Below are positions 1 to 59,107 of a DNA stretch of 59,107 nt, one piece after another (the stretch's first letter is position 1; each line of letters opens with the position of its first letter). The DNA is from an uncultured Defluviitaleaceae bacterium (lineage in GTDB: Bacteria; Bacillota; Clostridia; Lachnospirales; WRAX01), in NCBI GenBank assembly GCA_964449985.1, contig CAYVCG010000001.1:1-59107 (forward strand), given 5' to 3'. The notes beneath the pieces are model-generated. The model did not search any database, had not been told where the DNA came from, and saw only the letters and a list, made by a program, of their open reading frames with translations. The translations under genes were made by a program, and so were the position numbers.

Positions 1-52
1 TACTTTTGCTGGGCGACATTTCTTTTTTGGGTCATATCATTGACAGATGTAG

Positions 53-235
53 AATCAAGGGTTATTGTTTTCTCGTGATCATCTATTGGATATTGTTTGG
101 GGATATGAATATATCGGTGGTACGAGAACAGTGGACACACATATACAAAAACTAAGGTCAAAGCTTGATTTTGGGGACGTAATAAAAACTGTTTATAAAA
201 TTGGATATAAGTTTGAGGTGAACGAAAATGAGTGA
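53..235 (+). CDS. OmpR/PhoB-family response regulator, C-terminal winged-helix fragment (upstream part not readable in frame; possibly disrupted)
   Basis: Frame 2 from nt 53 reads NQGLLFSRDHLLDIVWGYEYIGGTRTVDTHIQKLRSKLDFGDVIKTVYKIGYKFEVNENE*, the typical OmpR-type DNA-binding end. Stop TGA 233-235 overlaps ATG 228 of the kinase. The same frame has TGA at 41-43 and TAG at 50-52. Confidence 0.7.
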   Translation, partial: NQGLLFSRDHLLDIVWGYEYIGGTRTVDTHIQKLRSKLDFGDVIKTVYKIGYKFEVNENE

Positions 236-1691
236 TAAAGCATTGAACAAACGCTCATTTTCGTTACAATCACGATTGATAGTTGTAGGTTATACATTAG
301 CATTTTTAACAACCTTATTTTGCGTAGCGCAGTCCATTCAAACAGCCCATGTAAAAATAATGGAATATGCTTATGATACTGCAATCAATGAACAATTCAG
401 AATAGGTTATGCGATTAAAAAAATGGCAGAGAGCCGAAATTATTCACAAGAAGACCAAAATCTTTATTTATTAGGAACTGTTCGTAATTCAGCTGATGAC
501 TATTCAAACTATTACACAACAAATGCATCATACAGGATCACAAATGACGAAATGGGTACAATTTACTCAAATATAACTGATGAAGATGTGCTTAGCCTTA
601 AAATTCTTCCGGAAAAGGATGGAACTATCAGCTATTTCACAGCTGTTGCGGATGATAAAACATTGATTGTTGTTACCTCTTATATCAAGATATATCAAAC
701 TCTTTTTAGGTTGGATTATATACAAGATAGTTCAAGAGTTAAAACTGCAATAGATAGTCTATCCGAGCGCAATGCAACGACCATTTTTATAGCTGGGCTG
801 CTATTATTTTTATTATTGAATATTATAATACCAAGAACACTTAAGCCTTTGAATGACTTGAGAAAACAGGCTATTTCCATAGCAAATGGGGACTATCACA
901 AGCGATTGAAAATTATTCATAATGATGAAGTAGGTCAACTTGCAAGTAGTTTTAATAATATGTCCGAATCCATTGAAGAGCATATACGGTCTTTATCTGA
1001 AATGGCACATTTAAAAGAATTATTTGCGTCGAATTTGGCACATGAAATAAAAACTCCTATTACATCAATTGTTGCTTATTCTGATTATGCGGTGCAAAAG
1101 GAGTTAAGTGCTGAAGAACTTCATGATGAATTAAAATATATAAAAAAAGAGGGACAGAGACTCAGTTCGCTTTCAGACAAAATTTTAAAATGGAGCAGCT
1201 TGAACAACGAATCTAAAATTGATATTAAACCTTTAAGACCACAAAGGATTATTGAGCAGGTTCTTTTTAGGTTAGAGATTTTTGCTAAAAAAAGAAATCA
1301 AAATATTATAGTGGAAAACAAATCCGAAATCATTTATGCAGATGAGGCTCTTCTTATATCACTTATTATAAATTTATGCAAGAATGCCTTGAACGCTTCT
1401 GATGATGGCGAATCAATTTATCTTACTTTGAAAAATAGTAACGATAGCTTGATAATTATGATAAAAGATTTTGGGATAGGTATGGAACAAGATGAACTTA
1501 AAAGAATTGTGGAGCCTTTTTATATGGTGGACAAATCAAGAGATCGAGCAAAAGGTGGATCTGGCCTTGGCCTCCCCTTCTGTCTTGCTATAGCTGAGGC
1601 GCACAAAGGCAAAATTGAGATAAATAGTGCCCTTGGGAAAGGGACGTGTGTTACAGTTATTATTCCTCAAATAAGATTTACAACTCCATGA
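228..1691 (+). CDS. Sensor histidine kinase (TM-sensor-TM-HAMP-HisKA-HATPase_c)
   Basis: 487-aa ORF with GAGGTGA RBS. H-box LAHEIKTPITSI, N-box NLCKNALNAS, G-boxes DFGIGM and GGSGLGL. Two hydrophobic segments flank a ~150-aa extracytoplasmic region. Confidence 0.93.
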   Translation: MSDKALNKRSFSLQSRLIVVGYTLAFLTTLFCVAQSIQTAHVKIMEYAYDTAINEQFRIGYAIKKMAESRNYSQEDQNLYLLGTVRNSADDYSNYYTTNASYRITNDEMGTIYSNITDEDVLSLKILPEKDGTISYFTAVADDKTLIVVTSYIKIYQTLFRLDYIQDSSRVKTAIDSLSERNATTIFIAGLLLFLLLNIIIPRTLKPLNDLRKQAISIANGDYHKRLKIIHNDEVGQLASSFNNMSESIEEHIRSLSEMAHLKELFASNLAHEIKTPITSIVAYSDYAVQKELSAEELHDELKYIKKEGQRLSSLSDKILKWSSLNNESKIDIKPLRPQRIIEQVLFRLEIFAKKRNQNIIVENKSEIIYADEALLISLIINLCKNALNASDDGESIYLTLKNSNDSLIIMIKDFGIGMEQDELKRIVEPFYMVDKSRDRAKGGSGLGLPFCLAIAEAHKGKIEINSALGKGTCVTVIIPQIRFTTP

Positions 1692-1780
1692 CATTTTCAG
1701 GACAACACGAACACATGCATTGTTTATGATAAGACTGTAGCAAAAATAACAGTGCAAGGCACTTAAAAGGAGACGTTATT

Positions 1781-2773
1781 ATGAAAAAAAATCTAGTATC
1801 ATTACCAGTTGTAGCTATGTGTTTGGCGTTAAGTTCTTTAGCTTTCGCATTACCAATTTACGCAAATGTTGGTATGAGTTCTGAAACCGGAAAAGTTATG
1901 AAAGTAGAAACACCAAAGGAGTATATGCAAGACTTTACCATTGAAGGAAAACAGCAAAAAGGTCAATTAGTTGATTCAATCTTTTTAAGTGAAGCTCAAA
2001 TAAGTGATTTAAAAACAGCAGCCGCAAAATCCTTTAAAGAAACACTTGGAATTGAAGTCCCAAGTAATTTAAAATTTGAGTATAGAACAATTCCATCTGA
2101 CGGCATACGAATTGGTTTAAGTTGGCTGGATGAAAAAGAGTCTGCTTCAAAAGACGGCGTGATGAATAAAGACGGGGTGCTATATTTTGCCGATTTTCAT
2201 ATGGCGGATACTTCAAAAGCGGCCGTGCTTAATACAATTGGTGTTAAAAACGGATATGATGCAAAGAAGCTAGATGGTTTAAAAAAACAAGCAATAGATG
2301 CCTTAAAAAAGGAAGTCAAGGCTACAGTGCCGGATAATTATTTTGTAAGTACACGAGTAATAGTTAATTTTTTAGGCAAAAACCAAGACATCAATGTACA
2401 GTTTGAATGGTCAAAAAGCAAAAAGATTGATATGTTAAAGGATACATCCGCATGTTCCTATGTCGCAGGCTTTGACAAAGTTGATTTATCAAAAAATCAA
2501 GGAAGATTAAATGCTATTGAGAATACTGAGGCGACATTTATGGCTAATGCAAACGCTGCAAAGTTTACAAGCATTCAAGAAACAAACATGTTAGAGGCAG
2601 CAAAAACATTTCTTAATCAAAAAGAAATAGGTTTCGGAAAACTGATAAGTTCTATGCAAATGGGAAATGTGTTGTGGTTTACATTTGATTCCGTCACCGA
2701 TAATAAATCTGACCGTGCAGTTATAGATGTGTATATAGGATCAGATTTAAACGTAACTGGTTATATATTCTAA
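1781..2773 (+). CDS. Secreted hypothetical protein (Sec signal peptide)
   Basis: 330-aa ORF with AAGGAG RBS. The N-terminus MKKNLVSLPVVAMCLALSSLAFALPIYA looks like a signal peptide. I recognise no family motif. Confidence 0.75.
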   Translation: MKKNLVSLPVVAMCLALSSLAFALPIYANVGMSSETGKVMKVETPKEYMQDFTIEGKQQKGQLVDSIFLSEAQISDLKTAAAKSFKETLGIEVPSNLKFEYRTIPSDGIRIGLSWLDEKESASKDGVMNKDGVLYFADFHMADTSKAAVLNTIGVKNGYDAKKLDGLKKQAIDALKKEVKATVPDNYFVSTRVIVNFLGKNQDINVQFEWSKSKKIDMLKDTSACSYVAGFDKVDLSKNQGRLNAIENTEATFMANANAAKFTSIQETNMLEAAKTFLNQKEIGFGKLISSMQMGNVLWFTFDSVTDNKSDRAVIDVYIGSDLNVTGYIF

Positions 2774-2811
2774 ATTGGAGTTTTTTAGGAAATCAGTGTT
2801 ACAATAAGAAT

Positions 2812-2840
2812 TTGACAAATAGATGACCTCGTGCTATAAT
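2812..2840 (+). promoter_or_regulatory. Sigma-A type promoter of the P-type ATPase leader
   Basis: Perfect TTGACA (2812-2817), 17-nt spacer, perfect TATAAT (2835-2840). Confidence 0.7.
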
Positions 2841-2954
2841 GTGAAAAATAAATGAATGCCCCGTGAGGGAGTAGTTTGCGCATATATGCGTGGCAAGTCA
2901 ACATACTGACCATACTGATTTATATCATTATGGTCTGGCTTGTCTTAAAAAACG

Positions 2955-2997
2955 AGACTCATGTATAGCCTTTGCTGTATATAAGTCTTTATTTGTT
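2955..2997 (+). terminator. Leader terminator T1
   Basis: 14-bp stem AGACUCAUGUAUAG / CUGUAUAUAAGUCU (one mismatch, two G-U pairs), 6-nt loop, followed by UUUAUUUGUU. Confidence 0.6.
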
Positions 2998-3001
2998 AAG
3001 G

Positions 3002-3043
3002 CCCATAAACAGCAAAACTGCTGTATATGGGTCTTTCATTTTG
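3002..3043 (+). terminator. Leader terminator T2
   Basis: 13-bp stem CCCAUAAACAGCA / UGCUGUAUAUGGG (12/13 paired), 4-nt loop, followed by UCUUUCAUUUU. It ends ~25 nt before the RBS. Confidence 0.65.
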
Positions 3044-3068
3044 ACTATTAATTACGGAGGTTGAAAAT

Positions 3069-5708
3069 ATGCAGGACTTTTTAGGAACAAAGGAAGATGT
3101 ATTGAACAGATTGGGTGTAGACAAAGGCGGATTGACCGAATCAGAGGTTGCAGAAAGCAGAAAACAAAATGGTATTAACGCATTTACAAAGGAAAAACCA
3201 CCATCACTTATACATAGGATATGGGAAGCTGCAAGAGAGCCGATGATTATTATGTTGATTATGGCGGGAGTGATTGCGCTTGGAGTAAACATCACCCGTG
3301 GGTTAACTGGCGGTGAAGCGGATTTTTTAGAGTGCTTAGGCATTTTTGCAGCGATATTCTTATCGATTATCATAACGGTAATAATGGAAGGCAGAAGTGC
3401 GAAAGCGTTTGAAGCTTTAAGCAAGTTGAATGAAGATATACAGATAAAGGTTTTGCGCGATGGCGAAATACGTCTTATACCTCAATGTGATGTAGTTGTG
3501 GGGGATATTGTCATTATTGAAACAGGTGACAAGATTCCTGCTGACGGACGGATTTTAGAATGTATTGACCTAAATTCTGACGAAAGCGCACTCACAGGCG
3601 AAAGTGTTCCCGTTGAAAAGGATTCTGAGTTTGTTATACAAAATGAAAAAACACCTGTGGCGGAACGTACTAATATGTTATATTCTGGCTGTTATATAAC
3701 AAGTGGTCACGGTAAAATGTTGGTCACTGCTGTTGGGGATAAAACGGAGTTTGGTAAAATAGCGCGGGAGCTGTCGGGCACGGAAAAATCAAGCACACCA
3801 CTTCAGGAAAAGCTTGGAAAGCTAGGAAAAATCATCACTATTCTTGGGGCTGCCGCAGCCGGTATTGTGTTTGTTATCCAAACAATATTGTTTATTACTA
3901 ACGGCACAGCGTCTCTCGACACCATATCGGAGGCATTTATCACAAGCATTGTGCTGATTGTTGCGGCTGTTCCTGAGGGGTTGCCTACTATCGTTGCTGT
4001 GTCTTTGTCTGTAAATATTATCAAGATGTCCAAGCAAAACGCATTGGTCAAAAAAATGATTGCCTGCGAAACAGTTGGCTGTATAAATGTTATCTGCTCG
4101 GACAAGACAGGTACTTTAACTGAGAATAAAATGACCGTTACTGATATTTATACAGACGGAATGTTATTTAAACCCGCTAAACTTAAAAATAATTTGCTCA
4201 CAGAGAATTTTTGCATAAATAGCACAGCTGATGTTAGCTTTAAGTCGGACAGGCCTTCCTTTATTGGAAATCCTACCGAGTGTGCGCTGCTTGTGGCGGC
4301 GAATAAGGCGGGTCAAGAGTATAAGCAAGTCCGGGATAATGCATCGATTTTGCACAGCTATCCGTTTTCCTCCGAAACAAAGAATATGACAACCATTGTC
4401 AAAAGAGATAACGGCGCTGTTGCTTTCACAAAGGGCAGCCCAGAAAAAATTCTTGCTATGTGCGCTATATCAGAAGAAGCCGCAAAAGCAGCAGACGAGC
4501 AAATTACAGCTTTTCAAAAGAAAGCTGCAAGAGTTATTGCCTTTGCGCATAAGGAAATTGAGCAGGATATTGATTTTATAAATTGCAGAGAGCAAATTGA
4601 AAGCGATATGGTGTTTGATGGATTTGTGGCTATATCTGATCCGTTGCGCTCTGATGTATACGATGCTGTTTTGCACTGCCGAAATGCGGGAATTGACCTT
4701 AAAATGCTTACAGGCGATAACATTATTACAGCCACAGCAATTGCGGACGAGCTTGGCATATTGGATGACGAACATATCGCTGTGGAAGCAAAAGAACTAG
4801 ACGAGCTTTCTGATGAAGAATTTAATAAAATCATTCCTAAAATACGTGTAATTGCTAGAAGCACACCGATAATTAAGATGCGCGTTGTTAAGGCGTTAAA
4901 AGCAATGGGCAATATTGTTGCCGTAACAGGCGATGGTATTAACGATGCTCCTGCTATTAAAAACGCCGATGTTGGAGTAGCAATGGGCATTACGGGCACG
5001 GAGGTTTCTAAGGAGGCAAGCGATATAGTTCTCCTTGATGACAGCTTTTCAACCATCGTTAGAGCGGTGCATTGGGGGCGCGGTATTTATGAGAATTTTC
5101 AGCGGTTTATACAGTTTCAACTAACTGTAAATGTGGCTTCGGTTATTACTGTGTTGTTTTCCGTAATGGCAGGCTTTAAATCACCGTTTACGGCGTTGCA
5201 GCTTTTGTGGATTAATATTGTAATGGATGGTCCTCCTGCGCTAACGCTTGGTCTTGAGCCGATTCGGGGTGATCTGATGAAGCGTAAACCAACAAGCCGT
5301 GATGCAAACATTATTTCTAAGGGTATGTTATCAAGGATTGCTGTAAACGGTATATTTATTTCAGTGATATTTCTCTCTCAACAGGCCTTTAATATCTTGG
5401 GCGCTACGGCGGAACAGATGCCGACCGTTTTGTTCACACTGTTTGTAGTATTTCAGCTGTTTAATGCGTTTAATAGCCGTGAGCTTACTGATACAAGCAT
5501 TTTAAAAAACATAACTACAAATAAGCTTATGCTTTTGGTTTTTGCTATAACGTTCAGCCTGCAAATTGTAATTACACAATTAGGTGGTGAATTTTACGGC
5601 ACAGTGCCGCTTCCACTTTTTATGTGGTTGAAGATTATCATTACGGCTTTGTCGGTGATTGTTTTGTCTGAGCTGATTAAGGCAGTTAAGAGAATGGTTG
5701 TAAAATAA
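3069..5708 (+). CDS. P-type (PII, Ca2+/Mn2+-type) cation-transporting ATPase, YloB/PMCA-like
   Basis: 879 aa with GGAGG RBS. Phosphorylation motif DKTGTLT, hinge TGDGINDAPA, TGES actuator motif, PEGLP in M4, and 10 predicted TM segments. Confidence 0.95.
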   Translation: MQDFLGTKEDVLNRLGVDKGGLTESEVAESRKQNGINAFTKEKPPSLIHRIWEAAREPMIIMLIMAGVIALGVNITRGLTGGEADFLECLGIFAAIFLSIIITVIMEGRSAKAFEALSKLNEDIQIKVLRDGEIRLIPQCDVVVGDIVIIETGDKIPADGRILECIDLNSDESALTGESVPVEKDSEFVIQNEKTPVAERTNMLYSGCYITSGHGKMLVTAVGDKTEFGKIARELSGTEKSSTPLQEKLGKLGKIITILGAAAAGIVFVIQTILFITNGTASLDTISEAFITSIVLIVAAVPEGLPTIVAVSLSVNIIKMSKQNALVKKMIACETVGCINVICSDKTGTLTENKMTVTDIYTDGMLFKPAKLKNNLLTENFCINSTADVSFKSDRPSFIGNPTECALLVAANKAGQEYKQVRDNASILHSYPFSSETKNMTTIVKRDNGAVAFTKGSPEKILAMCAISEEAAKAADEQITAFQKKAARVIAFAHKEIEQDIDFINCREQIESDMVFDGFVAISDPLRSDVYDAVLHCRNAGIDLKMLTGDNIITATAIADELGILDDEHIAVEAKELDELSDEEFNKIIPKIRVIARSTPIIKMRVVKALKAMGNIVAVTGDGINDAPAIKNADVGVAMGITGTEVSKEASDIVLLDDSFSTIVRAVHWGRGIYENFQRFIQFQLTVNVASVITVLFSVMAGFKSPFTALQLLWINIVMDGPPALTLGLEPIRGDLMKRKPTSRDANIISKGMLSRIAVNGIFISVIFLSQQAFNILGATAEQMPTVLFTLFVVFQLFNAFNSRELTDTSILKNITTNKLMLLVFAITFSLQIVITQLGGEFYGTVPLPLFMWLKIIITALSVIVLSELIKAVKRMVVK

Positions 5709-5783
5709 GTAAATGGAGTTGCGTGATACGCAAAAATAGCATGAAACCGTAATAAGTCACGATTTCATGCTAGGCAGAAGAAA

Positions 5784-5857
5784 TCTATAGAATTATACGG
5801 ACGCACAATGCGCGCCCCTACAGAGATTCCGGTTTGTTAGAAATTTTGGTGTTTTTT
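5784..5857 (+). repeat. REP/REPIN-like interspersed element, copy A (internally deleted)
   Basis: It shares ATACGGACGCACAATGCGCGCCCCTACAGAGATTCCGGTTT and GTTAGAAATTTT with the copies at 37423, 45816 and 49496(-). It lacks the 33 nt that carry the second palindrome. Confidence 0.8.
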
Positions 5858-5858
5858 A

Positions 5859-5896
5859 GATAACATGAAGCCCCCTTATCGGGGGCTTTGGTTATC
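5859..5896. terminator. Bidirectional intrinsic terminator between the ATPase and yugP-like genes
   Basis: Hairpin GATAAC..AAGCCCCC-ttatc-GGGGGCTT..GTTATC with T-rich flanks on both strands; lies between convergent genes. Confidence 0.65.
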
Positions 5897-5902
5897 TATA
5901 AT

Positions 5903-6613
5903 CTAATTACTTCTGCGGCTGTTTGAAGCCAATAGGATAAATCTTAATAGCTGGGCTATTGAAACAGCTGCCGCTGCAAGATATGTCATTGCTGCTGCGT
6001 TTAAAACCTTTTTAGCTGGGCTAATCTCATCTTGCGTTAATATATCATAATCTCCCAGCATTTCAATCGCCCTTTTTGAAGCGTTGAATTCTACAGGCAA
6101 AGTAATCGTTTGGAACACAACAACGCCGAAAAATAAGGCAATACCAAGATAAAGTAAATATATCCCGAGGTTTCCTGCTCCTGCGCTTAGGTAGGAAAGA
6201 AAGAAACCAAGAAGTATGAGCGGCATAGCCATCCTTGAGCCAATACTAACTACAGGGAATATAGCATTTCTTATAGCCAAAGCAGAATAACCTTCTGCAT
6301 GTTGAACGGCATGACCGGTTTCATGCGCCGCTACACCTAGCGCTGCAAGAGATTGGCTTCCATAAACGCTGTCAGACAGGCGCAAAACTTTAGCTTTTGG
6401 GTCGTAATGGTCTGTAAGGTTACCGCCAATTCTTTCAACTCTAACATCATTTATTCCCCAACGGGCTAACAGTTGGCTTGCAACCTGGGCACCTGTAAGG
6501 CCTTTTTCATTGCCGTATTTACTATATTTGCTGAATGTGTTATTAACTTTGAACTGAGCCCAAAGCGCAAAAATCATAGCAGGTATTAACAACAGGTATC
6601 CAATATTATACAT
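5903..6613 (-). CDS. YugP-family membrane zinc metallopeptidase (Zn_peptidase_2)
   Basis: HETGHAVQH motif and TM segments at both ends. Start moved to the ATG (M4 of the ORF), 9 nt after AAGGAG. Confidence 0.85.
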   Translation of the reverse strand: MYNIGYLLLIPAMIFALWAQFKVNNTFSKYSKYGNEKGLTGAQVASQLLARWGINDVRVERIGGNLTDHYDPKAKVLRLSDSVYGSQSLAALGVAAHETGHAVQHAEGYSALAIRNAIFPVVSIGSRMAMPLILLGFFLSYLSAGAGNLGIYLLYLGIALFFGVVVFQTITLPVEFNASKRAIEMLGDYDILTQDEISPAKKVLNAAAMTYLAAAAVSIAQLLRFILLASNSRRSN

Positions 6614-6660
6614 ATCAATCATCTCCTTAGCAAAAATATACGAAAACTATGGCATAAAGT

Positions 6661-7590
6661 TTATGATAAAACAACTCCTGTTTCAATCAAACGACCGCGC
6701 AAATAATCCGAGCATGACATTCTTTTGCTTCCTGAACCCTGTATTTGTGTGACCAAAATCGCTCCGTCGCCTGTTTTGACAATAATGCCTTTGTTTTTTA
6801 TTATGTCCATAATTTCTCCAGGTTTACCGCCATAATTATTATTTACTGATTCGGCTTTCCAGATTTTGAGAGTTTCTCCGTTATACAGAGCATATGCTCC
6901 AGGCCATGGATCAAGCCCTCTTATAAGGTTTATTATGCTTTCAGAGGTTTTATGCCATTGGATTTTACCGGTATCTTTGGTAATCATTTTCGCGTAGGTG
7001 GATTGTTTGTCGTCTTGTTTTATTTTTTCGATTTTCCCGGATTGTATAAGTTTAAGCGCTTCAATTAATGTATCTGCGCCTATTTTCGACATTTTGTCGT
7101 GAACAGTTGCATAGGTGTCATCCGGCGTAATCTGAAAAGAGTTTTTTAAAAGCATGTCCCCTGTGTCAAGCCCGGTATCCATTTGCATAATGGTCACGCC
7201 GGTGGTACTCTCGCCATCAATTATTGCCCATTGGATGGGCGCTGCTCCTCTATATTTTGGGAGAAGGGAGCCGTGAACGTTTACTGAACCGAATTTCGGC
7301 ATAAACAGGACTGATTCCGGCAAAATTTGACCATAAGCAGCGACAACAAAAATATCCGCCGGGTAGCTTTTCAATTCTTCAATAAATGCAGGGTCTTTGA
7401 TTTTTATTGGTTGAAGAACAGGAATATCATGCTTTATGGCGCATTCTTTAACCGGAGGGAATACGATTCTGTTTCCACGTCCCTTTGGTTTATCCGGCTG
7501 CGTTATGACTGCGGTAACGTTATAATGCTCAATCAGTTTTTCCAAAATAGGAACGGCGAAATCAGGCGTTCCCATAAACACTATGTCCAT
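6661..7590 (-). CDS. fmt: Methionyl-tRNA formyltransferase
   Basis: MDIVFMGTPDFAVP N-terminus, HGSLLPKYRGAAPIQ motif, C-terminal Fmt domain. I chose the start 9 nt after GAGGAAG, just downstream of the def stop. The longer ORF overlaps def. Confidence 0.93.
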   Translation of the reverse strand: MDIVFMGTPDFAVPILEKLIEHYNVTAVITQPDKPKGRGNRIVFPPVKECAIKHDIPVLQPIKIKDPAFIEELKSYPADIFVVAAYGQILPESVLFMPKFGSVNVHGSLLPKYRGAAPIQWAIIDGESTTGVTIMQMDTGLDTGDMLLKNSFQITPDDTYATVHDKMSKIGADTLIEALKLIQSGKIEKIKQDDKQSTYAKMITKDTGKIQWHKTSESIINLIRGLDPWPGAYALYNGETLKIWKAESVNNNYGGKPGEIMDIIKNKGIIVKTGDGAILVTQIQGSGSKRMSCSDYLRGRLIETGVVLS

Positions 7591-7591
7591 A

Positions 7592-8059
7592 CTATTCATC
7601 TTCCTCATCGGTTTCTTCAGATTCGATAAGCTTATCAACATACAATACACCATCAAGGTGATCCAGCTCGTGGCACAAAGCAACCGCAAGCAATTCTGTA
7701 CCTTCGACGATTTGCTCTTTGCCATTTCTGTCCATATATTTTACCTTAATATATTCTGGGCGCTCGACAAGCCCGGACTCTCCCGGAATGCTTAGGCAGC
7801 CTTCAACCCGGCGCTGCGTGCCTCGGGTTTCTATAATTTCTGGATCAATCATTTCATAAAGCTTATCATCAAGATTTATGATGGCGACGCGTTTTAAGAC
7901 ACCAACCTGTGGAGCTGCCAGTCCAACGCCGTCTGCCTCTTTTAGGGTATCTAGCATATCATCTAAAAGCCCAAGAATCCTGGGAGTTATAACCTTTACG
8001 GGCTTTGATTTTTTCCTTAGTATTTCATCATCTTCGAGACGTATAGTTCTTAAAGCCAT
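7592..8059 (-). CDS. def: Peptide deformylase
   Basis: 155 aa with motifs GVGLAAPQ, EGCLSIPG and HELDHL. GGAGG RBS. Confidence 0.96.
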   Translation of the reverse strand: MALRTIRLEDDEILRKKSKPVKVITPRILGLLDDMLDTLKEADGVGLAAPQVGVLKRVAIINLDDKLYEMIDPEIIETRGTQRRVEGCLSIPGESGLVERPEYIKVKYMDRNGKEQIVEGTELLAVALCHELDHLDGVLYVDKLIESEETDEEDE

Positions 8060-8089
8060 TGTTTACCTCCTTGAGCTAAAGTTTGAATT

Positions 8090-10333
8090 TTAGTGCAATA
8101 TCTTCGGGTTTAGGGAAGCGTTTATCGTTATGCCGGACAAATCCTCCCGTTCCCGTAGTTTATCCAAACAATAAAAAACAAAACTCTTGATTTTTTCTTC
8201 ATCAACGCATTTTACGATAATGCGCCAGCGGAAGTTTTTGTTTATTTTGGATATTTGGGCAGGCGATGGGCCAAGCAATTCAAAATTCCCCTTTTTATTA
8301 AAAAAATTCATTATATAATGAAGCCTGTTTAGGGCTACTATTACCTTTTTTTCATCATCCCCGGAAAACATGACGCTGAAAATATTTGTGTATGGGGGAT
8401 ACTGCATTTTTTGCCTTATTAATATTTCATGGTCATAGAAACCGTCATAGTTATTGTCTTTAGCAAAACAAATGCTGTAGTGCTCCGGCATATATGTTTG
8501 TATAAACGTTTTGCCGGGAATTTCGGCTCGCCCGGCTCTGCCTGAAACTTGGGTCAAAAGCTGGTATGTGGTTTCGGCGGAGCGAAAATCACCCGTGTTT
8601 AATGATATATCAGCGGCAATGATACCGACAAGCGAAACCCTTGGGAAATCATGCCCTTTTGCAATCATCTGGGTTCCTATCAAAATATCAGCCTGTCCTT
8701 TGGAAAAAGCAGAAAGAATGGCTTCATGACTGTGCTTTTTTGATGTCGTATCCATATCCATACGCAAGGTTTTTGCTTCTGGAAACAGCTTTTGTATTTC
8801 CTCCTGCACCTTTTGCGTCCCTGTTCCAAAATGCTTTATATGAATAGAGCCGCATATTGGACAGTTTTTCGGCATTGGTTGCTCATCGCCGCAGTAGTGA
8901 CACATAAGCTTGTTTGTATAGATATGGTATGTATAGTTGATGCTACAGGCATCACAAGCCAAAGCGTTACCGCATACACGGCACGAAACGAACGTCGAAT
9001 GCCCTCGGCGGTTTATAAAAAGGATAGCTTGGTTTTTATTTTCCAGTGTTTCTTCAATTGCTTCATACAATGCTCGACTGAAAATCGATTTGTTGCCTAG
9101 CGCCAGTTCTTCGCGCATGTCTATTATACTAACATCGGGCATAACGTTATTAACACGGTTATTTAGCTTTATTAAATGTATTTCATCACATTTGCATCCA
9201 AAATACGTTTCTACAGACGGAGTAGCCGAGCCCATAACAACAAGCGCACCGGTAAGCTCCATAAGCTTTACGGCTATTTCACGCACGTCATATTTTGGCG
9301 TTGTTTCTGATTTGTAAGTTGTTTCGTGCTCTTCGTCTATTATTATTACTCCAAGATTGTCAAACGGCGTAAATATCGCAGAGCGGGGGCCAATCATAAC
9401 GGAGACATAGCCTTCTCTTGCTTTTTGCCATTGGTCAAAGCGTTCCCCAGAGGAAAGGCGGCTATGCGTTACGGAAACACGTGGGCCAAAACGGCTGTAA
9501 AACCTATTAACTGTTTGCGGCGTCAGCGAAATCTCAGGCACCAAAACAATCGCCTGCTTCCCGGCTTTAAGCACTTTATCTATAAGCTGAAGGTAGATTT
9601 CCGTTTTGCCGCTACCTGTTACACCATGCAACAGAACAGGTTTTTTTTTATTAAACGATAGCATGTTGTATAAACAATCCAGAGCTGCCTGTTGCTCATA
9701 ATTTGGTTTTAGAGGCTCTGTTTTTGTTATGCCATAGTTAAATATTGTATCCCGGAAGGCCTTAAACGGCTTTATTTTTATTATACCGTGTTTTTCGAGC
9801 GTTTTAATAGGCGAATCCGAAATTTTTAGGTTTGATTTGATTTTCGCGTATTCCAAGCCGTTGGTTTCCATTAATGCTTTGACAACAAGACTTTGCTTAT
9901 CATTTTTTGCTAATATTTTTTGGATTTCTTGGGCTAGGTCTTTATTTTCGGTATCAAGATATATATATTTAATACTTAATGATTTTGTTCCAATTCCGGA
10001 GGGCAATATACATTGGATACAATCAGACAGGGTTGTGTAATACTTTTGCTTCATCCACTTTGCAAGGGAGAGCATTGCTTCACTAAAAACAGGGTAGTCC
10101 TCGGAAACAGATATAATCTCCTTCAGCTTATCGGAAGGGACGTCCGTCTCCGTGGAAAACCCTATAACATAGCCTTCGATTTTCTTGTTTCCTCGGCCGA
10201 ATGGAACGGTCACCCTTGCCCCTATTTTGATTTCGTCGCGCAGGGCAGAGGGGATTATATAATGAAATATCCTGTCAACATCCTTATGGGTGTTGGAAAC
10301 AATTATTTCGGCGAATAGATCCAAAACAATCAA
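8090..10333 (-). CDS. priA: Primosomal replication restart helicase PriA
   Basis: 747 aa with Walker A GVTGSGKT, DEEH box, and Cys-rich zinc-binding insert (CxxC repeated). Start codon uncertain (TTG at 10333 or 10324). Confidence 0.93.
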   Translation of the reverse strand: MIVLDLFAEIIVSNTHKDVDRIFHYIIPSALRDEIKIGARVTVPFGRGNKKIEGYVIGFSTETDVPSDKLKEIISVSEDYPVFSEAMLSLAKWMKQKYYTTLSDCIQCILPSGIGTKSLSIKYIYLDTENKDLAQEIQKILAKNDKQSLVVKALMETNGLEYAKIKSNLKISDSPIKTLEKHGIIKIKPFKAFRDTIFNYGITKTEPLKPNYEQQAALDCLYNMLSFNKKKPVLLHGVTGSGKTEIYLQLIDKVLKAGKQAIVLVPEISLTPQTVNRFYSRFGPRVSVTHSRLSSGERFDQWQKAREGYVSVMIGPRSAIFTPFDNLGVIIIDEEHETTYKSETTPKYDVREIAVKLMELTGALVVMGSATPSVETYFGCKCDEIHLIKLNNRVNNVMPDVSIIDMREELALGNKSIFSRALYEAIEETLENKNQAILFINRRGHSTFVSCRVCGNALACDACSINYTYHIYTNKLMCHYCGDEQPMPKNCPICGSIHIKHFGTGTQKVQEEIQKLFPEAKTLRMDMDTTSKKHSHEAILSAFSKGQADILIGTQMIAKGHDFPRVSLVGIIAADISLNTGDFRSAETTYQLLTQVSGRAGRAEIPGKTFIQTYMPEHYSICFAKDNNYDGFYDHEILIRQKMQYPPYTNIFSVMFSGDDEKKVIVALNRLHYIMNFFNKKGNFELLGPSPAQISKINKNFRWRIIVKCVDEEKIKSFVFYCLDKLREREDLSGITINASLNPKILH

Positions 10334-10360
10334 ATCCTTTATAAAAAGACAAAAGTGCTT

Positions 10361-10846
10361 TTAGTCCTCATTTTCCAAATCATCTTCAAACTCATCAAAG
10401 CTTTCATCAAATTCATCAACGAGATCATCGTCAAAATCGTCTTCGAAGCCTTCCTCGTCATCATCGTCATCAAAATCCGCTTCGTCTGCAAAATCTTCAT
10501 CTTCTGAAAGAAGCTCAACATCTTCGTCAAACTCGTCGGTAGTATAGTGGTTTTGAGGATAATTGCTATATTCCTGATTTTCTTGCTTAGAATCCGCTGC
10601 ATCCGGCTGGCTTTTTGCTGCATCCCCGTCGGGTATTATTTTTATTAAACGCTCCTGCATTTCTTTGACAGCGACGGAAACAGCCTTGTTTGTTTCAGCT
10701 GTTGCATGAGGGATAGCACCGTCTATCAATTGTCTTGCTCTTTTTGATGCTGCAATAACAACTGCGTATCTGCTTGTTATTTTGTTATCTAACACTGTTC
10801 CGTCGTTTAAAATTTGCATTAGTTCTGAATATGATGGTCTCAACAT
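10361..10846 (-). CDS. rpoZ: RNA polymerase omega subunit with long polyacidic C-terminal extension
   Basis: MLRPSYSELMQ...RYAVVIAASKRARQL omega core. GGAGGG RBS 10 nt before the ATG at 10846. The last ~90 aa are dominated by D/E. Confidence 0.88.
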   Translation of the reverse strand: MLRPSYSELMQILNDGTVLDNKITSRYAVVIAASKRARQLIDGAIPHATAETNKAVSVAVKEMQERLIKIIPDGDAAKSQPDAADSKQENQEYSNYPQNHYTTDEFDEDVELLSEDEDFADEADFDDDDDEEGFEDDFDDDLVDEFDESFDEFEDDLENED

Positions 10847-10893
10847 TTTTATAATACCCTCCAAAAAAGATATCTTATTAATATACTGGTTTT

Positions 10894-11520
10894 TTATACA
10901 ATAATAAATTTTTCAAGATCGCGGCGGGATGGGCGCAGCTTTTCGACAGTTACTATTGACTTAATGTCGTCTACGGCATCGTTGACGCTTTCGTTTATCA
11001 CAACATAGTCATACTGGTCTATCAGCTTGATCTCTTCCCTGGCGCGCCTTAATCTGTCCTCAATTGTTTCCATATCCTCGGTATTCCTGTTTATAAGACG
11101 GTTCTTTAGCTCATCAATAGAAGGAGGCAGCAGGAATATCAAAACACTGGTTTGGAACTTTTCTTTAACCTGCAATGCTCCATTAACTTCTATTTCAAGA
11201 ACAACCGTTTTGCCTTTTTCAATCTGCTCTTCGACATATGAGCGCGGAGTCCCATAATAATTGCCGCAGAATGTTGCGCTTTCTAAAAGCTGGTTGTTTT
11301 TCAGCTTTTCATAGAATTCTTCTTCAGTACAGAAAAAATAATCCTTGCCGTCAACCTCGCCAGAGCGTTTTTTTCGGGTTGTTACGGAGATCGAAACAGC
11401 AAACCCCAAGTCATTTTCACATGATTCATCAAAATTAGGCGGCGGGCATAGCTTTTTTACGACCGTCCCTTTGCCGGAGCCGGACGGACCGGAAATAATA
11501 ATCAACATACCCTTACTCAT
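10894..11520 (-). CDS. gmk: Guanylate kinase
   Basis: 208 aa with P-loop GPSGSGKGT, the TTR..R motif, and gmk position between remA and rpoZ as in Bacillus. Confidence 0.95.
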   Translation of the reverse strand: MSKGMLIIISGPSGSGKGTVVKKLCPPPNFDESCENDLGFAVSISVTTRKKRSGEVDGKDYFFCTEEEFYEKLKNNQLLESATFCGNYYGTPRSYVEEQIEKGKTVVLEIEVNGALQVKEKFQTSVLIFLLPPSIDELKNRLINRNTEDMETIEDRLRRAREEIKLIDQYDYVVINESVNDAVDDIKSIVTVEKLRPSRRDLEKFIIV

Positions 11521-11582
11521 TATTGCCCTTCCTCCTGTAAATAAACAAGCGCTTTATAAAGCTTGTTTTTATAAATAGTATT

Positions 11583-11864
11583 TTAAGCATTTTCCTGCGA
11601 ATTATCGGAAAAATCAATATGTTCTTTAGAAACCCTCGATGCTATTGTTTCTGGCTGAATAGAAGATAGGATGACGTGCCCACTGTCTGTTATAATAACG
11701 GCTCTTGTCCTCCTGCCATATGTTGCGTCTATTATGTTCCCATTTTCTTTGGCAACTTGGATGATTCTTTTAACAGGCGCCGATTCAGGACTTATTATAG
11801 CTATAATCCTGTTTGCAGCGACTACATTTCCAAAGCCTATGTTAACTAGCTTAAGATTATTCAA
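11583..11864 (-). CDS. remA: RemA/YlzA (DUF370) biofilm matrix regulator
   Basis: [41 protein letters not shown] closely matches the RemA pattern. The likely start is TTG at 11864, preceded by AGGTG, and it overlaps the yicC stop. Confidence 0.85.
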
Positions 11865-12750
11865 TATTTTGCACCTGCTCGCGTATTTTCTCAACCTCGC
11901 TTTTCATCTGCACGACAAGCTTGGTTATTTCTAAGTCGTTTGATTTTGAACCTATAGTATTTACTTCTCTGTTAATTTCCTGAACAAGAAAATCCAACTT
12001 TTTTCCTACAGCGTCAGATTCGCAAAGAATCTCTGAAAGCTGGGAAAGGTGGCTTGATAGCCTTATTAATTCCTCATCGATACATGATTTATCTGAAAAG
12101 ATAGTTATTTCTTGGATAAGCCTTGTTTCATCATAATTAACATTGGCCAATGCTTCTTCGATTTTTGTTTTTAATCTGACAGCATAATCCTGAGCGACAT
12201 GAGGCGCCCGGGTTTTGACATTTTCGGTGAGCGCCGCAAGCACTTCTTTTTTCTTCAAAAGATCAGATTTAAGAGCAGCGCCTTCTATTTCACGCATTTT
12301 AATAAATGCATCAATGGCGGTTTTAAGAGCTGTGAAAAGCGCTTCCCACATTTGGTTCATGCTATCGTCCTGGCTATCTGCCAGTTTTTCAACTGTTACT
12401 ATATCTGGAAAGCGAGCAATAAGCGAAAGAGACAAATCATCACGTATTTCCGGATATTTAAGCTTTAGCCTTGATAGCGCGCTAAAATATGAATCAGCCA
12501 ATGCTTCATTCAGATTTACTTTTATATCATCGGCGGAAAAAGATTCAAAATGCACATAAACATCAGTCTTACCGCGGTTTACAACCTTTGAAAGTTCCGC
12601 CTTGATTTTATCTTCAAATGAGTTTAGAACTCTAGGAAGCTTTATGCTTAAATCGTTAAAGCGGTGATTAACGGATTTTATTTCAACAGTGAATTTACGG
12701 TTATATAGAATACAATCGCCTCTACCATAACCTGTCATGCTCTTTATCAT
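11857..12750 (-). CDS. yicC: YicC/YloC family stress-induced protein (endoribonuclease)
   Basis: [12 protein letters not shown]-terminus and C-terminal DUF1732-like ...[10 protein letters not shown].. motif. Start taken at the ATG with GAAAGG RBS. Confidence 0.9.
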
Positions 12751-12817
12751 AAAAAACGACCTTTCTATGTGCTGCATCTTTTTATAATACCAAACATAAT
12801 AAAAAATGGCAATAACT

Positions 12818-15067
12818 TTAAGAAGAAGCAGATTTATATTTTGTTATATCCGTGCAGCAGACTAACAAAGCGTCTCTTTGGCCAGACCAAGTTATTTTTG
12901 ATGCAGCTGCATTTATCCATCCTCCAATCAGAGGCGTCATAAGCTCTAAAGAGGCCATTTTTGTTTTTTCATCAATCAAGTTTGCCGGGCAATTTTCGCA
13001 AGGCGTATCGCTGTCGAACCAAATCCTGTGGCACTTTTGGCCAACTTTATAGCCCATGGATTTTATAAGTTTGTTTAAGTAAAGGGTTTCATGCGATTCT
13101 TTATCAATTACATACACATAACCATTGAGATTTTCAAGCATTTGAATATGTCTTTCATAAAACGCCAATAATTCTTTTGAGATTTGGTCTTTTGTAATAA
13201 ATGTTGAAAGAATTTTTGTCATATAGTTTAATATAGCTATTTCATCAGGCGACCAGTTTCTGTTTGTTTTACATGAATCAAACCCAACAAATCCTTTCAT
13301 CACTCCGTTTTCGTAGAAAATGCAGCGAAGAATAGATTTTGTATTCTGATTCTTTAAAAGCGTATAAAACTCACCCTCAAGATTCGAAATATCTGAACAA
13401 TAATAGATACCGTCCTCATTAAACTGTGAAATTATATCATCAAGCATGAAAACTGGCATATTTTGCATGTTGTTAATTTCTTTGCTTATTCCTTTATTAC
13501 ACCATTCATATGTAACGCTGATAGTATTTTGATTTTCATTAAACTCATACACAGAGCATTTGTCGACATCAAATTCTTTGCCGATAATGCCTAGAATCAT
13601 GCTTATTGTTATTTCTATGTCCTTTGTTTCATAAAGCATTTCAAAAATGGTATGAATAATATCATCAATAAAGTAATTTGTGGTAAAACGCTTTATTAGT
13701 TTAGTTGGCTCTAATTCGATCAACGTTGTTTTGGACAGGTTGTCGTCATAAATTGTATAGCAATCTTTATTTTTTCGTTTTGATTCATAGAGAGCGATAT
13801 CCGCAAGGCGATATAGTTCGTCAAAGGTTTTGGCGTGTTTAGGACATAAAGCAATACCTATACTGCATGAAATTTTATATTCATTGATTTCTCCCGAATA
13901 TGTATGACGGAAAGCATCACATAGCTCTTTTGCCTTTTCAAATATAATATCATCGCTTTTAATATTGTTTATAAAAACAATAAATTCATCGCCGCCAACG
14001 CGCCCAATAATGTCACTATCTCGGAAGAAGAGCTTTAATTTGGCTGAAATATCTATAAGGACAGCATCTCCGAATTGGTGCCCCAACCTGTCATTAAGCC
14101 CCTTAAAATTGTCTATATCAGCCATTATCAGGGCGAATTTGTCACCGGGATTTGCACTTTTTAAGCATCGTTCAATGCGAAGCCTTGTTTCTTCTTTATT
14201 GTAAAGCTTTGTTAGTGGATCGGTTTCAGCCTTTCTTTTTAGGGTATCAATCTGAATTTTTTGCTTAGTTATATCTGTTAATTTTCCTATAACACGCGAT
14301 GGTTTGCCCCATTTATCAAAAAGAATCTTATAATGAACTGTATACCAAATGTAATCATTATCAGGGGCACACAATTTCAAGTGCATACCGTTTCCGGTTT
14401 CTAGCCCACGCACGGTTGCATCCTCTACCGCCATCATAAAATCCGGCATACTTTCTTCAGACACTACTCCCGAGCTAATAAATGCCTTTAAATAATTTTC
14501 TCTTGTTGATGGAATATTGAATCTCTGAGCAAAATGCTGAGAATGCTTGAGCTTTAAGGTTTCTATATCCAAATCGAAGAAACTATCATTCGTAAGATCC
14601 ATAATGAGCCTATTATAGATTTGTTCATTTTCTAGCTTATCCATAAGCGCGACATAATCAGTTATATCGATTAGAGAGCAATAAAGCATAACAGCCCCAT
14701 CTTTATTTGGAATGCCTCGCCCGCTGACATGAACCCATTTATGGCCACATTCTTTGTGAACAACTCTTACTTTGACATTAAATGTGAATTCCTTGGTGGC
14801 CGAAAAGCATTTATTAAATGCTGCTTGCAGCTTATCAAGATCATCATGGTGCATAGTCAGCATGCCTTTATTCTTATAAATATCATATAACTCTTGTTTG
14901 GTATAACCCAAGAGGTCAAAATATCCACGATTGGCTTGTACAATCGTCAAATCGTTGTTCGCTTGCGCTATAACTATAGCACTGGATATATATGAATTTA
15001 CAGAATCTACGCTTTTTAAGTCTTTAATCAAAAAATCATTTTCTAATTTGCAATCAAGTGTACTCAT
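12818..15067 (-). CDS. Multidomain diguanylate cyclase (PAS-PAS-GGDEF-GAF-like-Cys-rich PAS-like)
   Basis: GGDEF active site RVGGDEFIV with I-site RDSD five residues upstream. PAS-like repeats lie N-terminal. A ~300-aa sensory region follows GGDEF and ends with CHRIWFDSDTPCENCP. Start uncertain. Confidence 0.88.
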   Translation of the reverse strand: MSTLDCKLENDFLIKDLKSVDSVNSYISSAIVIAQANNDLTIVQANRGYFDLLGYTKQELYDIYKNKGMLTMHHDDLDKLQAAFNKCFSATKEFTFNVKVRVVHKECGHKWVHVSGRGIPNKDGAVMLYCSLIDITDYVALMDKLENEQIYNRLIMDLTNDSFFDLDIETLKLKHSQHFAQRFNIPSTRENYLKAFISSGVVSEESMPDFMMAVEDATVRGLETGNGMHLKLCAPDNDYIWYTVHYKILFDKWGKPSRVIGKLTDITKQKIQIDTLKRKAETDPLTKLYNKEETRLRIERCLKSANPGDKFALIMADIDNFKGLNDRLGHQFGDAVLIDISAKLKLFFRDSDIIGRVGGDEFIVFINNIKSDDIIFEKAKELCDAFRHTYSGEINEYKISCSIGIALCPKHAKTFDELYRLADIALYESKRKNKDCYTIYDDNLSKTTLIELEPTKLIKRFTTNYFIDDIIHTIFEMLYETKDIEITISMILGIIGKEFDVDKCSVYEFNENQNTISVTYEWCNKGISKEINNMQNMPVFMLDDIISQFNEDGIYYCSDISNLEGEFYTLLKNQNTKSILRCIFYENGVMKGFVGFDSCKTNRNWSPDEIAILNYMTKILSTFITKDQISKELLAFYERHIQMLENLNGYVYVIDKESHETLYLNKLIKSMGYKVGQKCHRIWFDSDTPCENCPANLIDEKTKMASLELMTPLIGGWINAAASKITWSGQRDALLVCCTDITKYKSASS

Positions 15068-15263
15068 ATAAATCATCATCCTTGCAGTGATTATCCAACA
15101 ATTGTATAAATAATAATTATTATACACTAACGCAGGATAAGAAACAAGGCTGAATTAGCATCGGTTATTGTCAGTAATTGTATATTAATGTATAAATAAA
15201 CAAAAGGACTGCCTAGTTTATGTCAGACAGCCCCGATTTATTTGCGGAAAATTCAATATTGAT

Positions 15264-15788
15264 TTAAATATCCAGAGTTATTATTGTCACGTATGATTTC
15301 TTTGCATACAAAACAGTGTTTTTTGTTCCGCCGGATGAACCGTTATAAAGACAAATTATGCGGCTGGAACAATCAACCATGTATTTGTTTCTTTTCATCA
15401 TGCATCCATCAGAATACGGCTTATCACTGACATAGGTGACATTATCCGTGCTTTCGATAATCTCAAAAAACTGCTTTTTATGCTGGGGATGCCAGCGCTC
15501 GTAATGATTTTTGCATGGAAGGGCTAGGTTTAGCCTAATAAAAGGATATTTATCGCGCAAGGTAAGCACAGTTTTTGCGGCGGACATATCAAAGCCAAGA
15601 CCACCGCCCGATACAAAGAACTTGTATCCTATGGAGATAGCTGATTCGATTTCATTTTCCAGCATATCAGCCATATGTTTGTTTAGTAGGCCGTTATTGT
15701 GAAACAACGATGGCATTTTTTGAGGGCGGTGCCCTGTGAAACAGCAGGTTATCGGCCTGTTCATATTTAGCTCAAATAAATTCTCCAT
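15264..15788 (-). CDS. SLOG-family protein (DUF1273, YpsA-like)
   Basis: Motifs CCFTGHRPQK and FVSGGGLGFD, plus ...SGGT at the C-terminus, typical of DUF1273. The ATG overlaps the cheV stop (TAATG). Confidence 0.8.
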   Translation of the reverse strand: MENLFELNMNRPITCCFTGHRPQKMPSLFHNNGLLNKHMADMLENEIESAISIGYKFFVSGGGLGFDMSAAKTVLTLRDKYPFIRLNLALPCKNHYERWHPQHKKQFFEIIESTDNVTYVSDKPYSDGCMMKRNKYMVDCSSRIICLYNGSSGGTKNTVLYAKKSYVTIITLDI

Positions 15789-16705
15789 TAATCCAGAGCG
15801 TATTTGTCTATAAGATTAACAAGGTCTGCAATATCGGGCTTTGCAAGCTGTGCAGTTGCTCCGATTTTTTGCCCTTTAATTCTCATTTCATCATTTATTA
15901 AAGAAGAAAATATTATAACAGGGAGAATACTTAGCTCTTCATCATCTTTAATGCATTTTGTTAGCCTGTGACCATCCATTTTGGGCATCTCTATGTCAGT
16001 TATAACACATTTGACAAAGTTTGATATTGGCAGCCCGGTTTCTTTATAAGACAAAAGCAAATCCCAAGCTTCTTTTCCGTTTGAACAGCAGATAAGATTC
16101 GTATATCCGGCTTTTTCTAAAGATTCCAGAATCATACGCTCTAAAAGCATAGAATCTTCTGCTACAAGAATGGGTTTATCCGTTTTTACTCTAGCGCCAA
16201 GCTTATCAATATCCTTGATTTGTATACCAGTTGATGGGCTGATGTCTGAAATAATTTTTTCAAAGTCTATAATAGTGACAAGTCTGTTATCAATTCTTGC
16301 AATTCCTGTTGCAAGGCCATCAGCTCCTCCGTATATAGATGAATCTGGCTTTTCTATATCTTCCCACGAAATTCTGTGTATCACTTCTACAGAATGGACA
16401 TGGAACGCAAATGAGCTTTTGTTAAAATTTGTTATAATATAGATATCTCTCTCTGGGCTTTCTGCTTCCGGCAGACCAAGATATGCCGGGAGGTTTATAA
16501 GCGTCATTATAACGTCTCTTGGCTTAAAAACCCCATGAATAAACGGATTGCTGTTTGGCATAGGAGTTACTTCCATGCGCTGCATAATCTCAACTACCTT
16601 TGACACGTTTATGCCGAAATGCCTATGAGCTATTGTAAACTCCAAAACCTCAAGTTCATTAGTTCCGCTTTCAAGAAGTATTTCGTTTTTAATTGCTTTG
16701 GCCAT
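15788..16705 (-). CDS. cheV: Chemotaxis coupling protein CheV (CheW domain + receiver domain)
   Basis: N-terminal CheW-like domain (ELEVLEFTI..FGINVSKV) and C-terminal REC domain (ILVAEDS...DIEMPKMDG). Confidence 0.9.
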   Translation of the reverse strand: MAKAIKNEILLESGTNELEVLEFTIAHRHFGINVSKVVEIMQRMEVTPMPNSNPFIHGVFKPRDVIMTLINLPAYLGLPEAESPERDIYIITNFNKSSFAFHVHSVEVIHRISWEDIEKPDSSIYGGADGLATGIARIDNRLVTIIDFEKIISDISPSTGIQIKDIDKLGARVKTDKPILVAEDSMLLERMILESLEKAGYTNLICCSNGKEAWDLLLSYKETGLPISNFVKCVITDIEMPKMDGHRLTKCIKDDEELSILPVIIFSSLINDEMRIKGQKIGATAQLAKPDIADLVNLIDKYALD

Positions 16706-17060
16706 AATAGATTTATCCTCCTTTTTTGGAAGTAGGTATGTGATGCGCTAATTAAAGTATATATCAAAAATAAATAAAAATAAATACAAAAAATTTATAT
16801 ATATTTTATCGGATTTGTCCATAAAAACTTTATTCAAAACATTAAAAAACAGCTCGCTTATAATTTATTTATTATCATTAGGCAATACTTGTTATTTTAT
16901 GTATTTAAAGATATAATTATATATAGTTAATTGGATAGGCTTTATTTTTGATGGCAAAAATAAATAATAAATTTTTATAAATAAGGGTACGATATAAACA
17001 TCATAGCTTTAAAACTTTTAAATAGATTATAACATAAATATCTTTATTGGGGGAGTAGAC

Positions 17061-18173
17061 TTGAATAAAAAAATATGTTACGCCTTTATATTAATTTCGT
17101 TTATCAGCATAGTGACTATGCTTTTTATAGGTAACTCGGCTTCTCATTATTACAAAGCTTATGACGGTAGCACTTCTTTACAAACTCAACAACAGGATCA
17201 GGCAATAAATGAAACAGAAAATCCTAAAGAAAATATTGATCCCTCTGCTGCGGAGATTCATATTAATGATTCAGACGATGTTGACGTTTTAAATATAACT
17301 CAAAACAAAAATGACGATATTAATGATGACAATACTGATGATAGCGATAATACAGAAAATTATGAACGGGCTATTGAAGATAATTCAAAGGAAAGCGCAG
17401 GAACGACTAATAACGCAATAGATGAAGAAGTTACTGTTGATGATCCGTTTCTGGAAGGACCGGAAGATGTTGAATCAGCCGATAATAAGGATATAATTGC
17501 AAATCCTTTGGAGGAGCTTCAAAATCCTGATGTTGTTTTGGATTTATCGGATATTAAGCATATAGCTCTGACATTTGATGATGGCCCGAGAGTTGAAACA
17601 ACGGGCAGGCTTTTGGATATTTTAAAAGATAATAATGCAAAAGCAACATTTTTTGTTATGGGTCAACGCGTTGAAAACAACCCTGATTTGGTTAAAAGGA
17701 TGTATGATGAAGGTCATGCAGTTGGGAATCATACATTTAACCATAAAGACTTGACAAAGCTTAAGGAATCAGACGTTAATTCTCAGATAGAAAAAACCAA
17801 TGTTACTATAAGGAATATCATCGATGCTGATACATCCTTGCTTAGACCGACATATGGGGCATACAATTCTAAAACGATGTCTATGGCAAAAGATAAGAGC
17901 ATGTTTTTAATATTGTGGGATATAGACCCTATGGATTGGAACTCAAAAAATGCCGATAGAATACATGACCATATAGTCTCACGGGCTAAAGATGGTGATA
18001 TAATACTGTTGCATGATATTTATCATACGAGTGTTGATGCTGCTGAGAAGGTTGTTAAAACTTTATCGGAAAAAGGGTTTGTTTTCGTAACAGTGCCTGA
18101 GCTTATAGAGCTTTATCAGCCGATGGAATATGGATGCGCTTACCGTTCGGGGAAGGGAGCCGCTGTTAAATGA
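17061..18173 (+). CDS. Polysaccharide deacetylase (NodB/CE4 domain) with N-terminal TM anchor and acidic linker
   Basis: TFDDGP, HTFNH and LLHD NodB motifs. TTG start after GGGGGAG. There is a ~140-aa D/N/E-rich linker. Confidence 0.88.
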   Translation: MNKKICYAFILISFISIVTMLFIGNSASHYYKAYDGSTSLQTQQQDQAINETENPKENIDPSAAEIHINDSDDVDVLNITQNKNDDINDDNTDDSDNTENYERAIEDNSKESAGTTNNAIDEEVTVDDPFLEGPEDVESADNKDIIANPLEELQNPDVVLDLSDIKHIALTFDDGPRVETTGRLLDILKDNNAKATFFVMGQRVENNPDLVKRMYDEGHAVGNHTFNHKDLTKLKESDVNSQIEKTNVTIRNIIDADTSLLRPTYGAYNSKTMSMAKDKSMFLILWDIDPMDWNSKNADRIHDHIVSRAKDGDIILLHDIYHTSVDAAEKVVKTLSEKGFVFVTVPELIELYQPMEYGCAYRSGKGAAVK

Positions 18174-18619
18174 CGGATTTGGGTGTTAGAATAAATATCT
18201 TAAAAGACGTTTTGGAGCAAAAGAAATCATCTTTAGAGCAAATATATAATATTTGTGAAAACGAAGAAATGCTCTCAAAGGAGCCCAATACTGCGATAAA
18301 GGCAGAAATGCTTAAAGGCATGGCGCTTGAAAAGCAGAACCTTATTGACAATGTGCTTCAATGTGATACTGTGTTTCAAAAATCCTTTGGAGAGATAAAG
18401 GATAATTTTGAGGCTAATGCAGCTTATTATGAAAACGACGTGAGATATTTACAAACCCTAATCAAACATATCGTTGAGCTTGATATAAAAATAAGGAATA
18501 AAGAAAGCGTTAATAAAGAAGTAATAACGCTTGGGCGTTTACCAGCAAGGCCAAAAACCGCCGCCGCAAAAAACTATATATTAAAGCAATACGAAAAAAA
18601 CAATAAAAAAAGACAATAA
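18170..18619 (+). CDS. Hypothetical coiled-coil protein
   Basis: 149-aa ORF whose ATG overlaps the deacetylase stop (ATGA). Helical, K/E/N-rich, with no recognisable motif. Confidence 0.6.
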   Translation: MTDLGVRINILKDVLEQKKSSLEQIYNICENEEMLSKEPNTAIKAEMLKGMALEKQNLIDNVLQCDTVFQKSFGEIKDNFEANAAYYENDVRYLQTLIKHIVELDIKIRNKESVNKEVITLGRLPARPKTAAAKNYILKQYEKNNKKRQ

Positions 18620-18755
18620 CAAAATATCATTTGGTCAAGGCGGATTTTCGTTTTGGCCAAAAGTTTTTTGACGATATTAATTAATTATATATATTTGCCG
18701 ATTACTTTATTGATAGACGTTATATGTACATAAATTAACGAAGGTGGTATTTGAT

Positions 18756-20939
18756 ATGAAGTGGTATAAAAATCTTGATGGGATAAATAAAAAATTTATT
18801 GTTCCTTTTGCTTTAATAATACTGTGTGGAATTATTATGTGCATTTTAGCGGCTTTAAGCATTTTTTCGGCTTCTTTTTCCCAAACCTCATTATACGGTG
18901 TACTTGCCATAGGCATTATAACTGTTATAGTTACTATTGCTGCATTTTTAATCTGCTCGCGAGTTGTCGTTAAGCCTTTGGAAAAGCTTAATGAACTGAC
19001 GGCTAGGGTGGCAGAAGGGGATTTGGATTGCCGTGTTCTTCTTAATGCACGGGATGAAATAGGTTTGCTTTCTTCAAATATTGATAAAATCGTTTCTAAT
19101 CTTATTCTTATTCAAACAGAATTAGAAAGCGTTTCGCCGGATCATCTTATACGGGAGGCTGAATATTCTGGCGGATATAAGGCTATTGTCTCGAGGATAA
19201 ACAGACTTGCATCTGACTATTCTAGAACAATAAATAATTTTTCGGAGACGCTTGCAAAAATTTCTGACGGAAGCATTTCCAAAGGCACTAACATTTTTGC
19301 GGCAACCGAGCATAAAGCGATTAATACGTTTATGGAAAACTTATGCGGCATTGGAGACGATATTAAAAGGATTGCAGACGCTTGCGCCGCCGGAGATATA
19401 AATGAAAGACTTGATATAAACAAATATAAAGGGCAATGGAAAAGTATATGCTTAAATGTTAACAACATTTTAAATGCTTTTGCCGAACCTCTTAAAGAAA
19501 CGATTGACGTTGTATCCGAAATTTCTGACGGAAATCTTGGCGCAACGATAAAAGGAAATTATCGCGGAAGTTATTTGGAACTTAAAAATGCTGTTAATTC
19601 AATTGCGTTAAAGGCTTCCTCTTGCAATAATGAAATTTCAAAAACTCTTGATAAATTGTGTGAACAGGATTTTGATATAATGCTTGCATCTGACTATGTT
19701 GGCGATTATAATCTGGTTAAACAATCACTAAATAAGGTTGTTGAAACATTTAACGCTATTTTAATAAAAATGAGGGAGTCTTCAAAGGATATAACTTCTG
19801 ACGCTATAGTTATCTCTCAAACCAGCTCTAGCCTATCACAAGGCGTTAGTACACAAAATGAAACAGTCGAAACACTTAATACATCTATCCAGAATATTAG
19901 CGTTAAAACAAAGCAGAATGCCGATATGGCAGAGAACTCTAACAGGCTTGCTTTGGCAGCCAAGGATTCTGCCGAATTAGGAAATGTTGAAATGACGAGC
20001 ATGATAGAAGCAATGAACAAGATAAATGAAGCCTCGGGCAATATCTCTAAAATAATAAAGGTTATAGAAGATATTGCCTTACAAACAAATCTGCTTGCGC
20101 TTAACGCCGCAGTTGAAGCTGCAAGGGCAGGTGCGCATGGAAAGGGATTCTCGGTTGTTGCAGAGCAGGTAAGAACGCTTGCTGAAAGAAGCCAATCGGC
20201 TGCGAAGGAATCATCTAGGTTTATTGAAAGCTCCTTTGAAAAGGTTAACAATGGGGTTAAAATAGCAAATGCAACAGCACAACGTCTTGATGATATAGTA
20301 TCTCAAATAAATGAGATATCAGATTTGATCAGTGGTGTTTCCAAATATTCGAGGGAACAGGCTGATTCAATAGAAATGGTTGCAAACGGAATATCAAGTA
20401 TTTCGGATATTACACGGCTTAACGCTTCTTTAAGCCAACAGTCTGCTGTTTCTTCAAATGCTCTGCTTAAAAACTCTCAGATGTTTGAGGAAATGTTTTC
20501 AGGATTCAAAGGCAAGTCGATAATTGATAAAAATAATGAGCCGCTGGCTATAAGCAAACCTGTTTTAGCGGATGGTTCTGTTCAAACACCGGCAAAGCCT
20601 GCTTCACCTATAAGTGGGAGATTTAAACCGGAAGTCGCAAAACAACCTGTGAAAACAGTTCCAAGACCGGATGTTTTGCCACTAAAGCCTACGTCTTCTA
20701 TTAAGCCTTTTTCTGCTAAGCCTTCTACTGTTAAACCTTTTCCGGCTAAGCAGGCAGATTCAAAACCTATGGTGCTAAATCCTGCGGGGAAAGTGAACCA
20801 TGAATCTACAATACGTCCGTCTTCTAATATAACGGAATTAAAACCTAAAACGCAAACCCAACAACAACTAGTACCTACAAAAAATACACCCCAGAATACA
20901 GTAAATATTTTTGATAAAAAGGATTTTGGAAAGTATTAA
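18756..20939 (+). CDS. Methyl-accepting chemotaxis protein with HAMP repeats and long Pro/Lys-rich C-terminal tail
   Basis: Highly conserved signalling hairpin [41 protein letters not shown] at 18756 after GAAGGTGG. Two TM segments. Confidence 0.92.
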
Positions 20940-20960
20940 AATATTTTGAAGTATTATGGT

Positions 20961-20995
20961 AAAGGCCATCCGCGAAATAACGGATGGCCTTTTTA
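20961..20995. terminator. Bidirectional intrinsic terminator (MCP / hydA convergent)
   Basis: Perfect 12-bp stem AAAGGCCATCCG / CGGATGGCCTTT with A/T tracts on both sides. Confidence 0.85.
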
Positions 20996-20997
20996 TC

Positions 20998-22737
20998 TTA
21001 TAACTCTCTTTTTGTGTATTTAGTATGTAATAGGTGGTGAGCCTTTTCGCCCCCGGGTTCTCCAAGGAATTCGCTGTAAAGCTGTTGGATTTCCTTGTTT
21101 TCATGTGAATAACGAATCTCTTTCGATCTATCCTCATTATAAAGAACTTCTGCACGCTTTATAGTTGTTTCTGGGTTATTGCCATGATATGGTTGTCCAC
21201 CGCCGTTTACACAGCCGCCTGGGCAAGCCATAATTTCTATAGCATGGTAGGAAGCCTTTTTGTCACGAACTGATTCAAGAAGCTGCCTTGCATTTCCAAG
21301 ACCGTGAGCAACTGCTATTTTGATTTCTGTTCCGTTTATGTCATAAGACGCTTCTTTTATGCCTTCAATACCTCTAAGATCCTTGAACTCAACATCAGCC
21401 GGTTTGTTGCCTGTAAGCCAGAAGTAAGCGGTTCTTAAAGCAGCTTCAATAACGCCTCCGGTTGTTCCAAAGATAACGCTGGCGCCGGAAGATTCTCCCA
21501 TAACGCTGTCGAAATCCTCGTCTTGAAGCATATCAAAATTCATGCCAGCTTCTGTAACCATTTTTCCAAGCTCGCGAGTTGTAATAACATAGTCAACGTT
21601 TGCAAAATTTTTATCTGAAAGCTCTGGACGAGCCGCTTCATATTTTTTAGCAAGACAAGGCATGACGGAAACGACAACTACCTTGGATGGGTCTACGCCG
21701 AGTTTTTCCGCCAAGAATGTTTTAGCAATCGCTCCAAACATCTCGTGAGGAGATTTGCATGATGATGGAATATCAAGTAGTTCTGGGAATTGGTGCTCAA
21801 TAAACTTAACCCATGCTGGGCAGCAGCTTGTTAATATAGGCAATGTGCCATTGTTTTCAATACGGTGAATAAGCTCAGTTGCTTCTTCCATAATAGTAAG
21901 GTCTGCAGCGAAATCTGTATCATAAACCTTGTTGAAACCAAGGTGTCTAAGAGCGGATACCATTTTGCCTGTAACATTTGTACCTACAGGAAGGCCGAAA
22001 ACTTCGCCCAAAGCTGCACGAACGGCTGGAGCTGTTTGAACGATAACAAACTTGTCAGGATCGTTCAAAGCATCCCAAACTCTCTTTGTATTGTCTACTT
22101 GAGTAAGAGCTCCTGTTGGACAAACTGAAACGCATTGTCCGCAGAATGTACATGAAGTTTCAAGCATCGGATGGTCGAAGAACGTTCCGATAGTCGTGTC
22201 AAAACCGCGGTTAACTGCGGAATAAACGCCAACTGTTTGAACAGTGTTGCACATAGTTTCGCAACGGCGGCAAAGCACGCACTTGTTAGGGTCACGAATA
22301 AGGGAAAGGCTGGAAGTGTCTTTCTCAAAATCTGATCTTTTGCCGTGATAACGAACTTGGTCTACACCGATTTCTGCCGCAAGGCTTTGGAGCTCACAAT
22401 TTTGGTTTCTGGAACAAATCAAGCAATCATTTGGATGATTGGAAAGGAAGAGCTCAATCATCTTGCGGCGAGCCAAAACTGCTCTTTTTGAGCTAGTGTG
22501 AATGACCATGCCCTCTGTAACCTGAGTGTTACAAGCTGGGGCAAGGTTTTTACGCCCTTCTATTTCAACCATACAAACGCGGCAAGTCGCAACTTGGTTA
22601 ACCATCTTGATATCATGAAGGTTCAAATGGCACAAAGTCGGGATATGCAAGCCGCATAACTGAGCACAATCCAAAATGGTTGTGCCTGGTTCAACCTGTA
22701 TTGGTGTGTTATTTATGGTAACATTTATTAAACTCAT
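20998..22737 (-). CDS. hydA: [FeFe]-hydrogenase catalytic subunit HydA (multimeric, NADH/ferredoxin-dependent type)
   Basis: N-terminal 2Fe-2S and 4Fe-4S ferredoxin Cys motifs, H-cluster motifs TSCCPAW, MPCLAKK and CPGGC. Start at ATG 22737 after AGGAGG. Confidence 0.93.
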   Translation of the reverse strand: MSLINVTINNTPIQVEPGTTILDCAQLCGLHIPTLCHLNLHDIKMVNQVATCRVCMVEIEGRKNLAPACNTQVTEGMVIHTSSKRAVLARRKMIELFLSNHPNDCLICSRNQNCELQSLAAEIGVDQVRYHGKRSDFEKDTSSLSLIRDPNKCVLCRRCETMCNTVQTVGVYSAVNRGFDTTIGTFFDHPMLETSCTFCGQCVSVCPTGALTQVDNTKRVWDALNDPDKFVIVQTAPAVRAALGEVFGLPVGTNVTGKMVSALRHLGFNKVYDTDFAADLTIMEEATELIHRIENNGTLPILTSCCPAWVKFIEHQFPELLDIPSSCKSPHEMFGAIAKTFLAEKLGVDPSKVVVVSVMPCLAKKYEAARPELSDKNFANVDYVITTRELGKMVTEAGMNFDMLQDEDFDSVMGESSGASVIFGTTGGVIEAALRTAYFWLTGNKPADVEFKDLRGIEGIKEASYDINGTEIKIAVAHGLGNARQLLESVRDKKASYHAIEIMACPGGCVNGGGQPYHGNNPETTIKRAEVLYNEDRSKEIRYSHENKEIQQLYSEFLGEPGGEKAHHLLHTKYTKREL

Positions 22738-22748
22738 TTTTAAACCTC

Positions 22749-24542
22749 CTATTTCCGCACGATGGCTTTTGTCGGGCATTTTGTTTCACAAACGCCGCAT
22801 TTGATACATTTATCCTGATCAATAATGTGAGGCTTTTTGCGTTCGCCAGCTATACAGTTGACAGGACAGTTACGTGCGCATAATGTACAACCAATACATT
22901 TTTCAGGAATAACTTCATAAGTAAGAAGCTCCGTACAAGCGCCAGCAGGACATTTTTTATCAATAACGTGCGCTTTATATTCGTGTTCAAAGTATTTAAG
23001 CGTGGAAAGAACAGGGTTTGGAGCTGTTTGGCCAAGGCCGCATAAGGAGCAATCTATTATAACTTCGCCAAGCTTTTTAAGCTCTTGCAAATCGTTTTCA
23101 GTTCCTCTGCCTTCTGTAATGTCTTCCAAAATTTCTAAAAGACGTCTGTTACCGATACGGCAAGGCGTACATTTTCCGCAGCTTTCCTCAACAGTAAAGT
23201 CCAGATAGAATTTCGCTATGTTAACCATACAGTCGTCTTCATCCATAACGATAAGACCGCCGGAACCCATCATAGAACCAACATCTTTAAGTGATTCATA
23301 GTCGATAGGAAGGTCAAGAAGCTCTTCCGGAATACATCCGCCGGACGGGCCACCAGTTTGGATAGCCTTAAACTTTTTACCGTCTCTTATGCCTCCGCCG
23401 ATGTCAAAAATGATTTCTCTAATTGTTGTTCCCATAGGAACTTCGACAAGACCAACGTTGTTAATCTTTCCGGCCAAAGCGAATACTTTTGTTCCTTTTG
23501 AATTTTCTGTTCCAATGGAATTAAACCAATCGGCACCGTTTAAAAGGATTTGGCAAATATTTGCATATGTTTCAACGTTGTTGATGTTTGAAGGGCATTG
23601 CCATAAGCCTTTTTGAGCTGGGAACGGAGGTTTAACGCGCGGTTCTCCACGGCTTCCTTCGATTGAATTTATAAGAGCTGTTTCCTCACCGCAGACGAAT
23701 GCGCCTGCGCCAAGATTTATAGATAAATGGAAGCTAAAATCGCTGCCAAGAATATTGTCACCCAAAAGGCCAAGCTCTTCTGCTTGGGCAATAGCTATTT
23801 TAAGCCTTTCAACAGCCAAAGGATATTCTGCACGGATATAGATTACGCCTTCGTTTGCGCCGATGGCATAGCCGCAAATAGCCATAGCTTCTAAAACAGA
23901 GTGTGGGTCGCCTTCCAAAATGGATCTGTCCATAAATGCGCCTGGGTCGCCCTCGTCTGCATTACAAATAACGTATTTTTTATCGCCTGGGGATTTATGC
24001 GCAAATTCCCATTTCAAACCTGTTGGGAAACCTGCTCCTCCGCGGCCTCTTAAATTACTTTTCTTAATAACCTCAATAACTTCCATTGGAGTTTGATCAA
24101 AGATAGCAGTACCAAGAGCTTCGTAACCGCGAAGAGCTATGTAATCATCAATTTTCTCAGGGTCAATAATACCGCAGTTTTTAAGCGCGATACGAACCTG
24201 AGTTTTATAGAACGGAATATGTCTGTGCTCTGCTTCGTGATCACCTTTTTGAGGGTCTGTATATAAAAGGCGGTTTACTATTCTTCCTTTTATAACGTGC
24301 TCGTTTATGATTTCCTCAACGTCTGCAGCAGTAACCTTAACATAAAAAACGTTGTCAGGATAAACCTTTACAATAGGGCCTTGTTCACAAAAACCAAAGC
24401 ATCCTGTTTTCAAGATTTGGACATCACCTGCATAGCCTGTTGCTTTCAATTGGCTTTTAAAAGCGTCATAAACCGCTAAGCTCTCAGTTGAAACACAACC
24501 GGTTCCTCCGCATACTAATATATGCATTCTATATTTTTCCAT
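22749..24542 (-). CDS. hydB: NuoF-like flavoprotein subunit HydB (FMN/NAD-binding, Fe-S)
   Basis: 597 aa with GRGGAGFPTG FMN/NADH motif, N-terminal thioredoxin-like 2Fe-2S, and C-terminal 2x[4Fe-4S] CxxCxxCxxxCP. Confidence 0.93.
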   Translation of the reverse strand: MEKYRMHILVCGGTGCVSTESLAVYDAFKSQLKATGYAGDVQILKTGCFGFCEQGPIVKVYPDNVFYVKVTAADVEEIINEHVIKGRIVNRLLYTDPQKGDHEAEHRHIPFYKTQVRIALKNCGIIDPEKIDDYIALRGYEALGTAIFDQTPMEVIEVIKKSNLRGRGGAGFPTGLKWEFAHKSPGDKKYVICNADEGDPGAFMDRSILEGDPHSVLEAMAICGYAIGANEGVIYIRAEYPLAVERLKIAIAQAEELGLLGDNILGSDFSFHLSINLGAGAFVCGEETALINSIEGSRGEPRVKPPFPAQKGLWQCPSNINNVETYANICQILLNGADWFNSIGTENSKGTKVFALAGKINNVGLVEVPMGTTIREIIFDIGGGIRDGKKFKAIQTGGPSGGCIPEELLDLPIDYESLKDVGSMMGSGGLIVMDEDDCMVNIAKFYLDFTVEESCGKCTPCRIGNRRLLEILEDITEGRGTENDLQELKKLGEVIIDCSLCGLGQTAPNPVLSTLKYFEHEYKAHVIDKKCPAGACTELLTYEVIPEKCIGCTLCARNCPVNCIAGERKKPHIIDQDKCIKCGVCETKCPTKAIVRK

Positions 24543-24934
24543 TATCGGGGAACCTCCTTGCTAATGATTGAATCTTCTATAAATATACCTTGCATAACGT
24601 GCTTGTCTACAATTTGTTTTGCAAGAGCAGAGTCTACATTGCCGTATCTAATAGGCTCTTTGCCCGGCATACGCACTTCAACAAGAGGCTCTGCATAGCA
24701 AAAACCGAGACAGCCAGTTGCGACAACTGAAACGTTTTCAAGCCCTTTAGCCGAGATTTCGTCTAAAAGAGCAACCATTGTATCTCTTGCGCCTGCGGCG
24801 ATTCCACATGTTGCCATACCTACTGCAAGCACTATTCTGTCAGGATTCTCACCCGTTGTTCTGATAGAAGTGGCCTCGTTGGCGCGCTCCCTAATTTTTC
24901 TAAGCTCATCTAAAGATTTGATTTTACTCATCAT
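24542..24934 (-). CDS. Small thioredoxin-like [2Fe-2S] ferredoxin subunit (HydD-like)
   Basis: Cys pattern ATCGIAAG...GCLGFC. Lies between the NuoE-like and NuoF-like genes. Its stop overlaps the hydB ATG. Start uncertain (24934 or 24931). Confidence 0.75.
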   Translation of the reverse strand: MMSKIKSLDELRKIRERANEATSIRTTGENPDRIVLAVGMATCGIAAGARDTMVALLDEISAKGLENVSVVATGCLGFCYAEPLVEVRMPGKEPIRYGNVDSALAKQIVDKHVMQGIFIEDSIISKEVPR

Positions 24935-25427
24935 CTCCACCGCCCTTTGCCATGTATTCTTCAACTATTTTATTAACATCATCCGTCGTTACTCTGCCAT
25001 AAACCTTGCCGTTTACGGAGACGACCGGCGCAAGACCACAAGCGCCTACGCAGCGGATGCCATCAAGAGAAAACATCATATCTTTTGATGTTTCGCCCTG
25101 TCCTATCTCTAAGTGCTTTTTAAATTCATCAAGAATAGATTGAGCACCGCGGACGAAACATGCTGTTCCCATACAAACAGCAACTTTGTATTTACCTTTT
25201 GGATTGATATTAAAGAATGAATAGAAAGTAACAACCCCATAGACTTTTGACGAGGGGATCTCTAGCTTGTGAGCCACGTGATTCTGCACCTCGTAAGGCA
25301 AATAACCTATAAGATCCTGAGCTTTGTGTAAAACAGTGATAAGCTTTCCGTCTTTATTTGGAAGGCTATCGATATACGCATCGAGCTCTTTAAGTTTTGC
25401 AGAGAAATCTTTTGCTTCAACCTGCAT
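24924..25427 (-). CDS. hydC: NuoE-like [2Fe-2S] subunit HydC
   Basis: 167 aa with CMGTACFVRG...CVGACGLAP, the NuoE-type Cys motif. AGGAGG RBS. Confidence 0.9.
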   Translation of the reverse strand: MQVEAKDFSAKLKELDAYIDSLPNKDGKLITVLHKAQDLIGYLPYEVQNHVAHKLEIPSSKVYGVVTFYSFFNINPKGKYKVAVCMGTACFVRGAQSILDEFKKHLEIGQGETSKDMMFSLDGIRCVGACGLAPVVSVNGKVYGRVTTDDVNKIVEEYMAKGGGDDE

Positions 25428-25562
25428 ATTTAAAGCTCCTCCTTTGAAAATAATTTTGTGGACAATGAGTCACATATAAACGGTTACTTTGTTGTATATT
25501 TCTACAAAAAATAACCTAACTTTTTTATTATATATTATATCTGTTAAGTTGTCCAATAAAAT

Positions 25563-25580
25563 TTGTTATGAAAATAACAT
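25563..25580. promoter_or_regulatory. Candidate Rex (redox repressor) operator upstream of the hyd operon
   Basis: TTGTTAT-GAAA-ATAACAT is an 18-bp inverted repeat close to the Rex consensus as I recall it (TTGTTAA-N4-TTAACAA). It sits just upstream of a putative -35 of the hydC promoter. Confidence 0.35.
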
Positions 25581-25662
25581 GTGTATTGCTTTACATTTTC
25601 AACACAATATATTATACTTTTTTAAACTATTATATTTTGCATAAAAAAGAAGGATAGGGTAT

Positions 25663-27507
25663 ATGAAATTAAAACAACTATTTTGTAAAAATATAGTTCT
25701 TAATCTATTATTTTCTTGGGTTTTGCTTTTTATTGCCGCGATAGCGCTGACTTCAGTTATGCTATTATTGCAGGTGAATGGCACTCAGGCGCTTAAACTA
25801 GCGCTTTTTTCTAATCCGTTAATACTGGTTTTGAATTTATTGCCAGTATTGTTGTTTATGGTGTTGCTATTTTTTGCAACGGGAAATCTGGTTATTTCCG
25901 TTGGAGTTGTGGGATTTATTGCCATAGTAATGTCTATCGTAAACAGATTTAAAATGATATTTCGCAATGATCCATTTATGCCATGGGATATTATGCTGGG
26001 CGGAGAGGTTATGGGCATATCGAAAAGTTTCAGCCCAAAGCTTATTATAGGCACAGCATTGGGGATTTTGCTTATTATTGCCGTTATCGTTTTTGCATTT
26101 ATCTTCATTAAGAATAAAAATATGAATGTTTTAGTGCGCGTTGGTGGTTCTGTTTTGACTGTTGTGGTTATGATTGTTTGCAACAGCCTTCTATATTCTA
26201 ATGCCGGAATAAACGCAAATATGCAAGTCATTGGCAACATTTATAATCAAATGGATCAATACAATTCTAAAGGCTTTTTATACCAGTTTATTTATACATA
26301 TAATACAGGCAAAATAACGATGCCTAAGGATTATGATGAAAGCAAAATTGCAGATTTGTCTGGCAATATGAATATATCTGACAGTGTTAGAGCGCAGAAA
26401 AAGCCACATGTGATTTTGATTTTGGGTGAGGCTTTTTCGGAAATTCCTTCAAGCCATGTATTAAATTATGAAGGGTTTGATGATCCACTTGAAAACTATA
26501 AGGCTATAAAGGCTGAGTCTGACAGTGGATTTCTCGTCGTTCCGAATGTTGGCGGAGGAACAGCGGATACGGAGTTTGATATACTGACGGGCATAAATAC
26601 TAGAAATTTTCGTGGTATGCCGTATTCCAACATGCTCATAACGAAAAATATGAACGGTTTGCCAAATATACTCAAGCAGCTTGGATATAAAACAGCCGCT
26701 TTGCATCCCGGGTATGATTGGTTTTATAATCGTCAAAACGTATTTCCATTTTTGGGATTCGAAACGTTTACCTCGATTTCAAGCTTTAATGAGGCTGATA
26801 ACAAGGGCATGTATATCAATGAAAAGGTTACTTATGACCGCATAATTGATGACTTTAACGATCATTTAAAACAAAACAGCAGCAGCGATCCTTTATTTGA
26901 GCTTGTTATTACGATACAAAACCATGGGCCGTATGAGGGCAAATATGGTTCGTTGGCTGAGAAAAACTTTAATTCTAGCGAACCGCTTGACGAGAGAGAT
27001 GAAAATGCACTGTCAAATTATTTGCTGGGTGTTTCTGATATGGATGAGCAGCTCGGCAGGTTGGTTGATGAAATGAAAAACTCTGATGAACCTGTTGTTA
27101 TCGCTTATTTTGGGGATCATCTTCCGGCATTGAGCTATAATCTATATGATATCCTTTTGCCCAATCCGAATGACACTCCGATTATTGAGAGACTTAGGCT
27201 ATATCGAACGCCTTATTTTATATGGTCAAACGATGCTGCAAAATTGCTTCTAAACGATAACGCAACCATCCCTAATGATATGTCGTCATTCTATTTTGGA
27301 GTAACTTTGTTGGATTATTTGGGCTTTGGGGATGTTGAACCATTTTTTTCCTATTTAAATACTCTTAAAAACGAGATTCCAATAATACTTGAAAACGAAT
27401 ATGTTACAGGTGACGCAATCGTTAATAAAAATGATAAAGAAAACGAGAGGGAAAATCTGTATGAACAATGGTCTTATTACAGGGTGTTCAGCAGCTATGA
27501 TGAATAG
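25663..27507 (+). CDS. LTA synthase-family (sulfatase/alkaline-phosphatase superfamily) membrane protein
   Basis: 614 aa with ~5 N-terminal TM helices and an extracytoplasmic sulfatase-like domain (ILGEAFSE, GGTADTEF, YFGDHLP). Confidence 0.8.
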   Translation: MKLKQLFCKNIVLNLLFSWVLLFIAAIALTSVMLLLQVNGTQALKLALFSNPLILVLNLLPVLLFMVLLFFATGNLVISVGVVGFIAIVMSIVNRFKMIFRNDPFMPWDIMLGGEVMGISKSFSPKLIIGTALGILLIIAVIVFAFIFIKNKNMNVLVRVGGSVLTVVVMIVCNSLLYSNAGINANMQVIGNIYNQMDQYNSKGFLYQFIYTYNTGKITMPKDYDESKIADLSGNMNISDSVRAQKKPHVILILGEAFSEIPSSHVLNYEGFDDPLENYKAIKAESDSGFLVVPNVGGGTADTEFDILTGINTRNFRGMPYSNMLITKNMNGLPNILKQLGYKTAALHPGYDWFYNRQNVFPFLGFETFTSISSFNEADNKGMYINEKVTYDRIIDDFNDHLKQNSSSDPLFELVITIQNHGPYEGKYGSLAEKNFNSSEPLDERDENALSNYLLGVSDMDEQLGRLVDEMKNSDEPVVIAYFGDHLPALSYNLYDILLPNPNDTPIIERLRLYRTPYFIWSNDAAKLLLNDNATIPNDMSSFYFGVTLLDYLGFGDVEPFFSYLNTLKNEIPIILENEYVTGDAIVNKNDKENERENLYEQWSYYRVFSSYDE

Positions 27508-27521
27508 TTATTAAGCTTTTA

Positions 27522-27572
27522 AAAACGTTGATTATACGTTCCTTTTGGCAACATATTTAATCAGCGTTTTTT
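27522..27572 (+). terminator. Intrinsic terminator after the LtaS-family gene
   Basis: Stem AAAACGTTGATTA / TAATCAGCGTTTT (one G-U pair) with a large loop, followed by a T6 tract. Confidence 0.5.
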
Positions 27573-27730
27573 GTTGTAAAGAAAAAAATTGGATCAGGTG
27601 TGTAGAAAAATTGACAATATAACTGTTAAATATTTTACGTTGAGTTTATATATATCGTATTGCTTGATTTGTCGTTTTTTGCTATTATATTATTTGGGAT
27701 TTTATTGTTAGCAGATATGGAGGACTTGAT

Positions 27731-29506
27731 ATGGATTTATTTTCGGTATTTAGGCTGCTTGGCGGTTTGGGTTTATTTCTTTATGGGATGTCTGTTATGG
27801 GCAGCTCGCTTGAACGCTTTGCCGGCGGAAAACTCGAAAAGATTTTGGAAACATTTACTAGCAATCCGATAAAAGGTGTTATTTTAGGTGCTATTGTTAC
27901 CGCGATTATTCAATCTTCGTCGGCAACGACAGTTATGACCGTTGGTTTTGTTAACTCCGGAATCATGAACCTGACGCAAGCGATTGGTATCATAATGGGT
28001 TCCAATATCGGAACAACCGTAACAGGATGGATTTTATCTCTCGCTGGTATTGAGAGTTCGAATTTCCTTGTTATGCTATTTATGCCGAAGAATTTTTGTT
28101 TGATATTTGCGGCTATTGGCGCAGGTTTATGTGTTTTCTCAAAGTCTGAAAAGAAAAACAATATAGGTTATATACTTATTGGTTTTACTATACTTATATA
28201 TGGAATGGATTTTATGTCTACAGCGGTTTCGCCGCTTCGTAATGACCCTGGATTCCAGAATCTTTTGGTAATGTTTAAAAACCCGTTTATGGGCGTCTTG
28301 ATTGGTGCTGTTGTTACAGCGATTGTGCAATCATCATCAGCCTCTATAGGTATTTTGCAAGCTATTTCCTCCACTGGTGCAATTACATACTCATCTGCTA
28401 TTCCTATTATTCTTGGCCAAAACATCGGCACATGTGTTACTGCTATGATTTCATCTATTGGCGCTAAACGAGAAGCAAGGCGCGTTGCTTTTGTTCACCT
28501 TTATTTTAATATTATCGGTACTCTTATTTTCCTAACTATTGTTTATCTTATTCAGAACCTTATTGGCTTTGCCTTTTGGAATAATGCTATTCCGGACTAT
28601 GGGATTGCTCTTTTTCATACTATTTTTAACGTATTCTGTACACTTATCTTTTTGCCGTTTACTAAGCTTCTTGCAAAGCTTGCGACAATGACTGTTAAAG
28701 ATAAGGGCGAGCCTGTTGAAGTTATTCCTGGTGTTTCTTTGGATACGCGTTTTCTTTCATCGCCGGGTTTTGCGCTTCAACAATGCAAAAAAACCGTTAC
28801 AACTATGTGTGGTATGATTACTGATAATATTATGCTTTCCGCAGAGACTGTAAAAGTTTTTACGCCGGATAAGCTTGCTGGCATACAGAATGAAGAACAA
28901 AATATAAACCGTATTGCGGATCGTTTAAACGCTTATATTGTTCAGGTTACAAAGCTTCCGCTTTCGACGCAGGAAAGCCGATATATATCGAAGTTGCTGC
29001 ATTCGATCAGAAGCTTGGAGCGTATTGCGGATTCGGCAAAAAGGTTGGCTGAAACTGCAGGGAATGTGTCAGCAAACGGTATTATGTTGTCTGATGAAGC
29101 AGAAGTCGAACTTGAGCATCTCTTAGGTGCGACATGTGAAATGCTTTCGGGTGCTTTAAAGGGATGCGCTGATGATGATGCAAAAGTCGCAGCGGAAATA
29201 TATCCTCTCACTGAGGTCGTTCATATAATGTGTAATACATTTCGGGCGGCTCATATTGAACGCGTAAAACACGCTATGTGTTCGGCTGAGGCTGGTATAT
29301 ATTTTGATGAGCTTTTAGTCTGCTGTGAACATATTGCGGATAGGTCTGCGGCGATTATTATTCAGGTTATATCTCTTAAAGATGATAATTATAGAAGCCA
29401 AGAATATATAGAGAGCATTCATATGGAAAGCAGCGAAGAGTTTCGTGAAAACTATAATGCATTTAAAGATAAATATTTGCAGAACGCTGTTTTGCCGGCG
29501 AATTAA
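27731..29506 (+). CDS. Na+/phosphate cotransporter family protein (NptA-like) with C-terminal PhoU-like domain
   Basis: 591 aa with duplicated QSSSATT / QSSSASI Na_Pi_cotrans motifs and a helical PhoU-like C-terminus. GGAGGA RBS. Confidence 0.9.
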   Translation: MDLFSVFRLLGGLGLFLYGMSVMGSSLERFAGGKLEKILETFTSNPIKGVILGAIVTAIIQSSSATTVMTVGFVNSGIMNLTQAIGIIMGSNIGTTVTGWILSLAGIESSNFLVMLFMPKNFCLIFAAIGAGLCVFSKSEKKNNIGYILIGFTILIYGMDFMSTAVSPLRNDPGFQNLLVMFKNPFMGVLIGAVVTAIVQSSSASIGILQAISSTGAITYSSAIPIILGQNIGTCVTAMISSIGAKREARRVAFVHLYFNIIGTLIFLTIVYLIQNLIGFAFWNNAIPDYGIALFHTIFNVFCTLIFLPFTKLLAKLATMTVKDKGEPVEVIPGVSLDTRFLSSPGFALQQCKKTVTTMCGMITDNIMLSAETVKVFTPDKLAGIQNEEQNINRIADRLNAYIVQVTKLPLSTQESRYISKLLHSIRSLERIADSAKRLAETAGNVSANGIMLSDEAEVELEHLLGATCEMLSGALKGCADDDAKVAAEIYPLTEVVHIMCNTFRAAHIERVKHAMCSAEAGIYFDELLVCCEHIADRSAAIIIQVISLKDDNYRSQEYIESIHMESSEEFRENYNAFKDKYLQNAVLPAN

Positions 29507-29542
29507 AGTTTTATCTAACCTGATGGTTAAGGAGTTAATAAA

Positions 29543-30835
29543 ATGAAAAGTTTCTACGATGCAATTAAAGAAAAAGTATTCCTTTATGATGGAGCAAAGG
29601 GTGTTATGCTCCAAGATCGTGGATTGTGCGGAGAAGAAGCCGCTGAATCCTGGAATATCTCTAAACCCGATGAAGTGAAAAATGTTTATGAACAATATAT
29701 AACCGCTGGTTCCGATGTTATACAGACTAACACGTTTTCCGGCAATAAAATAGCTTTGGAAAAACACGGACTTGGTGAAAAAGTCTATGAAATAAATTTT
29801 GAGGGTGTACGTTTAGCAAAGGATGCGGCTGGGGATAGGCGTTATGTTACTGCATCCGTGGGTCCGACGGGAGGTTTTTTAGAGCCTGCGGGCGACTTTT
29901 CGTTTGAAAGTATTTACGATTCATTTGTCATTCAGCTTAAAGCTATTGAAGCCGCGGGGGCGGAAATCGTTCATTTTGAAACATTTTCTGATCTTAATGA
30001 ATTGCGGGCGGCTATTCTTGCGGCGGTGGAAAATACAGCTCTTTCAATAATTGCAACAGTTACGTTTAATTCCCCTAATAAGACGCTTTCTGGGAATCCT
30101 TCCGAAGTTTGCGCCATTGTTTGCCAATCTTTGGGTTCTATTATGGTCGGTGCGAACTGTTCTTCCGGGCCTGAAGGGCTTTTAGAACCAATCAAAAATA
30201 TGTATTCTGTGGCTTCTGTCCCTCTTTGCGCAAAAGCGAATGCGGGTATGCCTCAAATTTTAGACGGCAAAACGATATTTGACCAATCTCCGGATAAGTT
30301 TGTTGTGCATACACAGGCCTTTATAGATAATGGTGTACGCCTTATCGGCGGATGTTGCGGAGCAACGCCGGAGCATATAATGGCTATGAGAAGTGTGCTT
30401 GATAATATCAACGTCCCTTCTCTTGATTTAAAGCAGAACACATTTATTGCATCGCCTTATAGATTTGTTGATATGTCTGATAAAAAGTCTTATACTTGCA
30501 AAGAGCTTGATATATGCGAATCTGGGCTTGCTGATGGGTTTTTAAGCGGAGATTATGATGATATAATTGATGCGGCGATTGAGCTGGATGATTGTGATGA
30601 GGACGTTTTATTAATTGATTTTGGTGATTGTGGCACCTCTGATGTTTGGGACTTTGTTAGCAATTTTTGCCTAATGGTTAAGATGCCTTTAATTGTGAAA
30701 TCACTATCATCTCAGTTTTTGCAAAAGTTTTTACGCTATTATCCAGGCACGGTTGGGGTTGTTATTAATGATGATCTTGCGAGTGATGTTAATTTGTTTA
30801 AACGTTATGGAGCTTTAATTATTGATGAATTATAA
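29543..30835 (+). CDS. Homocysteine S-methyltransferase domain protein with uncharacterised C-terminal extension
   Basis: Hcy-binding (Pfam S-methyl_trans-like) N-terminal ~290 aa, with Zn-ligand context ANCSSGP and GGCCGATPEHI. The last ~130 aa are unassigned. Confidence 0.8.
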   Translation: MKSFYDAIKEKVFLYDGAKGVMLQDRGLCGEEAAESWNISKPDEVKNVYEQYITAGSDVIQTNTFSGNKIALEKHGLGEKVYEINFEGVRLAKDAAGDRRYVTASVGPTGGFLEPAGDFSFESIYDSFVIQLKAIEAAGAEIVHFETFSDLNELRAAILAAVENTALSIIATVTFNSPNKTLSGNPSEVCAIVCQSLGSIMVGANCSSGPEGLLEPIKNMYSVASVPLCAKANAGMPQILDGKTIFDQSPDKFVVHTQAFIDNGVRLIGGCCGATPEHIMAMRSVLDNINVPSLDLKQNTFIASPYRFVDMSDKKSYTCKELDICESGLADGFLSGDYDDIIDAAIELDDCDEDVLLIDFGDCGTSDVWDFVSNFCLMVKMPLIVKSLSSQFLQKFLRYYPGTVGVVINDDLASDVNLFKRYGALIIDEL

Positions 30836-30843
30836 GAACTTTA

Positions 30844-30878
30844 AAAGGGCCACTGTGTGAAAACAGTTGGCCCTTTAT
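30844..30878. terminator. Bidirectional intrinsic terminator (convergent genes)
   Basis: Stem AAAGGGCCACTGT / ACAG(T)TGGCCCTTT with one bulge and T-rich sequence on both strands. Confidence 0.7.
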
Positions 30879-30905
30879 GTATGCTATGTTGTATGCTATA
30901 TTATT

Positions 30906-31112
30906 TTAAAAGCCACCATTTTGGGCCATTTGCCTTTCTTGGGCTTCAATCATCTTTTTAACCATATATCCGCCTACTGATCCGTTTTGATAAGAAGTAA
31001 GGTCACCGTTATAACCCTTTGAAAGCGGCACGCCGATTTCGTTAGCAACCTCGTATTTAAAACGGTTCAATGCTTCTAATGCGCCAGGAACTGCTTTTCT
31101 GTTTTTTGACAT
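30906..31112 (-). CDS. Small acid-soluble spore protein, alpha/beta type
   Basis: MSKNRKAVPGALEALNRFKYEVANEIGV...GGYMVKKMIE matches alpha/beta SASP signatures. ATG at 31112 after AAGGAGG. Confidence 0.92.
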   Translation of the reverse strand: MSKNRKAVPGALEALNRFKYEVANEIGVPLSKGYNGDLTSYQNGSVGGYMVKKMIEAQERQMAQNGGF

Positions 31113-31132
31113 AATACTCACCTCCTTAATAC

Positions 31133-31162
31133 TATTATGCGGAGAGCGAGTTGTTTGTATGC
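31133..31162 (-). promoter_or_regulatory. Candidate forespore sigma-G/F-type promoter of the SASP gene
   Basis: On the minus strand: GCATA, 18 nt, CATAATA. This matches the GNATA-N17/18-CATNNTA pattern known for ssp genes. Confidence 0.5.
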
Positions 31163-31231
31163 TGGTAATTATAGCAACGTTAAAAACAGATTGCGTTTTT
31201 TATGATGCAACTATTTTTGCAGGTATTTACA

Positions 31232-31750
31232 CTAATATTTTTGGTTTATATAACCATCAATAAGAGAAGTTCTTGTTTCTTCAATAAAAACCCTTTCATT
31301 ACGCAATCTTTCCAGAATTATTTCGCTTTTGGAATGCAAAATCATTTCGTATTTATTTATTATAATTTCAAAAAGCTTACCTTTTAAATGTTTTGAACGC
31401 ACGACAATAAAATATGCGCTAATATTATTATAATCCAAAAGAGACAAAACTTTCAGCGTTGCTGCGTCCTTTTTTTGGTAAAAAAATTCCGCTTGTTCCA
31501 AGCTTTCGCGTTTAAGCTCATAATCATCAAATCCGGAGCTTTTAACACGAGAATTTTTTGCCATGGCGTTATAATATTGGTAATTAAACAAACCTTTTTC
31601 GACGGTGTCTATATTCTTAAACGGTTTTATATCTAAGCTTAAAACCGCATCCAAGTTATAACTCAAATATTCTGACTTTGTTAAATCGCCTTTTATATAT
31701 TGATTTATTAAGCCTTGCCTATACATAAAGTATTTTTCTAGTTTGTTCAA
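31232..31750 (-). CDS. Hypothetical protein
   Basis: 172-aa ORF with coding-like composition and no recognisable motifs. Confidence 0.6.
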   Translation of the reverse strand: MNKLEKYFMYRQGLINQYIKGDLTKSEYLSYNLDAVLSLDIKPFKNIDTVEKGLFNYQYYNAMAKNSRVKSSGFDDYELKRESLEQAEFFYQKKDAATLKVLSLLDYNNISAYFIVVRSKHLKGKLFEIIINKYEMILHSKSEIILERLRNERVFIEETRTSLIDGYINQKY

Positions 31751-31868
31751 GGGAAAACACCTTTTCTATTTTTTACAAGTAGCTTTGTCTTTAAAAAATG
31801 GTATAATTATTTGCAGATATAAATAATCACGTTTTAAATAGTTATGTGATAATTTGGGGAGTGATATT

Positions 31869-32300
31869 ATGAATCTGCCGGCCGAAAATAAATTAAAGCC
31901 GAGCAATTTCTGGGAACTGTATAAAAGCGAAATTGCACCTCGGCTTCGGGAAATTGATATTTTTGTTAAATCAATGGAAGAATGCGCAACTGTTAGCGAA
32001 GTCGCTTGTGCGCTTTCTATTTCTGAGGACGAAGTTTTACATATTATGAATGACTATGGTATTTCTGAAATAAATAAAAAAACATTTTTTGTTATTATGG
32101 AAAATGGAACAAGCAGTATCTGCAAATTATTTAAACGCGAATGCGATATGCATTCACCATTTGTTTATACCAAGCAAGATATCGCGTATATTTATGGGTT
32201 GGACATCAATCTTGTAAACCTTGCTTGCGATCAGCTTGGTATAGCAGAAGCTACTGCATATACACTGCCCTTACTATTTTCGCACATACCTGTGGTTTGA
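31869..32300 (+). CDS. Hypothetical protein (possible helix-turn-helix segments)
   Basis: ATG after GGGGAG. Two segments resemble HTH motifs (ATVSEVACALSISEDEVLHIMN and TKQDIAYIYGLDINLVNLA). No firm family assignment. Confidence 0.55.
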   Translation: MNLPAENKLKPSNFWELYKSEIAPRLREIDIFVKSMEECATVSEVACALSISEDEVLHIMNDYGISEINKKTFFVIMENGTSSICKLFKRECDMHSPFVYTKQDIAYIYGLDINLVNLACDQLGIAEATAYTLPLLFSHIPVV

Positions 32301-32305
32301 GACCT

Positions 32306-32854
32306 TTAGGCTATGAGGCCCACTTTTATTTTTTCTGAAACATTTATTCCTTTTAGTATTTCGACAAGCTTTAAGCCAAACACAACGGATGTTCCTGGGC
32401 CTTTTGAGGTTATAAACTTTCCGTCTAAAACTACGGAGTCACTTGTTATAATAGCGCCATGCAATCTATTTTCGAATGATGGGAAGCATGTAGCTTTTTT
32501 ACCAACCAACAGGTTCAATTCACCAAATACGACAGGAGCAGCGCATATGGCTGCAAGATACTTGCCATCATCATGATATTTTTTAATTAGGGAAAGCAAG
32601 CCCTTGTGCTTGAGGTAGTTCGCATGTCCTGGGCCGCCGGGGAGCACGAGCATTTTAGCTGCGTTTTGATTTATATTTTCAAACAATTCATCTGATTTAA
32701 CGCATATGCCATGAGAGCCTATAACATATTCATTCCCCGTTAGGGATACGGATATTACATTTATATCCCCTCTTCTTAAAATATCCAGGGTTGTTATTGC
32801 TTCCGTTTCTTCAAAGCCTTCGGTCAGAAAAAGGTATGCATCATAGCTTTCCAT
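32306..32854 (-). CDS. DJ-1/PfpI (ThiJ) family protein
   Basis: 182 aa with nucleophile elbow LAAICAAP and the LPGG motif. Confidence 0.9.
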   Translation of the reverse strand: MESYDAYLFLTEGFEETEAITTLDILRRGDINVISVSLTGNEYVIGSHGICVKSDELFENINQNAAKMLVLPGGPGHANYLKHKGLLSLIKKYHDDGKYLAAICAAPVVFGELNLLVGKKATCFPSFENRLHGAIITSDSVVLDGKFITSKGPGTSVVFGLKLVEILKGINVSEKIKVGLIA

Positions 32855-32904
32855 AGATTTAACCTCCTTTCATTAACAAAAAAACCAATTTTTTAGACAT
32901 ACAC

Positions 32905-32952
32905 AAAAACCTACTTTTAAAATGGATTATCCTGTTTTTAAAGTAGGTTTTT
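32905..32952. terminator. Bidirectional intrinsic terminator downstream of secG
   Basis: Perfect 12-bp stem AAAACCTACTTT / AAAGTAGGTTTT with T-tracts on both strands. Confidence 0.7.
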
Positions 32953-32985
32953 ATATTTTAGTTAAACTTGTGTTAAAACAGCGGC

Positions 32986-33231
32986 TTATTTAATAACGTT
33001 TAAAGCCAAGCAGAGGATCATAAAAGCTGCACCGCAGATCTTTGTATATTTCTCTAAAGTACCTTCTAAAGATCGGCCTTTGTTTTTATCCCAATATGTT
33101 TGAGAAGAACCCATGCCGGACAAACTCCCCGAAAGGCCTGTCGCACGTTTCTTTTGCAATAATATCATAACATTAACCGCAAGGCACAATGCGATAACCA
33201 AAGCTGTTAGGATAATAGCGAGAGTACTCAT
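32986..33231 (-). CDS. secG: Preprotein translocase subunit SecG
   Basis: 81 aa with two TM helices flanking the G/S-rich loop GLSGSLSGMGSS. Confidence 0.88.
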   Translation of the reverse strand: MSTLAIILTALVIALCLAVNVMILLQKKRATGLSGSLSGMGSSQTYWDKNKGRSLEGTLEKYTKICGAAFMILCLALNVIK

Positions 33232-33284
33232 CGATGAAACACCTCCTATGTTTTTAATTTATCATACCCATAAAAACTTTTATT

Positions 33285-33313
33285 ATTTTATCACAAACGT
33301 TGGTATATAGCAA
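33285..33313 (-). promoter_or_regulatory. Candidate sigma-A promoter of secG
   Basis: Minus strand: TTGCTA, 17 nt, TAAAAT, with TG at the extended -10 position. Confidence 0.5.
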
Positions 33314-33397
33314 TAGGTTTTTTTATTATTTTTATGGGTAAAAGCTGTAACATTAATTTTCCGCTATTACAGGAATAAGGGTCTTAGAGCCGGTGGT

Positions 33398-33441
33398 AAA
33401 AAACAATAAAAAACAATAAAAAACAAGCCCGTTTATGGGCT
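33398..33441 (-). terminator. Intrinsic terminator ending the nifJ 3' region
   Basis: Minus strand: AGCCC-AUAAAC-GGGCU followed by UGUUUUUUAUUGUUUUUUAUUGUUUUUU. Confidence 0.55.
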
Positions 33442-33549
33442 GTAGAGCAAGATAGCCCTTGTGAGGGGCGGTTTGTGGCAACTATGAGGTTGTAAGACCT
33501 TTCGGAAGATCCTTAGGCTTTGCCAGTAACCGCCCTTACAGGGCTACAG
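33440..33549. repeat. 110-nt imperfect inverted repeat (long hairpin) with CTGTAG/CTACAG termini; MITE/REPIN-like or structured 3'-UTR RNA
   Basis: Arms CTGTAG..GCCCTTGTGAGGGGCGGTTTGTGGCAA and TTGCCAGTAACCGCCCTTACAGGGCTACAG pair over ~30 bp with a few bulges. The hairpin is flanked by direct repeats TTAGAGCCGGTGG (33384-33396) and TTAGACCGGTGG (33561-33572). Confidence 0.7.
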
Positions 33550-33588
33550 CAGACCACCGATTAGACCGGTGGCCCTGAATTTATAATA

Positions 33589-37184
<3,596 letters not shown>

Positions 37185-37422
37185 CAATCCACACGCTTTA
37201 TTTTTACAACATTATCGCTGCGAAAACAATTTTATAAACTATTCTACAAACACTTGCGTATACAATAATAATTATAGTCATATTTGAACCAATTAGAAGT
37301 ATTTAAAAAATATTTGTATTTAAAAAGCTTTACCATGTTATTAAAATTTGATATTATTTGTAAAGTGATATATATAGATTTTGCTAAATCTATTAAATTT
37401 ATTTATTTAAATAAGTTCAGCC

Positions 37423-37547
37423 TGTCGACAATATAATAGAGCAATAATGACGCACAATGCGCGCCCCTACAGAAATTCGGGTTTTATGCCTTTGTATGGG
37501 CGAGCTTTGCCATCCGTTAGAAATTTTAGCATTTGTGGGCATCGTTA
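37423..37547 (+). repeat. REP/REPIN-like interspersed element, copy B
   Basis: TGTCGACAAT...ACGCACAATGCGCGCCCCTACAGAAATTCGGGTTTTATGCC...CCGTTAGAAATTTTAGCATTTGTGGGCATCGTTA. It aligns along its whole length with copies C and D. The second palindrome is degenerate. Confidence 0.85.
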
Positions 37548-37612
37548 ATTTATTTAAAATAAAGTTATTTTCTTACTTTATGTTATCTTAAAATTTTTAG
37601 GAGGAATTATGT

Positions 37613-38227
37613 GTGATAAATATTTGGATATATATTTCGTTTATTCCAGGGATAATTATAGCATGTGGATTGCATGAATATGTTAAAGCAGTTGTGAGCA
37701 CAAGGTTGGGAGACCCTGTTCCAAAGCAAAAAGGCAGGCTCACTTTAAACCCTTTCGCTCATATTGATCTGCTGGGTGCTATTTTAATATTAATAACCGG
37801 CTTTGGTTGGGCCAAACCCGTTCAAACATCTCCTATATTTTATAAGAATAGAAAAAGGGATACTTTGATTACGTATATTATGCCATCTGTTTGTAATCTA
37901 TTTATAGGTGTTTGCTTTTCTCTTGCATACAATTTGGCTTATCCTTATTTAGAAAATATAATTGTTTCTAATGCCGGCGTTGGTATGTTCATTCAAAATA
38001 CTATTATTGGTGTTGCGCTAATAAATATTAACATGGCGTTCTTTAATTTAATACCTGTATACCCTCTTGACGGCGCAAAGATTTTGAATATGTTTGTATC
38101 CGCAGAAACTGCCATAAAGCTGCAACGGTCGGAGCATATTTTTCAGATGATTCTTGTTTTCCTTTTGCTTATGGGATATATTGGCATGATAATAAACCCT
38201 TTTGTCAATCTTATACTGAGATTCTAG
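37613..38227 (+). CDS. Peptidase M50 (site-2 protease) family membrane protein with variant HExxK motif
   Basis: 204 aa; GTG start 7 nt after GGAGGA. LHEYVKAV..RLGDP...GRLTLNPFAHIDLLG...NLIPVYPLDG matches the YwhC-like M50 family, but the second His codon is AAA (Lys) at 37685-37687. Confidence 0.8.
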   Translation: MINIWIYISFIPGIIIACGLHEYVKAVVSTRLGDPVPKQKGRLTLNPFAHIDLLGAILILITGFGWAKPVQTSPIFYKNRKRDTLITYIMPSVCNLFIGVCFSLAYNLAYPYLENIIVSNAGVGMFIQNTIIGVALININMAFFNLIPVYPLDGAKILNMFVSAETAIKLQRSEHIFQMILVFLLLMGYIGMIINPFVNLILRF

Positions 38228-38236
38228 GTGATTTTA

Positions 38237-39022
38237 ATGTATAAAAACAGCGAAATCAATATACGGTTGGAGCATTTCGAAGGCCCGTTTGACCTTTTGT
38301 TCCATTTGATCGATGTAAACCAAATAGATATATATGATATCCCGATAGCGGAGCTGACAGATCAATATATAGCATATATTCGCTTGTTCCCCGCTAAGGA
38401 TATGGATTCTATGAGCGAGTTTATTTTGATGGCTGCAACGCTTTTAGAAATAAAATCAAAAATGCTGCTTCCAAAGGATACATACCATGATAATGCCGAA
38501 GACGAAGCCGATCCAAGAGATGAGTTGGTTGAAAAGCTTATTGAATATAAACGTTTTAAAAGCGTTATAACTGTTTTAAAAGAAAAGGAAACGCTTGCAG
38601 AGAAATCCTTTTTTAGACTGCCGGACAAAACTGTCAAAGTTGATTTTAATCATAACACAGATGTTGATTATGACGATCTTTTTAATGGTATAAGCATGGA
38701 TGGCTTGTATAAAGCCTTCGAGGATGTATTAAACAGGCGAGCGCTAAAAACAGATAAAGTTCGCAGCGGGTTTAATTCTGTTTCAAGGGATTTATATACG
38801 ATTCAGGAAAAGATAGAGCATATAGAAAACCTGCTTTTGCTTTATGAGAATATAAGCTTTTTTAATATCTTTTCACAAAGCTCTGGCAAGGCGGAAAAAA
38901 TAGTAACATTTCTTGCGCTTTTAGAGCTTATAAAGCTCAAAAAAGTTATTATAAAACAAAATAGTCTATTCGAAGATATTTCAATATACAAATGGAAGAA
39001 TGATGCCGTGTATGACGATTAA
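38237..39022 (+). CDS. scpA: Segregation and condensation protein A
   Basis: FEGPFDLLFHLI N-terminal kleisin motif. ATG 5 nt after AGGTGA. Followed by scpB. Confidence 0.9.
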   Translation: MYKNSEINIRLEHFEGPFDLLFHLIDVNQIDIYDIPIAELTDQYIAYIRLFPAKDMDSMSEFILMAATLLEIKSKMLLPKDTYHDNAEDEADPRDELVEKLIEYKRFKSVITVLKEKETLAEKSFFRLPDKTVKVDFNHNTDVDYDDLFNGISMDGLYKAFEDVLNRRALKTDKVRSGFNSVSRDLYTIQEKIEHIENLLLLYENISFFNIFSQSSGKAEKIVTFLALLELIKLKKVIIKQNSLFEDISIYKWKNDAVYDD

Positions 39023-39584
39023 TGAGTTAGAAAGCGCAATAGAAGCTATATTGTTTGCATCAGGCGAGGCTGTTCCGCTTTCAAGGATAGCCGACGCTGT
39101 TGAAACCGATGAAAAAACCGTGTACTATATAATACAAAATCTAAGCGACAAATATGAAACGTCTAATCGGGGCATAAGAATAACCGAAATAAACGGGGCA
39201 TACCAAATGTGCACCAACCCTGAGTATTATAATTATATACAAGCGTTATTAAGCTCACCGAAAAAAAAGATATTAACACAGGCGCTTTTGGAAACGCTTG
39301 CGATAATCGCGTATAAACAACCGGTCACAAAAAGCCAGATAGAAGAAATAAGGGGCGTTAATGCCGATCATGCCGTGAACAAGCTTATGGAGTATAACCT
39401 TGTTATTGAAAAAGGGCGGCTGGATGCTCCGTATAAACCTATCTTGTTTGGTACGTCTGATGAATTTTTAAGATACTTTGGTTTTAAGGATATAAACTCC
39501 CTGCCAGAACTGCCTCAGGATACTAATCTCTTTAAACAGGAAGCAGAAAAAGAAGTTGACGAGATATTAGGTACGAGCGGATAG
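39012..39584 (+). CDS. scpB: Segregation and condensation protein B
   Basis: AILFASGE..., LETLAIIAYKQPVTKSQIEEIRGV winged-helix motifs. Start uncertain (39000-39012). Confidence 0.9.
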   Translation: MTINELESAIEAILFASGEAVPLSRIADAVETDEKTVYYIIQNLSDKYETSNRGIRITEINGAYQMCTNPEYYNYIQALLSSPKKKILTQALLETLAIIAYKQPVTKSQIEEIRGVNADHAVNKLMEYNLVIEKGRLDAPYKPILFGTSDEFLRYFGFKDINSLPELPQDTNLFKQEAEKEVDEILGTSG

Positions 39585-39654
39585 GATATTTTTAAGGCTT
39601 GGGGTATTTTTATTAAAGTTTCTTTAAAATAATCAATCATTAGGCGGCGATTAC

Positions 39655-40359
39655 ATGAAAGAAATGCTAGCAGTAAGCAACGTTACAAAGCAATACCTTA
39701 TGGGCGAAATCACCGTGTCGGCTCTTCGGGGCGTTAGCTTCTCACTGTATGAAGGAGAATTTGTCGTTATTCTCGGCCCTAGCGGTTCGGGGAAAAGCAC
39801 TATGCTCAATATTATCGGCGGCATTGATAAGCCAACAACGGGCGAAATTATATATAACAACAAAAACATAGCAAAAATATCTGAATATGAACTAACAAAC
39901 TACCGGCGGGATGCTGTCGGTTTTGTTTTCCAGTTTTATAACCTTATTCCAAACCTAACCGCCAGTGAAAACATCACCCTTTCCACCGAATTATCCAAAA
40001 ACCCCATATCCACAAAAATATTGTTGGAAAAAATAGGCCTTTCAGATAGAGGTAACCATTTTCCATCCCAAATGTCTGGAGGCGAACAGCAACGTGTTGC
40101 CATAGCCAGAGCTGTTGCAAAGAATCCGCAGATATTGCTTTGTGACGAACCAACAGGCGCATTGGATTTTTCCACAGGCATACAAATACTTCGTCTTTTA
40201 AAGGACTTTAATAGAGAATATAACAAAACCGTAATAATAATAACTCATAATATAGCCATTGGCGGCATTGCGGACAGAGTTTTTCATATCCGTGACGGTC
40301 TTATAGAAAAAATAATAGAGAATGAAAACCCGATAGAACCTGAGGAGGTATCGTGGTGA
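39655..40359 (+). CDS. ABC transporter ATP-binding protein (MacB/LolD-like)
   Basis: Walker [10 protein letters not shown], signature MSGGEQQR, Walker [12 protein letters not shown]. Confidence 0.93.
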
Positions 40360-42707
40360 TTCTATTTAAAAAGGCTATACGCTCCATGTTGGAAAATAAA
40401 CGGGCATATATCGCCTGTATTTATTTGATATCGTTTGGTATTTTGTTTTATGTTGCTATGGGCGTTACGGTGTCTGGCCTAAAAACGTCTAGGGATGCAT
40501 ATTTTAAACAATATCGGATGGCCGATGTATTTGCCACAGTTTCCGGCATTTCAAAATCGGAGGAACAAAAGCTCAGAAATATTGACGGTATTGAAGATGT
40601 ATCGTTCAGGCATGTCGTTGATGCACGCGTTATAATGCCAGATAACAGCAAAATAATAACGCTTCGCCTTATCTCTCTTGATGCTGCGGAGGAGAACCCA
40701 ATAAACGGTGTTATAACCACCGGAAAAGGATTTTTCGCTGATAACGATATCTTGGTTGCGGAATCATTTTTGGAAGCCCACGGCCTTGGCATAGGCGATA
40801 GTATCGACATTATTATCAGCGGAAAGCAAATGACGTTTAATATATGCGGCGCTTCAAAAAGCCCGGAATATATCTATATTATAAAAGGCTCTAAAGAATT
40901 GTTGCCCGATTTGGCGACGTTTAACACAGCATATCTCCAAGCCGATGCCATGGGAAATCTTTTGGAAAGCAAAAATGCTTATAACGATATAAGCTTTATT
41001 TTAAAAGATGGATACACATTTGACGATGTTAAAACACAGCTGGAGGATGAACTAACTAAATTTGGGCTGACACAGCTAATAAAAAGGGATGATCAGCCCA
41101 GCACAGCTATGCTTAACACCGAAATAGATTCGATAACAGCTCTGAGTGGAAGTTTGCCATATGCATTTGTAGCTATGGCTATTATTATTTTATATTTGAT
41201 GCTAAAGCGCGTTATTGAGCAGGATAGAACACAGATAGGAACATTAAAGGCTTTCGGGTTTTCGAACTGGAAGATAATACGCCATTACTTGTTTTATGGC
41301 TTTGTGACTGGGCTTATTGGCTCGATAGTTGGAACGATTGCTGGTTATTTATTGTCCGGCATTATATCAGAGGCTATGAAGATGTTTTTCAATATGCCGA
41401 TGATTACTAAAAGCGGAGACCTGCTTCTGCTGTTAAACGGCTTAGTTATAGGGATTGCCGGCGGAATAATCGGCGCATTTATGGGAGCTTTTAAAATTAC
41501 TAGGCTTATACCATCAGAAGCCATGCGCCCAGAAGCCCCAAAGGAAAGCAAACACGATGTATTAAGCTATATTCCCTTTATAAAGGTTATATTAAATTCT
41601 GGCGGGTCTATGGCGCTTAGAAATATTTTGAGAAATAAATTCCGTTCCATATTTATCGTTATTGGCATTGCTTTTTCCTTCGGCATACTGTCGTTTATCG
41701 GCTCTATCCCAAGTATGATAGACGATATGCTCATAAACCAGTTTACAAAGGTTCAGCTTTATGATGTTAAAATAGCATATAAAACGCCTGTCCCTTATTC
41801 CACAGGCATTGAAGACGCATTTGCTATAAGCGGCGTTACTATGGCAGAGGGTTTGTTAGAAGTGCCTGCTGAGCTTAGTCGTAACAGCAGGAAGGAATTA
41901 ATGGCAATAACAGGCATAACGCCTGACTCCAACCTATTTAAGATATATGACGATGAAAAAAGAGAAAATCTTTCTCTTGACAATACCGGGATTATCATTA
42001 GCAGTACACTAGCAAAAAACCTACAGGCAGGAAAAGGCGATACAATCATCGTTCGTTCCCCCCTGCTAAAAGACGATGCAAAGCTTATAGTTTCCGATGT
42101 TGTTCAGCAAAGTCTCGGAAGCGGATGTTATATGAGTTTGGATGCCTTGGCCAATTTGCTTAATATGCCTAGGGTTATAACGTCTGCAATCGTAAAGACA
42201 GATGATGTGGAGCATATAAAGGATTATTTAAAAGAAGGCAAAAATATAGAGTTTATTGAGGATAGCAACGAAACAATAGATAATTATGCTGGTTTGCTGG
42301 GAATGGTTCAGTATATTTTCGTTATGTATACGCTTGTCGGAGTTGTCATCGCCGTTGCAATAATTTATAACACGGCGACAATTTCCGTTTCCGAGCGCAA
42401 GCGTGAATTTGCAACGCTTAGGGTTTTGGGTATGCAGGTAAAGCAGGTTGGTGCTATATTATCGTTCGAATATTGGGTTTTGAGTATATTCGGCATAGCG
42501 TTGGGCATCCCATTTACCATTTTGCTAAAACAATCTATGGCTTCTATTATTGATTTACAAGCCTTTGCTTTTCCAACGTATACGACGGCATCTGCATATA
42601 TGATAGCCACATTCGGCTGTATTGCTGCTGTTTTTATATCCAATCAGGTTTCTAATAGAAGGATTAAATCATTTGACATGGTGGAAGTCTTGAAAGAGAG
42701 GGAATAA
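40353..42707 (+). CDS. ABC transporter permease, double FtsX/MacB-type
   Basis: 784 aa with two FtsX-like 4-TM modules, each preceded by a large extracytoplasmic domain. GTG start overlaps the ATPase stop. Confidence 0.88.
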   Translation: MVILFKKAIRSMLENKRAYIACIYLISFGILFYVAMGVTVSGLKTSRDAYFKQYRMADVFATVSGISKSEEQKLRNIDGIEDVSFRHVVDARVIMPDNSKIITLRLISLDAAEENPINGVITTGKGFFADNDILVAESFLEAHGLGIGDSIDIIISGKQMTFNICGASKSPEYIYIIKGSKELLPDLATFNTAYLQADAMGNLLESKNAYNDISFILKDGYTFDDVKTQLEDELTKFGLTQLIKRDDQPSTAMLNTEIDSITALSGSLPYAFVAMAIIILYLMLKRVIEQDRTQIGTLKAFGFSNWKIIRHYLFYGFVTGLIGSIVGTIAGYLLSGIISEAMKMFFNMPMITKSGDLLLLLNGLVIGIAGGIIGAFMGAFKITRLIPSEAMRPEAPKESKHDVLSYIPFIKVILNSGGSMALRNILRNKFRSIFIVIGIAFSFGILSFIGSIPSMIDDMLINQFTKVQLYDVKIAYKTPVPYSTGIEDAFAISGVTMAEGLLEVPAELSRNSRKELMAITGITPDSNLFKIYDDEKRENLSLDNTGIIISSTLAKNLQAGKGDTIIVRSPLLKDDAKLIVSDVVQQSLGSGCYMSLDALANLLNMPRVITSAIVKTDDVEHIKDYLKEGKNIEFIEDSNETIDNYAGLLGMVQYIFVMYTLVGVVIAVAIIYNTATISVSERKREFATLRVLGMQVKQVGAILSFEYWVLSIFGIALGIPFTILLKQSMASIIDLQAFAFPTYTTASAYMIATFGCIAAVFISNQVSNRRIKSFDMVEVLKERE

Positions 42708-42710
42708 ATT

Positions 42711-44246
42711 ATGAAAAAAATAGTAAAGATTGTGTTGGCTATTATTGTTTTAATTGCTGTCGGTATTGGAGCTAAGTTTTATCTCGATATGCCTCTAGAC
42801 GTTTTGACATACAAAATCGCTTCCTCAGAGGCTTCGGAATACTTTATTGAACAAGGCTATGTAAAATCAGACACCGAGACAGATGTCTTTTCCAACGTAA
42901 GCGGTCCTATTGTGTCATTAAACGTATCCGAAGGCGACGAGGTTTATGAAGGGCAAGTCATATGCATAGTCGATTCATCGGAATACAACTATTCTGTGGC
43001 TCAAGCCGAAAATAACAAAAACGGATACATCGCCCAGCAAAAAAACCTTGATGTTGAGGATCAAAGGCGCAGAGCAGATTTGCAATCCAGCAAAAACAGC
43101 CTGCTAAACGAGTATAACAATATAGTTGCACAGGAAAAAGATTATCTCTTACAAGAAAGCACCGCTCTTGCAAAAGAACTGGATGTCGTGGCGAAGGAAA
43201 ACGAAACATCCGCTTTGAAAGAAGAACAACTAAATCAGCAAATACGCCTGCAAAATATACTTATTCAGCAGAATGAAACGGAGCTAAAATCAGCCGAGGA
43301 CGCCTTGAAAACATCAAAAATTTTGTATGATAATAACGTTATTCCAAAAAGCGAATATGACGACGCAGTTAAAGACGTGGAAACTAAACAAGCCAACCTT
43401 AACTCCAGCATACAGCAGCTGGAGGTTATTAAAGCTGGCTATTCCGAAACCTCGTCTCAGGTCTATACCCAAACCTATACCGAATACTACGACAGCATGA
43501 AGAAATCCATACAGTCAAAGATAGCTGATATAGATACTTCTCTTTCGAAAAACTATTCTTGGGCAATGAAAGAATATTATAACACATTGATTGATAACGA
43601 AGATACAAACGCAAAGCTTTTAAACAAAAAGATAGAGGATTGTACAATAAAATCCCCCGTAAGCGGAAAGATATCAACCCTAAATATAAAGGACACCAAT
43701 ATCGTGACTACGCAACAGCCTATAGCTGTTATAACAACAGAAAAATCAACAGACATAGAGGTTTATATCTCAACAAGGAATTATAAAGATGTACAGCTTG
43801 GTGATTATGTTGAGATAACCCAATCCCAGGCATCAGGGGATATTGTTTTTGATGGTGTGATAAAAGAAATAGACGAAAAAGCCATCTCTCAGCAATCCTC
43901 GCTAGGAATCGAGGATAGAAAGGTTAAAGTAACTATAAAACCGGCTGATGGCAATGAAGCGGCTTTATTCCCCGGTTTTGCTTTTGACGTAAAGTTTATA
44001 ACATTTAAAGAGACAAATCAAATCACAGTTCCAAAAACTGCCGTGTTTAAGTATACTGACGATTCATCCGCGCAGGATATGGTCTGGCTTGTGCAAGACG
44101 GAAAAGCTGTTATGCATGCTGTGACAGTCGGGCGGGAACTTAGAACAGAGTATATCATCGAAAGCGGGCTCTCCACTGATGATATAATAATAAAGGATGC
44201 ATCAGCAGAAGGAATCGGAAACAGAGTAAAAATAAAGACGGAATAA
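42711..44246 (+). CDS. HlyD/periplasmic-adaptor family efflux protein
   Basis: 511 aa with N-terminal TM anchor, biotinyl-lipoyl-like segments flanking a long coiled coil, and a beta-barrel C-terminus. Confidence 0.85.
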   Translation: MKKIVKIVLAIIVLIAVGIGAKFYLDMPLDVLTYKIASSEASEYFIEQGYVKSDTETDVFSNVSGPIVSLNVSEGDEVYEGQVICIVDSSEYNYSVAQAENNKNGYIAQQKNLDVEDQRRRADLQSSKNSLLNEYNNIVAQEKDYLLQESTALAKELDVVAKENETSALKEEQLNQQIRLQNILIQQNETELKSAEDALKTSKILYDNNVIPKSEYDDAVKDVETKQANLNSSIQQLEVIKAGYSETSSQVYTQTYTEYYDSMKKSIQSKIADIDTSLSKNYSWAMKEYYNTLIDNEDTNAKLLNKKIEDCTIKSPVSGKISTLNIKDTNIVTTQQPIAVITTEKSTDIEVYISTRNYKDVQLGDYVEITQSQASGDIVFDGVIKEIDEKAISQQSSLGIEDRKVKVTIKPADGNEAALFPGFAFDVKFITFKETNQITVPKTAVFKYTDDSSAQDMVWLVQDGKAVMHAVTVGRELRTEYIIESGLSTDDIIIKDASAEGIGNRVKIKTE

Positions 44247-44273
44247 AATAAGACGGAGTAAAAGGTGATAAAC

Positions 44274-45329
44274 ATGCCTGTAATACGGCACAAAACGAGG
44301 CAAGTAAACATTGGTGGCATTGCTATAGGCGGGGATAATCCCATAGCCATCCAATCCATGACCAATACGGACACAAAAGATGCAGCAAAAACTATTGCGC
44401 AAATAAACGAGCTCACAAAAAAAGGCTGCGAAATCATCCGAGTTGCAGTTCCCGATGCAGCATCTGCAAATGCAATATCCGAAATCAAAAACCATATAAC
44501 AATACCGCTTGTTGCAGATATACATTTTGATTATAAGTTAGCAATAATGTCTATAGAAAACGGTGTCGATAAACTGCGTATAAACCCAGGCAATATAGGA
44601 GATGAAGAAAAAGTTCGTTCCGTCGTTTCTGCAGCATCGGAACGAGGTATACCAATAAGAATCGGTGTTAATTCCGGCTCTTTGGAGAAGGATATATTAA
44701 ACAAATACGGTGGCGTAACAGCGCAGGCGCTTTTTGAAAGCGCAATGAGCCATGTTCGTATTTTAGAATCTCTGAATTTTGATAATATAGTTATTTCGAT
44801 AAAAGCATCTGATGTTTGCCTTTCACTTGATGCATATAGCCTTTTGGCCGAAAGCACGGATTATCCTTTGCATATCGGCATAACCGAATCAGGCACGGAA
44901 TATTCAGGTTCTATAAAATCCGCTGTTGGCATAGGCGCTATGCTCTCCCAAGGTATTGGAGACACAATAAGGGTTTCATTAACCTCTGATCCGATAAACG
45001 AAATAACATGCGCCAAAACCATATTGCAGGCAATGAACCTGAGAAGCTTTGGCCCACAGCTTATCTCCTGCCCAACCTGCGGCAGAACGGAAATAGACCT
45101 TATAGCAATTGCACGCAAGGTTGAATCAGCTTTGGAGCATATTGACAAGCCAATAAAGGTTGCTGTTATGGGATGTGCAGTAAACGGTCCCGGAGAAGCA
45201 AGAGAAGCCGATATAGGGATTGCTGGTGGCAGAGGCGTTGGCATACTTTTTAAAAAAGGCCAGATAATAAAAAAAGTTCCTGAAGCGGAGCTTTTTGAAG
45301 CCTTTATGAATGAAATAAATAATCTTTAA
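44274..45329 (+). CDS. ispG: 4-hydroxy-3-methylbut-2-en-1-yl diphosphate synthase
   Basis: [17 protein letters not shown], and Cys ligands CPTCGR ... [12 protein letters not shown] after AAGGTGA. Confidence 0.95.
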
Positions 45330-45359
45330 ACTAAGTAGTTTTTAAGACATGGTGAAAAT

Positions 45360-45800
45360 ATGGAAAATATAAATGACAAAAATAAATATAAAGATTTAGT
45401 TATGCAAGCTCTAAAGGCTAAAGAGCGCTCATATTCGCCATATTCCCAATTCAAAGTGGGGGCGGCGCTTATGAGCTCAGCCGGAAAGGTTTACACCGGA
45501 GCGAACATAGAATCAGCCGCATATTCTCCAACAAACTGCGCAGAGCGCACTGCTTTTTTTAAAGCTGTCTTTGATGGTGAGCGAAGCTTTGAAGCTATTG
45601 CCGTTTGTGGAAGCGGAAATGATTATTGCCATCCTTGCGGCGTCTGCCTTCAAGTCATGATGGAGTTTTGCAATCCCAATAGATTCTTTGTTATTGTTAT
45701 AAAGGATGCGGATCACTATAACGTTTACACTCTCAAACAATTGCTGCCGCACGGGTTTGGCCCAGCTGATCTCGGCGCAAATAAAAAGGGCGATATTTAG
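45360..45800 (+). CDS. cdd: Cytidine deaminase
   Basis: 146 aa with CAERTA and PCGVCLQ zinc-binding motifs. Confidence 0.93.
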   Translation: MENINDKNKYKDLVMQALKAKERSYSPYSQFKVGAALMSSAGKVYTGANIESAAYSPTNCAERTAFFKAVFDGERSFEAIAVCGSGNDYCHPCGVCLQVMMEFCNPNRFFVIVIKDADHYNVYTLKQLLPHGFGPADLGANKKGDI

Positions 45801-45811
45801 CCATCGCCCTT
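45786..45811 (+). repeat. Left copy of duplicated cdd terminator hairpin (no T-tract)
   Basis: AAGGGCGAtatttagccaTCGCCCTT contains the cdd stop codon. 24/26 identical to 45941-45966. Confidence 0.85.
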
Positions 45812-45815
45812 ATGC

Positions 45816-45940
45816 TGTCGACAATTCATCGAACAATACGGACGCGCAATGCGCGCCCCTACAGAAATTCCGGTTTTATGCCGTTTGCAAGGGCACCCAT
45901 TGGCCGTCCTTTAGAAATTTAGTATTTGTCGACATCGTGA
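45816..45940 (+). repeat. REP/REPIN-like interspersed element, copy C
   Basis: TGTCGACAATTCATCGAACAATACGGACGCGCAATGCGCGCCCCTACAGAAATTCCGGTTTTATGCC...GGCCGTCCTTTAGAAATTTAGTATTTGTCGACATCGTGA, with terminal TGTCGACAA / TTGTCGACA inverted repeats. Confidence 0.88.
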
Positions 45941-45971
45941 AAGGGCGACATTTAACCATCGCCCTTTTTCT
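45941..45971 (+). terminator. Right copy of the cdd terminator hairpin, with T-tract (functional terminator)
   Basis: AAGGGCGAcatttaaccaTCGCCCTTTTTC: 8-bp GC-rich stem plus T5. Confidence 0.75.
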
Positions 45972-45979
45972 ATTTGCAA

Positions 45980-46180
45980 TTAATTTCTTCTATCGCTATA
46001 ATCAATAAATTCCTTATCTTTTGGCGTATCTTTCGGTCTTTCATCCGTTAATGGGTAACCGTGTTTTATTCTCTGCATTCTCTCCAGATGAGTAAAAGCC
46101 ATCTTTACGACCATAAGCACAAAAGAAAAAACTATACCCACTATTATAATAGCTGTTGCTGCCTCAAAAAAATCCATCAT
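45980..46180 (-). CDS. Small membrane protein, hypothetical
   Basis: 66 aa with one TM helix (AATAIIIVGIVFSFVLMVV) and a charged tail. ATG 7 nt after GAAGGGG. Lies downstream of dpaB on the same strand. Confidence 0.55.
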   Translation of the reverse strand: MMDFFEAATAIIIVGIVFSFVLMVVKMAFTHLERMQRIKHGYPLTDERPKDTPKDKEFIDYSDRRN

Positions 46181-46254
46181 ATACAAACCCCTTCATTCGT
46201 TATTTTATAAATAAATATACGGAGGTTTTTTTATATAGTCTTATTGTTTAGGAT

Positions 46255-46836
46255 CTATTTGCATAAAAGAGGCTGAAGCTGTTTTCCTTCCAAAGCTGCA
46301 ATAACAGTATCAACCGTCAAAGACTGTTTCGCCATAAGTGATTTACTTTTATTGATTGGGTCATCTTGGTAAAACGGTATGAAGTATATGTTTTTCATAT
46401 TTAAGAGCGAGCCTATGTTCTTTGCATTTCCGCCTAATCCATCGTTTGTTGATATACCCAAAATAACTGGGCGTTCATTGCGCAAATGCGCTTTTACAGC
46501 CATTGTTACAGATGTATCTGTGATAGAATTCGCCAGTTTCGCGATTGTATTGCCTGTGCATGGTAAAACTACTATTACATCAAGAATAGCTTTGGGGCCT
46601 ATTGGTTCTGTATCTGTTATCGTCTCTAAAACGTCATTACCGGTTTTTTGCTTCAACAAGAGCTTGAGCTCATCAGCCTTCGTAAATCTTGTATCAAGTG
46701 CTGCCACAGCAGCCGAAACAATGGGAATAACGTTTGCGCCTTCATCCTGGAGTGCTTCTATCTCTTTGACAACATTATTAATAGTGCAAAAAGAGCCCGT
46801 AAGTGCAAATCCAATGTTTAAACCTTTCAGTCTCAT
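46255..46836 (-). CDS. dpaB: Dipicolinate synthase subunit B (flavoprotein family)
   Basis: 193 aa; LTGSFCT flavoprotein-like N-terminus. Immediately follows dpaA. Confidence 0.9.
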   Translation of the reverse strand: MRLKGLNIGFALTGSFCTINNVVKEIEALQDEGANVIPIVSAAVAALDTRFTKADELKLLLKQKTGNDVLETITDTEPIGPKAILDVIVVLPCTGNTIAKLANSITDTSVTMAVKAHLRNERPVILGISTNDGLGGNAKNIGSLLNMKNIYFIPFYQDDPINKSKSLMAKQSLTVDTVIAALEGKQLQPLLCK

Positions 46837-46838
46837 AG

Positions 46839-47717
46839 TTATTCCACCATTTCATTTAATATATTATATACGGTTTCTTTTATATAGCTGGCTGCGGTTA
46901 TAGGCGCGACCTTCCCCGGCAATGATGGTGCATAGGTTATCGTTAATCCTTCTTTTTTAGCTTCCTCTGCATCTATGCCAAAAGGCTTTGATGCTAGTTC
47001 TATAATTACGCAGTTTTTGTTTATAAGCTTTAGGTTGGTTTTGTCCAGAATAATGCTTGGAACAGTGTTAAAAATGACATCCATTTTACCTAGATTATCA
47101 TTAAGAGTATCGTATGTGAGATCATTGTATCCATAGCCACGGATTAAAGATACATCGGAATGTTTCCTAGCAACAGCATAAACGTTTGCCCCTATACCAG
47201 AAAGCATTTTTGTGAGGAATTTGCCGACGCGCCCGAAACCAATAACCAATGCGTTGCTTGCATGAAGAGTTGTTTTCATTTTTTCAAAAGCTATTTGGAT
47301 TGCGCCTTCGGCAGTTGGAATGGCGTTTTGTATCGCCATTTCATCCCTTTCCAAAATGTCAAACACCTTAATGCCTCGATCATTTGCCAGTTTAATTATG
47401 TCTTCACTTATGCGGCCTGCGATAAATACCTGGTCTTCCTTCATGGCTTCAAACAACTCATTTATGGAAACAAACTTTTCGTTAAACGGCATGTTAAGAT
47501 TATTCCCGTTGCTACAGCAAGGCGTGGGCCCGATAACTATATCGGTGTTTAACAGCGCCCTTGACAAAACTTTTGTGTTTCTTATAGCAACGCCATGATA
47601 ATTTTTGTATTCAGAGAATCCAAAGGCTTTAACCTTGTTGCCTTCATTTTTCAATATATTGTATAAATAAAGGTTTCTCAAGTCACCGCCAATTATCAAA
47701 AAATTGGATGCCTTCAT
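46839..47717 (-). CDS. dpaA: Dipicolinate synthase subunit A
   Basis: 292 aa with Rossmann GFGRVG motif and a SpoVFA-like N-terminal domain. Confidence 0.9.
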   Translation of the reverse strand: MKASNFLIIGGDLRNLYLYNILKNEGNKVKAFGFSEYKNYHGVAIRNTKVLSRALLNTDIVIGPTPCCSNGNNLNMPFNEKFVSINELFEAMKEDQVFIAGRISEDIIKLANDRGIKVFDILERDEMAIQNAIPTAEGAIQIAFEKMKTTLHASNALVIGFGRVGKFLTKMLSGIGANVYAVARKHSDVSLIRGYGYNDLTYDTLNDNLGKMDVIFNTVPSIILDKTNLKLINKNCVIIELASKPFGIDAEEAKKEGLTITYAPSLPGKVAPITAASYIKETVYNILNEMVE

Positions 47718-47753
47718 TTACTATCACCCCTAGAAAAAATCACCTTTTATTGA

Positions 47754-47780
47754 TATAATATGTTTGAAACGACTGTGCGT
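47754..47780 (-). promoter_or_regulatory. Candidate mother-cell sigma-K-type promoter of dpaAB
   Basis: Minus strand: AC, 16 nt, CATATTATA (pattern AC-N16/17-CATAnnnTA). spoVF is sigma-K dependent in Bacillus. Confidence 0.35.
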
Positions 47781-47867
47781 GATTGAATTATTATCACGGA
47801 CAAACTCTGTTTGAAAACAATATTATTCTATATGTTATGCAAAAGCTGGATATAAGGAGATACTTTA

Positions 47868-48605
47868 ATGCGGAAAGAATTTTCAAGAACACAAATGATT
47901 TTGGGAGAGGAAGCAATGGAACGGCTATATGGGGCGCATGTGGCTGTTTTTGGCGTCGGTGGTGTCGGGTCATATGTTGTCGAGGCGTTGGTGAGAGCGG
48001 GGATTGGAAAACTAACTATAGTTGATAGCGATGTAGTTAATATAACAAACATAAACCGACAGCTTATCGCAACAATGAAAACTATCGGCGAAAAAAAGGT
48101 CGATGTCATGAAAAACAGGATTTTGGACATAAATCCAAGCGCAGAGGTAAATGCATATTCGATATTTTTCACCGCAGAAACATGCGGTTCTATAGATTTT
48201 TCAGAATTCGATTATGTGGTTGACGCTATAGACACCGTAACGTCAAAACTCCTTTTGGTAGAATGCGCAAGGCGCTTTAACACCCCCATTATAAGCTCCA
48301 TGGGAACAGGGAACAAGCTAGACCCAACGAGGCTTGAAGTTGTCGATATCTATAAGACATCTGTCTGCCCTCTTGCCAAGGTCATGAGAACAGAGCTTAG
48401 AAAGCGCGGGATTAATTCGCTTACTGTGCTTTACTCTAAAGAACAGCCGATAAAGCCCGTTGGCTTTAAAGACAGCGATGACTCTGATTTGCAGACGACT
48501 GTTGGTTCTAGGCATATTCCCGGAAGCATATCATTTGTTCCGTCTTCTGCAGGGCTCATTATCGCATCGGTGGTAATACGGGATTTGGTCGGCATTTTAA
48601 AATAA
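47868..48605 (+). CDS. tcdA: tRNA threonylcarbamoyladenosine dehydratase (ThiF/E1-like)
   Basis: VFGVGGVGSYVVEALVRAGIGKLTIVDSDVV..NINRQ E1-like nucleotide-binding fold. 245 aa. Confidence 0.88.
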   Translation: MRKEFSRTQMILGEEAMERLYGAHVAVFGVGGVGSYVVEALVRAGIGKLTIVDSDVVNITNINRQLIATMKTIGEKKVDVMKNRILDINPSAEVNAYSIFFTAETCGSIDFSEFDYVVDAIDTVTSKLLLVECARRFNTPIISSMGTGNKLDPTRLEVVDIYKTSVCPLAKVMRTELRKRGINSLTVLYSKEQPIKPVGFKDSDDSDLQTTVGSRHIPGSISFVPSSAGLIIASVVIRDLVGILK

Positions 48606-48620
48606 GCAGGCATAAAAAAG

Positions 48621-48656
48621 AGCCATGGAAAAGATTTATTTATTCCGTGGCTTTTG
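48621..48656 (+). terminator. Intrinsic terminator after tcdA
   Basis: Stem AGCCATGGAA / TTCCGTGGCT (one G-U pair) followed by TTTTGCTTT. Confidence 0.6.
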
Positions 48657-48690
48657 CTTTCTAAATGTTTATTTTACAGCAACTGCTCAT

Positions 48691-49047
48691 TTAAACATTG
48701 CTCTTTTTTAATATATTCATAGCGTTAATAGCGGTAGGAAATCCTGCATATGGCACAGTTTGTATAATGATTTCCTCGATTTCTTGTTTGGTCAAGCCTA
48801 CATTAAGTCCGGCATGAATATGCACATCCAATTGCGGCTCACGCCCACCTAAGCAAGTTAGCATTGCTATTGTGGCGATTTCTCTATCCCTAAGAGATAA
48901 AGCTTCTCTGCTATAAATATCTCCAAATGCGAACTCAACTATATATCGTCCTAAATCCCCCAGGCTTTCAATAATCTCCACCCCTGTATTTCCATCAACT
49001 TCAAATAGCTTTTTTAGCCCTTTTTCAAAACGGCTGTTATCGCTCAT
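48691..49047 (-). CDS. Carboxymuconolactone decarboxylase (AhpD-like) family protein
   Basis: 118 aa with an all-helical CMD-like pattern (..REIATIAMLTCLGG..QL..HI..GLN.G). Overlaps the merR stop by 11 nt. Confidence 0.8.
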   Translation of the reverse strand: MSDNSRFEKGLKKLFEVDGNTGVEIIESLGDLGRYIVEFAFGDIYSREALSLRDREIATIAMLTCLGGREPQLDVHIHAGLNVGLTKQEIEEIIIQTVPYAGFPTAINAMNILKKSNV

Positions 49048-49417
49048 TATTAATCTCCTCCATTTTATTATATATATTTATTTTATCCTCCAACAAACGA
49101 ACATCGTTTTTAAGGCTATCCATTTTTTGAAGCACGAACCGTTTATGTTGCTCTAAAATCTGTATTCTATCTTTAATTGTGCTATCACCTTGCGCTCTTA
49201 ACACAGCATATCGTTTCATCTGCGCGATAGGCATCCCCATCTCTTTGAGCTTCCCCAAAAATTGTATCCATTCGATTTCTTTCTCACTAAACCGCCGAAC
49301 GCCATTAGCATCCCGGTCTATATTATTAATTAAGCCCTCACTTTCGTAATAACGGATATTTGATGGAGACAGCCCTGTAAGCTTTGATACATCTTTTATA
49401 GAAAAGTACTTATCCAT
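49037..49417 (-). CDS. MerR-family transcriptional regulator
   Basis: N-terminal FSIKDVSKLTGLSPSNIRYYESEGLI wHTH and a C-terminal coiled coil without metal-binding Cys. Confidence 0.92.
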   Translation of the reverse strand: MDKYFSIKDVSKLTGLSPSNIRYYESEGLINNIDRDANGVRRFSEKEIEWIQFLGKLKEMGMPIAQMKRYAVLRAQGDSTIKDRIQILEQHKRFVLQKMDSLKNDVRLLEDKINIYNKMEEINNER

Positions 49418-49423
49418 GAATGC

Positions 49424-49454
49424 AGTATACCACCTTAAAGTTACTTTAAGTCAA
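49424..49454 (-). promoter_or_regulatory. MerR-type promoter with 19-bp spacer and operator dyad
   Basis: Minus strand: TTGACT, 19 nt, TATACT. The spacer contains the perfect dyad CTTAAAGT-A-ACTTTAAG. The -10 ends 6 nt before the merR ATG. Confidence 0.55.
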
Positions 49455-49462
49455 CAGTTTTT

Positions 49463-49495
49463 CAATAAAAATAGGGTGGAATTTTTATCCACCCT
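49463..49495 (-). terminator. Intrinsic terminator (distal copy of duplicated hairpin) ending the SPFH/Tim44-like operon
   Basis: Minus strand: AGGGTGGA-uaaaaau-UCCACCCU followed by AUUUUUAUU. Confidence 0.75.
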
Positions 49496-49620
49496 CACGA
49501 TATTGACAAATACTAAAATTTCTAACGGACGGCCAATGGCCGCCCCTACAAATGGCGTAAAACCAGAATTTCTGTAGGGGCGCGCATTGCGCGCCCGTAT
49601 TGTTCGATAAATTGTCCACA
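49496..49620 (-). repeat. REP/REPIN-like interspersed element, copy D (best preserved)
   Basis: The reverse complement aligns end to end with copy C. It has two perfect or near-perfect 8-bp palindromes: GGGCGCGC-ATT-GCGCGCCC (49578-49596) and GGACGGCC-AAT-GGCCGCCC (49527-49545). Their GTAG/CTAC heads face each other across 24 nt. Confidence 0.88.
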
Positions 49621-49625
49621 GCCTA

Positions 49626-49648
49626 AGGTTGGAATTTTTATCCACCCT
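49626..49648 (-). repeat. Proximal, degenerate copy of the duplicated terminator hairpin
   Basis: AGGTTGGAATTTTTATCCACCCT is 22/23 identical to 49473-49495. The single change breaks the stem, and no T-tract follows on the minus strand. Confidence 0.8.
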
Positions 49649-49667
49649 ATTCCACAATATTCAAATC

Positions 49668-50627
49668 CTAATACCCTCTAACACTGTTTATCTCACACAG
49701 CACCCAGTCAAACTTACCTGTTGTTATAACGCTGTCACAATACTGGCATTGTCCGGATGATGTTATATCAGTCGGCGCGCCACAATTAGGACAGTTAGTC
49801 GTGCTTAGGTTGCTTGTAGACGGATTCGTTTTTGTATCCGCGCTGCGTATAAATTTCAGCAAGTATGCCATACGATATACTTTATTAGGATCTCCGCGCA
49901 ATACCTTGCCGGTTTCATCGTCGATAAAGTAGTCATTCATCTTCGCATTTAAATAAACGGTCAGATAAGCATAATCTTCATCCTTTGAATATGCTGTCAA
50001 ATACGCATCATTTACGCAAATATTTTCCACGATATTAGTCCTTTTGTTATCAATATGCTCTTGAAGCTGCAACTGATGCGTCTTGAAAAGCGTATCGTTT
50101 TCGAAAGGCCTTGCCAATTTCCAATCACGTTTGGTCCATGCTGTTTGAAGCTGAACAAACACTTCTTTTGACCATGAAATAAACTTATCTGATGAGAATA
50201 ACTGGTCTTCCTCTTTTATTTGCGCTGATATCGCCTCAGTGTTATTCGGATGGTTTTGAGGTATTTGCGAACTGTCTAACGGGCGCAGGTTTTTATCCGA
50301 AGAACTGCTATTGCGGCTTACACTCTTGCCAATAAACACTAGAACTATAACAACAACAATTAATCCAACAAATCCCAACGGCCCATTCGTAAAGAACAGC
50401 AAAATAATCCATATCAAAAAGTCACTAGAATCGCCGTTACTACTGCCATAACCTCCGTCGTATCCTCCCCCGTCAAAGCTTCCTCCATCTGAATCATAAC
50501 TATTAAAATTCCCAACATCTGCCATGGCATAACGTGGGCTAAGATTAATCGTGATGTTTACAGTCCCAACTGTTATACACACCATAACAACAATATATAG
50601 CAGCCGCCTAATCATGTTATTCTTCAT
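49668..50627 (-). CDS. Tim44-like domain membrane protein with C-terminal zinc ribbon
   Basis: N-terminal TM, Gly/Ser/Asp-rich segment, second TM, Tim44-like alpha/beta region, then CPNCGA...CQYC. ATG after GGGAGAG. Confidence 0.75.
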   Translation of the reverse strand: MKNNMIRRLLYIVVMVCITVGTVNITINLSPRYAMADVGNFNSYDSDGGSFDGGGYDGGYGSSNGDSSDFLIWIILLFFTNGPLGFVGLIVVVIVLVFIGKSVSRNSSSSDKNLRPLDSSQIPQNHPNNTEAISAQIKEEDQLFSSDKFISWSKEVFVQLQTAWTKRDWKLARPFENDTLFKTHQLQLQEHIDNKRTNIVENICVNDAYLTAYSKDEDYAYLTVYLNAKMNDYFIDDETGKVLRGDPNKVYRMAYLLKFIRSADTKTNPSTSNLSTTNCPNCGAPTDITSSGQCQYCDSVITTGKFDWVLCEINSVRGY

Positions 50628-50662
50628 AACATACTCTCCCAATCATTTTTATTAGCACAAGG

Positions 50663-51916
50663 TTATTTTGCAGCGCCGCATTCCGGGCAGAACTTAACAG
50701 GCTTTTCGCTAACAAAACCACAAGCAGGGCATTTAAGCGAAGGCTCCGAAGGCTTTGGAGAACCACATTCTCCGCAGAACTTAGACATAGCGCTATTTTC
50801 ATTGCCACAGGAGCACTTCCAAGAACCGCTTTGGGCAGGATTTGGCTTGCCGCAGGAAGAACAGAATTTTGTGCTGTTGGTTTCGCCACAAGAGCATCGC
50901 CATAAGTTGCTGACATGTTTAAACGTCCGACTAGGCTCGGGCATATTTTGAATAAAAGAGCCCATATTATTCATAGCTTGGCCGGCAAGATTCATGCCAA
51001 AAACACCCATAGCAACTCCGCCGCTATTGTTTGCCGCATTGACCATAGCATCTGCACCGGCGGATGCCAAAAGACCGCCTGCCGCATTTTTATCGGAAAA
51101 GAACATAGCATCAGACATTTTCTCGACCCTCGCCTGAGACTTACTATCAAGGGTAATCCCGTTTATGCCAACGGAAACTATGACAATACCGCGATTTTGT
51201 GTCCATGCGCTGTCCAAAATATCATTCATATATTCAGTTATTTCTGTGCCTCTGGATGAAAGCTTGTTATAAGGAACATTCTGTTTGTTTATAACCTCGT
51301 TAAGCTTCGTCATAAATTCGGGCTTTATTCTTGACGAATACTCATCCGCTGTATACACTTCTGCAACAGTTCCCACAACGTTTTCAACAAACGCAATCGG
51401 ATCTATAATTTTAAAGCTATATGAACCGTGATATTTAAGATTAATAGCCCTGTATTGCGGATCCTCATAAGGAACAGGCTCTGGAGTTCCAAAAAGGTTG
51501 TCTAATATCTCTTTAGTATTTACATAATATATCCGCATATCCTTGCCGCTTTCGCCGCCCATTTTAATACGCTCGACCGATTTGTCAAATATCCTTTTTA
51601 AACCACCATATAAACCTTGAGCATCAAAAAAACTGGATTCAGAACCGCTCTGGAAAACATATTCCCCCGCTTCCGCAACAAATTCACGCACAAGCCCATT
51701 ATCGGTTATAATACAAGCGACACCGGCAGGAACAACTATTCTAGAACCGTTTGTGATAACGCCTTCATTGCTTTTAGTATTTGCGCCACGCTCTGTTCTT
51801 CTGTAAATCCTGCGCATCAAATCACGTGGTTTCATATCAGCTGTAAAAAAATCATAATATTGATCAGATAATGTACTTTTAGCGGATGTTATTGCTGCCT
51901 TGATTAAGCCCATCAT
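50663..51916 (-). CDS. SPFH-domain protein (YdjI-like) with three C-terminal zinc-ribbon repeats
   Basis: The N-terminal ~300 aa resemble the YdjI / virion-core-like SPFH family. The C-terminus carries CSCG..FCSSCG, CSCG..FCGECG and CPACG..FCPECG. Confidence 0.75.
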   Translation of the reverse strand: MMGLIKAAITSAKSTLSDQYYDFFTADMKPRDLMRRIYRRTERGANTKSNEGVITNGSRIVVPAGVACIITDNGLVREFVAEAGEYVFQSGSESSFFDAQGLYGGLKRIFDKSVERIKMGGESGKDMRIYYVNTKEILDNLFGTPEPVPYEDPQYRAINLKYHGSYSFKIIDPIAFVENVVGTVAEVYTADEYSSRIKPEFMTKLNEVINKQNVPYNKLSSRGTEITEYMNDILDSAWTQNRGIVIVSVGINGITLDSKSQARVEKMSDAMFFSDKNAAGGLLASAGADAMVNAANNSGGVAMGVFGMNLAGQAMNNMGSFIQNMPEPSRTFKHVSNLWRCSCGETNSTKFCSSCGKPNPAQSGSWKCSCGNENSAMSKFCGECGSPKPSEPSLKCPACGFVSEKPVKFCPECGAAK

Positions 51917-52107
51917 GCATTCCTCTTTTCATTATTTATTTAATCTTGTTTAGAAGTTTATAATTATATAAACGCAAAATGGTTTCATTTTGATTATACA
52001 AAAAAACATATTATTACTCAATAAATAAATTTAAAAACTTATGGAATAGTATGGATATAAGATGATATAATTATGCTGTTAAAAGACATCGTGAAAGGAA
52101 TTTTATT

Positions 52108-52956
52108 ATGCCGGGAATGCTTTATGTTTGCGCAACACCTATAGGGAATTTGGAAGATATAACGCTTAGGGTCTTACGGGTGTTAAAAGAGGTTGATTTT
52201 ATAGCGGCGGAAGACACAAGACACACTCAAAAACTGCTTAATTATTATGATATTAAAGCAGCCCTGACAAGTTATCATGAGCACAACAAAAAAACAAAGG
52301 GCATGGAAATAATAAAACGTATTTTAAACGGCGAAACTGCCGCCCTTGTTACAGATGCAGGAATGCCAGGCATTTCTGACCCCGGCGAGGATTTAATACG
52401 GCTGTGTTATGAAAACGGCATAGAGGTTACTGTATGCCCGGGCGCTTGTGCTTCTGTAATGGCGCTCGTGCTTTCCGGCCTGCCCACACGCAGATTCTGC
52501 TTTGAAGGTTTTTTGCCAACTAATAAAAAAGAGCGCAAACAGATACTTGATTTAGTTAAAGCAGAAACTCGAACTATTATATTTTATGAAGCGCCTCACC
52601 GTTTATTAGAAACGATGGAAACACTGTATGAAACATTAGGAAATAGAGAAGCAACCGTGCTTCGTGAGCTCACAAAGCAGCATGAAACAATAGTGAGAGG
52701 AACGCTTTCCTCACTAATAGATAAGTTCAAAACGACAGAACCCCGTGGCGAGATTGTGCTTGTTATTCATGGGGTTGATATCGGCGGGCTTTTGGATGAA
52801 GAAAGGGCAAAATGGCTCGAAACATCTATCAAAGACCATGTATCGATGTATATCGGCCAAGGCATGAGTAAAATGGACGCTATGAAAAAAGCAGCTAAAG
52901 ACAGGGGAGTTTCCAAAAGCGATATATATAAAGAGTTGATTGATGATATTCAATAA
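52108..52956 (+). CDS. rsmI: 16S rRNA (cytidine1402-2'-O)-methyltransferase
   Basis: LYVCATPIGNLEDIT, AEDTR, SDAG-like DAGMPGISDPG, and YEAPHR motifs. Confidence 0.93.
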   Translation: MPGMLYVCATPIGNLEDITLRVLRVLKEVDFIAAEDTRHTQKLLNYYDIKAALTSYHEHNKKTKGMEIIKRILNGETAALVTDAGMPGISDPGEDLIRLCYENGIEVTVCPGACASVMALVLSGLPTRRFCFEGFLPTNKKERKQILDLVKAETRTIIFYEAPHRLLETMETLYETLGNREATVLRELTKQHETIVRGTLSSLIDKFKTTEPRGEIVLVIHGVDIGGLLDEERAKWLETSIKDHVSMYIGQGMSKMDAMKKAAKDRGVSKSDIYKELIDDIQ

Positions 52957-52975
52957 TCAAACCTACTTAATAAAC

Positions 52976-52998
52976 AACCCCGCCCAATTGGCGAGGTT
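52976..52998. terminator. Possible bidirectional terminator hairpin
   Basis: AACCCCGCC-caatt-GGCGAGGTT (one mismatch) between convergent genes. T-tracts are weak. Confidence 0.4.
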
Positions 52999-53006
52999 AT
53001 TAATTA

Positions 53007-54143
53007 TTATTGCTTCTTTTGATGGTCATCAAGTAAACCATCCAAAAATGTTATGCATTTTTCTTCCATAGCCGTTATAAAGTCTTTATGCGTTGCTTTC
53101 TCTAGCTTTGGAAGCTCTTCGTGCCTAACCCCAAGCATAATAAATTTATTAATAACATCCATAATAGTCGGCATTATATGCTTTGCATTTGATACAACTC
53201 CCATAAGCAGCTCATTTATAAATATTGCATCGGGATAATGAGACCATACAAAGCCTTCAAAATCAAAGGGATTTACTAAAACGCCATTCTCGTCTTCAAA
53301 CCTGCGGTTCATTTTCAATGTTTCAACCTTTTCATAATGTACAAGTAACCTGCCCACAATATCATTTTCGGCAACTTTGTTGCTAAAATTCGCCGCTTGC
53401 AGCCTAGCCTTATAATTGCGATTTTCCAGCGCAACTTCCATTGGCAATCCAATACCGTCTATAGAAGCACCACCCATATTATCAAAGTATGACGCAAGAT
53501 ATATTGCAAGGCCTCCTCCTTTGGAATGCCCAAAGGCACTGTATTTAGTCTTGCTGTCGCCGTATTTGGCCTTAATATCTTTAACAAACGACACAAGCGG
53601 AGCAAAATTGCTTGATGATCCAAATATCATATTAAAATTATCGCGCCAATCCTCTGATTTGAATATTTCAGTCCATTTTCGCTGTTTTATTTTATCGACC
53701 CAATCACCGACAAAATCAAACATTTCGCCTTCAGAACCACGGCATACGAAATAAATCTCATTTGTTGCATAGTTTTTAAACGCAAAAACAACAAGCCCAG
53801 TGCCCTTTTCATTGCCTGTCATAACATTATCATTTTCATGGCCAATAAGAATAAGGTTTTTAAGGTTTTCATTTCTTCGCACCTCTTCAATAACCTTTTC
53901 GAAATTAAAGCGCACCCTAACCTTCTTTTTTCTAGCCAGATCCTGGCCTTTAGCCATGCCATGGGTTTGTGATCTATTGAGCATTCCTCTTTCAAAAAAA
54001 ACGGCAGTATCGCCGATTCTTGTTTTGTTATTTATCAATATGTTTTTATCGGACACATAACCGTTATAATCATCTTTATTAGAAAGATCCATATAGGAAT
54101 ATTTAACAAGCTGCAAAATATCCAAATCAGTTAGCCCCTGCAT
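53007..54143 (-). CDS. Alpha/beta-hydrolase, Mbeg1-like (DUF2974) putative lipase/esterase
   Basis: 378 aa with nucleophile elbow GHSKGG in the context YSAFGHSKGGGLAIYLAS, typical of DUF2974. Confidence 0.7.
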   Translation of the reverse strand: MQGLTDLDILQLVKYSYMDLSNKDDYNGYVSDKNILINNKTRIGDTAVFFERGMLNRSQTHGMAKGQDLARKKKVRVRFNFEKVIEEVRRNENLKNLILIGHENDNVMTGNEKGTGLVVFAFKNYATNEIYFVCRGSEGEMFDFVGDWVDKIKQRKWTEIFKSEDWRDNFNMIFGSSSNFAPLVSFVKDIKAKYGDSKTKYSAFGHSKGGGLAIYLASYFDNMGGASIDGIGLPMEVALENRNYKARLQAANFSNKVAENDIVGRLLVHYEKVETLKMNRRFEDENGVLVNPFDFEGFVWSHYPDAIFINELLMGVVSNAKHIMPTIMDVINKFIMLGVRHEELPKLEKATHKDFITAMEEKCITFLDGLLDDHQKKQ

Positions 54144-54200
54144 AATGAAAGCCCCCGCATAAAATGATTAATACATAATATGCATGAGGCTTTGTTTGTG

Positions 54201-55127
54201 CTATTGTATGCCATAATAATCCTTGGCTAGAGTTATATCCATTGTTATTCGTTCTTTTAGCTGCTCCACGGATTGAAACTTTATCTCATCCCGTAAAAAC
54301 TTATAGAAATCTATCCAAACGGTTTTGCCGTATAAATCTCCGTCAAAACCGAAAATATAAGTCTCAATAACAGTTGTTTCGCCGTTAACCGTTGGGTTAT
54401 CACCGATATTTGTAACGCTATAGTATTCCGTGCCGTCAAACTTGGTTTTGGTAAAGTATATACCGCAGGGTGGCAAGACCTTGTTTTTATAAGGGGTTAG
54501 GTTAACTGTGGGAAAGCCGATAGTCCTCCCCAGCTTTTTGCCATGCAAAACCTTTCCCATTATAAAATACGGCCTTGTCAAATATTTTTCTATCTGCCCA
54601 AACTCTTTTTGCGATATGAGCTTTCTTATTTTGCTGCTACTAACCTTTTTCCCGTTTTCCTCAACATGGTCACAGCCTATTACAGAAACACCGTTCTTTT
54701 TGCCTAGTTCGCAAAGCATTTCATAAGAGCCTTTTCTGTTTTTGCCAAAACGATAACCCTTTCCAACAACTATCACCTTGCATCTTAGTTGCTTAAACAA
54801 AATCTCCTCAACAAAGCATTCCGGGCCTATCATGGAAAAGTCCTTGTCAAAAGGATATTCTATATAAAAATCTATCCCAATATCCTGCAAGAGGAAAGAC
54901 TTTTCTTCAGGGGATGTTATTGTCTGAAAATGAGAATCATCGGTGAGTGTGGACATTGGATGAGGCGTAAATGATAAAACAGCGCTGTCCAACTTGTATT
55001 TTTGAGAACATTCCTTAACAACCGAAATCAGCTTACGGTGCCCGGTATGAAGGCCGTCAAAATTCCCTATAGTCAAAGCTGTATCGTTATGTATCAAATT
55101 TAGATTGTTATCAAAAATATGTTTCAT
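54201..55127 (-). CDS. ribF: Bifunctional riboflavin kinase / FMN adenylyltransferase
   Basis: GNFDGLHTGH nucleotidyltransferase motif, and C-terminal riboflavin kinase GFPTVNL and a PTVN-type motif. Confidence 0.95.
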   Translation of the reverse strand: MKHIFDNNLNLIHNDTALTIGNFDGLHTGHRKLISVVKECSQKYKLDSAVLSFTPHPMSTLTDDSHFQTITSPEEKSFLLQDIGIDFYIEYPFDKDFSMIGPECFVEEILFKQLRCKVIVVGKGYRFGKNRKGSYEMLCELGKKNGVSVIGCDHVEENGKKVSSSKIRKLISQKEFGQIEKYLTRPYFIMGKVLHGKKLGRTIGFPTVNLTPYKNKVLPPCGIYFTKTKFDGTEYYSVTNIGDNPTVNGETTVIETYIFGFDGDLYGKTVWIDFYKFLRDEIKFQSVEQLKERITMDITLAKDYYGIQ

Positions 55128-55143
55128 TTAAAAAAACCCCTTA

Positions 55144-56070
55144 TCAAATAAGCATTGTGACAGGCTTTAAAAACAACTCGCCTTGATCGTCAATCGTTTT
55201 ATAAACGCCAACGATGTTCCCCTCATGATCATATACAGCAATATTTTCTTCCCCGGTTATTAAATCGCTTCTGTCTGCATAGCTTGCGGCTATTTTATTG
55301 CCGTTATAAAGATATTTATGGGCTTGCTGCGAAACGATAACCTTTTTATAATCCGAAAGAATGCTTTGGAACGGCAGTATTATATTGTTTAGTTTATCTT
55401 GTTCCACAATTTCTTTAATATCGCTAAGCTTTATTGCATCAACGATATCAAACACACCTGTTCTTGTGCGCAGCAAGCTTCCCATATGAGCCCCACAGCC
55501 AAGCTTTTCGCCAATATCGCTGCATAAAGCCCTGATATATGTGCCTTTGGAGCATGTTACATCTATTTCAAATCTATCAGGCGCAGAAAAAGACACAACA
55601 TCTATTTGGCTGATGCAAACCAAGCGCTTTGGCCTCTCAATATCCTTGCCCTTCCTTGCCAAATCATAAAGCTTTTGGCCGCCTATTTTAATTGCGGAAT
55701 ACATAGGCGGCATCTGCATATATTCACCCAAAAACGAATCCACTGCCGCCTTTATTGCATCATAATCGCATGTTACGTTATTCCTCTCCAGTATTTCGCC
55801 TGTAGAGTCCTGCGTATCTGTTGTAATGCCTAAAACGACCTCAGCCTTATATTGCTTTTCGTCCGCCATTATATAATCTGCAAGGCGTGTTGCTTTTCCA
55901 AGGCATACCGGCAGAACACCTTCTGCATCAGGATCGAGTGTTCCCGTATGGCCTGCCTTAGCTCCGGTATACTTTGTTATGATAGCAACAACGTCATGTG
56001 ATGTAAATCCTTTTTCCTTATAAACGTTTATAACACCGTGAATATTGTTATTCCTGTATTTTTTAGCCAT
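55144..56070 (-). CDS. truB: tRNA pseudouridine(55) synthase
   Basis: GHTGTLDP catalytic Asp motif, MYSAIK motif, and a C-terminal PUA-like region. Confidence 0.95.
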   Translation of the reverse strand: MAKKYRNNNIHGVINVYKEKGFTSHDVVAIITKYTGAKAGHTGTLDPDAEGVLPVCLGKATRLADYIMADEKQYKAEVVLGITTDTQDSTGEILERNNVTCDYDAIKAAVDSFLGEYMQMPPMYSAIKIGGQKLYDLARKGKDIERPKRLVCISQIDVVSFSAPDRFEIDVTCSKGTYIRALCSDIGEKLGCGAHMGSLLRTRTGVFDIVDAIKLSDIKEIVEQDKLNNIILPFQSILSDYKKVIVSQQAHKYLYNGNKIAASYADRSDLITGEENIAVYDHEGNIVGVYKTIDDQGELFLKPVTMLI

Positions 56071-56086
56071 GTGGTTTCTCCGTTTA

Positions 56087-57088
56087 TTAATTTTTAAGAG
56101 CAGCCTTTAAAGCGTTTAGCATTGTTTCACAAGCCTGATCAACAGTTCCTAATAACGTTGCACCGGCGGCTTTTTTATGCCCTCCGCCGCCAAACATCCC
56201 AGCGACTTTGCTGACATCTATCTGCTTAGAGCGTATGCTGGCCTTTGTTATATTTTCAGGGCGTTCTGTAATAAGAAACGAAGCCTGCACTCCTCTTATG
56301 TTAAGCAAGTATTCAACAACGCCATCCAAGTCGTTGTATGTAGCGTTTGCCCTTTTCATATCTTCGATTGTTAAAAAACTATATGCAATAGGATAGCTTT
56401 CATCCAAAACAAGCCTATCCAACGCTATGCCGAATATTTTTGCTTCCTCAAAGGAATGAATCTGCATAATCTCAGTGTATATATGAGAAAAATCAATACC
56501 AAGAGCAATTAGCTCCGCAGCTATGCGCTGGGTTTTTGGGGTTGTTGAACCATGCCTAAACCCGCCCGTATCAAATATTATTCCTGTGTATATACATTCG
56601 GCTATATCCTTCGTTGGCTTAATAAACTCCGTAACAGCATCATACATTATTTCAGACGTTGAAGAAGCATCTGCCACAACAAAGTTATAATCCGCAAAGC
56701 AGACGTTGCTTATATGGTGATCAATAACTATTTTGATAGCTGTGCGTTCATAAACCTTAAATGCTTCGGACGAAAAACGGTCTACTGATGAAGTATCCAG
56801 CGCAACAAAAGCATCTCCGGATAGTTCGGAATAATCCCCGTCATAAATAAACTCGCTGCCCTTTAAAAAAGAGTATTTGCAGGAATAATTATCCAGAAGA
56901 ATCACAGGCTGTTTACCTATTTCCTTCATGCATAAAGCAAAGGCAAAACATGCCCCCACAGCGTCTCCGTCTGGGTTGATATGCCCTGCGATTATTATTT
57001 TTTTACAATCGCAGAGCGTATCCTTTAGTATTGTAAAATCATTAAAAAGGTTTTCAGGCATTGCGCGATCACTCATCCTCTTTATCAT
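56087..57088 (-). CDS. nrnA: DHH/DHHA1 phosphoesterase (NrnA-type oligoribonuclease / pAp phosphatase)
   Basis: GHINPDGDAVG, DHH (VIDHH) and GGGH motifs. Start uncertain (57088, 57076 or 57061). Confidence 0.88.
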   Translation of the reverse strand: MIKRMSDRAMPENLFNDFTILKDTLCDCKKIIIAGHINPDGDAVGACFAFALCMKEIGKQPVILLDNYSCKYSFLKGSEFIYDGDYSELSGDAFVALDTSSVDRFSSEAFKVYERTAIKIVIDHHISNVCFADYNFVVADASSTSEIMYDAVTEFIKPTKDIAECIYTGIIFDTGGFRHGSTTPKTQRIAAELIALGIDFSHIYTEIMQIHSFEEAKIFGIALDRLVLDESYPIAYSFLTIEDMKRANATYNDLDGVVEYLLNIRGVQASFLITERPENITKASIRSKQIDVSKVAGMFGGGGHKKAAGATLLGTVDQACETMLNALKAALKN

Positions 57089-57440
57089 TATGACTTTCGC
57101 CTATTTCTTTAATTATCTCGTTTATCCTTGCACTATATTCTATAGATTCATCAAGAATAAACTTAAATTCTGGCGTATTGCGCAAATTTATTCTTCGCGC
57201 TATTTCCTTCCTGATAAAGCCGGATGCATTTTTTAATATTGTCATAGCTTCCTTTTTCTGTGTCTCGTCTCCAAAAACGCTGACATAAACCTTTGTATAC
57301 GAAAGATCGTTTGTCGTTTCTGTTTTAATAACGCTTGCCATAGCGCCAATTCTTGGATCCTTGATGTCTGATCTTATGATATTTGCAACTTCTCGCATTA
57401 TTTCGTCGTTTATTCTAACCATTCTGGTGTTATTAGCCAT
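57069..57440 (-). CDS. rbfA: Ribosome-binding factor A
   Basis: 123 aa with R..RINDEI..E.. and the VSVFG motif. Canonical position after infB. Confidence 0.93.
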   Translation of the reverse strand: MANNTRMVRINDEIMREVANIIRSDIKDPRIGAMASVIKTETTNDLSYTKVYVSVFGDETQKKEAMTILKNASGFIRKEIARRINLRNTPEFKFILDESIEYSARINEIIKEIGESHNDKEDE

Positions 57441-57455
57441 TTTTACTTTGCTCCT

Positions 57456-59107
57456 TTATCTTGCCACTTCTTCTATAACATAAGCCTCAACAATATCCCC
57501 GACTTTAATATCGTTAAACTTGTTGAACAAAAGGCCGCATTCATAACCCGAGTTAACCTCTTTAACATCATCCTTAAAGCGTTTCAGAGTATCCAGCTCA
57601 CCATCGTATACTACGATATTGTCACGCATTATCCTTGTCTTTGCATTACGAACGAACTTACCGTCCGTAATATAAGAACCGCCGATAGTTCCGACGCCGG
57701 ATGCCTTAAATATCTGTCTGATCTCCGCATGGCCGATAACCTTTTCTTCATAAATCGGATCCAACATGCCTTTCATAGCAAGCTGAATATCCTCTATAGC
57801 GCTATAAATAACCCTATATAGCCTTATATCAACATCATTTTCGCCCGCTATAGCTTTAGCTGCTGGCTCGGGACGAACGTTAAATCCGATAATAATAGCT
57901 CCGGATGTTGATGCCAGCATAACGTCTGATTCGTTTATCGAACCAACACCGCCATGCAATATCCTTACCCTAACCTCTTCATTGGATAGCTTCTCCAAGC
58001 TATGGCGAACAGCCTCTACAGAACCTTGAACATCGGCCTTAACAACGATATTAAGTTCCTTAACGCTTCCTGCTTGGATCTGATTAAACAAATCATCAAG
58101 GGATACCTTATGGATTTGTGCCTTTGTCATCTCGACTCTGCCTTTTGCTACATATGCTTCTGAAACCTGCCTTGCGTGCTTCTCATTTTCCGCAACATAG
58201 AACATATCTCCAGCCTGAGGAACTTCCGACAAGCCAAGTATTTCCACAGGCATAGACGGGCCAGCCTCTTTAACCTTTTTGCCCTTGTCATCCATCATGG
58301 CTCTGATTTTACCAAAGCAACCCCCTGCGACAAGGGGATCGCCTATTTTAAGCGTTCCACTTTGAACCAGAACTGTTGCAACAGGCCCACGGCCTTTATC
58401 AAGTTGGGCTTCTATGATTGTTCCTCTTGCATTTTTATTCGGATTAGCTTTTAATTCTTTCATTTCGGCAGTTATTATTATCATTTCCAAAAGCTGGTCA
58501 ATACCAGTTTTATTCATAGCTGATACTGGAACACAAACCGTATCGCCGCCCCATTCTTCAGCAACAAGACCGTATTCTGTAAGCTCCTGCTTAACCCTAT
58601 CTGGGTTTGCGCTTGGCTTATCAATTTTGTTTATAGCAACAATTATATCAACATTGGCTGCCTTTGCATGGTTTATCGCCTCGATAGTTTGCGGCATGAC
58701 ACCATCGTCTGCTGCAACAACAAGAATAGCTATATCAGTAACCTGAGCGCCTCTCATACGCATTGCTGTAAACGCCTCATGACCGGGCGTATCAAGGAAT
58801 GCTATTACCTTTCCATTTATTTCTACGGTATATGCGCCGATATGCTGGGTTATACCGCCAGCCTCACCACTTGTTACTGCGCTGTTACGAATGGAATCCA
58901 AAAGAGACGTCTTTCCATGATCAACGTGACCCATAACAACAACAACTGGAGGACGTTCCTCTAAATCTTCCTCAGATTCCTCTTCCTCTGAGAAGTTTTC
59001 CTCAAATAAATCAACCTCAACTTCCTCTTCCACAAGGAAGTTAAAATTCTCTGCGATAGAAGAAGCCTTTTCAATATCAATTTCTTGGTTTAGTGTAAGC
59101 ATTTCGC
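57456..59107 (-). CDS. infB: Translation initiation factor IF-2 (N-terminus outside window)
   Basis: The reading frame is open to the window edge. G-domain motifs [13 protein letters not shown] and NKID, followed by C-terminal IF-2 domains. Confidence 0.96.

Follow-up and report, generated by a model that had tools for sequence, protein, structure and literature searches.

A small REP-carrying element, best read as a MITE, lies between duplicated terminator hairpins in a clostridial genome

The cytidine deaminase gene cdd (45360-45800, plus strand) of an uncultured Defluviitaleaceae bacterium is followed by two copies of one terminator hairpin, with a GC-rich palindromic element standing exactly between them. 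What kind of element is this, and how did it come to be bracketed by two copies of a host hairpin? The stretch of DNA analysed, 59,107 nt in total, is referred to here as the window. The gene assignment is supported by the Pfam domains dCMP_cyt_deam_1/2 on record for a protein identical to the cdd product, and the gene content of the window is of the spore-forming Clostridia type (dpaA/dpaB, PFOR), in agreement with the clostridial origin proposed in an earlier, sequence-only reading.

The window contains three full copies (A, B and C) and one internally deleted copy (D) of a non-coding element of about 128 bp, and these are the four copies that the sequence-only reading had recorded. All are intergenic and lie within 59 kb. 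Copy A is 128 nt (45812-45939, plus strand), copy B is 130 nt (49496-49625, minus strand, inverted relative to A) and copy C is 129 nt (37418-37546, plus strand), with 81-88% pairwise identity between the three. Copy D (5784-5857, plus strand) is decayed, having lost the second palindrome and the middle of the element with its spacer, and its right tip is degenerate. A 17-nt core, AATGCGCGCCCCTACAG, has four exact matches in the window against 0.15 expected by chance. The longer common core described previously was recovered, except that copy C has ATGACGCAC in place of ACGGACGC. The G+C content is 38.7% for the window, 45-48% for the elements and 74% for the REP unit.

Two REP types, R1 (consensus GTAGGGGCGCGCATTGCGCGYCC) and R2 (consensus GTAGGGGCGGCCATTGGCCGTCC), make up the body of the element as an inverted doublet, arranged tail-to-tail ('TT', GTAG inward) with a 24-nt spacer. 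In copy A, R1 (45840-45862, GTAG on the minus strand) reads GTAG-GGGCGCGC-ATT-GCGCGTCC. The second, related palindrome that had been seen inverted some 24 nt further on is R2, on the plus strand at 45887-45909 and 24 nt from R1, its head degenerated to GCAA. Copy B has R1 at 49574-49596 (GTAG on the plus strand) and R2 at 49527-49549 (minus strand), the only R2 in the window with an intact GTAG head. Copy C has R1 at 37448-37470 and R2 at 37494-37515 with the head GTAT, and copy D retains R1 at 5799-5821. The motif GTAG-GGGCGCGC-ATT-GCGCGYCC is found in all four copies of R1, and the earlier identification of GTAG-type REPs in an inverted doublet is genuine. A GTAG head immediately before a GC-rich stem with three G-C pairs at its base, two related REP types, inverted pairing and an extragenic location at gene 3' ends are all shared with REP/REPIN-RAYT systems. 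Unlike REPs and REPINs, the window element has terminal inverted repeats (TIRs) outside the REPs and target duplications of 22-28 bp. For the element as a whole, folding is not clearly better than for shuffled sequences (z -1.3, -2.5 and +0.4).

R1 and R2 belong to a RAYT-associated REP family that is widespread in Clostridia. Both were found in dozens of Clostridia genomes, and they are multi-copy elsewhere, with more than 30 loci from MAG OH_SBB_121 alone. RAYT-like Y1 transposase genes, located by a search for HUH/Y-NP motifs, are flanked by R1/R2 REPs in other Clostridia and also hold REPs in-frame. One such gene (L087) lies between R1/R2 arrays; it matches NF047646 with an E-value of 1e-17 and 64 bits, against a cut-off of 80, and its best PDB hit is 4ER8. 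Another (L158) has REPs on its flanks, and in-frame REPs are present in the genes at L073, L155/156 and L161/162. REPs that flank RAYT-like genes and also lie in-frame within them are a hallmark of RAYT subclass 2.4 (PMC6006769). This subclass of Quentin et al. 2018, which equals RAYT group 4 of Bertels et al. 2017, is the closest RAYT group (PMC6006769). The main text of a 2013 survey of GTAG-REPs makes no mention of Firmicutes or Clostridia (PMC3733652). The window itself has no Y1 gene or any other transposase. In 114 loci with REPs, enrichment of protein families was confined to ABC transporters and similar families.

The hairpins that flank copy A are 25/27 identical (45785-45811 and 45940-45966), with both mismatches in the loop; the earlier count had been 24/26. 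The left copy (AAAGGGCGA-tatttagcca-TCGCCCTT, plus strand) includes the cdd stop codon at 45798-45800, as had been noticed, and has no T-tract on the plus strand, although together with its upstream A-tract it is terminator-like on the minus strand. The right copy and its T-tract (45940-45970, plus strand) form a functional-looking cdd terminator, and it is indeed only here that the T's are found. The left hairpin copy folds with -9.2 kcal/mol (z -4.8). A repeat finder extended the duplication to 45 nt; the extra 18 nt match at 11/18 positions in AT-rich DNA and have no equivalent at copy B, so the extension is taken as chance. Copy B has a duplication that the sequence-only reading did not include, with 22/23 identity between 49626-49648 and 49473-49495. 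Its gene-proximal hairpin (49626-49648, minus strand, AGGGTGGATAAAAATTCCAaCCT) has a stem broken by one substitution and no T-tract. The distal feature (49464-49495, minus strand) has a perfect stem followed by ATTTTTATT, and was called terminator-like in a terminator scan. The same scan missed the distal hairpin of copy A, which has a 10-nt loop, an intact stem and its T-tract. The loss of pairing in the gene-proximal hairpin of copy B is as expected for a redundant duplicate.

These duplicated sequences are locus-specific, copies A and B each having their own hairpin. The flanks score 21 for A and 20 for B, whereas mismatched pairs of flanks drawn from 141 REP clusters reach 12 at most; in an alignment test, 0/1000 shuffles came up to the scores of A and B. 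An assembly artefact was rejected as the source of both duplications, since the junctions recur in independent assemblies: Logan assemblies of four separate runs (SRR10912415-18) reproduce both junctions of A and, for B, the right one. Copy C is marginal. An AT-rich palindrome, TTAAATTTATTTATTTAAATAAGTT, at 37393-37417 (plus strand) is a possible left target copy, in a duplication that would be about 22 nt, and the similarity to its partner at 37545-37566, TTAATTTATTTAAAATAAAGTT, includes indels and has a probability of ~0.06 if the repeats must be adjacent to the element. No flank repeat was found for copy D, and no other tandem hairpins were found within the 59-kb window.

Copy B, like copy A, is located downstream of a gene, which is Tim44-like (49668-50642, minus strand), and copy D is between a P-type ATPase gene (3069-5708, plus strand) and a Zn-peptidase gene (5903-6622, minus strand). 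Copy C is in a divergent region, between the genes for PFOR (33589-37116, minus strand) and an M50-type peptidase (37613-38227, plus strand). The suggestion that the element targets intrinsic terminators holds in part: gene ends and terminators are used, but the targets are palindromes rather than strictly terminators, copy C being situated in a divergent promoter region.

The inverted repeats previously noticed at the ends are present as TGTCGACAA near both ends of the element, which has TIRs of about 15 bp (in copy A, tips at 45812-45827 and 45924-45939). Alignment of eight tips, from window copies A, B and C and from a locus in a second genome, gives the consensus 5'-CAGnCTGTCGACAAAT. This second locus (L051, Oscillospiraceae RGIG3079), the tips of which match the consensus at 12/15 positions, is in a host genome unrelated to that of the window. 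Here a pseudouridine-synthase gene is followed by a hairpin, an element of 222 nt (128-130 nt in the window) with two REPs, and a second hairpin with TTTTTT; the hairpin duplication is 28/28 identical. At the orthologous loci of six related strains (L166-L170 and L171) there is a single hairpin, which is the empty site, and the proposal that the flanking hairpins are duplicated on insertion is borne out at this locus. In a further relative (L172) the same element tip, matching the consensus at 13/16 positions, abuts this hairpin foot as well, with the orientation reversed. A different REP cluster (L165) is at the same point without a duplication, and L164 is another of the different insertions at this one hairpin foot.

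Statistically solid duplications are limited to two in the window and one at L051. Each is centred on the dyad of its hairpin, and the lengths of 28 (L051), 27 (A) and 23 nt (B) go with hairpin spans of 26, 26 and 23 nt. Three or four unrelated palindromes have been used as targets. For the window's own loci no empty site was found, the exact cdd protein being present otherwise only on short contigs that end inside the element; the closest cdd homologue (P0122) is not syntenic and the rest are at most 68% identical.

The duplication had previously been tied to the REP-like family as such, and this did not stand, since outside the TIR-bearing elements no duplication was found in 141 REP clusters. 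The flanks of the other approximately 138 clusters of R1/R2 REPs have no duplication that exceeds the controls; when 1.1 Mb of fetched loci were scanned for REPs enclosed by palindromic direct repeats, the TIR-bearing cases were the only ones found; and large composite REP-containing repeats in MAG OH_SBB_121 and MAG 30dZY2.bin.40 have no similar duplications. It is thus with the TIR tips that the duplication goes, and not with the REPs. A metagenome scan with the element-specific pattern GCGCCCCTACAGARATTC identified 33 loci, of which 0/33 have the window's element, and BLAST of the element against a plasmid collection gave no match. A known RNA family was rejected for the element, as no Rfam family reaches its gathering threshold anywhere in the window, and around the element there is only a chance-level match to MicX (E 0.09).

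A small non-coding unit with TIRs of about 15 nt, flanking duplications, several copies and an empty site at the L051 locus has the features of a MITE. The best reading of the ~128-bp unit is that it is a non-autonomous transposable element of this kind, the body of which is an inverted REP doublet. The full explanation put forward, to which a probability of about 0.45 is given, is that this REP-carrying MITE inserts by structure-directed, staggered transfer at the feet of cruciforms, moved in trans by a TIR-binding transposase with targeting like that of IS1272/IS1182. The geometry of strand transfer and the catalyst that we infer are as follows. The element would insert at DNA palindromes, mostly intrinsic-terminator hairpins, with the structure recognised rather than the sequence. 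Once the hairpin or cruciform is extruded, each end of the element would be attached to one of the strands, the two points of attachment being opposite feet and giving a stagger of 22-28 bp with the dyad at its centre. Gap repair would then copy the entire stem-loop, leaving hairpin, element and hairpin in succession. The catalyst would be encoded elsewhere in the genome. As the T-tract is kept only on the distal hairpin copy, transcription would run past the first hairpin, across the element and as far as the second, where it ends, so that termination is preserved and the element joins the 3' UTR. The cdd terminator would be bidirectional, and the read-through model would hold for both convergent transcripts, with a predicted antisense overlap of about 155 nt between the one from cdd and the one from the dpaB side.

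TIRs that reach the tips and the two orientations at one site fit a TIR-dependent transposase better than a RAYT. Against the MITE reading, there is no transposase in the window or beside the elements in the fetched loci, and no autonomous IS with the element's TIRs was found in 1.1 Mb (motif-pair and PWM scans, and a regular expression for the DDE motif). IS1272 itself deletes its target hairpin and makes no duplication. The duplication at copy C is marginal and there is none at copy D, and the MITE reading does not account for a REP doublet within a DDE-type element. In addition, the window copies have the same orientation relative to local transcription in 4/4 cases; a symmetric TIR mechanism gives no reason to expect this, although it could be chance, at about 1 in 8.

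Class C group II introns have their sites directly after or within intrinsic terminator hairpins at gene 3' ends; unlike the element, they leave the hairpin unduplicated and encode a reverse transcriptase or depend on one. SPRITE (PMC3049150) shares the location at terminator hairpins at gene 3' ends, but resembles a terminator itself, and no duplication has been established for it. The staphylococcal IS1272/TnSha1 of the IS1182 family inserts into terminator hairpins without sequence specificity, using the same hairpin repeatedly and in both orientations (PMC4923244). Stem-loop targets, often confirmed terminators, that are cut at the stem or its foot (PMC4923244, PMC5678879) and repeated independent insertions at one hairpin in two orientations are shared with the element. 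These are autonomous IS of 1.9 kb or composite transposons, whereas the element here is 128-222 bp, non-coding and has a REP doublet. IS1272/TnSha1 deletes or replaces the hairpin, whereas the window element duplicates it intact; this outcome follows from a cruciform model where the stem-loop is duplicated in full if the 5' feet are attacked, a pathway that was drawn (Fig 13, pathway b) but not observed (PMC5678879). The claim that the mechanism is undescribed is therefore too broad, because structure-directed insertion into terminator hairpins is known (PMC4923244, PMC5678879) and the duplication of an entire stem-loop has been drawn as a possible outcome of it (PMC5678879); what is undescribed is this footprint in a REP element. 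Unusually long target duplications, as here, are also made by IS1202 (27-28 bp, Firmicutes; bioRxiv 10.1101/2022.12.17.520857) and by IS1634/IS1549 (8-514 bp, variable; PMC2266710). Unlike in either, the duplication here is the palindrome and scales with its size.

A fixed long stagger of 27-28 bp would explain the duplication if an IS1202-family transposase moves the element, with the palindromic targets being secondary. One subgroup of this family yields 27-28-bp direct repeats and occurs in Firmicutes, and the ends of the family start with TGT (bioRxiv 10.1101/2022.12.17.520857); TGT...ACA is present near both ends of the element, two of the duplications are 27 and 28 nt, and a sister subgroup targets XerCD sites, which are imperfectly palindromic. 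However, the element tips are CAG... and TGT is 5 nt inside them (CAGnC-TGTC...), which leaves TGT/ACA separated from the duplication. With 28, 27, 23 and about 22 nt (copy C), its length follows hairpin size rather than a fixed ruler, and no such transposase was seen in the window or the fetched loci. This origin is improbable. It is also conceivable, though improbable, that there was no transposase, and that a polymerase stalled after the hairpin, copied a REP-containing element, re-primed upstream and recopied the hairpin. Targets and cargo are both strong hairpin formers, there are short T/TT overlaps at the left junctions, and such template switching explains duplications of variable, hairpin-linked length at hairpin sites only. 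It predicts ragged ends, whereas the element boundaries are precise and the same in independent copies and two genomes, with conserved inverted tips; the duplications are also symmetric about the dyad, and both orientations are found at the same nucleotide (L051, L172). That the element simply landed between tandem hairpins, pre-existing or from chance or local duplication, can hardly be credited. It could draw on the window loci having yielded no empty site and on copy C flank similarity within the chance range for AT-rich DNA. It is largely refuted for L051 by the single hairpin in six related strains, and it sits poorly with the element lying exactly between the copies at three independent loci in two genomes, with the absence of other tandem hairpins from the window and with the decay of the gene-proximal copy.

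The REP doublet itself raises a different possibility, considered unlikely, in which a RAYT takes GGG-footed terminator hairpins as surrogate REPs, cuts both cruciform strands at the feet and links the REP doublet, with its two-fold symmetry, to each strand, with fill-in duplicating the hairpin. The element body is a bona fide REP doublet from a RAYT-linked family, with RAYT-like genes that have flanking R1/R2 arrays or in-frame REPs. The target hairpins of A and B begin with GGG stems after purine-rich sequence, resembling (G)TAGGGG. Hairpin recognition and cleavage at the foot is the behaviour of HUH enzymes, and the uniform orientation of the window copies with transcription would also fit. 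CT precedes GTAG in nearly all R1 copies, and CT is the cleavage dinucleotide of the E. coli TnpAREP. How REPs disseminate was still called open in 2021 (PMC8266576). Yet the GTAG/CT sites point inward in the tail-to-tail doublet, so cutting there would not free the 128-nt unit. The same REPs lack flanking duplications in 138 other clusters, the copy C target has no GGG stem, and both orientations are found at one site (L051 and L172). Known Y1 transposition, of the IS200/IS605-RAYT type, is single-stranded and makes no target-site duplications, while duplications of 27 nt (A), 23 nt (B) and 28 nt (L051) are found here; the sequence-only reading was correct that Y1 transposition does not predict them. 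If a RAYT were nevertheless responsible, these loci would record, directly and for the first time, the molecular footprint that REP/REPIN dissemination leaves on insertion, and would be a case of an HUH enzyme making target duplications.

The hairpin-duplicating footprint is undescribed for REP elements, with related hairpin-targeting transposition already known, and searches of the available literature found no report of REPIN target-site duplications or of terminator-duplicating MITEs. For the REP-carrying MITE described here, the L051 locus provides an empty-site-controlled record of an outcome that was previously only drawn, an insertion that duplicates a whole stem-loop. The terminator function of the target would be preserved and the element would be placed within 3' UTRs. 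Such elements break short-read assemblies at gene ends, and duplicated terminators may mislead annotation pipelines. Because the REP palindromes are tied to a unit whose ends and footprint are defined, they offer a concrete substrate for a test of RAYT against a TIR-binding transposase. One REP pair and one RAYT-like gene family are common to many Clostridia (Oscillospiraceae and relatives), a group that has barely been covered in REP surveys.

Site reading and a repeat search identified a single element family in the window, with three full copies (A, 45812-45939, plus strand; B, 49496-49625, minus strand; C, 37418-37546, plus strand) and a decayed plus-strand copy with an internal deletion (D, 5784-5857). 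Pairwise identity among the full copies is 81-88%, and an invariant 17-mer, AATGCGCGCCCCTACAG, occurs four times in the window against 0.15 occurrences expected by chance. Every full copy has two inverted REP-like units, tail-to-tail with their GTAG heads inward. R1 is GTAG-GGGCGCGC-ATT-GCGCG(T/C)CC; R2 starts 24 nt after it and is GTAG-GGGCGGCC-ATT-GGCCGTCC, with an intact head in copy B but degenerate heads in the other two. In the full copies, the arms outside both REPs terminate in inverted repeats. The G+C content of the REP unit is 74%, compared with 38.7% for the window, and no Rfam family matches the element. Housekeeping genes surround it in the window (P-type ATPase, PFOR, IspG, cdd, dpaA/dpaB, a MerR regulator and IF-2); there is no transposase among the window genes.

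The sequence-only reading had reported the element copies and a duplicated hairpin at the cdd terminator, and both were confirmed on reading the four sites. Copy A is bracketed by two copies of AAAGGGCGA-N10-TCGCCCTT (45785-45811 and 45940-45966), identical at 25 of 27 positions with both mismatches in the loop. The left hairpin contains the cdd stop codon and is without a T-tract; the right one is followed by TTTTTC. Copy B has the same arrangement on the opposite strand with a different hairpin, AGGGTGGA-TAAAAAT-TCCACCCT (49626-49648 and 49473-49495, 22 of 23 identical), where the one mismatch disrupts the stem of the hairpin copy without the T-tract; decay of this redundant proximal hairpin has begun. 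The ungapped flank scores of A and B (21 and 20) were reached by none of 1000 shuffles, and mismatched flank pairs drawn from 141 REP clusters scored 12 at most. Around copy C lie two versions of an AT-rich palindrome with indels between them, a marginal similarity (237 of 1000 shuffles unconstrained, about 0.06 with adjacency required), and copy D has no flanking duplication. The loops of the flanking hairpins show the repeats to be direct, not inverted, and every duplication has the dyad of its palindrome as its centre. Both junctions of A and the right junction of B are reproduced in contigs assembled independently from four sequencing runs, which rules out a binning or assembly artefact as the source of the hairpin-element-hairpin structure.

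Since the T-tract is kept by the distal hairpin copy only, transcripts should pass the proximal hairpin, run across the element and end at the distal hairpin. An A-tract as well as a T-tract borders the cdd hairpin, and a terminator scan calls its left copy a minus-strand terminator; after duplication, both convergent transcripts would end at their far hairpin copy, overlapping across the element. Downstream of dpaB, a 65-codon ORF is called in independent assemblies (window 45975-46254, minus strand; L151, 1822-2019). Its position between dpaB and the duplicated terminator of cdd means that its transcript would be the one to enter the element from the right. This ORF has no Pfam match.

The 17-mer was found at 114 or more loci in a scan of representative genomes, and almost all of the loci listed come from MAGs or isolates of Oscillospiraceae or other Clostridia. 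Only the REP of about 26 nt is common to the window and these genomes, the arms differing genome by genome among the loci listed. R1 (GTAGGGGCGCGCATTGCGCGTCC) and R2 (GTAGGGGCGGCCATTGGCCGTCC) are nearly unchanged across dozens of Clostridia MAGs (e.g. L004, L017, L028, L036, L063, L074, L080), including Oscillospiraceae, Christensenella-like, Hungateiclostridiaceae, Acetanaerobacterium and Lawsonibacter. REP families are usually regarded as species- or genus-specific. Inverted R1 and R2 pairs number 71 among the loci listed; the GTAG heads point outward in 53 of them and inward in 18. Longer repeats are also seen. MAG Clostridiaceae 30dZY2.bin.40 has very similar copies of a unit of about 400 nt (L043, L045, two in L078, L091) that opens with a tail-to-tail R1/R2 dimer, followed by more GTAG-type hairpins and a terminal terminator-like hairpin, gcgactgcgtcgcattttt, with no duplication at the flanks of these copies. 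In MAG OH_SBB_121 (L056, L058, L109, L110, L028 and others) a heads-outward REP doublet lies within a composite repeat of about 330 nt with several nested inverted repeats, the outermost being GTGACTATTCAGTTAC ... GTAACTGAATAGTCAC.

A motif search of all ORFs of the REP loci listed identified two HUH/Y proteins. Their top family is the NCBIfam 'REP-associated tyrosine transposase', which they match with E 1e-17 and 64 bits, short of the curated 80-bit threshold; against Pfam Y1_Tnp they score 22.8 bits (cut-off 23), and the top match among solved structures is E. coli TnpAREP (4ER8), whose HUH, WQ..R and YI.NP positions line up with theirs. A RAYT-like gene flanked by these palindromes is present in other genomes: L087 has a compact 'REPtron' (397-1215) in which a gene of 150 aa (558-1011) is flanked by alternating R1/R2 arrays (397-526 and 1017-1215). 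At E <= 1e-10 this family counts 1913 members, some called RayT by JGI. Three further members have REPs flanking the gene or in-frame inside it at conserved positions. RAYT-like genes with in-frame REPs are L073, 1001-1493; L155/L156, 1501-1995; L161/L162, 1501-1989; and L163, 429-917. Their in-frame REPs lie at two conserved positions, on the plus strand near nt 112 (encoding VGARIARP) and on the minus strand near nt 285 (GRAMRAPT), and their cores differ by genome (CGC/GCG, AGC/GCT, ACC/GGT). Quentin et al. describe the same two features for their subclass 2.4, namely REPs lying in-frame within tnpAREP and three G-C pairs at the base of the stem (PMC6006769), so the REP part of the finding is a member of the known REP/RAYT system and its identification as a REP is supported. 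Firmicutes are absent from the main text of a 2013 survey of GTAG-REPs (PMC3733652).

No other R1/R2 cluster among the loci listed has a flanking direct repeat above control level. A broader scan for palindromic direct repeats bracketing REPs added exactly one case, L051 from Oscillospiraceae RGIG3079. Here an RluA-type pseudouridine-synthase gene is followed by the hairpin CACAGCCCCCTC-TTTT-GAGGGGGCTGTT, an element of 222 nt carrying two heads-outward REPs, an identical 28-nt hairpin and TTTTTT. The tips of this element, their location set by the duplication boundary, align with the six tips of copies A-C to give the consensus CAGnCTGTCGACAAAT, which each L051 tip matches at 12 of 15 positions. 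Orthologous loci were obtained via close homologues of the flanking protein. L166-L170 and L171 are empty sites, with a single hairpin, not two in tandem, and then unique DNA. In L172 the same element tip (CAGGTTGTCGAAAAAG...) is at the same hairpin foot in the opposite orientation, showing that insertion is possible both ways. In L165 the insertion point holds a different REP cluster, without duplication, and L164 (1789-1897) has a tip-like start, CAGACTGCCCTGAAAAC... (CAGACTG...), at the hairpin foot and then unrelated sequence to the contig end, possibly another member of the terminal inverted repeat (TIR) family with different cargo. These insertions at one hairpin, together with the empty sites, make the hairpin foot a hot spot, and the orthologous loci indicate that it is when the TIR-bearing element inserts that the hairpin becomes duplicated. 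Duplication tracks the element tips, not the REPs. Its length (28, 27, 23 and perhaps about 22 nt) is not of one fixed size but follows the stem-loop span (26, 26 and 23 nt).

Elsewhere in L051 (about 76-140, plus strand) a single R2 REP lies between 11-nt direct repeats, TTCCATACGCC, of which L165 has one copy only, beside its different REP. In L061, a terminator-like hairpin of 26 nt, GCCGCCCTCCAAATCGGGGGCGGCTT, is present as two perfect direct copies (2233-2258 and 2923-2948) on either side of a 664-nt cassette for the antitoxin RelB (Pfam E 2e-18) and the toxin YafQ (Pfam E 2e-23), with no REPs or element-like tips in the cassette. Duplication of an entire hairpin may thus also occur when other cargo inserts.

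Because the duplication coincides with a palindrome and shares its centre, one target strand would have been linked to the element at one foot of the stem-loop and the other strand at the opposite foot, with repair synthesis following. Such a geometry appears as 'pathway b' of a cruciform model put forward for IS1272 (PMC5678879). IS1272 and TnSha1, of the IS1182 family, target terminator hairpins repeatedly, in both orientations and with no sequence specificity (PMC4923244; PMC5678879), but they delete the target hairpin, which here is duplicated. The explanation ranked first is that a TIR-dependent, structure-directed transposase, a catalyst that is inferred, acts in trans on a REP-carrying MITE. 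A RAYT is a possible catalyst but ranks lower. In its favour, its cargo would be REP, GGG lies at the feet of the target stems, and enzymes of the HUH class cleave at hairpin feet; however, the same REPs occur elsewhere without duplications, and inward GTAG/CT sites would not free the unit. An IS1202-type transposase, known for 27-28-bp repeats in Firmicutes, ranks lower, as TGT sits 5 nt inside the tips here and the duplication lengths vary with the hairpin. Also ranked lower are template switching, which predicts ragged ends that are not seen, and insertion between pre-existing tandem hairpins, which is excluded at the L051 locus.

The evidence base is small, with three solid duplications and one marginal. 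The proposal of a wholly undescribed mechanism finds partial support only, since hairpin-targeted transposition and long duplications both have precedents. What is new is whole-hairpin duplication documented together with its empty site, and the association of that duplication with an element that carries REPs, is bounded by TIRs and occurs in two Clostridia genomes unrelated to each other.

Follow-up and report, generated by a model that had tools for sequence, protein, structure and literature searches.

IS1630 of Mycoplasma fermentans, a member of the IS30 family, duplicates a whole inverted repeat of 19-26 bp, and in strain M64 one of 16-26 bp (PMC2853133, PMC3317919). The duplication of a whole hairpin at the target is a rare footprint of transposition and is so far known mainly from this insertion sequence. 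Calcutt et al. 1999 are said to have traced the target hairpins of IS1630 to rho-independent terminators. Two further groups are of relevance here. REPs and REPINs are used in the sense defined in PMC3733652. Bacterial MITEs have inverted repeats near their ends, flanking direct repeats and stable hairpins, and often lie within neighbouring transcripts (PMC10969869).

The whole stretch of DNA that was analysed, 59,107 nucleotides in length, is called the window. It contains four copies of one element (96-130 nt) at about 5.8, 37.4, 45.8 and 49.5 kb, called copies A to D in this order, all of them intergenic and in a neighbourhood of housekeeping genes. All four are co-oriented with local transcription, and three out of the four lie just past a stop codon and are co-oriented with the upstream gene; with n = 4 the number is too small for significance. 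Identity to the four-copy consensus is 96% for copy D, 93% for copy C, 87% for copy B and 83% for copy A. Copy D is the best preserved and gives a full-length nhmmer match of 136.8 bits. Read on the minus strand from 49648 to 49473, it consists of an imperfect copy of a 23-nt hairpin, a 130-nt element and then this hairpin once more in perfect form, with the following features.

49668-49670, minus strand: stop codon of the Tim44-like gene, which precedes the proximal hairpin
49626..49648, minus strand: proximal (upstream) hairpin copy AGGGTGGATAAAAATTCCAACCT, 23 nt, with one G.A mismatch in the stem
49496..49625, minus strand: element of copy D, 130 nt, made up of left arm, REP1, spacer, REP2 and right arm
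49597..49625, minus strand: left arm TAGGCTGTGGACAATTTATCGAACAATAC
49573..49596, plus strand: REP1, TGTAG-GGGCGCGC-ATT-GCGCGCCC, with its GTAG head toward the element interior
49596-49573, minus strand: REP1 as read on this strand, GGGCGCGC-AAT-GCGCGCCC-CTACA
49551..49572, minus strand: spacer GAAATTCTGGTTTTACGCCATT, 22 nt, between the two facing GTAG heads
49527..49550, minus strand: REP2, TGTAG-GGGCGGCC-ATT-GGCCGTCC; position 3 of its stem is a G.T wobble on the GTAG strand
49496..49526, minus strand: right arm GTTAGAAATTTTAGTATTTGTCAATATCGTG, which also opens the independent assembly L071
49473..49495, minus strand: distal hairpin copy AGGGTGGATAAAAATTCCACCCT, with a perfect 8-bp stem
49464..49472, minus strand: T-tract ATTTTTATT of the original terminator, kept by the distal hairpin copy only

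As the element begins immediately after the proximal hairpin, this hairpin is left without a T-tract and is followed directly by TAGGC. The distal hairpin with its T-tract is the sole terminator-like site for the Tim44-like gene and scores as a terminator. The minus-strand reading thereby bears out a preliminary description of the locus, in which the proximal hairpin was called degenerate and devoid of a T-tract and the distal one perfect and followed by a T-tract. The identity of 22/23 given there for the two hairpin copies was found again; both copies exactly abut the element junctions, and none of 1000 dinucleotide shuffles of the flanks equalled the score (0/1000). Two GTAG-headed palindromes with facing heads are present as described. 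The ATT loop assigned to both holds for REP2, whereas the loop of the first reads AAT on the minus strand and ATT on the plus strand, and the length of 125 nt has to be corrected to the 130 nt that lie between the repeats.

The arms, as well as the membership of the REPs in a larger superfamily, are absent from that description. Each arm is roughly 30 nt long and carries a subterminal palindromic TGTCGACA(A) motif about 5 nt from its tip. The corresponding 9-bp inverted repeat TGTCGACAA, situated 5 nt inside each end and itself palindromic, has been kept without change at both ends by copy C alone. In copy D the left arm has TGTGGACAA (49620-49612), with one mismatch to TGTCGACAA, and the right arm has TTGTCAATA (49509-49501), a degenerate form of TTGTCGACA. 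Being short (9 bp), subterminal and self-palindromic, the repeat is a weak TIR. A further match to TGTCGACAA at 13560 lies inside coding sequence and was regarded as chance. The only ORF that spans the element is a 68-codon frame, for which no relatives were found in the protein database, where they were sought as spurious ORF calls on other copies.

The remaining copies and their flanking hairpins are located as follows.

45785..45810, plus strand: left hairpin copy of copy C, AAAGGGCGATATTTAGCCATCGCCCT, 26 nt, whose loop includes the stop codon of the cytidine deaminase gene
45811..45939, plus strand: element of copy C, 129 nt, with both subterminal TGTCGACA(A) repeats intact and a degenerate REP2
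45940..45965, plus strand: right hairpin copy of copy C, AAAGGGCGACATTTAACCATCGCCCT, 24/26 identical to the left copy and followed by TTTTTCTATTT
37417..37545, plus strand: element of copy B, whose ends are placed to within +/-2 nt; it lies in a divergent promoter region
5739-5770: hairpin GCATGAAACCGTAATAAGTCACGATTTCATGC, which abuts the left end of the element of copy A
5771..5866, plus strand: element of copy A, the most decayed, in which a 33-nt internal deletion takes out REP2 and the right end is degenerate

Copy C (45785-45965) has the same architecture as copy D with a different, 26-nt hairpin, as had been stated before, and its flank repeat of 24/26 was likewise reached by 0/1000 shuffles. 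On the minus strand its left hairpin is followed by a T-tract and scores terminator-like for the convergent dpaB unit. Copy B is flanked by an AT-only 22-nt palindrome AATTTATTTATTTAAATAAGTT (37396-37417) and a diverged copy of it (37546-37566). This repeat amounts to 19/23 with two indels and has p about 0.1 taken alone; an AT-rich palindromic duplication is plausible here and would extend the claim of duplication from two loci to a third. At copy A no significant duplicate of the left hairpin was found on the right side of the element.

Hairpins were counted if they had a stem of at least 8 bp with at most one mismatch. In all four copies such a hairpin stops precisely where the element begins on its left side, compared to a background of 3.6% of intergenic positions (p about 2e-6 for four of four). 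Flank repeat and stem-loop agree to 1 nt, and the repeat varies in length with the hairpin (23 vs 26 nt). The duplicated repeats measure 23 bp at copy D, 26 bp at copy C and about 22 bp at copy B, or 22-27 bp overall. Taken individually the duplications are significant at two of the four copies only, D and C. The preservation of the flank repeats (22/23, 24/26, 19/23 with indels, none) parallels that of the elements (96, 93, 87 and 83%). A decay of both in parallel is what is expected of target-site duplications made at insertion. The view expressed earlier that a mechanism rather than coincidence is at work is thus supported by the junction hairpins, the two significant duplications and the parallel decay.

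The core of the element is a head-to-head pair of GTAG REPs, i.e. a REPIN-like doublet. Both REPs match GTAGGGGCGNNCNNNGNNCGNCC with 0 mismatches, the GTAG tetranucleotide standing directly 5' of the palindrome. The same consensus was found in 177 instances and 56 variants in about 40 genomes (Clostridia/Oscillospiraceae), and in other genomes the nhmmer model of the element matches nothing but the REP-pair core. Paired changes in the palindrome arms, previously noted within copy D, were confirmed at the level of the family: among the 56 distinct variants 98.2% of cells pair, compared to 35-56% in slid controls, and double-change cells number 72 against 22.2 +/- 4.6 in shuffles (0/500). The apical stem triplet covaries strongly and the stem tip is modular. 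The GTAG strand keeps pairing better (98.2%) than the complementary strand does (91.3%). The changes in REP1 among the four copies are all C-to-T and keep G.T pairs on the GTAG strand; the transcript-strand REP1 has A.C mismatches in three of the four, pairing being kept only on the antisense strand. The REP1 head together with its 5' arm forms a 19-mer in which the four copies do not differ at all (p = 0.02), although they otherwise differ by 11-23%. Such strong conservation may mean that the REP core is not just passive cargo. The larger REPIN-style hairpin suggested earlier is the RNA minimum-free-energy fold, in which REP1 pairs with REP2 (-84.4 kcal/mol, z = -7.95 for copy D; z = -7.01 for a second fold), and the DNA centroid structure likewise pairs the two.

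From 70 REP-bearing loci of other genomes and the window, 116 REP clusters were obtained, 111 of which have enough flank for testing. Among these, hairpin duplications occur around the arm-bearing composite only. As the REP pairs elsewhere have neither arms nor duplications, footprint and mobility map to the arms and not to the REPs. Duplication as a general trait of the REP pairs of other genomes was therefore rejected; a single long flank repeat (at least 32 nt) was seen at the cluster L022, which has no usual left arm. The remaining high flank-repeat scores in other genomes reflect tandem-array periodicity, and a composite of ~190 nt in MAG OH_SBB_121 has inconsistent flank similarity of at most 6-10 nt.

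Several searches concerned a mobiliser, a parent IS or further copies. No transposase, recombinase or Y1 domain was detected by Pfam in the 49 ORFs of the window, and tblastn with approximate queries, which is a weak test, gave no convincing Y1-like ORF in the 70 REP-bearing loci of other genomes. The three best tblastn Y1 matches lie inside or beside housekeeping genes and are attributed to chance; ORF families that recur beside REPs are ABC-transporter permeases, not transposases. An ORF bracketed by pairs of the TGTCGACA motif was found neither in the window nor in any other sequence that was analysed, and nhmmer over all of these gave no further copies or fragments of the composite. The end signatures that would bound a full-length parent ORF are TAGGCTGTCGACAAT... 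and ...ATTTGTCGACATCGTG, and a search of the window, the REP-bearing loci, plasmids, phages, viral contigs and JGI metagenomes gave no full-length parent IS that shares its ends with the element. The element itself gave no blastn match in plasmids or phages and 0 matches in viral contigs, and an element-specific 22-mer gave 0 matches in JGI metagenomes. A right-arm 21-mer gave 9 matches there, all in cyanobacterial kinase coding sequence and hence regarded as chance. The IS1182 family has variable direct repeats; for a lead to this family no support was found in the literature.

We propose that the element is probably a non-autonomous, non-coding, MITE-like element of ~130 nt, and that it is moved by a transposase supplied in trans which makes its cuts at both bases of a hairpin, as in IS1630. 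Insertion would take place at DNA palindromes, mostly the hairpins of intrinsic terminators. Two strand transfers, whose cut positions we infer, would occur one at each base of the stem. Gap repair would then double the whole stem-loop, which at three loci measures 23, 26 and about 22 bp, and leave the element between the copies. By analogy, the mobiliser is most likely a transposase with IS1630-like (IS30-family) behaviour encoded elsewhere in the genome. The insertion would sever the upstream hairpin copy from its T-tract. Transcripts are predicted to read through the proximal hairpin, to acquire a 3'UTR with both REP stem-loops and to stop at the downstream copy that bears the T-tract; at copy C, a bidirectional terminator, the same is predicted for both convergent units.

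An alternative is a true REPIN with lineage-specific arms, inserted at single-stranded-DNA hairpins by a Y1/RAYT (HUH) enzyme or an unnamed partner; the hairpin would be extruded at the replication fork and the duplication would be a by-product of fork or repair resolution. The core is indeed a textbook GTAG REP doublet of a superfamily common to about 40 genomes, with strong stem covariation and a REP1 head unchanged across the diverged copies, and the preference of pairing for the GTAG strand together with the G.T-keeping changes in REP1 points to a single-stranded DNA ligand. In Firmicutes transcription and replication mostly run in the same direction, and a strand bias of this kind is seen in HUH elements; the co-orientation of all four copies with local transcription fits with this and would not obviously be produced by a cut-and-paste DDE element, though four copies are too few to carry weight. 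Group 1 RAYTs have also been reported in Clostridia (PMC5581495). Against this stand the duplications of 23 and 26 nt that adjoin the junctions of copies D and C, and REP singles, pairs and arrays of other genomes which have no hairpin duplications. We know of no target duplication in Y1 transposition (IS200/IS605) or in REP/RAYT systems as known, and the weak tblastn survey gave no Y1-like ORF in the window or the 70 loci, so that we consider a REPIN insertion unlikely. A host-selected structured 3'UTR or terminator module, in which the REPs shield the upstream mRNA against 3' exonucleases and the hairpins were doubled by local tandem duplication and kept for better termination, would account for the very stable RNA fold (z = -7 to -8), for the three copies just after stop codons in the orientation of the upstream gene and for the terminator score of the distal hairpin with its T-tract; REPs of E. 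coli stabilise upstream mRNA. However, the same 130-nt sequence between different hairpins at unrelated loci requires insertion and cannot arise by local duplication, the surroundings of copy B are a divergent promoter region and no 3'UTR, and the transcript-strand REP1 is mismatched in three of the four copies. In addition, the arms have no compensatory changes among the four copies, and no Rfam family matches the element at gathering thresholds, the sole weak match having E = 0.39. Such a module is thus quite improbable.

Still less probable is integration by a site-specific recombinase (Xer/dif-like or integron/attC-like), with the flanks as attL/attR cores. The direct repeats beside elements integrated in this way measure about 15-30 bp; they are frequently palindromic in part, one copy often being degenerate, and the 22-27 bp found here fall within this range. 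But the flank repeats are wholly different at each locus, which excludes a core shared by element and target; the element has no internal copy of any flanking hairpin, and the window holds no recombinase gene. Finally, chance resemblance or an assembly error at a repeat has to be considered, since the contig appears to be metagenome-derived, repeats are prone to such errors and short-read contigs break inside the element. Independent Logan assemblies of four samples nevertheless reproduce the junctions before they break inside the element: L072 and L073 cover the left junction of copy D, L071 its right junction, and L074 and L075 the left junction of copy C. The adjoining hairpin copy is included at every one of these junctions, the proximal hairpin of copy D for instance in L072 and the left hairpin of copy C in L074. 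The duplication and the junctions are therefore not an artefact of the assembly, and the flank-repeat scores, reached by 0/1000 shuffles, as well as the junction-hairpin probability make a chance origin scarcely credible.

An empty site was not recovered, since even the closest homologues of the Tim44-like protein are no more than 57% identical to it. The contigs with the exact flanking genes are all occupied and break inside the element. The 319-aa form of the Tim44-like ORF is on record as an exact protein; exact-protein look-ups with further proteins, including the 324-aa reading of this ORF, gave no match.

If the hairpin-targeting, MITE-like reading is correct, a second, miniature and unrelated-looking example in Clostridia suggests that cutting at both bases of an extruded hairpin recurs beyond Mycoplasma. 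The element would join REP/REPIN palindromes with MITEs of the TIR/TSD type, which are usually treated apart, and provide a tractable case for the mobilisation of a REP pair. Each insertion would rewire a terminator, as the proximal hairpin is parted from its T-tract and two strong stem-loops are added to the 3'UTR, leading to testable predictions for transcript ends and mRNA stability. Should the REPIN alternative hold instead, the locus would for the first time give direct evidence from sequence on the manner and the site of REPIN insertion, and would explain the accumulation of REPs beside terminators in many bacteria. The analysis also exposes a GTAG REP superfamily that is widespread in Oscillospiraceae and other Clostridia; the published REP surveys found in our literature search list no Clostridia REPs.

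In comparison to the known systems, the element resembles REPs and REPINs in the GTAG located 5' of an imperfect GC-rich palindrome, in an inverted pair that can fold into one long hairpin, in its extragenic position mostly downstream of genes, in the covariation of the stem and in the strand asymmetry of pairing. Classical REPs and REPINs differ from it by having no terminal inverted repeats of their own and no known target duplication. Like the bacterial MITEs (Correia, ERIC, RUP, BOX-type) it is small, non-coding, multi-copy and intergenic. The target duplications of MITEs are short and of fixed length (2-10 bp), whereas here a complete hairpin of 22-27 bp is duplicated and its length is set by the target. 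No MITE with a whole-hairpin duplication of target-dependent length is mentioned in the MITE review PMC10969869. With the enterobacterial BIMEs and SPRITE of Streptococcus pneumoniae the element shares the character of a composite or terminator-like palindromic repeat at the 3' ends of transcription units; BIMEs, however, are arrays of alternating REPs with neither arms nor duplications, and SPRITE has its own terminator-like hairpin while the element borrows and duplicates that of the host. IS1630 is an autonomous IS of 1.4 kb from a Mollicute that encodes its own DDE transposase and is bounded by terminal inverted repeats of 27 bp, in contrast to a non-coding element of 130 nt with a 9-bp subterminal repeat and a REP doublet core in a Clostridia genome. 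The likeness between the two is one of behaviour alone: both duplicate inverted repeats whose length and sequence vary with the target, the lengths here being 23, 26 and about 22 bp, and both have hairpins next to genes as their targets.

The window holds four copies of the element, and housekeeping genes stand on both sides of each. Their positions, neighbours, identity to the consensus and flank repeats are as follows.

Copy A, 5771 to about 5866, plus strand; P-type ATPase / Zn peptidase; 83% identity; no flank repeat
Copy B, about 37417-37545, plus strand; pyruvate:ferredoxin oxidoreductase / M50-like/ScpA operon; 87% identity; flank repeat 19/23 with indels
Copy C, 45811-45939, plus strand; cytidine deaminase / dipicolinate synthase B; 93% identity; flank repeat 24/26
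Copy D, 49496-49625, minus strand; Tim44-like / MerR; 96% identity; flank repeat 22/23

Alignment of the copies gives the order left arm TAGGCTGTCGACAATTTATCGAACAATAC, REP1, spacer, REP2 and right arm GTTAGAAATTTTAGTATTTGTCGACATCGTG, where REP1 and REP2 are the two GTAG-headed palindromes. Common to both arms is an inverted 9-mer (TGTCGACAA), itself palindromic, which lies approximately 5 nt from each tip and is intact at both ends in copy C only. A 33-nt deletion has removed REP2 from copy A. Exactly REP2 and part of the spacer are missing between two GTT motifs (window 5827-5835), which could represent a microhomology deletion or the precise removal of one REP unit.

Short-read assemblies with the same flanking genes, obtained from four samples, all end within the element. 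For copy D they reproduce both junctions and for copy C the left one, in every case together with the hairpin copy. The arrangement is therefore not an artefact, and the element is multi-copy in the source organism. For two ORFs of the window (1781-2773, plus strand, 330 aa, which comes after a histidine kinase gene; 18170-18619, plus strand, 149 aa), Pfam and NCBIfam gave no match at the thresholds used.

The locus of copy D has the following layout.

49668-50642, minus strand: Tim44-like gene
19 nt, minus strand: spacer between the Tim44-like gene end and the proximal hairpin
49648-49626, minus strand: proximal hairpin copy AGGGTGGATAAAAATTCCAACCT
49625-49496, minus strand: element block, 130 nt
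49495-49473, minus strand: distal hairpin copy AGGGTGGATAAAAATTCCACCCT
After the distal hairpin, minus strand: T-tract ATTTTTATT, then the promoter of the MerR-family gene

The preliminary description of this locus was correct except for the orientation of the first loop and the length of the element, which it gave as 125 nt and which measures 130 nt. As it had stated, the two 23-nt hairpin copies are identical at 22/23 positions and the proximal one lacks a T-tract; this copy also contains a G.A stem mismatch, and the element begins directly after it. The distal copy with its perfect 8-bp stem and T-tract is the sole terminator-like site on the minus strand. Facing GTAG heads are indeed found on the two palindromes, which are separated by 22 nt, but the first loop is AAT on the minus strand and not ATT: REP1 reads GGGCGCGC-AAT-GCGCGCCC-CTACA and REP2 reads TGTAG-GGGCGGCC-ATT-GGCCGTCC. 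The MerR-family promoter (window 49424-49454, minus strand; TTGACT-19 nt-TATACT) starts 18 nt past the distal hairpin and carries the palindrome TTAAAGTAACTTTAA in its over-long spacer, a classical MerR-type operator/promoter layout. A 68-codon ORF runs in one frame across the whole element (window 49451-49657, minus strand); no relatives were found in the protein database, and it is most likely spurious.

The duplicated hairpin represents a target-site duplication. Flank repeats at copies C and D directly adjoin the two junctions, with scores matched by 0/1000 shuffles, and the duplicated unit equals the stem-loop within 1 nt, so that repeat length tracks the target (23 nt at copy D vs 26 nt at copy C). 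Copy B is flanked by two versions of a 22-nt palindrome that consists only of A and T and abuts the junctions (19/23, two indels); in such AT-rich sequence this is not significant alone (p about 0.1). The left junction of copy A carries a 32-nt hairpin, for which no clear right-hand duplicate was found. If a stem of at least 8 bp with at most one mismatch is required, and left junctions only are considered, a hairpin ends exactly at the junction in all four copies compared to 3.6% of the intergenic positions of the window. Preservation of flank repeat and element declines in parallel from copy D over C and B to A, the pattern expected if the duplications were made at insertion and have been eroding since. 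A shared recombination core is ruled out, and so is the local tandem duplication of a module that was already there, as the hairpin sequences are wholly different from locus to locus.

An HMM of the four copies matches other genomes only at model positions ~27-103, the REP pair, and the arms are private to the genome of the window. Enough flanking sequence for the flank-repeat test was available for 111 of 116 REP clusters (loci from other genomes and the window). Among these, significant abutting repeats occur at window copies C and D only, barring tandem-array periodicity and the odd case L022. This restriction to arm-bearing copies makes the insertion footprint a property of the arm-bearing composite and not of the REPs. 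The MAG OH_SBB_121 (L013, L022, L059, L062, L005) contains a composite of ~190 nt whose two REP types are those of the window element, with outward REP heads and long arms (GCTGTAAAAAAATTATGGCATAGAAAATC...). Its L022 copy has direct repeats on both sides, perfect over at least 32 nt and imperfect over ~50 nt; its other copies show just 6-10 nt of inconsistent flank similarity. In L013 it is nested within a second TIR family (also L030:about 1950-2200), in which GGGGCTGTCTCA...TGAGACAGCCCC surround a single REP and a different palindrome.

The window copies differ overall by 11-23%, and the head and 5' arm of REP1 form an invariant 19-mer, CAATGCGCGCCCCTACAGA, the longest such run of the element (permutation p = 0.02). 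A scan of one genome per species with this 19-mer yielded 70 loci from about 40 Clostridia genomes, mostly Oscillospiraceae MAGs but with two cultured species included; Acetanaerobacterium elongatum and Agathobaculum butyriciproducens are also represented. In these genomes it has the form of a plain GTAG REP, GTAG-GGGCG-NNN-loop-NNN-CG(C/T)CC, present as single copies, as head-to-head pairs or in tandem arrays, and Clostridia are missing from the REP surveys consulted. The superfamily is nearly unchanged across gut, termite and other sources (L001-L070; examples are L012:4950-5080, L016:1025-1407, L031:2113-2184, L037:1829 and L052:4488). In WRMK01, a MAG from termite gut, these REPs are arranged in tandem as BIME-like arrays with a period of ~53-115 nt, in which they alternate with REPs of other types (L016:1025-1407, L031:2113-2184, L043:5808-5941, L050:1745).

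The stem is modular in its three apical pairs, which change together (CGC/GCG, GCC/GGC, AAC/GTT, GGG/CCC, GAC/GTC, GAT/ATC and others). Across 56 distinct REP variants 98.2% of cells pair, compared to only 35-56% in slid controls, and double changes occur in 72 cells vs 22 in shuffles (0/500), in support of the covariation first proposed for the palindromes of copy D. More cells pair on the GTAG strand than on its complement (98.2% compared to 91.3%) because many pairs are G.T. All REP1 differences among the window copies (49573-49596, 45840-45863, 37448-37471, 5799-5822) are C-to-T changes. They affect the 3' arm on the GTAG strand, where G.T pairs persist, and produce A.C mismatches on the strand that is transcribed. 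Together with the invariant REP1 run, this pattern points to single-stranded DNA as the ligand, as it is for classical REPs. The mismatches of REP1 in the sense transcript argue against both REPs having a simple RNA role.

Each insertion is predicted to part the upstream hairpin copy from its T-tract; at copy D, Tim44-like transcripts should therefore read through, gain the REP stem-loops and end at 49464-49472. Folding the whole region as RNA predicts that one long hairpin is possible, even with the target copies pairing (z = -8), in line with the larger REPIN-style hairpin suggested earlier. The target at copy C was probably a terminator that served convergent genes in both directions. Its left copy retains an A-tract, the T-tract for the minus strand, and its right copy retains the plus-strand T-tract; transcription of both convergent units is therefore expected to end only beyond the element. 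The left hairpin has the TAG stop of the cytidine deaminase gene (window 45798-45800) in its loop, the gene's last codons being the 5' arm of its own terminator hairpin, and the right hairpin has TAA at the equivalent place (window 45953-45955). Duplication of the target instead of its disruption would have kept the end of this gene intact.

The most economical explanation sees the element as MITE-like and moved in trans by a putative transposase. Two strand transfers would take place at the two bases of the palindrome, plausibly where an extruded cruciform forms a four-way junction and both bases are adjacent, and gap repair would then copy the entire stem-loop. The weak points of this reading are the element's short and subterminal inverted repeat and three negative results: we found no transposase among the window ORFs, no parent IS in plasmids, phages, viral contigs and JGI metagenomes, and no empty site among nearest homologues and contigs with the same flanking genes. 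The main rival is insertion of the composite by a Y1/RAYT enzyme that targets single-stranded hairpins. Evidence from the REPs and the co-orientation with transcription in 4/4 copies favor this enzyme, but duplications are absent from all known Y1 transposition and from the surroundings of arm-less REPs. The element would be considerably more interesting if its mobiliser were such a REP-associated enzyme.

Nothing equivalent is described in the 2024 MITE review and the REP surveys consulted. The element resembles MITEs in size, copy number and flanking repeats, and REPINs in its core; it differs from the latter in the target duplication, which REPINs are not known to leave. Its insertion footprint is that of IS1630 of Mycoplasma fermentans (IS30 family), the documented precedent for duplication of a whole inverted repeat, where the target inverted repeats are reportedly terminators of neighbouring genes.
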